Shown piece by piece: positions 1 to 12,448 of a stretch of DNA of 12,448 nucleotides; the stretch's first letter is position 1; each line of letters opens with the position of its first letter. This DNA is from Cyanobacteriota bacterium. GTDB lineage: Bacteria > Cyanobacteriota > Cyanobacteriia > Cyanobacteriales > Geitlerinemataceae. Below the pieces are notes generated by a model. The model was not told where the DNA came from and ran no database searches. It was given only the letters and a program-made list of their open reading frames with translations. Made by a program: the position numbers and the translations under genes. The stretch covers positions 28,278 to 40,725 of the forward strand of contig JAXHUC010000042.1 of NCBI GenBank assembly GCA_034189805.1, given 5' to 3'.

Positions 1-19
1 TCTCCCCATTCCCGGATAC

Positions 20-43
20 AAAAAGGCCCATCCCACGTGGGGC
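20..43 (-). terminator. Weak candidate intrinsic terminator downstream of psbU
   Basis: On the minus strand, a short GC stem GCCC(40-43)/GGGC(26-29) around a 10-nt loop is followed by C and a U5 run (A5 at 20-24 on the plus strand). It lies about 55 nt after the psbU stop. The stem is only 4 bp, so this is tentative. Confidence 0.3.
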
Positions 44-97
44 GAGATGAGCGGGGGTTACACGAGCGGGTTAGAGAAAATTTTCAGGTCGATCGAC

Positions 98-517
98 CTA
101 GTAAATTCCGTTGTTGAGACGATCTCCGCCACTGTTAAACACGTTGGCCACGGGGGTGACAGTAAAGTTATCGAGGTTGGCTTGCAGCCGAGCTTTTTGC
201 CGCTCGCTCAATCCATCGATGTTCAACACATCCTCAACCTTTTCGTAGGGTGCGTTATCTACCACTTTTCCCGCGAGAGTGGGATACATGCCGCGATACT
301 TACGAAAAGCTCGGACGTTGGTGTTATTGAGATCGATCTTCTTACCGAAATCCGTTCCTAGCTTCTTATCGGCGGCATTTTGCGCGGAGAATTCTGCTAA
401 AACGGGCAGGGGACGAACGCTCAGATCGGCAGCCAGCGCTCTTTGCGGCAGCGCCAACATCCCCAAGCAGCTTAGTAACACGCAAACCGCCGTCAACAAG
501 CGAACCAATCGTTTCAT
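98..517 (-). CDS. psbU: Photosystem II 12 kDa extrinsic protein PsbU (precursor with lumenal signal peptide)
   Basis: 139-aa ORF with an N-terminal hydrophobic signal peptide ([23 protein letters not shown]). The mature part carries the PsbU signature [68 protein letters not shown] Shine-Dalgarno sits 8 nt upstream of the ATG. Confidence 0.93.
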
Positions 518-640
518 CTTGTCAGCTCCTCTTCATACACAATTATTTAATATAAAAAATATTACCATTCCTAAAGTAATCTCAGACTTCGGATGGACGA
601 GGAACTTCCAGCGCGCAGTCAAAATCGATCGCCAACCGGC

Positions 641-1624
641 TCAATTGTCCGGGGGTAGGAAAGCTGCAATATCGGCAAAGTTTCCGGCATAAGTGGGCAT
701 GGGGCGATCGTACCCTTTCAGGTGAACTTCACGGGCTTCGAGGGCACTCAGATCGAGCTTTGTCGCTTCTAGATATTGGTAGGTCGTTTGACCGAGGGCC
801 ACTTCTTTACCCAACTTCTTGGTACAGGACTCCAGACGGAACGCAGCGTTGACGGTATCGCCCAATGCGGTGTAATCCGGACGATCGCCGCTACCGGTGT
901 TGCCGACCATGGCGTATCCGGTATTCACCCCAGCCCCGATGCGCAACGGGAAGGGGAGGGGATAGCGATCGCTCAATTTCTGCGTCATCTTCTGGAGGTT
1001 GCTCAGGGCTTGACAAATCTGCACCCCTTCTTTAGCCGTGACGCGATCTTGAGGGTGAAACCAAACGGCCATAATCGCATCGCCGATATACTTATCTACC
1101 CAACTGCCGGAGATGCGGATAATTTCTCCAGACTGGCGGAACCAAGTGCCGATTAATTCTGAGAGGATGGCTTCGTCGAGTTGGCGGGTGAGGACGGTGA
1201 AATCGCGGATATCGATGACCATCACCGAAATCAAACGACGGATGGACAACAAGGCGGTTGCCGTTGCCGAGTCGTCGCCCTCGAACTCTTCGCTATCTTC
1301 TGGCAGGGGGCGAAGGGGACAGAAAAAATCGAGCTGAGTTTGACCGAGGGTGAGGCGATCGCCATTTTTGAGGGTGACGGGAATGCTGACCCGCCGTCCG
1401 TTAACGAAAGTGCCGTTGCGACTGCCGAGATCGATTAGGTAATAGTCGCCACCATCCGTGCATTGGAGCATCGAATGATTGCGCGAAATCCACCGATCTC
1501 GGACGACAAAGTTGTTATCGTCATTACGGCCGATCGTCCAACATTTGTAGCCTTCTAAGGACAGATAGCGGTCGCCCGAGTCAGTGCGCAGAACTAGGTG
1601 GGGAGAGGATTCGATCGTTATCAC
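641..1624 (-). CDS. FHA domain-containing class III adenylate/guanylate cyclase (probably adenylate)
   Basis: 327-aa ORF with a GTG start at 1624. The N-terminal FHA motif is WTIGRNDDNNFVVRDRWISRNHSML...YYLIDLGSRNGTFVNGRRV. The C-terminal class III cyclase motifs are VMVIDIRDFT (metal Asp), DKYIGDAIMAVW (Lys plus metal Asp) and GVNTG..GNTGS....YTALGDTVNAAFRLES. Confidence 0.9.
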   Translation of the reverse strand: MITIESSPHLVLRTDSGDRYLSLEGYKCWTIGRNDDNNFVVRDRWISRNHSMLQCTDGGDYYLIDLGSRNGTFVNGRRVSIPVTLKNGDRLTLGQTQLDFFCPLRPLPEDSEEFEGDDSATATALLSIRRLISVMVIDIRDFTVLTRQLDEAILSELIGTWFRQSGEIIRISGSWVDKYIGDAIMAVWFHPQDRVTAKEGVQICQALSNLQKMTQKLSDRYPLPFPLRIGAGVNTGYAMVGNTGSGDRPDYTALGDTVNAAFRLESCTKKLGKEVALGQTTYQYLEATKLDLSALEAREVHLKGYDRPMPTYAGNFADIAAFLPPDN

Positions 1625-1887
1625 AGGCTCTTCGTCAATTCAGATCGACATTTACATCATGTTGCACCCTTTTCAATTCTGCCCTCTGTTGACTGGGAGT
1701 GCCAACAGATAGGAGAGAATTTAGTGGGGGCGATCGCTTCGACGCGGATCTCGTCTGGCGAGATACCGACCTAAAGATATTGACCTAGTTGTGCTTTAAA
1801 GACCCAGTTACTCCGATCGGTTGCTCTGACACGATTGCCGGTGAAATGACCGGTTCGACTCTGGCTCGATCGCGACCCGAGCGCGGA

Positions 1888-2622
1888 TTACCCGACCGCA
1901 GATAGAGCTGCCAGCCAAAAGAGAGCATCTACCAATATCGTACTCAAAACCGCCCCAGAAAACGCCCAATAGTGAAGGCGAGGGTTCGGACTGCCTAAAG
2001 GTAGGAGACCTCCCAACAGGAGAGCGGTTGCCAGAATTGCCGCCCAGAGAATTCCCCAAGGGGTACGGACTTGAGCGATCGCCTCTTGAAAAATCGGCAC
2101 CACCAGTTCCGGTTCGACCCGCATCAACTCTCGCCAACTCGGCATTAAATCGACGAGATAGAAATAGCCGTCGGTGAGGGCCGTGCCAAAGAAAGAACCG
2201 AGTGCAAACCAGCTACCGACTAACAATCGACCGCGACACAGGCACCAAATCGGCAGGGGAAGGGCAATTGCTTCGACGGGTAAGTGCCATAATGGTTCCC
2301 ATCGCAACCATCCCCAATATAGGGAACCGGCCAACCAACTGCCTGCAAAGCCCAGGAGCAGGTCGCCCCAGAACGCAGTAGAACGCCGTAATAGCAACGC
2401 CACGCTCGCTCCCACCCATCCCAAGGTTAGAGCTAAACTAACCCCAGGCAGGTGACGGACTAAAGGTGCTTCGATAAAGACGGGGACGGCCACTAAAAAG
2501 ACGGAGACCGCAAAAATGAGTCCGGATTTTCTCAGCTCGAGGCCCCGCCAGGAAAGGACGAGAGAGTCTCGCTCGGCATCAATGGGGTAAGGTGCAGAGT
2601 TGCTAAAAGGAAAGTAAAACAA
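1888..2622 (-). CDS. Conserved cyanobacterial polytopic membrane protein (resembles the DUF3120 family)
   Basis: 244-aa ORF with about 6-7 hydrophobic segments and a Trp-rich pattern (LRKSGLIFAVSVFLVAVPVFIEAPLVRHLP, WGWLRWEPLWHLPVEAIALP). The only available start is TTG at 2622, so the start is uncertain. The family name is recalled from motifs, not searched. Confidence 0.65.
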   Translation of the reverse strand: MFYFPFSNSAPYPIDAERDSLVLSWRGLELRKSGLIFAVSVFLVAVPVFIEAPLVRHLPGVSLALTLGWVGASVALLLRRSTAFWGDLLLGFAGSWLAGSLYWGWLRWEPLWHLPVEAIALPLPIWCLCRGRLLVGSWFALGSFFGTALTDGYFYLVDLMPSWRELMRVEPELVVPIFQEAIAQVRTPWGILWAAILATALLLGGLLPLGSPNPRLHYWAFSGAVLSTILVDALFWLAALSAVG

Positions 2623-3018
2623 CGTATTGTTAATATTTGCAAATTATCTTAATAAAGGTTATCACATCTTATCTAGAAGTATGGCTTATGGCTGACTCGC
2701 GGGCGATCGCTCCCCACTCGATGCCAAAATAAAGCCACATATATTTGTTCTAGACCGCTCCCGATTGAGTTCGAGAAACGCTGGAAAAGGCTGAAGGTGA
2801 GGTATTTGAAGAAATATTCGTGGTATTTGGGTGCGTGCCGCGCGCTTTAACGCTGTCTCTAGAAACGCGCAAACAGCGGTCAAATTTTAAGAATATCTTC
2901 ACATTCCGTCCATTTTTTCTCAGTTTTCTGGAGATGCCAAGGCTCAAAATGAATCTTGGTATTGCATCTTCAACGTTGCGCTCTCGAAAAAACTTAACAT
3001 CCAACACCCAAACTCGAA

Positions 3019-3993
3019 ATGATTGTATCGTTCCGTAAACTGTTGCCGTTTTGCGCCCTGAGTAGCGTGGGAGCGATCGGCGCTTTAACCCTTGACGCGA
3101 CGGCTACCCCAGAACCGATTGCCACTGCCGATACCGTTTCCGAGGCGATCGCCTGGACTCCTAACGTGTTCCAAGCCATTATTCTAGGGATGGTGCAGGG
3201 ACTGACGGAATTTTTACCCATCAGCAGTACCGCTCATTTAAAAGTGGTTCCCGAAGTGTTGCAATGGGGCGATCCGGGGGTCGCGTTTACCGCCGTCATC
3301 CAACTGGGGAGTATCGCCGCCGTGTTGTCCTACTTCTGGGAGGATTTGGTGCAAGTGACCACGGGAAGCATCAAAGCGATTTCGACCTCGGACTATCAAT
3401 CCCAAGATTTCCGCATTGCCCTGGGGATTGCCTTGGGAACCTTTCCCATCCTGATAATTGGTTTGCTGGTTAAATTTGTTTTTGCCGACTTTTACGAAAC
3501 CCACGTCCGCACCCTGTTCGTGATTGCGATCGTGTCGATCGTTATGGGTATTTTGCTCGGAGTCGCCGAACGGCTTTGTTCGCACAAGCGAGATTTTGAC
3601 AGCCTCACCATGTCCGACGGGATTTTGATGGGTTGCGCCCAAGCCCTCGCCCTAATTCCGGGGGTGTCTCGTTCCGGTTCGACGATTACGGCAGGTTTAT
3701 TTATGGGGTTAGATCGGGCGACGGCCGCTCGATTTTCCTTCCTGCTGGGGATTCCGGCGATTACCCTGGCGGGGTTGGTAGAGATGAAAAGCGCCCTGGG
3801 GGATGGTGGCGAGGTGTCTTGGTTGCCGTTGCTGGCGGGGTTGATTTCGGCGGCAGTTTTCTCTTATTTAGCGATCGCCTGGTTGATTAAGTTCCTGCAA
3901 ACGCAAAGCACTTGGGTATTCGTTTGGTATCGAGTGGCGTTTGGGATTGTCATTTTAGGGGCGATCGCAGCGGGAGTGTTGCAGAACGGATAG
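3019..3993 (+). CDS. uppP: Undecaprenyl-diphosphate phosphatase (UppP/BacA)
   Basis: 324-aa ORF with the UppP signatures GLTEFLPISSTAHL and PGVSRSGSTITAGL, and multiple TM helices. The ATG at 3019 gives a signal-like N-terminal extension of about 49 aa. An in-frame GTG at 3166 would give a canonical-length protein starting (M)FQAIILGMVQGLTEF. Confidence 0.92.
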   Translation: MIVSFRKLLPFCALSSVGAIGALTLDATATPEPIATADTVSEAIAWTPNVFQAIILGMVQGLTEFLPISSTAHLKVVPEVLQWGDPGVAFTAVIQLGSIAAVLSYFWEDLVQVTTGSIKAISTSDYQSQDFRIALGIALGTFPILIIGLLVKFVFADFYETHVRTLFVIAIVSIVMGILLGVAERLCSHKRDFDSLTMSDGILMGCAQALALIPGVSRSGSTITAGLFMGLDRATAARFSFLLGIPAITLAGLVEMKSALGDGGEVSWLPLLAGLISAAVFSYLAIAWLIKFLQTQSTWVFVWYRVAFGIVILGAIAAGVLQNG

Positions 3994-4005
3994 CGATGAG
4001 AAGGC

Positions 4006-4040
4006 AGGAGGCATTTGGCACAAATTGCACCCCGCCTCCT
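4006..4040. terminator. Candidate bidirectional terminator hairpin between convergent genes
   Basis: Inverted repeat AGGAGGC (4006-4012) / GCCTCCT (4034-4040) with a 21-nt loop. It sits exactly between the uppP stop (3993) and the stop of the minus-strand small ORF (4047). There is no strong U tract. Confidence 0.3.
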
Positions 4041-4046
4041 CATCCT

Positions 4047-4289
4047 TTATGCCCGATCGTCGCCATCGTCAGTCTCGAACAAATCCGTGGCTTTGCTACC
4101 CAACAAGCCAAATACCGCACCGATTCCCATTTGCCACGTCGCCGTGCAGTTCTCGAAGACGCGGATTTGCTGGGGGGAGAGTTCGGCTTTCGATGCCAGC
4201 CAGAGTGAGGTTCCCCCGGAAAGCAGGGTAATGCTAACGACGGTGAAGAAAACTTGTTGAAATGCGGGAGGAAGGTTTACGTTATTCAT
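4047..4289 (-). CDS. Small hypothetical membrane protein (two predicted TM helices)
   Basis: 80-aa ORF. A canonical AAGGAG Shine-Dalgarno lies about 8 nt upstream of the ATG (minus strand: AAGGAGCCACCATCATG). Two hydrophobic segments are present (VFFTVVSITLLSGGTSLWLA, WQMGIGAVFGLLG). No recognisable family. Confidence 0.6.
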   Translation of the reverse strand: MNNVNLPPAFQQVFFTVVSITLLSGGTSLWLASKAELSPQQIRVFENCTATWQMGIGAVFGLLGSKATDLFETDDGDDRA

Positions 4290-4446
4290 GATGGTGGCTC
4301 CTTAAAAATTGAGTTGAGAAGGATAGAGAAAACGATTCGATCGCTGTAATTTGGGGTTGGCTTTGGGGTGAGAATCGTTCCTCTTATCGATAGTTACAGT
4401 GTGACTTAGCCATCGCTAGGAGTCAGCATTTGCAAGGCTTTTGGAA

Positions 4447-4479
4447 TGTATGACTTGTGAGTGAGTTGTGTATGAGTTG
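4447..4479 (+). promoter_or_regulatory. Three tandem 11-bp units (TGNNTGASTTG) just upstream of the HTH-ATPase start; candidate operator or 5' leader element
   Basis: The units are tgtatgacttg (4447-4457), tgagtgagttg (4458-4468) and tgtatgagttg (4469-4479). The outer two are 10/11 identical and the array ends 17 nt before the ATG at 4497. Any function is inferred only. Confidence 0.2.
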
Positions 4480-4496
4480 GAGAAAATCACCCCAAA

Positions 4497-5711
4497 ATGC
4501 GATCGCTTGTTGCCTCCCCCAATGGAATTGAAACCGCTAAAATTGCCCTGACGGGTGAACAGTGGACGCAGGAAAAACTTGCCGAACACGTAGAAGTCGA
4601 TCGGCAGACGGTTAACAAGTTTTTCAATCAGAAGCCTGTCAAAAGTCAGATTTTCGTCGAGATTTGTAATACTCTCGGTTTGAATTGGCAAGAGATTGCA
4701 GTTGCCACAACATCAAAACGCCAACCCACTCAACCGGCACCATCGGGTAATACCAACCCCTTCACCGACGGCACACCTGCACCGCCCGATCGCTTCTACG
4801 GCAGGCGAGACGCAATTTTAGAAGTCAAAAGCCGGATTGGAGGAATTAGCCCCCAGTGCATCAATATTGTGGGGCATCGGCGGGTGGGGAAAACCTCGCT
4901 ACTGCGCTACATTCGCGATCGCACGATCGAATTTTGTCCGGAGTCGCAGCAGCCACTAATTGTTTCCCTAGATTTGCAAGATAATAAGTTTCATACCCCG
5001 GAAGGGATTTTGGAGGGATTGCGGCGCGGCATTGGCAAGCTAACGGGAACTGAACCTTGGCAACGGCAGGAAGACGACGACGGGTTTGCGGTGGAGGATG
5101 GATTGCAGGCGATCGCAGATGATGGATATCGGGCGATCGTCATGTTAGATGAATTTGAGGCGATCGCGAGGCGGTTGGTGGAATTCGAGGATTGGGGAGA
5201 AGATTGGCGATCGAAAGCCTCTGCGGGGTTGCTAACGATGGTTATTGCCAGCAAGCGTCCTCTAGCGGAACTCTATCAAACCCTACATCTGACATCGCCC
5301 TTCGATAATATCTTTAGTACCACGATTTTGGGGGCATTAGCGACGGAGGATTGGCAGCGTTTGGTACGCGATGGGTTTGGCGGTGAGGTGGGAACCTCGG
5401 AACTCGCTTGGATTGACGAGTTAGCCGGAGGGATTCCGTTTTACGTGCAGATGGCGGCATCGATGTTGTGGCAATACGGGGATTTGGCGAAGGCAGAGGC
5501 GGAATTTGTGTTTCAATCCCGATCGCATTTCCAGAAGCTTTGGCAGGAGTTGAGAGAACCGGAACGGATTGCGATAAAAAGGGTGATTCGCGGCGAAACG
5601 GTGGAGTCGAAGGTGATGCTAAATCTCCTCCAACGTTACGGAATCTTGCGAGAAGACAGTCGTTTATTTAGCCGCGTTTTTGCCGAGTTTGTGGCGGAAG
5701 AATGTCGGTAA
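4497..5711 (+). CDS. HTH domain + P-loop NTPase (STAND-like / ATPase_2 (Arch_ATPase)-type AAA ATPase) with C-terminal winged-helix-like region
   Basis: 404-aa ORF. The N-terminal XRE-like HTH is WTQEKLAEHVEVDRQTVNKFFNQKPVKSQIFVEICNTLGLNWQEI, a module common at N-termini of cyanobacterial STAND proteins. Walker A is GHRRVGKT (4872-4895) preceded by FYGRR, and Walker B is IVMLDE (5136-5153). The downstream GGIPFYVQ and C-terminal LLQRYGILRE motifs align with the C-terminal half of the 7413-10097 protein. Confidence 0.85.
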   Translation: MRSLVASPNGIETAKIALTGEQWTQEKLAEHVEVDRQTVNKFFNQKPVKSQIFVEICNTLGLNWQEIAVATTSKRQPTQPAPSGNTNPFTDGTPAPPDRFYGRRDAILEVKSRIGGISPQCINIVGHRRVGKTSLLRYIRDRTIEFCPESQQPLIVSLDLQDNKFHTPEGILEGLRRGIGKLTGTEPWQRQEDDDGFAVEDGLQAIADDGYRAIVMLDEFEAIARRLVEFEDWGEDWRSKASAGLLTMVIASKRPLAELYQTLHLTSPFDNIFSTTILGALATEDWQRLVRDGFGGEVGTSELAWIDELAGGIPFYVQMAASMLWQYGDLAKAEAEFVFQSRSHFQKLWQELREPERIAIKRVIRGETVESKVMLNLLQRYGILREDSRLFSRVFAEFVAEECR

Positions 5712-5789
5712 ATTTCGGGAAGATTCGATATAGTAATTTTAAACGGTTTGTTGTCAGTATTCAGCGATCGGGCAAGCGCGAAAGAATCT

Positions 5790-5855
5790 GTAAGGGCGGG
5801 TTTGGATAGATTCGATCGAACTTGCTGAGGATTTTCACACAAAACCCGCCCCTAC
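5790..5855. repeat. Imperfect 14-bp inverted repeat (GTAAGGGCGGGTTT ... AAACCCGCCCCTAC); MITE-like or palindromic-element candidate
   Basis: The arms at 5790-5803 and 5842-5855 match 13/14 as reverse complements, with a 38-nt loop. The GGGGCGGGTTT/AAACCCGCCCC arm type resembles short dispersed hairpin repeats I recall from filamentous cyanobacterial genomes. There is no U tract, so it is not a classical terminator. Confidence 0.4.
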
Positions 5856-5935
5856 CCATTGTGACCCTAGCAGGATCTAAAATCTCGCTCTGAATCTTTA
5901 CAGTTCGTTTTCCCTAGGTTATTTGTTAAAAAATT

Positions 5936-6655
5936 ATGGTTCTCAGCAATCCCCCCAATGCGGTAATATTTCCCCCAAGCGACCTCGAAAGTGACGAACC
6001 TCCCTTGGAAACCGATCGCCATCTGCAACAAATTATCCTCCTTTTAACCTGTCTGCAATGGTGGTGGCAGGAACGTCCCGATGCACCGGAATCTCGCCGC
6101 AATAACTTCTATGCTGCCGGAAATATGACGGTATATTACAGCAGCCGCCAGCTACGGAACGAAAAGTTTCGCGGGCCGGATTTTTTCGTAGTATTAGATA
6201 CGGAATATAAGGAACGCAAAAGTTGGGTGGTGTGGGAAGAAGATGGCAAATATCCTAATGTCATTATTGAAATGCTGTCGGATTCGACGGCGGAAATGGA
6301 TCGGGGGAAGAAAAAAGATATCTATCAAGACAGCTTTCGCACGCCGGAATACTTTTGGTTCGATCCTTATACTTTAGAGTTTAAAGGCTTTCGATTTTTT
6401 GGGAAATATGAAGAGATCGCACCAACGGAACGGGGCTGGTTGTGGAGTCAGGAATTAGATTTATATCTGGGAATTGTGGATGAGAAATTACGGTTTCTGA
6501 CACCGCAAGGGGAAGTGGTTCCCACGCCATTGGAGGCGGCAAAGCGGGAACTTCAGCGAACGGAGTTAGAACGGCAGCGTGCAGAGGCAGCGGAGGCAGA
6601 GTTAGAACGATTGCGTCAGCAGATTCGCGAACGGGGAATCGATTTAGATTCGTGA
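5936..6655 (+). CDS. Uma2 family (DUF820) PD-(D/E)xK endonuclease with C-terminal coiled-coil tail, copy 1
   Basis: 239-aa ORF. The Uma2 pattern is GPDFFVVLD...YPNVIIEMLSDSTAEMDRGKKKDIYQDSFRTPEYFWFDP. The C-terminal tail is charged and helical (ELERQRAEAAEAELERLRQQIRERGIDLD). It is paralogous to 10307-11068. Confidence 0.9.
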   Translation: MVLSNPPNAVIFPPSDLESDEPPLETDRHLQQIILLLTCLQWWWQERPDAPESRRNNFYAAGNMTVYYSSRQLRNEKFRGPDFFVVLDTEYKERKSWVVWEEDGKYPNVIIEMLSDSTAEMDRGKKKDIYQDSFRTPEYFWFDPYTLEFKGFRFFGKYEEIAPTERGWLWSQELDLYLGIVDEKLRFLTPQGEVVPTPLEAAKRELQRTELERQRAEAAEAELERLRQQIRERGIDLDS

Positions 6656-6706
6656 TGTTTTTTTGATTTTGGGTGCTGTAGGAGCAAAGCATTTTAGCGA
6701 AAAATC

Positions 6707-7396
6707 ATGTTTGTTACCCAGATATCAAAATCGAAATGGTTGCTCAAATTCTTAACCCCTACAGAGTCGAATAATATGTCCTACAGTCAGTTCGATTTAC
6801 AGACGGCTTTAACTCAATTTAAACTCAGCTTAATTGAAGAATCTTTTCTCTCGAAAGTTGTTCCTGTCAAACCGAGTGAATGGCTGGCAACTTCTCTCGA
6901 TATTGGATTAAACTGGGCGATCGATAACAATACGGAAAAGGCGAGGGCGGAGGCGATAATCACACCGATTTTAATCGAGATTAAGACGAAACTACTGAAG
7001 GGGAATGTTTCTCTATTTTCTGGGAAAGATTTTTCCGTGGATGCTGCGTTGGGATTGAACGGACTTTGCGACTATATTATCAGCTTGTCGCCAAATCAAT
7101 TGTTGATTACTGCCCCGGTTGCGGTTGTTTTTGAAGCGAAACGAGAGGATATTAATAGTGGATTCGGACAATGTATTGCGGCGATGGTTGCCGCGCAAAA
7201 GTTTAACCAACAGTATCAACAAGAAATTGAGACAATTTACGGGGCGGTAACAACAGGCGATCGCTGGCGATTTTTGAAATTGGAAAATCAGATTGTAACC
7301 ATTGATATTGCAGAAGTTCGCATTCCTCCGGTGAATCATCTGTTGGGGATTTTAGTGGCGATTTCGAGTCCTGAGATGACTTGGCAAAATAAGTAG
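6707..7396 (+). CDS. Hypothetical PD-(D/E)xK nuclease-fold protein (HsdR_N-like restriction endonuclease-like domain)
   Basis: 229-aa ORF. An alternative start at ATG 6776 (MSYSQF...) is plausible. The motif order is EKARAEAIITPILIEI ... CDYIIS (Asp) ... VAVVFEAKRED (E-x-K) ... GQCIAAMVAAQKF (Gln), as in HsdR N-terminal-type PD-(D/E)xK domains. The stop at 7396 lies only 16 nt before the next gene start. Confidence 0.7.
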   Translation: MFVTQISKSKWLLKFLTPTESNNMSYSQFDLQTALTQFKLSLIEESFLSKVVPVKPSEWLATSLDIGLNWAIDNNTEKARAEAIITPILIEIKTKLLKGNVSLFSGKDFSVDAALGLNGLCDYIISLSPNQLLITAPVAVVFEAKREDINSGFGQCIAAMVAAQKFNQQYQQEIETIYGAVTTGDRWRFLKLENQIVTIDIAEVRIPPVNHLLGILVAISSPEMTWQNK

Positions 7397-7412
7397 AAGT
7401 TAGATATAGAAA

Positions 7413-10097
7413 ATGCGTCGTTTTCTTCGCGAAACTTGGGAAATGTGGTACTGGGCGATGTTTTGTCCGTCTAAGCTTCAGCAGCGGATGAATGAATGGT
7501 CGCCGAAACAAAAAAAAGGCGGACACAGACCTGATACAGCTTTTAACGATATTCTTCTATCTAATTTTAACTTTCGTTTTTTTTGTCAATATTTTTGTAT
7601 TTTAATTGTTCTGAGTCTACCTCTGCTCTTCATTATCTGGAGTAACAGCCGGGGGATAGATGGGTGGCTTTTGCCGATGGTTCTGATGACTGCCTATGGG
7701 GCGGGCATTTGGTTTCTACCCATCAGTTTTGCCGTGCCGGGATTGTTTACATTGGTGTATTGGCAACAGCCAGAAGCCTGGATTGAAGGATTTAGGGATG
7801 GCTTCAGCGATGGCTTGGAGGACTTACCGCCATTGACTTCGATCGGTCAAGGATTTGCGGTGTTGGCATTGCTGTGGCTGCTGACGCTGATTATCGGTCG
7901 ATGGCTGTTGGGGAAAAATCATCTGTCTGTGGGGCAAAACTTTATCATCATTGGCGGAATTTTCAGTACTTTTGCAGGGAGTTGGTGGGGTAGCCACAAT
8001 TGGATATTTGCTTTATTGGTGGGTGGACTCACTGGCTTCTTTCTAGTTGCGAATCGCGATGAAATTACGGCTGAAAATTTGCAACAGTCTCGTGGCAATC
8101 TTGTTGAAGATGTGGCTTATGGCGTGGCGGTCGGCGTGGCGGTCGGCGTGGCGGTCGGCGTGGCGTTCGGCGTGGCAACACTTCCCCTGGCTATACTATT
8201 ACTCGCCAGTTGGTTTGCCGCGTGGAGTTTATCCCCCGTTCGCCGGTTTGGACTGATTACATCGGGAGTCTTTGCCGCATTGGGGTTTAATCACTTAGGT
8301 TGGCAATGTCTGTGGGCGATTCCCGTGACTCTGGCTGGTTACTATCGCCTATTTCCGGGTTATCTTATCTCCCTGCCAGAGATGCTGATTCCCTCGATTC
8401 CGTTTCTGGGCCGCTTCAATATCGATCCCATACCGCGACTGACTCGACGGCTGCCTCAACTTCCCCCGCACACCAGCGAACTTCTCTGGTTTCCCCTTCC
8501 CAACCACGATCGCATTCTCGCTGCCGCCTTCCAAACCAATCCCTCAGAAGCCCTGAAAACCTTCGAGAAAATGCAAGCCATCGAACTTCCCGGCTTCCAA
8601 ATTACCCTAAAAAATGCCCTGCCCCAAATTATCGCCGATCGCCTTTTTGCCACCCAAACCACCACCGAACTCATCGCCACCGCCAGCCCCAAACATCCCC
8701 TCCTGCCTCTGCTGATTCCCAGCTTCTACAGTTCAAATACCGAACCCCCTCCCGCCAACATCCGCCCGGAAATTTCCATCCTCGTTCCCCGACTCCAATC
8801 CATCGCCGAAGATGTAGAAGCGGCCCTAGAACCGAAAAGTGCGGCCTTGCGGGAACGGGGACTCGATCGCATTCTCAACAATCTTGCCCTCCTGCAAACT
8901 CAACTCCCCGGACTGGGACTCAAACCCAAAGCCAGGGAACGGTGGCAACCCGTCCTCCAACGCTGGCAGCGCGTTATCCAACTGGAACTGGAAACCCAGC
9001 AGCAACAATCCCAAGGGGAACTCCTCAACCCCTTCCTCTACGGCAACCCCCTAAAACGCGATCGCCCGGACATTTTCAGAGGCCGCCAAACCTTCGCCGA
9101 CGAAATCGTCCGCCAAATTCTCGATCGCAACCGTCCCACCCTCGTCCTCCACGGCCCTCGTCGCTGCGGCAAAACCTCTTTTCTCTACAACCTGCCGCGC
9201 CTCCTCCCCAGCGATTTACTGCCGATTTTTGCCGATATGCAAAGTTCGGCCGCCACCCAGGACGACGGATCGTTTTGCTACGCCTTAGTTCGCGCCATTG
9301 TCAAAGACAGTCGCAGCCAGGGGGTGAAATTCCCGGAACTCCCCCCGCGTCAAGAATTTCGCGACAGTCCCTACGCGGCATTGGAAGACTGGTTCGATCG
9401 CGCTTTACCCAAATTGGGCGATCGTCGCCTCCTCCTCAACCTGGATGAATTTGAAAAAATCGGCGCGGCCATACACGCCGGAAAGCTGAGTTTGCAAATT
9501 TTCGACCAACTGCGCCACTTGATCCAACATTACGATGCCTTGGGCTTCCTCTTCTGCGGCGTGCAAACCCTCGACGAACTCGGCCCCAATTGGAGTAGCT
9601 ACTTCATCAGCGTCGTTCCCATGGAAATGCTGTACCTCGAACCCGAGGAAGCCAACCAGTTGCTGGTGAATCCAGACCCCGAGTTCGAGTTACGCTACGA
9701 CACTGGCATCGTCGATACCGTCGTCGCACTCACCCGCAGCCATCCCTACCTGGTGCAACTCATCGGTTCGGCAATGGTGATGGAAGCCAACCAACACCAA
9801 ACTACCCTGATAACTCCAGATTTACTCGAAGCGGCGATCGATCGCGCCCTCACCCTCGGCGAACCTTACTTTACCAACGTCTGGACGGAGTTTACCGGAA
9901 CCACACCGGAAATGGTCGTTGCAGGACAGGCATTATTAAAGGCGATCGCTGAAAACCGCGACATCCCCACTGCCAACCCTGCCTTGCAGCGATTGCTACG
10001 CTACCACATCCTCGAAACTCGGGAAAATGGCAGCTACAATTTTGAAATCCCCTTACTCAAACGTTGGGTGCGAGAACGAGCGATTTTCAACTCATAA
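7413..10097 (+). CDS. Polytopic membrane module (about 8-10 hydrophobic segments, incl. glycine zipper) fused to a STAND-like P-loop ATPase and C-terminal winged-helix-like region
   Basis: 894-aa ORF. The first ~330 aa are rich in TM-like segments (FCILIVLSLPLLFIIW, GFAVLALLWLLTLIIG, WIFALLVGGLTGFFLV, AYGVAVGVAVGVAVGVAFGVATLPLAILLLASWF...). A Pro/Leu-rich linker with a helical stretch follows. The ATPase has NPFLYGNP..FRGR, Walker A GPRRCGKTS (9153-9179), Walker B LLLNLDE (9429-9449), SHPYLVQ and a C-terminal LLRYHILE motif, all collinear with the 4497-5711 protein. Confidence 0.85.
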   Translation: MRRFLRETWEMWYWAMFCPSKLQQRMNEWSPKQKKGGHRPDTAFNDILLSNFNFRFFCQYFCILIVLSLPLLFIIWSNSRGIDGWLLPMVLMTAYGAGIWFLPISFAVPGLFTLVYWQQPEAWIEGFRDGFSDGLEDLPPLTSIGQGFAVLALLWLLTLIIGRWLLGKNHLSVGQNFIIIGGIFSTFAGSWWGSHNWIFALLVGGLTGFFLVANRDEITAENLQQSRGNLVEDVAYGVAVGVAVGVAVGVAFGVATLPLAILLLASWFAAWSLSPVRRFGLITSGVFAALGFNHLGWQCLWAIPVTLAGYYRLFPGYLISLPEMLIPSIPFLGRFNIDPIPRLTRRLPQLPPHTSELLWFPLPNHDRILAAAFQTNPSEALKTFEKMQAIELPGFQITLKNALPQIIADRLFATQTTTELIATASPKHPLLPLLIPSFYSSNTEPPPANIRPEISILVPRLQSIAEDVEAALEPKSAALRERGLDRILNNLALLQTQLPGLGLKPKARERWQPVLQRWQRVIQLELETQQQQSQGELLNPFLYGNPLKRDRPDIFRGRQTFADEIVRQILDRNRPTLVLHGPRRCGKTSFLYNLPRLLPSDLLPIFADMQSSAATQDDGSFCYALVRAIVKDSRSQGVKFPELPPRQEFRDSPYAALEDWFDRALPKLGDRRLLLNLDEFEKIGAAIHAGKLSLQIFDQLRHLIQHYDALGFLFCGVQTLDELGPNWSSYFISVVPMEMLYLEPEEANQLLVNPDPEFELRYDTGIVDTVVALTRSHPYLVQLIGSAMVMEANQHQTTLITPDLLEAAIDRALTLGEPYFTNVWTEFTGTTPEMVVAGQALLKAIAENRDIPTANPALQRLLRYHILETRENGSYNFEIPLLKRWVRERAIFNS
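8121..8177 (+). repeat. In-frame 12-bp tandem repeat (GGCGTGGCGGTC, about 4.75 units) encoding (GVAV)n
   Basis: Three perfect units lie at 8121-8132, 8133-8144 and 8145-8156. A one-mismatch unit follows at 8157-8168 (ggcgtggcgttc) and a partial unit at 8169-8177. The translation is GVAVGVAVGVAVGVAFGVA, with Gly at every fourth residue. Confidence 0.92.
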
Positions 10098-10123
10098 ATC
10101 AATTCGGTTGGATGTATTAGATG

Positions 10124-10179
10124 GCGATAAGATTTACAGGAAACTACGGAGTCGAAATCTATCGTAACGCATCTTTTTT
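10124..10179 (+). terminator. Candidate terminator after the TM-ATPase gene
   Basis: A hairpin pairs 10124-10135 (gcgataagattt) with 10155-10165 (aaatctatcgt). It has 11 bp with one bulge (A10129), one G-U pair and a 19-nt loop. A T6 run follows at 10174-10179, 8 nt after the stem. The stem is AU-rich and the T run is distant, so this is tentative. Confidence 0.3.
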
Positions 10180-10306
10180 ATCGAGTATAATTCATACAGC
10201 GTGGAGTATAAAAAACACCGCTTTTTACTTCACATAAAAATATAAAATTATTCCACTTCATACCCAACAGTACCTCTATTTACTCAACCGAGTCTCAAAT
10301 TAAATT

Positions 10307-11068
10307 ATGGTTCTCAGTCAGTCCCCCAATGCGGTAATATTTCCTCCTAGCGACCTCGAAAGTAACGAACCTCCCTTGGAAAGCGATCGCCATCTTCAAC
10401 AAATTATTCTCCTGTTAACTTGCCTGCAATGGTGGTGGCGGGAACGTCCCGATGCACCGGAATCTCGCCGGAATAACTTCTATGCAGCGGGAAATATGAC
10501 GGTGTATTACAGCAGCCGCCAACTGCGCAACGAACAGTTTCGCGGGCCCGACTTTTTCGTCGTCCTGGATACGGAATACAAAGAACGCAAAAGTTGGGTG
10601 GTGTGGGATGAAGATGGCAAATATCCCAATGTGATTGTGGAAATGCTGTCAGATTCGACCGCAGATATCGATCGAACTCAAAAAAAGCAAATCTATCAAA
10701 ATACCTTTCGCACGCCGGAATACTTTTGGTTCGATCCCTATACTTTAGAATTTAAAGGGTTTCGATTTGTTGGCGCATACGAAGAGATAGCCACAACACA
10801 AGAAGGCTGGTTATGGAGTCAAGAATTAGATTTGTATTTGGGAATAGTGGATGATAAACTGCGGTTTCTGACACCGGAAGGGGAGTTAGTTCCCACGCCA
10901 TCGGAAGCGGCACAGCAGCAACAACAGCAAACAGAAGTCGAACGAGAACGCGCAGAAGCCGAACGAGAACGTGCGGAAGCCGAACGAGAACGCGCCGAAG
11001 CAGCAGAGGCAGAATTAGAACGGTTGCGGCAGCAGATTCAAGAACGGGGCATTAACTTAGATATGTGA
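10307..11068 (+). CDS. Uma2 family (DUF820) PD-(D/E)xK endonuclease with expanded C-terminal coiled-coil tail, copy 2
   Basis: 253-aa ORF collinear with 5936-6655, with the same Uma2 motifs (GPDFFVVLD, VIVEMLSDSTADIDRTQKKQIYQNTFRTPEYFWFDP). The tail carries a QQQQQQ run and a threefold ERERAEA repeat. Confidence 0.9.
   Translation: MVLSQSPNAVIFPPSDLESNEPPLESDRHLQQIILLLTCLQWWWRERPDAPESRRNNFYAAGNMTVYYSSRQLRNEQFRGPDFFVVLDTEYKERKSWVVWDEDGKYPNVIVEMLSDSTADIDRTQKKQIYQNTFRTPEYFWFDPYTLEFKGFRFVGAYEEIATTQEGWLWSQELDLYLGIVDDKLRFLTPEGELVPTPSEAAQQQQQQTEVERERAEAERERAEAERERAEAAEAELERLRQQIQERGINLDM
10940..11002 (+). repeat. In-frame 21-bp tandem repeat x3 (GAACGAGAACGYGCNGAAGCM) encoding ERERAEA x3
   Basis: The units lie at 10940-10960, 10961-10981 and 10982-11002 and differ only at a few mostly synonymous positions. 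The paralog has a single related unit (gaacggcagcgtgcagaggca, 6569-6589). Confidence 0.9.
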
Positions 11069-11455
11069 GAGTTGTAGAATTAAATAATTAAATTTTGCGG
11101 AAATAATCGTATACTGTCGCAAAAGTTAGCCGATCGAGTACGAATTTTTTGCGAAGAGCGAGATATTTAGATACTTTTTTATTTGCAAACTCGATCGAGT
11201 TTTAGTGTCAATACCTAAAATTAAAAAACAACAAAAACATACCCTTATTTTTTCCTTCGAGACAACAGTTTCGTTCTCACGGCGAGTCACGGATCGCTGC
11301 GGAGAGATTCCTAAAAACAATGCCGGAAATGCCACCTCCAGTTGGCGAGAACACCGATCTAGACCCGATCGCAAAACTTCCTAAAATAGTCGTAGGGGAA
11401 CGATGCCAATGCGATCGCCCCAAAATTAACAGAATATCGACTCATTTAAAACCTT

Positions 11456-12448
11456 ATGCAACCGACTAACCCGAATCAATTTACCGAAAAAGCCTGGGAA
11501 GCGATTTCCCGTACTCCCGATATTGCCAAAGCCGCCGGACAACAAAAACTCGAAAGCGAACTTCTGTTCAAAGCACTCTTAGAACAAGAGGGTTTAGCGA
11601 GTAGCATCTTAAATCGGGCGGGGGCATCGGTGCCGAAAATTCGCGATCGCATCGAAGCCTTTATCGCCAAACAACCGAAAATATCTGGCAGTAGTAGTTC
11701 CATCTATTTAGGGCAAAGTTTGGATACGTTGCTCGATCGCGCCGATGCTTATCGAAAAGAATACGACGATGAATATATTTCGATCGAACATCTAATTCTG
11801 GGCTACCTGAAAGACGATCGCTTCGGAAAAAATTTGTTGAGAGAACTTAAAATAAGTGAATCCCAACTCAAAGAAACGATCGCCCAAATACGAGGTACTC
11901 AGAACGTGACCGATCGAGATCCAGAAGGCAAATACGACTCCCTCGAAAAATACGGTCGCGACTTGACCGAAGCCGCGCGCCAGGGGAAACTCGATCCGGT
12001 CATCGGCCGCGACGACGAGATTCGCCGCACGGTACAAATCCTCTCTCGCCGCACCAAAAATAACCCCGTCCTCATGGGCGAACCGGGGGTAGGAAAAACA
12101 GCGATCGCCGAAGGACTCGCCCAGCGGATCGTTAAAGGGGACGTTCCCGAATCCCTGCGCGATCGCACTCTCATCGCCCTGGATATGGGTTCCCTAATTG
12201 CCGGGGCAAAATATCGAGGTGAGTTTGAAGAACGCCTCAAAGCCGTCCTCAAGGAAGTGACCGAATCGGAAGGGCAAATCGTCCTCTTCATCGATGAAAT
12301 CCATACCGTCGTCGGCGCGGGGGCAACCCAAGGGGCGATGGATGCGGGAAATCTGCTCAAACCAATGTTGGCGCGGGGAGAACTCCGGTGTATCGGCGCA
12401 ACTACCCTCGACGAGTACCGCAAGTATATCGAGAAAGATGCGGCATTG
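11456..12448 (+). CDS. clpB: ATP-dependent chaperone ClpB, N-terminal 331 codons (continues beyond the window)
   Basis: This frame is open from ATG 11456 to the window end and is absent from the ORF track because it has no stop. The translation is [48 protein letters not shown]...[72 protein letters not shown]...[15 protein letters not shown]...[31 protein letters not shown]. This is the classic ClpB N-domain plus NBD1 with Walker A and B. Confidence 0.96.

Follow-up and report, generated by a model that had tools for sequence, protein, structure and literature searches.

Gene content of the locus

We analyzed a window of 12,448 nucleotides from a member of the cyanobacterial family Geitlerinemataceae (contig JAXHUC010000042.1). 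Its list of open reading frames (ORFs) places five genes on the plus strand, here called A, U1, C, D, and U2, between uppP and a small ORF on the left and clpB on the right, exactly as a sequence-only reading of this DNA had located them:

3019-3993, left flank: uppP/BacA (Pfam, 6.7e-82)
4047-4289, minus strand: small ORF of 80 aa with two hydrophobic stretches (ORF list)
4497-5711, plus strand: gene A, 404 aa; Pfam nSTAND2, AAA_22, and HTH_3
5936-6655, plus strand: gene U1, 239 aa; Pfam Uma2 (1.2e-19, 70.9 bits against a 27-bit cut-off)
6707-7396, plus strand: gene C, ORF of 229 aa; likely start at 6776, giving 6776-7396 and 206 aa; PADLOC PD_DExK (3.5e-48)
7413-10097, plus strand: gene D, 894 aa; Pfam AAA_22 region after the membrane module
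8121-8176, plus strand: 12-nt tandem repeat, 4.7 copies (TRF; also detected by find_repeats, family D3), encoding a (VAVG)n glycine-zipper-like segment of D
10307-11068, plus strand: gene U2, 253 aa; Pfam Uma2 (5.8e-21, 75.2 bits against a 27-bit cut-off)
10932-11001, within U2: 21-nt repeat, 3.3 copies (TRF)
Right flank: N terminus of ClpB, running off the right end of the window

The spacing is 224 bp from A to U1, 209 bp from D to U2, and only 16 bp from C to D, and 1.7 kb separates A from D. The small 80-aa ORF had no BLASTP match in 83 loci that carry a homolog of D, and was thus not found beside the A-D pair in the wider family; it lies within the left end (from ~4064) of a block that blastn found in common with close relatives (L091 to L094), one of which (L093) has an 80-aa gene called at the matching position. 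The flanks of this block vary between close relatives.

Two paralogous ATPases with different N-terminal modules

Gene A encodes an XRE/Cro-type HTH (residues ~1 to 68), then a linker of low complexity, and then a STAND-like ATPase core (~87 to 400) that includes a helical lid and a winged helix. The HTH_3 match is weak (8.8e-4, under the Pfam cut-off); in the AF2 model, residues 1 to 70 form a helical bundle with a pLDDT of 87 to 96 (mean pLDDT of A, 76). The Pfam nSTAND2 match reached 27.3 bits against a 24-bit cut-off and covered only the C-terminal half of that model. Walker A reads GHRRVGKTS and Walker B VMLDEFE, and residues G126/K132/S134 and D218/E219 are invariant in an alignment of 32 A homologs. 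The core of these homologs is constant, with 52 to 64% identity to the A of the window for any N-terminal type (the exception being the near-identical P0242, at 90%), and onto it are swapped N-terminal modules that Pfam assigns to Trypsin_2, CHAT, Peptidase_C14, TIR, HTH_26/31/3, and PF19955/PF19962. This swapping bears out the suggestion that the ATPases work in the manner known from NTP-dependent conflict systems, whose typical effector domains recur in this position: trypsin with Trypco1, CHAT, caspase, TIR, effector-associated domains (EAD), and HTH.

Gene D encodes the constant partner, which comprises a conserved N-terminal helix, a polytopic membrane region (~57 to 330), a conserved middle region with a coiled coil (~330 to 530), and an ATPase, lid, and winged-helix core (~540 to 890). 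The hydropathy profile has ~6 to 8 hydrophobic helices in residues 57 to 264, the VAVG repeat included; AF2 modeled this module with little confidence, the pLDDT values lying mostly below 50 to 60. The polytopic module is the same in every D homolog and includes a (VGVA)n segment that is hypervariable. Searched against 1.84 billion representatives, the N-terminal module matched only 127 clusters, of which the full-length ones are all ~900 to 1,100 aa. Length polymorphism in the family is located in the G/A/V-rich segment (44 to 125 aa), whose content of G, A, and V exceeds one-half in 13 of 17 aligned sequences and reaches 84% at most; in the window, the repeat stretch at 8121-8176 has no nucleotide match to a close relative, and its flanks are 78 to 84% identical. 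Walker A (GPRRCGKTS) and Walker B (LNLDEFE) follow in the core, and their key residues are invariant across 17 full-length homologs.

The collinear motifs that had been noted in A and D reflect true homology rather than chance. BLASTP aligned the two proteins with 30% identity over 152 aa (E = 1e-5), and an hhalign comparison of the A family with the D family gave a probability of 98.2% (E = 4e-14) over 318 columns (A 63 to 402, D 517 to 889); A and D are thus paralogous across the whole ATPase, lid, and winged-helix core. Their N-terminal modules differ as had been proposed, with a weak XRE-type HTH in A (Pfam, AF2) and a polytopic membrane region in D (hydropathy). In Foldseek searches, the model of A matched 2qen, 1fnn, 2fna, Cdc6/ORC, NRC2/4, Apaf-1, CED-4, and Avs4 (E values of 4e-7 to 1e-3) and that of D matched RuvB, RFC, ORC/Cdc6, TnsC, and Avs3; together the models resemble archaeal PF01637 ATPases, Cdc6/ORC, plant NLRs (Sr35 among the matches), Apaf-1, and Avs proteins, with low TM-scores (0.2 to 0.35) attributable to the orientation of the domains and to regions modeled with low confidence. 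A helical lid and winged helix straight after the NTPase, as in solved STAND/Cdc6 proteins, fits both A and D, and some homologs of each have weak nSTAND1 or ATPase_2 matches. Both proteins end straight after the winged helix, and a C-terminal TPR, WD40, or LRR sensor is absent from them.

The 83 loci with a D homolog are spread over four phyla (cyanobacteria, Chloroflexi, myxobacteria, and Desulfobacterales). An A-type gene lies directly upstream of D in 64 of them, and most of the loci that lack one are cut by a contig end; the description of A and D as divergent STAND-like ATPases holds, and the linkage of these paralogs is strongly conserved across the four phyla. The genes overlap by 4 bp in ~20 loci and are ~37 bp apart in ~20 more, and the 1.7 kb between them in the window implies that the translational coupling seen elsewhere has been lost here. 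The pair is patchily distributed, in ~100 species among 185,579 representative genomes, mostly filamentous bacteria and mainly cyanobacteria. Trypco1, upstream of a trypsin-type A in 37 of 80 species-level loci, is the sole recurrent extra neighbor of the pair; toxin-antitoxin and defense-type genes are frequent around it. HTH-type loci have no third conserved neighbor in common, and no target gene for the HTH of A was found. In Nostoc, the locus occupies a stable chromosomal context across many genomes; such a conserved context is less typical of mobile defense islands.

The nuclease-fold genes

U1 and U2 are clear members of the Uma2 family (PF05685) and share 81% identity. Their nucleotide similarity begins 5 nt before the ATG and stops at the stop codon, and the order of an ATPase followed by a Uma2 gene, which had been read as occurring twice at about 210 to 225 bp, therefore stands as a matter of spacing and does not represent a duplicated unit. 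The dS between U1 and U2 (0.68) exceeds that between U1 and the Uma2 gene of a close relative (0.42). A dN/dS of 0.07 points to strong purifying selection on U1, and U2 contains an expanded ERERAEA coiled-coil repeat. U2 lies outside the block common to the relatives, in which a sulfotransferase gene follows D instead. Outside the lineage of the window, Uma2 is unlinked to the ATPase pair: only two weak, nonadjacent matches occur in the 1.19 Mb of sequence flanking the 83 D loci, and none lies in the A-D gap of the 80 species-level loci. Since U1 is common to a close relative yet absent from the wider family, it appears to be a passenger; comparative sequence evidence suggests the same of U2, and neither of these PD-(D/E)xK-fold proteins seems to be a required part of the pair.

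Gene C probably begins at Met24 (position 6776), since a protein of exactly this sequence and length (206 aa) is recorded as P0121. It matches no Pfam family; the ~200-aa PD-(D/E)xK proteins to which it belongs form a large cyanobacterial family (1,217 homologs found) without a curated Pfam entry. Residues E54/K55, D99, E120-A-K122, and Q132 are invariant in an alignment of 16 sequences, forming the pattern E..D..ExK..Q that C shares with cyanobacterial stand-alone PD-(D/E)xK families; together with the PADLOC match, this conserved motif identifies C as a predicted PD-(D/E)xK nuclease-fold protein. The PADLOC PD_DExK model derives from CRISPR-associated PD-DExK genes, and we rejected C as a CRISPR-associated accessory gene because cas genes are absent both from the window and from the surroundings of the closest homologs of C. 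These homologs (83 to 84% identity) stand alone in unrelated contexts, and no C homolog was found in any of the 83 D loci. By its distribution, C too appears to be a passenger.

A close relative (L090) has the arrangement A-Uma2-D, with its Uma2 gene in the position of U1, most of C lost, and no U2; blastn shows that the sequence corresponding to 6771-7321 is missing, with both edges retained. At a dS of ~0.4 to 0.6 between the window and a close relative, the two full-length ATPase genes have dN/dS values of 0.17 (A) and 0.28 (D), indicating that purifying selection on them continued after the Uma2 insertion common to both lineages. U1, C, and U2 are independent genes from families massively expanded in cyanobacteria; they came to sit within the operon or next to it, probably without being required parts of it. 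The sequence-only reading is thus supported for the ATPase pair and unsupported for the nucleases as its components: a comparison of neighborhoods upheld the linkage of A and D and left C and Uma2 unlinked, and the caveat that the Uma2 genes might be present by coincidence proved apt and extends to C.

Relation to known systems and proposed function

PADLOC and NCBIfam name no system for the A-D pair, consistent with the earlier impression that the combination is not a named one. A and D have no NCBIfam match, no significant match in the defense-system HMM library, and no match to the Avs family HMMs in PADLOC; the hits of A in PADLOC were weak and partial (PDC-S27/PDC-S01, E values of 5e-4 to 2e-2), and D had no STAND-family HMM match and one irrelevant PADLOC match. 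A close parallel in gene organization, thematically equivalent to the A-D pair, is an nSTAND2 two-gene operon whose products are predicted to assemble into a hetero-oligomeric ring, one partner bearing variable effector modules (Kaur, Iyer, Burroughs and Aravind 2021, eLife, PMC8195603, Fig. 6C). Like that operon, the pair consists of two adjacent genes for STAND NTPases with a wHTH, of the MNS/Cdc6-like kind, and A matches Pfam nSTAND2 just over the cut-off, although D does not. In the nSTAND2 system, one NTPase is catalytically eroded and bears C-terminal TPRs along with a HEPN or GT4 effector, and the distribution is mainly proteobacterial (PMC8195603), whereas both Walker motifs are intact in the mainly cyanobacterial A-D pair, the variable module is N-terminal, and one partner carries a polytopic membrane module that the nSTAND2 operon lacks. 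Pfam detected no TPR, HEPN, or GT4 domain in A, D, or their homologs.

A second parallel is with the modules that pair Pepco (Trypco1/2) with a protease; experiments have established Pepco as a pore-forming toxin activated by protease cleavage. In a recent preprint, the sensors associated with Pepco-protease pairs include "transmembrane STAND ATPases" (Evans et al. 2025 preprint, PMC12642450); the preprint characterizes Pepco with an Avs4 protease rather than with the A-D pair, and as far as its text shows the two-ATPase arrangement is absent from its analysis (PMC12642450). The order Trypco1, trypsin-fused A homolog, and D in 37 of the 80 related loci resembles such modules, but the window has neither a Trypco1/Pepco gene nor a protease, and an HTH stands in the protease's place. 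With Avs/AVAST proteins and NLRs/Apaf-1, the A family has in common an N-terminal effector ahead of a STAND ATPase, lid, and winged helix and an effector repertoire of protease, TIR, and caspase; unlike them, the pair has no C-terminal TPR/WD40/LRR sensor and is split over two paralogs, one of them membrane embedded. A also resembles the MalT/AfsR regulators in fusing a STAND ATPase to a DNA-binding HTH, and ATP-driven multimerization would therefore be expected to control DNA binding. It differs in that its HTH is N-terminal and of the XRE/Cro type, rather than a C-terminal LuxR-type HTH or an N-terminal SARP domain, and in having no ligand-binding repeat domain, an obligatory membrane paralog, and sister proteins with death effectors.

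The homology of A and D, their intact ATPase motifs, their conserved adjacency, the swapping of N-terminal modules, and the absence of any conserved linkage to Uma2 or C lead us to propose that A and D probably constitute the functional unit, an uncharacterized two-component conflict or signaling module of the STAND type (NLR-like) and here of the HTH variant, into which the nuclease genes are invaders. A physical interaction between A and D, the choice of the sensing subunit and its cue, and a role in defense are inferred. D would be anchored in the cytoplasmic membrane by its polytopic, glycine-zipper-rich module, where it may detect a membrane-proximal cue; as A and D lack a C-terminal repeat sensor of the Avs/NLR type, the assignment of sensing to this membrane module is a guess. 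ATP-dependent oligomerization of the two ATPase cores could then gather the N-terminal domains of A and activate them by induced proximity. In most relatives the output domain would be trypsin, with a Trypco1/Pepco gene just upstream, and in others CHAT/caspase, TIR, or an EAD adaptor; with an XRE-type HTH in this position, the predicted output in the window is multivalent DNA binding, which would alter transcription and not kill directly.

We consider it unlikely that the pair is instead a nonimmune, membrane-linked signaling or housekeeping regulator, in which a MalT-like A would be controlled by a D that reports envelope or membrane status. The XRE-type HTH on A, present here and in many metagenomic homologs, would suit such a role, as would the stable context in Nostoc, the purifying selection on both genes, the lack of a significant defense-HMM match, and the absence of the pair, including D, from the phage and plasmid collections searched. 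In most relatives, however, the constant core carries death or immune effectors (trypsin with the Pepco pore toxin, CHAT/caspase, TIR, and effector-associated domains), and the patchy distribution over four phyla, the differing flanks of close relatives, and the frequent toxin-antitoxin and defense-type neighbors also argue against a housekeeping function.

That all five genes form one integrated defense system, with the U1, C, and U2 nucleases as effectors under the control of both ATPases, is improbable in our judgment; in one such arrangement, the HTH-ATPase A would switch on or license the nuclease genes of its own operon. The tight packing of the genes on one strand, the match of C to a CRISPR-derived model, the low dN/dS of U1, and an HTH version of A that is devoid of an enzymatic effector are all compatible with such a system, and three independent HTH-type lineages have nuclease or toxin-antitoxin-type genes in the gap (the window, with Uma2 and C; L060, with XisH/XisI and MNT/HEPN; and L043, with a DUF4351 Rpn-like gene). 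Yet five other HTH-type pairs (L016, L025, L038, L048, and L063) overlap or abut with an empty gap, and the gaps of trypsin-type loci also hold unrelated inserts (HepT/MNT and a pair of 107 aa and 122 aa), implying that the A-D gap is simply permissive to insertion. The loss of most of C and the lack of U2 in L090, where A, Uma2, and D are intact, together with the solitary nearest homologs of C and the absence of C from all 83 loci and of Uma2 from the A-D gap in other species, likewise favor the two-gene module.

Least probable of all is a mosaic of selfish genes in decay, with A and D a disrupted remnant that no longer cooperates; 1.7 kb and two foreign genes do separate them where a 4-bp overlap or a gap of ~37 bp is the norm, C has been deleted from the gap in the relative, and D genes are clearly fragmented in some loci (L064, L066, and L082), but both ORFs of the window have their full length, with all residues that are invariant in the families kept, and their dN/dS ratios (0.17 and 0.28) are those of genes under purifying selection.

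A conserved pair of ATPase genes

The sequence-only reading of this region listed five same-strand ORFs between uppP/BacA on the left and ClpB on the right, and all five are present in the window with these flanks:

4497-5711, + strand: A, 404 aa, with a weak XRE-type HTH, an AAA_22 P-loop region and a C-terminal nSTAND2 match barely over the Pfam cut-off
5936-6655, + strand: U1, Uma2 family (Pfam)
6707-7396 (ORF), + strand: C, matching the PADLOC "PD_DExK" model (3.5e-48)
7413-10097, + strand: D, 894 aa, with a hydrophobic N-terminal half that includes a VAVG repeat and a C-terminal P-loop region
10307-11068, + strand: U2, Uma2 family (Pfam)

Linkage across genomes singles out A and D. More than 60 full-length homologues of D were found, and a species-representative genome scan provided 80 loci with 8-kb flanks, to which we added 3 loci obtained earlier (83 in total). 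The 80 loci derive from cyanobacteria (Nostoc, Crocosphaera, Microcoleus, Pseudanabaena, and others), Chloroflexi (Oscillochloris, Chloroploca, Viridilinea, and Caldilineaceae), myxobacteria (Sorangium and Polyangium), and one Desulfobacterales genome. All ORFs of the 83 loci were searched with the window proteins, using both BLASTP and phmmer for C and U1. In 64 of the 83 loci, D is directly preceded by an A-type ATPase gene of the same orientation. The match covers A residues ∼85 to 400, mostly at 44 to 63% identity (37% in the Desulfobacterales locus), and the two genes usually overlap by 4 bp or are separated by ∼37 bp; in most loci lacking A, D is located no more than ∼1.3 kb from a contig end. 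All-against-all clustering of neighboring genes recovered a single recurrent neighbor not attributable to lineage synteny, a ∼103-aa Trypco1 gene (Pfam) found in 37 of the 80 loci upstream of trypsin-fused A homologues, and a search of the HTH-type loci for a conserved third gene recovered none.

The window A protein is 100% identical to SWY16_11555, a protein of a Cyanobacteriota MAG, and exact-sequence look-ups of the window D and of the protein P0241 returned no database record. Comparison of D with plasmid and phage collections revealed no real homologue; the single plasmid match (NZ_MH220285.1, positions 199686 to 200627, Acinetobacter ursingii) has 24.5% identity over ATPase residues 539 to 824 and falls in a stretch annotated as an N-6 DNA methylase, a distant ATPase relative within a restriction-modification-like gene. 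The A-D pair of a Chamaesiphon MAG (loci L003 and L038) is accompanied by a 663-aa TerB+Macro protein, a DDE_3 transposase, and a DUF3854 protein, which suggests a mobile or defense-island context there.

Architecture of A and D

The collinear motifs previously noted in A and D reflect genuine homology, as the two proteins match each other by BLASTP (E value of 1e-5) and in a profile-profile comparison (98.2% probability, E value of 4e-14, 318 columns) that spans the entire ATPase together with the lid and winged-helix region. We built AlphaFold2 models on the family alignments (mean pLDDT of 76 for A and 66 for D, and 70 to 90 over the ATPase of D) and compared them with PDB structures. The A model matched the archaeal PF01637 ATPases PAB2304 and SSO1545, Cdc6/ORC, the plant NLRs NRC2, NRC4, and Sr35, Apaf-1, CED-4, and Avs4, while the D model matched RuvB, RFC, ORC/Cdc6, TnsC, and Avs3; the A, D, and C profiles had no significant match among PDB sequences. 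Fold and motifs, together with weak family hits, thus support the earlier label of STAND-like for both proteins. The Walker A (GxRRxGK[TS]S) and Walker B (LDEFE) residues are invariant in both families, and therefore both proteins appear catalytically competent, judging from sequence. A and D are minimal versions, consisting of NTPase, lid, and winged helix and no more; neither has a C-terminal repeat sensor, which distinguishes them from the usual STAND/NLR immune receptors.

The architecture of D is invariant across the family. A search with its N-terminal 520 residues recovered 127 matching clusters among 1.84 billion representative proteins, and since all full-length matches are ∼900 to 1,100 aa, this membrane module is confined to the D family. 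Part of this module is a G/A/V-rich (VGVA)n segment, 44 to 125 aa long depending on the homologue, which a 12-nt tandem repeat encodes in the window. No other part of D evolves as fast as this segment (dN of 0.36, versus 0.05 for the ATPase), and the stretch has no nucleotide similarity to the corresponding region of a close relative.

In A, it is the N terminus that is exchanged. Pfam identified Trypsin_2/Trypsin, CHAT, Peptidase_C14, TIR, Cro/C1-type HTH, PF19955/PF19962 (which we take to be effector-associated domains), and ParA-like domains at this position. Of the 58 full-length A homologues from genomes, 33 have a common N-terminal type that we take as trypsin, 5 share another N terminus of ∼315 aa, at least 6 are of the HTH type, and a few have no N-terminal module. 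The core is constant by comparison; whatever the N-terminal type, identity to the window A is 52 to 64% in all homologues except the near-identical P0242 (90%), and this independence of core identity from N-terminal type fits repeated domain swapping.

A split STAND module and its possible function

We interpret A and D as an uncharacterized, widely conserved, split, membrane-anchored STAND module with exchangeable outputs, present in the window in its HTH form. The proposal of a STAND-type conflict cluster is supported in part; the object of interest is the A-D pair and not the five genes together. To our knowledge, nearly all descriptions of STAND/NLR-type immune receptors are of single polypeptides that have a soluble repeat sensor, whereas the A-D family divides the machine over two paralogous ATPases, both apparently active by their motifs and one of them built into the membrane; the other, A, is a scaffold that accepts trypsin/Pepco, caspase, TIR, adaptor, or HTH modules interchangeably.

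In its fold and its range of effectors, the pair is similar to Avs and NLR proteins, and its organization obeys the same logic as the NTP-dependent conflict systems known from multicellular bacteria (PMC7159879, PMC8195603). It lacks defining features of each named family that we compared, and neither protein matched an Avs HMM in PADLOC. Pepco (Trypco1/Trypco2) is a small pore-forming beta-barrel toxin that becomes active when its neighboring protease cleaves it, and the sensors to which Pepco-linked proteases are reportedly coupled include "transmembrane STAND ATPases" (PMC12642450); the window, in contrast to those modules, encodes neither Pepco nor a protease. That passing phrase is the sole trace of the A-D pair in the searchable literature, although the pair may be catalogued elsewhere, and the supplements of two Aravind-lab papers, searched for trypsin, TM, or HTH plus STAND architectures, held no entry for it. 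We also considered membership in the published nSTAND2 system (PMC8195603), another two-gene STAND operon, whose products are predicted to assemble into a hetero-oligomeric ring in which one subunit bears the effectors. This was rejected, since the A-D pair has neither the inactive partner nor the TPR-HEPN/GT4 of that system, and architectures and Walker-motif status differ; the likeness is thematic only.

In the mechanism we envisage, D would serve as a membrane-resident sensor or switch and would co-assemble with A upon ATP binding. The N-terminal domains of A, once clustered, would then become active, be it a protease leading to a Pepco pore, a caspase, or a TIR domain; in the window variant, the XRE-type HTH would bind DNA cooperatively and give a transcriptional output. 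If the pair works in this way, it would show a membrane-level cue coupled to NLR-like oligomerization in bacteria, and its natural output-swapped variants would be available for testing induced-proximity activation. A more specific version is speculative and rather unlikely: D would be a membrane NLR-like sensor and obligate heteromer with A, with (VGVA)n as its recognition or gating surface, the HTH-type pair would convert a membrane danger signal into transcription, and the nuclease or toxin-antitoxin genes found repeatedly in the A-D gap would possibly be captured effectors under its control. The hypervariable, glycine-zipper (VGVA)n transmembrane segment might then sense phage membrane-inserting proteins or membrane depolarization, and the pair would be a bacterial counterpart of plant paired sensor/helper NLRs.

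A regulatory role outside immunity is doubtful. It would accord with the HTH on A, stable synteny in Nostoc, and the absence of the pair from the phage and plasmid collections, but the death-effector variants of A and the patchy distribution across phyla argue against it.

Passenger nucleases and inserts between A and D

The five genes had been read as one cluster with interleaved nucleases. C has no homologue in any of the 83 loci, and Uma2 proteins gave one BLASTP match and two weak phmmer matches in these 1.19 Mb, none of them between A and D. An integrated five-gene system is therefore unlikely, and we rejected it on the absence of C and the two weak, distant Uma2 matches over all ORFs. 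In its favor, the gap inserts of HTH-type loci in three independent lineages are all of nuclease or toxin-antitoxin type, although such cases are too few for a test. We conclude that U1, C, and U2 are passenger nucleases. A further Uma2 gene within a cyanobacterial conflict-system operon, parallel to U1, is found in the Microcystis operon "EAD8+iSTAND2 -> MoxR -> Uma2 -> vWA" listed in the supplement of PMC8195603.

Close relatives are consistent with this. In one, on contigs L090 to L094, A is 88% identical and the order is small ORF, A, Uma2, D, and sulfotransferase; U2 is absent, and window positions 6771 to 7321, the body of C, are missing while both edges are kept in the nucleotide alignment, indicating that C was deleted in that lineage. 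The repeated order of ATPase then Uma2 is not a duplicated unit, since the likeness is limited to the Uma2 coding sequences (U1 and U2 are 81% identical) and relatives lack U2. The block shared with relatives runs from ∼4064 to 10097, and the genes beyond it differ, placing the block in different contexts among related genomes; a search for target-site duplications at its ends found nothing except a HIP1-containing 12-mer. The C family has more than 1,200 members of ∼200 aa, nearly all cyanobacterial, with an invariant E..D..ExK..Q pattern, and neither C nor its family matched Pfam, nor C an NCBIfam family. An identical 206-aa database protein indicates that C probably starts at Met24 (position 6776). 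The closest homologues of C (83 to 84% identity) are solitary; one neighbors ffh and a TetR-family gene, and the other follows a glycosyltransferase cluster. That the A-D block is a decayed remnant is very unlikely, as both ORFs are intact despite the 1.7-kb interruption and under purifying selection (dN/dS of 0.17 for A and 0.28 for D); U1 is likewise under purifying selection (0.07).

Elsewhere the A-D gap holds unrelated genes. These include HepT/MNT toxin-antitoxin pairs, an XisH/XisI pair (Pfam) with MNT and a HEPN-like ORF (L060, 6385 to 7842), a DUF4351 Rpn-like gene (L043), and an ABC-ATPase-like two-gene cassette. A conserved, unannotated pair also occurs: a ∼107-aa gene lies between A and D in Crocosphaera, Symploca, and Potamolinea (L004 [7124 to 7818], L002, L006, L009, L018, L040, and L064), followed in L004, L006, and L009 by a ∼122-aa, possibly retropepsin-like gene with a DTG motif. 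Pfam recognizes neither gene, and together they may be an uncharacterized toxin-antitoxin-like or accessory pair. The A-D gap is thus a landing place for small selfish cassettes, and same-strand PD-(D/E)xK genes (Uma2, the C family, XisH, and Rpn-like) in cyanobacterial operons should not be annotated as components absent evidence of linkage. In L048, an XisH/XisI pair appears by sequence resemblance to lie just upstream of A (6386 to 7128). In L069 (Pseudanabaena FACHB-1998, 5958 to 7858), the A-D pair is fragmented, and two genes separate the remnants, one ATPase-like (393 aa; ABC/OLD-like by eye) and one of 240 aa; they are possibly another defense cassette.

Promoter and terminator counts in the window did not exceed those of shuffled sequence, and Rfam and tRNA scans found none. 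The remaining features of the window are as follows:

98-517, - strand: psbU
641-1624, - strand: fusion of an FHA domain and an adenylate/guanylate cyclase catalytic domain, 327 aa (Pfam, 7.7e-23 and 1.1e-12), neighbored by psbU and the DUF3120 gene
1888-2622, - strand: DUF3120 membrane protein
5793-5853: inverted repeat GGGCGGGTTT ... AAACCCGCCCC with a spacer of ∼40 nt, in the A-U1 intergenic region
10932-11001: 21-nt tandem repeat, 3.3 copies, encoding the ERERAEA repeats of U2

The ERERAEA repeats make the C-terminal coiled coil of U2 longer than that of U1. A ∼67-bp element in the U1-C spacer (6676 to 6741), which may be a small dispersed repeat, recurs with ∼81% identity in the relatives' contigs L093 (1229 to 1295) and L094 (469 to 535), ∼100 to 160 bp left of where similarity to the window starts.

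Follow-up and report, generated by a model that had tools for sequence, protein, structure and literature searches.

Animals, plants, fungi and bacteria have in common that proteins of the STAND/NLR class stand at the core of their innate immunity and programmed death, and nearly all of the examples studied are, to our knowledge, soluble single-chain receptors. The window analysed here, a stretch of DNA of 12,448 nucleotides, raises the question of what a STAND-type ATPase does when it is fused to a many-pass membrane module, and whether that module acts as a killing effector or as a membrane-anchored sensor, the two roles considered in the original prediction.

The fusion itself, claimed in that prediction, was borne out by hydropathy, by AlphaFold2 and by the homologues. 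The ORF is the sole long one at its position, its ATG start aligns with the N-termini of 30 or more homologues, and the architecture is not a product of chance, because about 70 full-length homologues (E<1e-140) share all of it. In the AlphaFold2 model of the full-length protein, confidence is lowest for aa 130-250, a region that includes the zipper, and aa 1-345 reach a pLDDT of 85.7. The features of the protein are the following.

7413..10097, + strand: complete ORF of 894 aa plus stop for a STAND-type ATPase predicted to be membrane-embedded (about 70 full-length homologues; AlphaFold2 mean pLDDT 88.1)
7413..7571, + strand: predicted N-terminal cytoplasmic region, aa 1-53, with amphipathic helices, the motif FLRETWExxYWAMFCPSKLQQRMNEW and 9 K+R
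7572..8345, + strand: region of about ten hydrophobic helices, aa 54-311, predicted to be polytopic in the membrane (hydropathy, loop charges, AlphaFold2)
8121..8176, + strand: in-frame 12-nt tandem repeat GGCGTGGCGGTC, 4.7 copies with 97% matches, encoding the GVAV zipper, aa 237-255
8346..9086, + strand: predicted cytoplasmic connector, aa 312-558, with conserved YYR..PDYL, the Pro-rich LPPxTSELLWxPLPNHD and a helical linker (pLDDT >90)
9087..9905, + strand: AAA+/STAND-type NTPase and helical lid, aa 559-831 (motifs, Foldseek, alignment)
9153..9179, + strand: Walker A GPRRCGKTS, aa 581-589, invariant or nearly so in the family alignment
9432..9455, + strand: Walker B LNLDEFE (DEFE at aa 678-681), invariant or nearly so in the family alignment
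9906..10094, + strand: C-terminal winged-helix-like domain, aa 832-894 (AlphaFold2 secondary structure, conserved motif)

A 382-aa ORF at 8300..9448 in another frame, rich in Pro, Arg and Ser, lies wholly within the conserved reading frame and was rejected as a shadow ORF. Scanning of 4200..11300 for promoters and terminators gave counts at chance level and was uninformative.

The membrane module is all-helical in the AlphaFold2 model (54-78, 81-100, 102-118, 141-167, 171-193, 197-213, 230-255, 259-272 and 279-310), and Kyte-Doolittle analysis places its hydrophobic segments from aa 54 to 311. Both agree with the 8-10 hydrophobic segments counted originally, and from them and the K/R distribution we infer about ten spans in an N-in/C-in orientation. 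It is preceded by helices 2-17 and 19-29, modelled at pLDDT >90, and by the invariant residues L5, E7, W9, W14, P19, L22 and R25. The module matches no Pfam or NCBIfam family, and when scanned separately against Pfam at E<=5 it gave only sub-threshold compositional matches. Those to Romo1 (over the zipper, E 0.014) and DUF4064 were rejected as evidence on these grounds. A PDB search with the single sequence gave no match, and the profile matches to Dispatched, aquaporin and syntaxin (E>=9e-5) were judged compositional, due to low-complexity hydrophobic or helical stretches; the first two fall on the Gly/Val/Ala-rich part of the module. Foldseek with the model of aa 1-345 found no fold match (best E 2.1, TM-scores <=0.26). 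The expectation that the module is not a known transporter or enzyme was thus upheld in Pfam, NCBIfam and the PDB, by profile and by Foldseek, and the structure, which is modelled with confidence, resembles no known fold. The module is confined to one architecture, found in 83 representative clusters among 1.84 billion, 80 of which match from within the first ~35 residues of their protein.

Downstream of the membrane module, the predicted order of Pro-rich linker, helical segment, P-loop NTPase and winged-helix-like end was found complete, with both Walker motifs intact. The Pro-rich connector (aa 330-364) and the helical linker domain (aa 365-533) gave, when scanned alone against Pfam at E<=5, nothing beyond sub-threshold compositional matches. 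The distant homologues with (GVAx)n arrays align only to approximately the C-terminal half of the query (coverage ~42-81%, mostly 48-65%). AlphaFold2 modelled aa 559-893 at pLDDT >90 throughout. In the 33-sequence alignment G581, R583, R584, G586, K587, S589 and D678-E681 are invariant or nearly so, and Walker A is kept in 67 and Walker B in 66 of 69 family proteins. The best Foldseek match of the NTPase is 2qen, an ATPase_2 member (E 2.5e-7, TMt 0.61), followed by the NRC4 resistosome, ORC1/Cdc6 and RFC. The winged-helix-like end has a helix-helix-beta-hairpin-helix order (H832-846, H856-863, E867-869, E875-877, H880-893) and the conserved motif RLLRYH...FE[IV]PL..WV.

These traits place the protein close to the nSTAND1/ATPase_2 NTPases (PF20703, PF01637; Kaur, Burroughs, Iyer and Aravind, eLife 2021, PMC8195603), with which it shares the GR motif before Walker A, the DEFE Walker B, the helical lid, the winged helix, the best fold match 2qen and a host range of multicellular bacteria. 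Unlike them, it carries no C-terminal sensor repeats (TPR, WD40, LRR, FGS etc. were sought in Pfam, and the protein stops ~60 aa past the lid) and neither an EAD nor a Death-like or enzymatic domain at its N-terminus; what it has in their place is the family-specific membrane module of about ten helices, together with an obligate paralogous partner. The family stands at the edge of nSTAND1, because the window protein has no match to PF20703 at E<=0.01 (gathering threshold 27.1 bits), whereas two close homologues exceed the threshold, P0024 with 33.0 bits and P0053 with 34.3 bits, and 8 of the 33 family members match at E<=1e-3. Library scans of the whole protein returned only a weak AAA_22 match from Pfam and nothing from NCBIfam. 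PADLOC-DB 2.0 had no significant match for the protein and none at all for the homologues P0023, P0049, P0080 and P0119; a match of the target to the GlgB model (E 0.0011) was judged spurious.

The feature that had suggested a pore was the perfect glycine zipper. The zipper GVAVGVAVGVAVGVAFG is present at aa 237-253 as four GxxxG repeats of the GVAV type, but it is not conserved as such, being the product of a variable 12-bp repeat. Arrays of the same kind (period 12, 24, 36 or 48; ~2-28 copies) were found in 50 of 63 related loci. The variable region around the zipper ranges from 36 to 194 aa across the family, and its length differs even between proteins that are 80% identical elsewhere; among 33 aligned members, the window protein included, Gly at i,i+4 is absent in seven. 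In the window protein this region measures 41 aa, the shortest but one among the 33. The zipper is therefore a length-hypervariable minisatellite product and the hypervariable core of the membrane module, where it could form a helix-packing element of variable length within the membrane. Known glycine-zipper membrane proteins (GxxxGxxxG channel helices, Pfam Gly-zipper families, Romo1) also carry Gly at every fourth residue of a hydrophobic helix; the window module differs from them in showing no significant sequence or fold relationship and in that its zipper comes from a DNA repeat of variable copy number, set in a conserved membrane domain of larger size.

The next clue came from the genes upstream. 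The protein had been treated as a stand-alone unit, a view that the locus comparison overturned: together with the ATPase encoded at 4497..5711 it makes up a conserved pair. The features of this part of the window are the following.

4497..5711, + strand: partner gene, 404 aa, with an N-terminal Cro/C1-type HTH (~aa 23-66) and a paralogous STAND-type ATPase (Pfam, locus comparison)
4872..4898, + strand: partner Walker A GHRRVGKTS (sequence motif)
5936..7396, + strand: two-gene insert splitting the pair, a Uma2-family nuclease (5936..6655; Pfam Uma2 E 1e-19) and a PD-(D/E)xK protein (6707..7396; PADLOC PD_DExK E 3.5e-48)

Of the 62 related loci that could be assessed, 61 have a paralogous ATPase gene upstream and on the same strand, and in 48 of the 61 it is adjacent (gaps of -8 to 109 bp, 4-bp overlaps being frequent). 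The pairing reaches the distant (GVAx)n-nSTAND1 relatives in L084 and L085; the contig of the closest homologue, P0001, has 242 bp upstream and is uninformative on this point. The window's partner is 49-60% identical to the gene directly upstream of the homologues in L001, L002 and L003, and 29% identical to the target's own ATPase. It scores 27.3 bits against Pfam nSTAND2 (cut-off 24) and weakly against HTH_3. Both paralogues have the motifs NPFxxGxP..FxGR..GxRRxGK[ST]..LDEFE, with Walker A and Walker B kept family-wide in each.

The ATPase core of the partner is constant. Its N-terminal module varies and has been exchanged even among cores that are close relatives. The types counted are trypsin in 36 loci, HTH in at least six, CHAT in at least three, TIR in two, a Ser/Thr kinase in one and a ~300-aa domain of no known kind in five; partners that have no N-terminal module also exist. 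The models LmuA, RT-Protease, Avs1b and HamA have protease effector domains to which the trypsin domain gives matches, and the kinase matches PD-T4-6. Trypsin-type loci have the order Trypco1, trypsin-fused ATPase, membrane ATPase, with Trypco1, the gene of the pore-forming pro-toxin Trypco1/Pepco, upstream in 38 loci. In the window there is neither a Trypco1/2 gene nor a trypsin- or caspase-like protease, and the partner's N-terminus is the HTH. Neighbour clustering returned Trypco1 (in trypsin-type loci only), a Nostoc-specific synteny and antisense shadow ORFs, and gave no conserved third gene for the HTH-type loci. By this comparison, the membrane ATPase is the invariant component of a two-ATPase system and the partner the variable one.

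In the window the pair is separated by 1.7 kb carrying two unrelated genes, so its co-expression there is not assured. Between its end and the ATG of the target lie 16 bp. By tblastn, none of the 83 comparison loci (L001-L083) contained a homologue of the Uma2 or PD-DExK gene, for which reason they were rejected as components of the system; the insert, judged by these comparisons, appears to be lineage-specific. Twelve other distinct loci are also split, by 154-2248 bp and nine of them by >600 bp (13 rows, L003 and L013 being one contig), and all seven whose partner ORF was checked keep a full-length partner gene. The possibility that the insertion uncoupled the genes and left the ORF as an orphan remnant without its original function, to which the 1.7-kb separation and the short variable region lend some colour, is very improbable, since the two ORFs retain their full length and all of the invariant motifs, full-length partner genes survive in other split loci, and the inserted genes lie on the same strand, in an arrangement compatible with read-through transcription.

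Several known systems resemble the pair. The nSTAND2 two-gene operon (Kaur et al. 2021, Fig. 6C; PMC8195603) is also mobile, also encodes two related STAND NTPases, one subunit of which bears variable effector modules, and is the family whose Pfam threshold the window's partner passes. A hetero-oligomeric ring, or hetero-toroid, was proposed for it, in which one NTPase has eroded motifs, the inactive subunit carrying GT4 or HEPN effectors (PMC8195603). Here, in contrast, both NTPases are intact, the second subunit is predicted to be an integral membrane protein, and the effectors are trypsin, CHAT, TIR, kinase or HTH; no GT4 or HEPN was seen. The Pepco (Trypco1/2)-protease modules, such as SsPepco-SsAvs4 (Evans et al., bioRxiv 2025, PMC12642450), correspond to the 38 related loci that carry Trypco1, a trypsin-fused ATPase and a membrane ATPase, whereas the window's system has neither Pepco nor protease. 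In SsPepco-SsAvs4 a soluble Avs4 sensor lies on the protease's own polypeptide, unlike the present arrangement, where protease and membrane module are on separate paralogous ATPases. That study demonstrated experimentally that Pepco/Trypco is a protease-activated pore-former and named 'transmembrane STAND ATPases' among the sensors of the modules, the membrane ATPase family itself not being characterised there (PMC12642450). Literature searches on glycine zipper/STAND, nSTAND1/transmembrane and Trypco1 found no description of the family beyond this one phrase. Bacterial NACHT proteins with TM regions (Kibby et al., bioRxiv 2022 / Cell 2023) likewise join STAND NTPases to transmembrane segments, which were read as intramembrane or periplasmic sensors. 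They differ in belonging to the NACHT clade, in being grouped by their C-terminal regions (one category with TM domains) and in having no partner NTPase described, whereas the window protein has an N-terminal ten-helix module, a minisatellite zipper and a pairing.

Taken with the locus comparison, this evidence makes it somewhat probable that the ORF encodes the constant, membrane-embedded subunit of a paired-STAND NTPase system, a sensor or scaffold that would license the partner's effector by NTP-dependent hetero-oligomerisation. The system is probably used for defence or cell death. The polytopic N-terminal module would anchor the protein in the cytoplasmic membrane and serve as its input or scaffold end. 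Autoinhibition would be lifted by a cue at the level of the membrane, for which injection, damage to the envelope and a membrane protein of an invader are candidates; the two NTPases, both active, would then form an NTP-dependent hetero-oligomer that gathers the partner N-terminal domains and switches them on. The output in the window might be DNA binding or transcriptional control by the HTH rather than proteolysis. The word sensor is assigned by elimination, because neither protein has a recognisable sensor domain. The membrane-anchored sensor, offered originally as the alternative, agrees better with the evidence than the pore effector, and it is in line with the one phrase in the literature, which counts such ATPases among sensors (PMC12642450). 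If the membrane subunit is indeed a sensor, it would show how membrane events are coupled to interchangeable death effectors, the Pepco pore included.

The strongest competing view is that the zipper and membrane module are themselves the death effector, NTP-driven oligomerisation building a depolarising pore like the CC-domain funnel of plant resistosomes, with the partner as co-effector or sensor. In canonical STAND proteins the effector is N-terminal and the sensors are C-terminal, so that by position alone the module looks like an effector; GxxxG zippers are, moreover, typical of tightly packed oligomeric channel helices. The N-terminal module of the distant relatives consists of long (GVAx)n arrays alone, up to ~117 aa, which makes the array the ancestral common element. 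The NTPase has the NRC4 resistosome as one of its best Foldseek matches, and partners of the HTH type or without an N-terminal module bring no obvious killing activity. Against this, the module is constant while the partner bears interchangeable bona fide effector domains, and the trypsin-type systems already possess a dedicated pore-former in Pepco. The missing glycines and the range of lengths around the zipper are hard to square with a precisely packed pore, and the other ~nine conserved helices point to a stably folded integral membrane protein. The NTP-gated zipper pore is thus weakened as a killing effector, and we regard it as possible and unlikely; if it is correct, the protein would be a bacterial counterpart of the resistosome pore. 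Either way, the pair offers a tractable two- or three-gene system for hetero-oligomeric NLR-like signalling. The combination is unusual: two active paralogous NTPases that form an obligate pair, a module of no known fold predicted to be integral to the membrane, and an in-frame repeat of variable copy number that would build transmembrane glycine zippers.

The genomic context allows a further explanation, a housekeeping pair that signals from membrane to genome, in which an ATPase that senses membrane stress or envelope status would control the HTH-ATPase in the manner of MalT- or AfsR-type STAND regulators. The HTH of the window's partner fits this reading, as do the housekeeping neighbours psbU, uppP and clpB and the Nostoc locus, which is vertically inherited in a conserved, housekeeping-like synteny rather than in an obvious defence island. 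HIP1 sites lie inside both target and partner genes and indicate a long residence in the genome. Most members of the family, however, pair with trypsin and Pepco, CHAT, TIR or a defence-type kinase, the partner's N-terminal domain is exchanged as described above, and TA-like cassettes accumulate within the locus. The two-ATPase system is widespread and uncharacterised: its hosts are for the most part filamentous cyanobacteria, to which some Chloroflexota and one myxobacterium are added, and it is abundant in ecologically important members of the cyanobacterial group such as Nostoc, Microcoleus and Crocosphaera. This patchy spread, enriched in multicellular bacteria, resembles that of the conflict systems of Kaur et al. 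(PMC7159879) and also speaks against a housekeeping role, which we consider improbable.

Within the sensor reading, the role of the minisatellite can be put more specifically. It may encode a diversifying intramembrane recognition surface, the number of (G/A)xxx repeats retuning helix packing against foreign membrane proteins, and binding would cause the protein and its paralogous ATPase to assemble into a hetero-oligomeric 'membrane resistosome' that fires the partner's effector. We hold this proposal to be quite unlikely; if true, it would describe the first immune receptor to sense non-self inside the bilayer through a repeat-length-variable TM array. The targets proposed for such a surface are phage holins, injection or superinfection proteins and the proteins of incompatible neighbouring filament cells, and the surface itself can be likened to the LRR, TPR or WD40 sensor repeats of soluble NLRs.

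The membrane ATPase encoded at 7413..10097 (+), in which a polytopic membrane module is fused to a STAND-type ATPase, was shown to be paired with a paralogous ATPase that bears swappable effector-type domains. In three homologue contexts, an ATPase gene lay directly upstream of the target homologue, and its product was 49-60% identical to that of the window ORF 4497..5711 (+; 404 aa). The partner was found upstream and on the same strand in 61 of the 62 assessable loci, adjacent or overlapping in 48 and 154-2248 bp away in 13, counts in which three loci appear twice. In distant relatives (L084 and L085), the N-terminus consists of a (GVAx)n array alone, yet such a partner is present. The fusion described in the original prediction stands, whereas its view of a protein acting alone does not. 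Walker motifs are kept in both types of ATPase, and both members of the pair are predicted from sequence to be active.

Across the loci, the ATPase core of the partner is constant and its N-terminus is variable, with the following domains:

Trypsin: 36 loci
Cro/C1-type HTH: at least 6 loci, window included
CHAT: at least 3 loci
TIR: 2 loci
Ser/Thr kinase: 1 locus
Domain of about 300 aa without Pfam match: 5 loci (L019:8124-9050, L044, L045, L061:8077-9030, L066)

About nine partners were left unclassified; some begin at the ATPase core without an added domain, and several come from ORFs that are truncated or mis-started. The trypsin domain gave matches to protease effectors in four models (Lamassu, DRT, Avs1 and Hachiman), and the kinase domain gave a match to PD-T4-6. 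In 38 loci, the trypsin-type partner has a Trypco1 gene ahead of it. The domain of about 300 aa begins with a hydrophobic sequence (MEPITWGWLAATVLSGIVGN...) and may be a new effector or a membrane-associated module. When the window core (4497..5711) was compared with those of L001:6380-7963, L003:4184-5752 and L002:6763-8004, it showed 59-60% identity to trypsin-type cores versus 49% to another HTH-type core. This finding shows that N-terminal modules have been swapped between close cores.

The preferred reading, held with moderate confidence, is that the membrane subunit would serve as a constant input or scaffold and that NTP-dependent hetero-oligomerisation would switch on the N-terminal domain of the partner. 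Because this output domain is an HTH in the window, the response here would consist of DNA binding or of control over transcription, and not of proteolysis. A hetero-toroid has been proposed for a two-STAND operon (PMC8195603), and the transmembrane regions of bacterial NACHT proteins have been interpreted as intramembrane or periplasmic sensors (Kibby et al.). 'Transmembrane STAND ATPases' have also been named among the sensors of Pepco-protease modules, Pepco/Trypco being a protease-activated beta-barrel pore-former (PMC12642450).

The target has 894 aa. Hydropathy analysis revealed strongly hydrophobic stretches in aa 54-311, with GVAVGVAVGVAVGVAFG at aa 237-253. An AlphaFold2 model of the full-length protein, built on a 121-sequence alignment (mean pLDDT 88.1, pTM 0.76), displayed the parts listed here together with the Walker motifs, which are invariant or nearly so across the family:

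N-terminal end: two amphipathic helices
Up to aa 311: about 10 membrane-length helices
aa 330-364: extended Pro-rich connector
aa 365-533: helical linker
After the linker: alpha/beta NTPase and lid
aa 581-589: Walker A, GPRRCGKTS
aa 678-681: Walker B, DEFE
C-terminal end: helix-helix-hairpin-helix

Since the hydrophobic stretches, the modelled parts and both Walker motifs were all found, the architecture had been described accurately. The predicted topology is N-in/C-in with about 10 spans, and the charge distribution fits it: the first 53 aa contain 9 K+R, the loop at 119-140 is acidic, RR stands at 276-277, and R312 is nearly invariant (at least 90% of aligned sequences). In its C-terminal half, the protein forms a STAND/ORC-type AAA+ module, whose best fold matches are 2qen (ATPase_2 family), the NRC4 resistosome, ORC/Cdc6 and RFC; in the Pfam scan, close homologues pass the nSTAND1 threshold and the target itself falls below it. 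The N-terminal module has no family in Pfam or NCBIfam, and aa 1-345, when modelled separately (pLDDT 85.7), matched no PDB fold (best E 2.1). Used as a lone query, the module retrieved just 83 representative clusters among 1.84 billion. Eighty of these matches begin no further than ~35 residues into the matched protein, the other three being short proteins of 200-286 aa; the long matches number 31 (709-1193 aa), 22 of them within 900-1190 aa. As the matches are few and nearly all N-terminal, the module belongs to the target architecture.

A word-indexed search yielded 207 relatives, of which about 70 span the full length (E<1e-140); these come almost entirely from cyanobacteria, and their annotation goes no further than 'AAA family ATPase' or 'hypothetical'. 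When a single genome of each species was scanned, 80 loci turned up, with Nostoc, Crocosphaera, Microcoleus, Pseudanabaena, Prochloron and Chamaesiphon among the host genera. The scan also recovered a myxobacterium and filamentous Chloroflexota (Oscillochloris, Chloroploca, Viridilinea, Caldilineaceae).

A different mechanism, put forward in the original prediction, is that the membrane module is itself a pore-forming effector built on a 'perfect' glycine zipper. The zipper is present in the target; as a channel motif, however, it lacks conservation. The underlying DNA consists of a 12-bp unit repeated in tandem (8121..8176; 4.7 copies, 97% matches), and TRF, applied to the matching gene part in 63 loci, detected arrays in 50, with periods of 12, 24, 36 or 48 and roughly 2-28 copies. 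Protein alignment showed that both flanks of the variable segment are conserved; the segment, running from helix 6 to a TLPL motif, is Val/Ala/Gly/Ile-rich, spans 36-194 aa and lacks Gly at i,i+4 in 7 of the 33 aligned sequences. The closest relative (80% identical) has an array of ~95 aa versus ~47 aa in the window protein, and the wider superfamily retains (GVAx)n arrays of up to ~117 aa. The variation in array length and the missing Gly residues indicate that the zipper represents a single state of an in-frame minisatellite shared across the family. Some kind of Gly-rich intramembrane repeat is nevertheless clearly selected for. The membrane module does lie where an effector would be expected, and distant relatives have nothing but arrays at the N-terminus; however, the module is constant while effectors vary on the partner, most systems already hold a dedicated pore-former and the zipper is not conserved, all of which makes a pore effector less probable. 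A non-conflict signalling role of the pair was judged improbable, and local decay of the system in this genome very improbable.

In outline, both TM-bearing STAND proteins and paired STAND operons are already known. In the literature found, the target family receives a single passing mention (PMC12642450), and no description was found of obligate pairing of two active paralogues, of a fold-novel ten-helix module or of a minisatellite-encoded zipper. The paired-ATPase system is experimentally tractable.

The window is cyanobacterial chromosome and its flanking genes are ordinary:

98..517 (-): psbU-like PSII extrinsic protein
641..1624 (-): FHA-adenylate/guanylate cyclase
1888..2622 (-): DUF3120
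3019..3993 (+): undecaprenyl-diphosphatase (BacA/UppP; uppP)
~11420..12448 (+): clpB, 5' part, running past the window end

A 174-aa ORF at 11899..12423 (-) is an antisense shadow of clpB. The cyanobacterial HIP1 palindrome, the octamer GCGATCGC, occurs 20 times in the window versus 0.4 expected, within both ATPase genes as well (for example at 4499, 4915, 5109, 5160, 9058 and 9942), and by this measure the system has ameliorated well to the host genome.

The window pair is split by a Uma2 nuclease gene and a PD-(D/E)xK gene, and a second Uma2 gene lies beyond the membrane ATPase, so that the two copies flank it and the PD-DExK gene:

5936..6655 and 10307..11068: Uma2-family nuclease genes
6707..7396 (+): PD-(D/E)xK gene, 229 aa, PADLOC CRISPR-associated PD_DExK model (E 3.5e-48)

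The PD-DExK product has no Pfam or NCBIfam family, the tandem repeats of the window include no CRISPR-like array, and the gene stops 16 bp ahead of the membrane ATPase gene. Because neither Uma2 nor PD-DExK has a homologue in the 83 comparison loci L001-L083, both were rejected as system components and regarded as an insertion. The two Uma2 genes are direct repeats of ~90% DNA identity, 4371 bp apart (5931-6230 and 10302-10601), a pattern that hints at a recent event near the locus, either duplication or gene conversion. In the second copy, a 21-bp tandem repeat (10932..11001) adds ERERAEA units to the C-terminal coiled coil.

The gaps of other split loci hold MNT/HepT, PIN and XisH/XisI-like genes or a pair encoding a 105-aa and a retropepsin-like protein:

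L003:6746-7617, L006:8893-9183, L040:5195-6839, L060:8385-9842, L084:5130-5737: toxin-antitoxin-like cassettes (MNT/HepT; PIN and small partner; XisH/XisI-like)
L004:9089-9783, L006:9303-9988, L009:9251-9987, L018:9322-10004, also L003, L040 and L064: two-gene cassette, ~105 aa and ~122 aa

The gap between the ATPase genes thus seems to be a repeated landing site of small selfish modules, a pattern that the window insert fits. The two-gene cassette may supply an accessory component or may instead be mobile. Its hosts are Crocosphaera, Symploca and Potamolinea, and its ~122-aa protein carries the DTGFS motif of a retropepsin-like aspartic protease.
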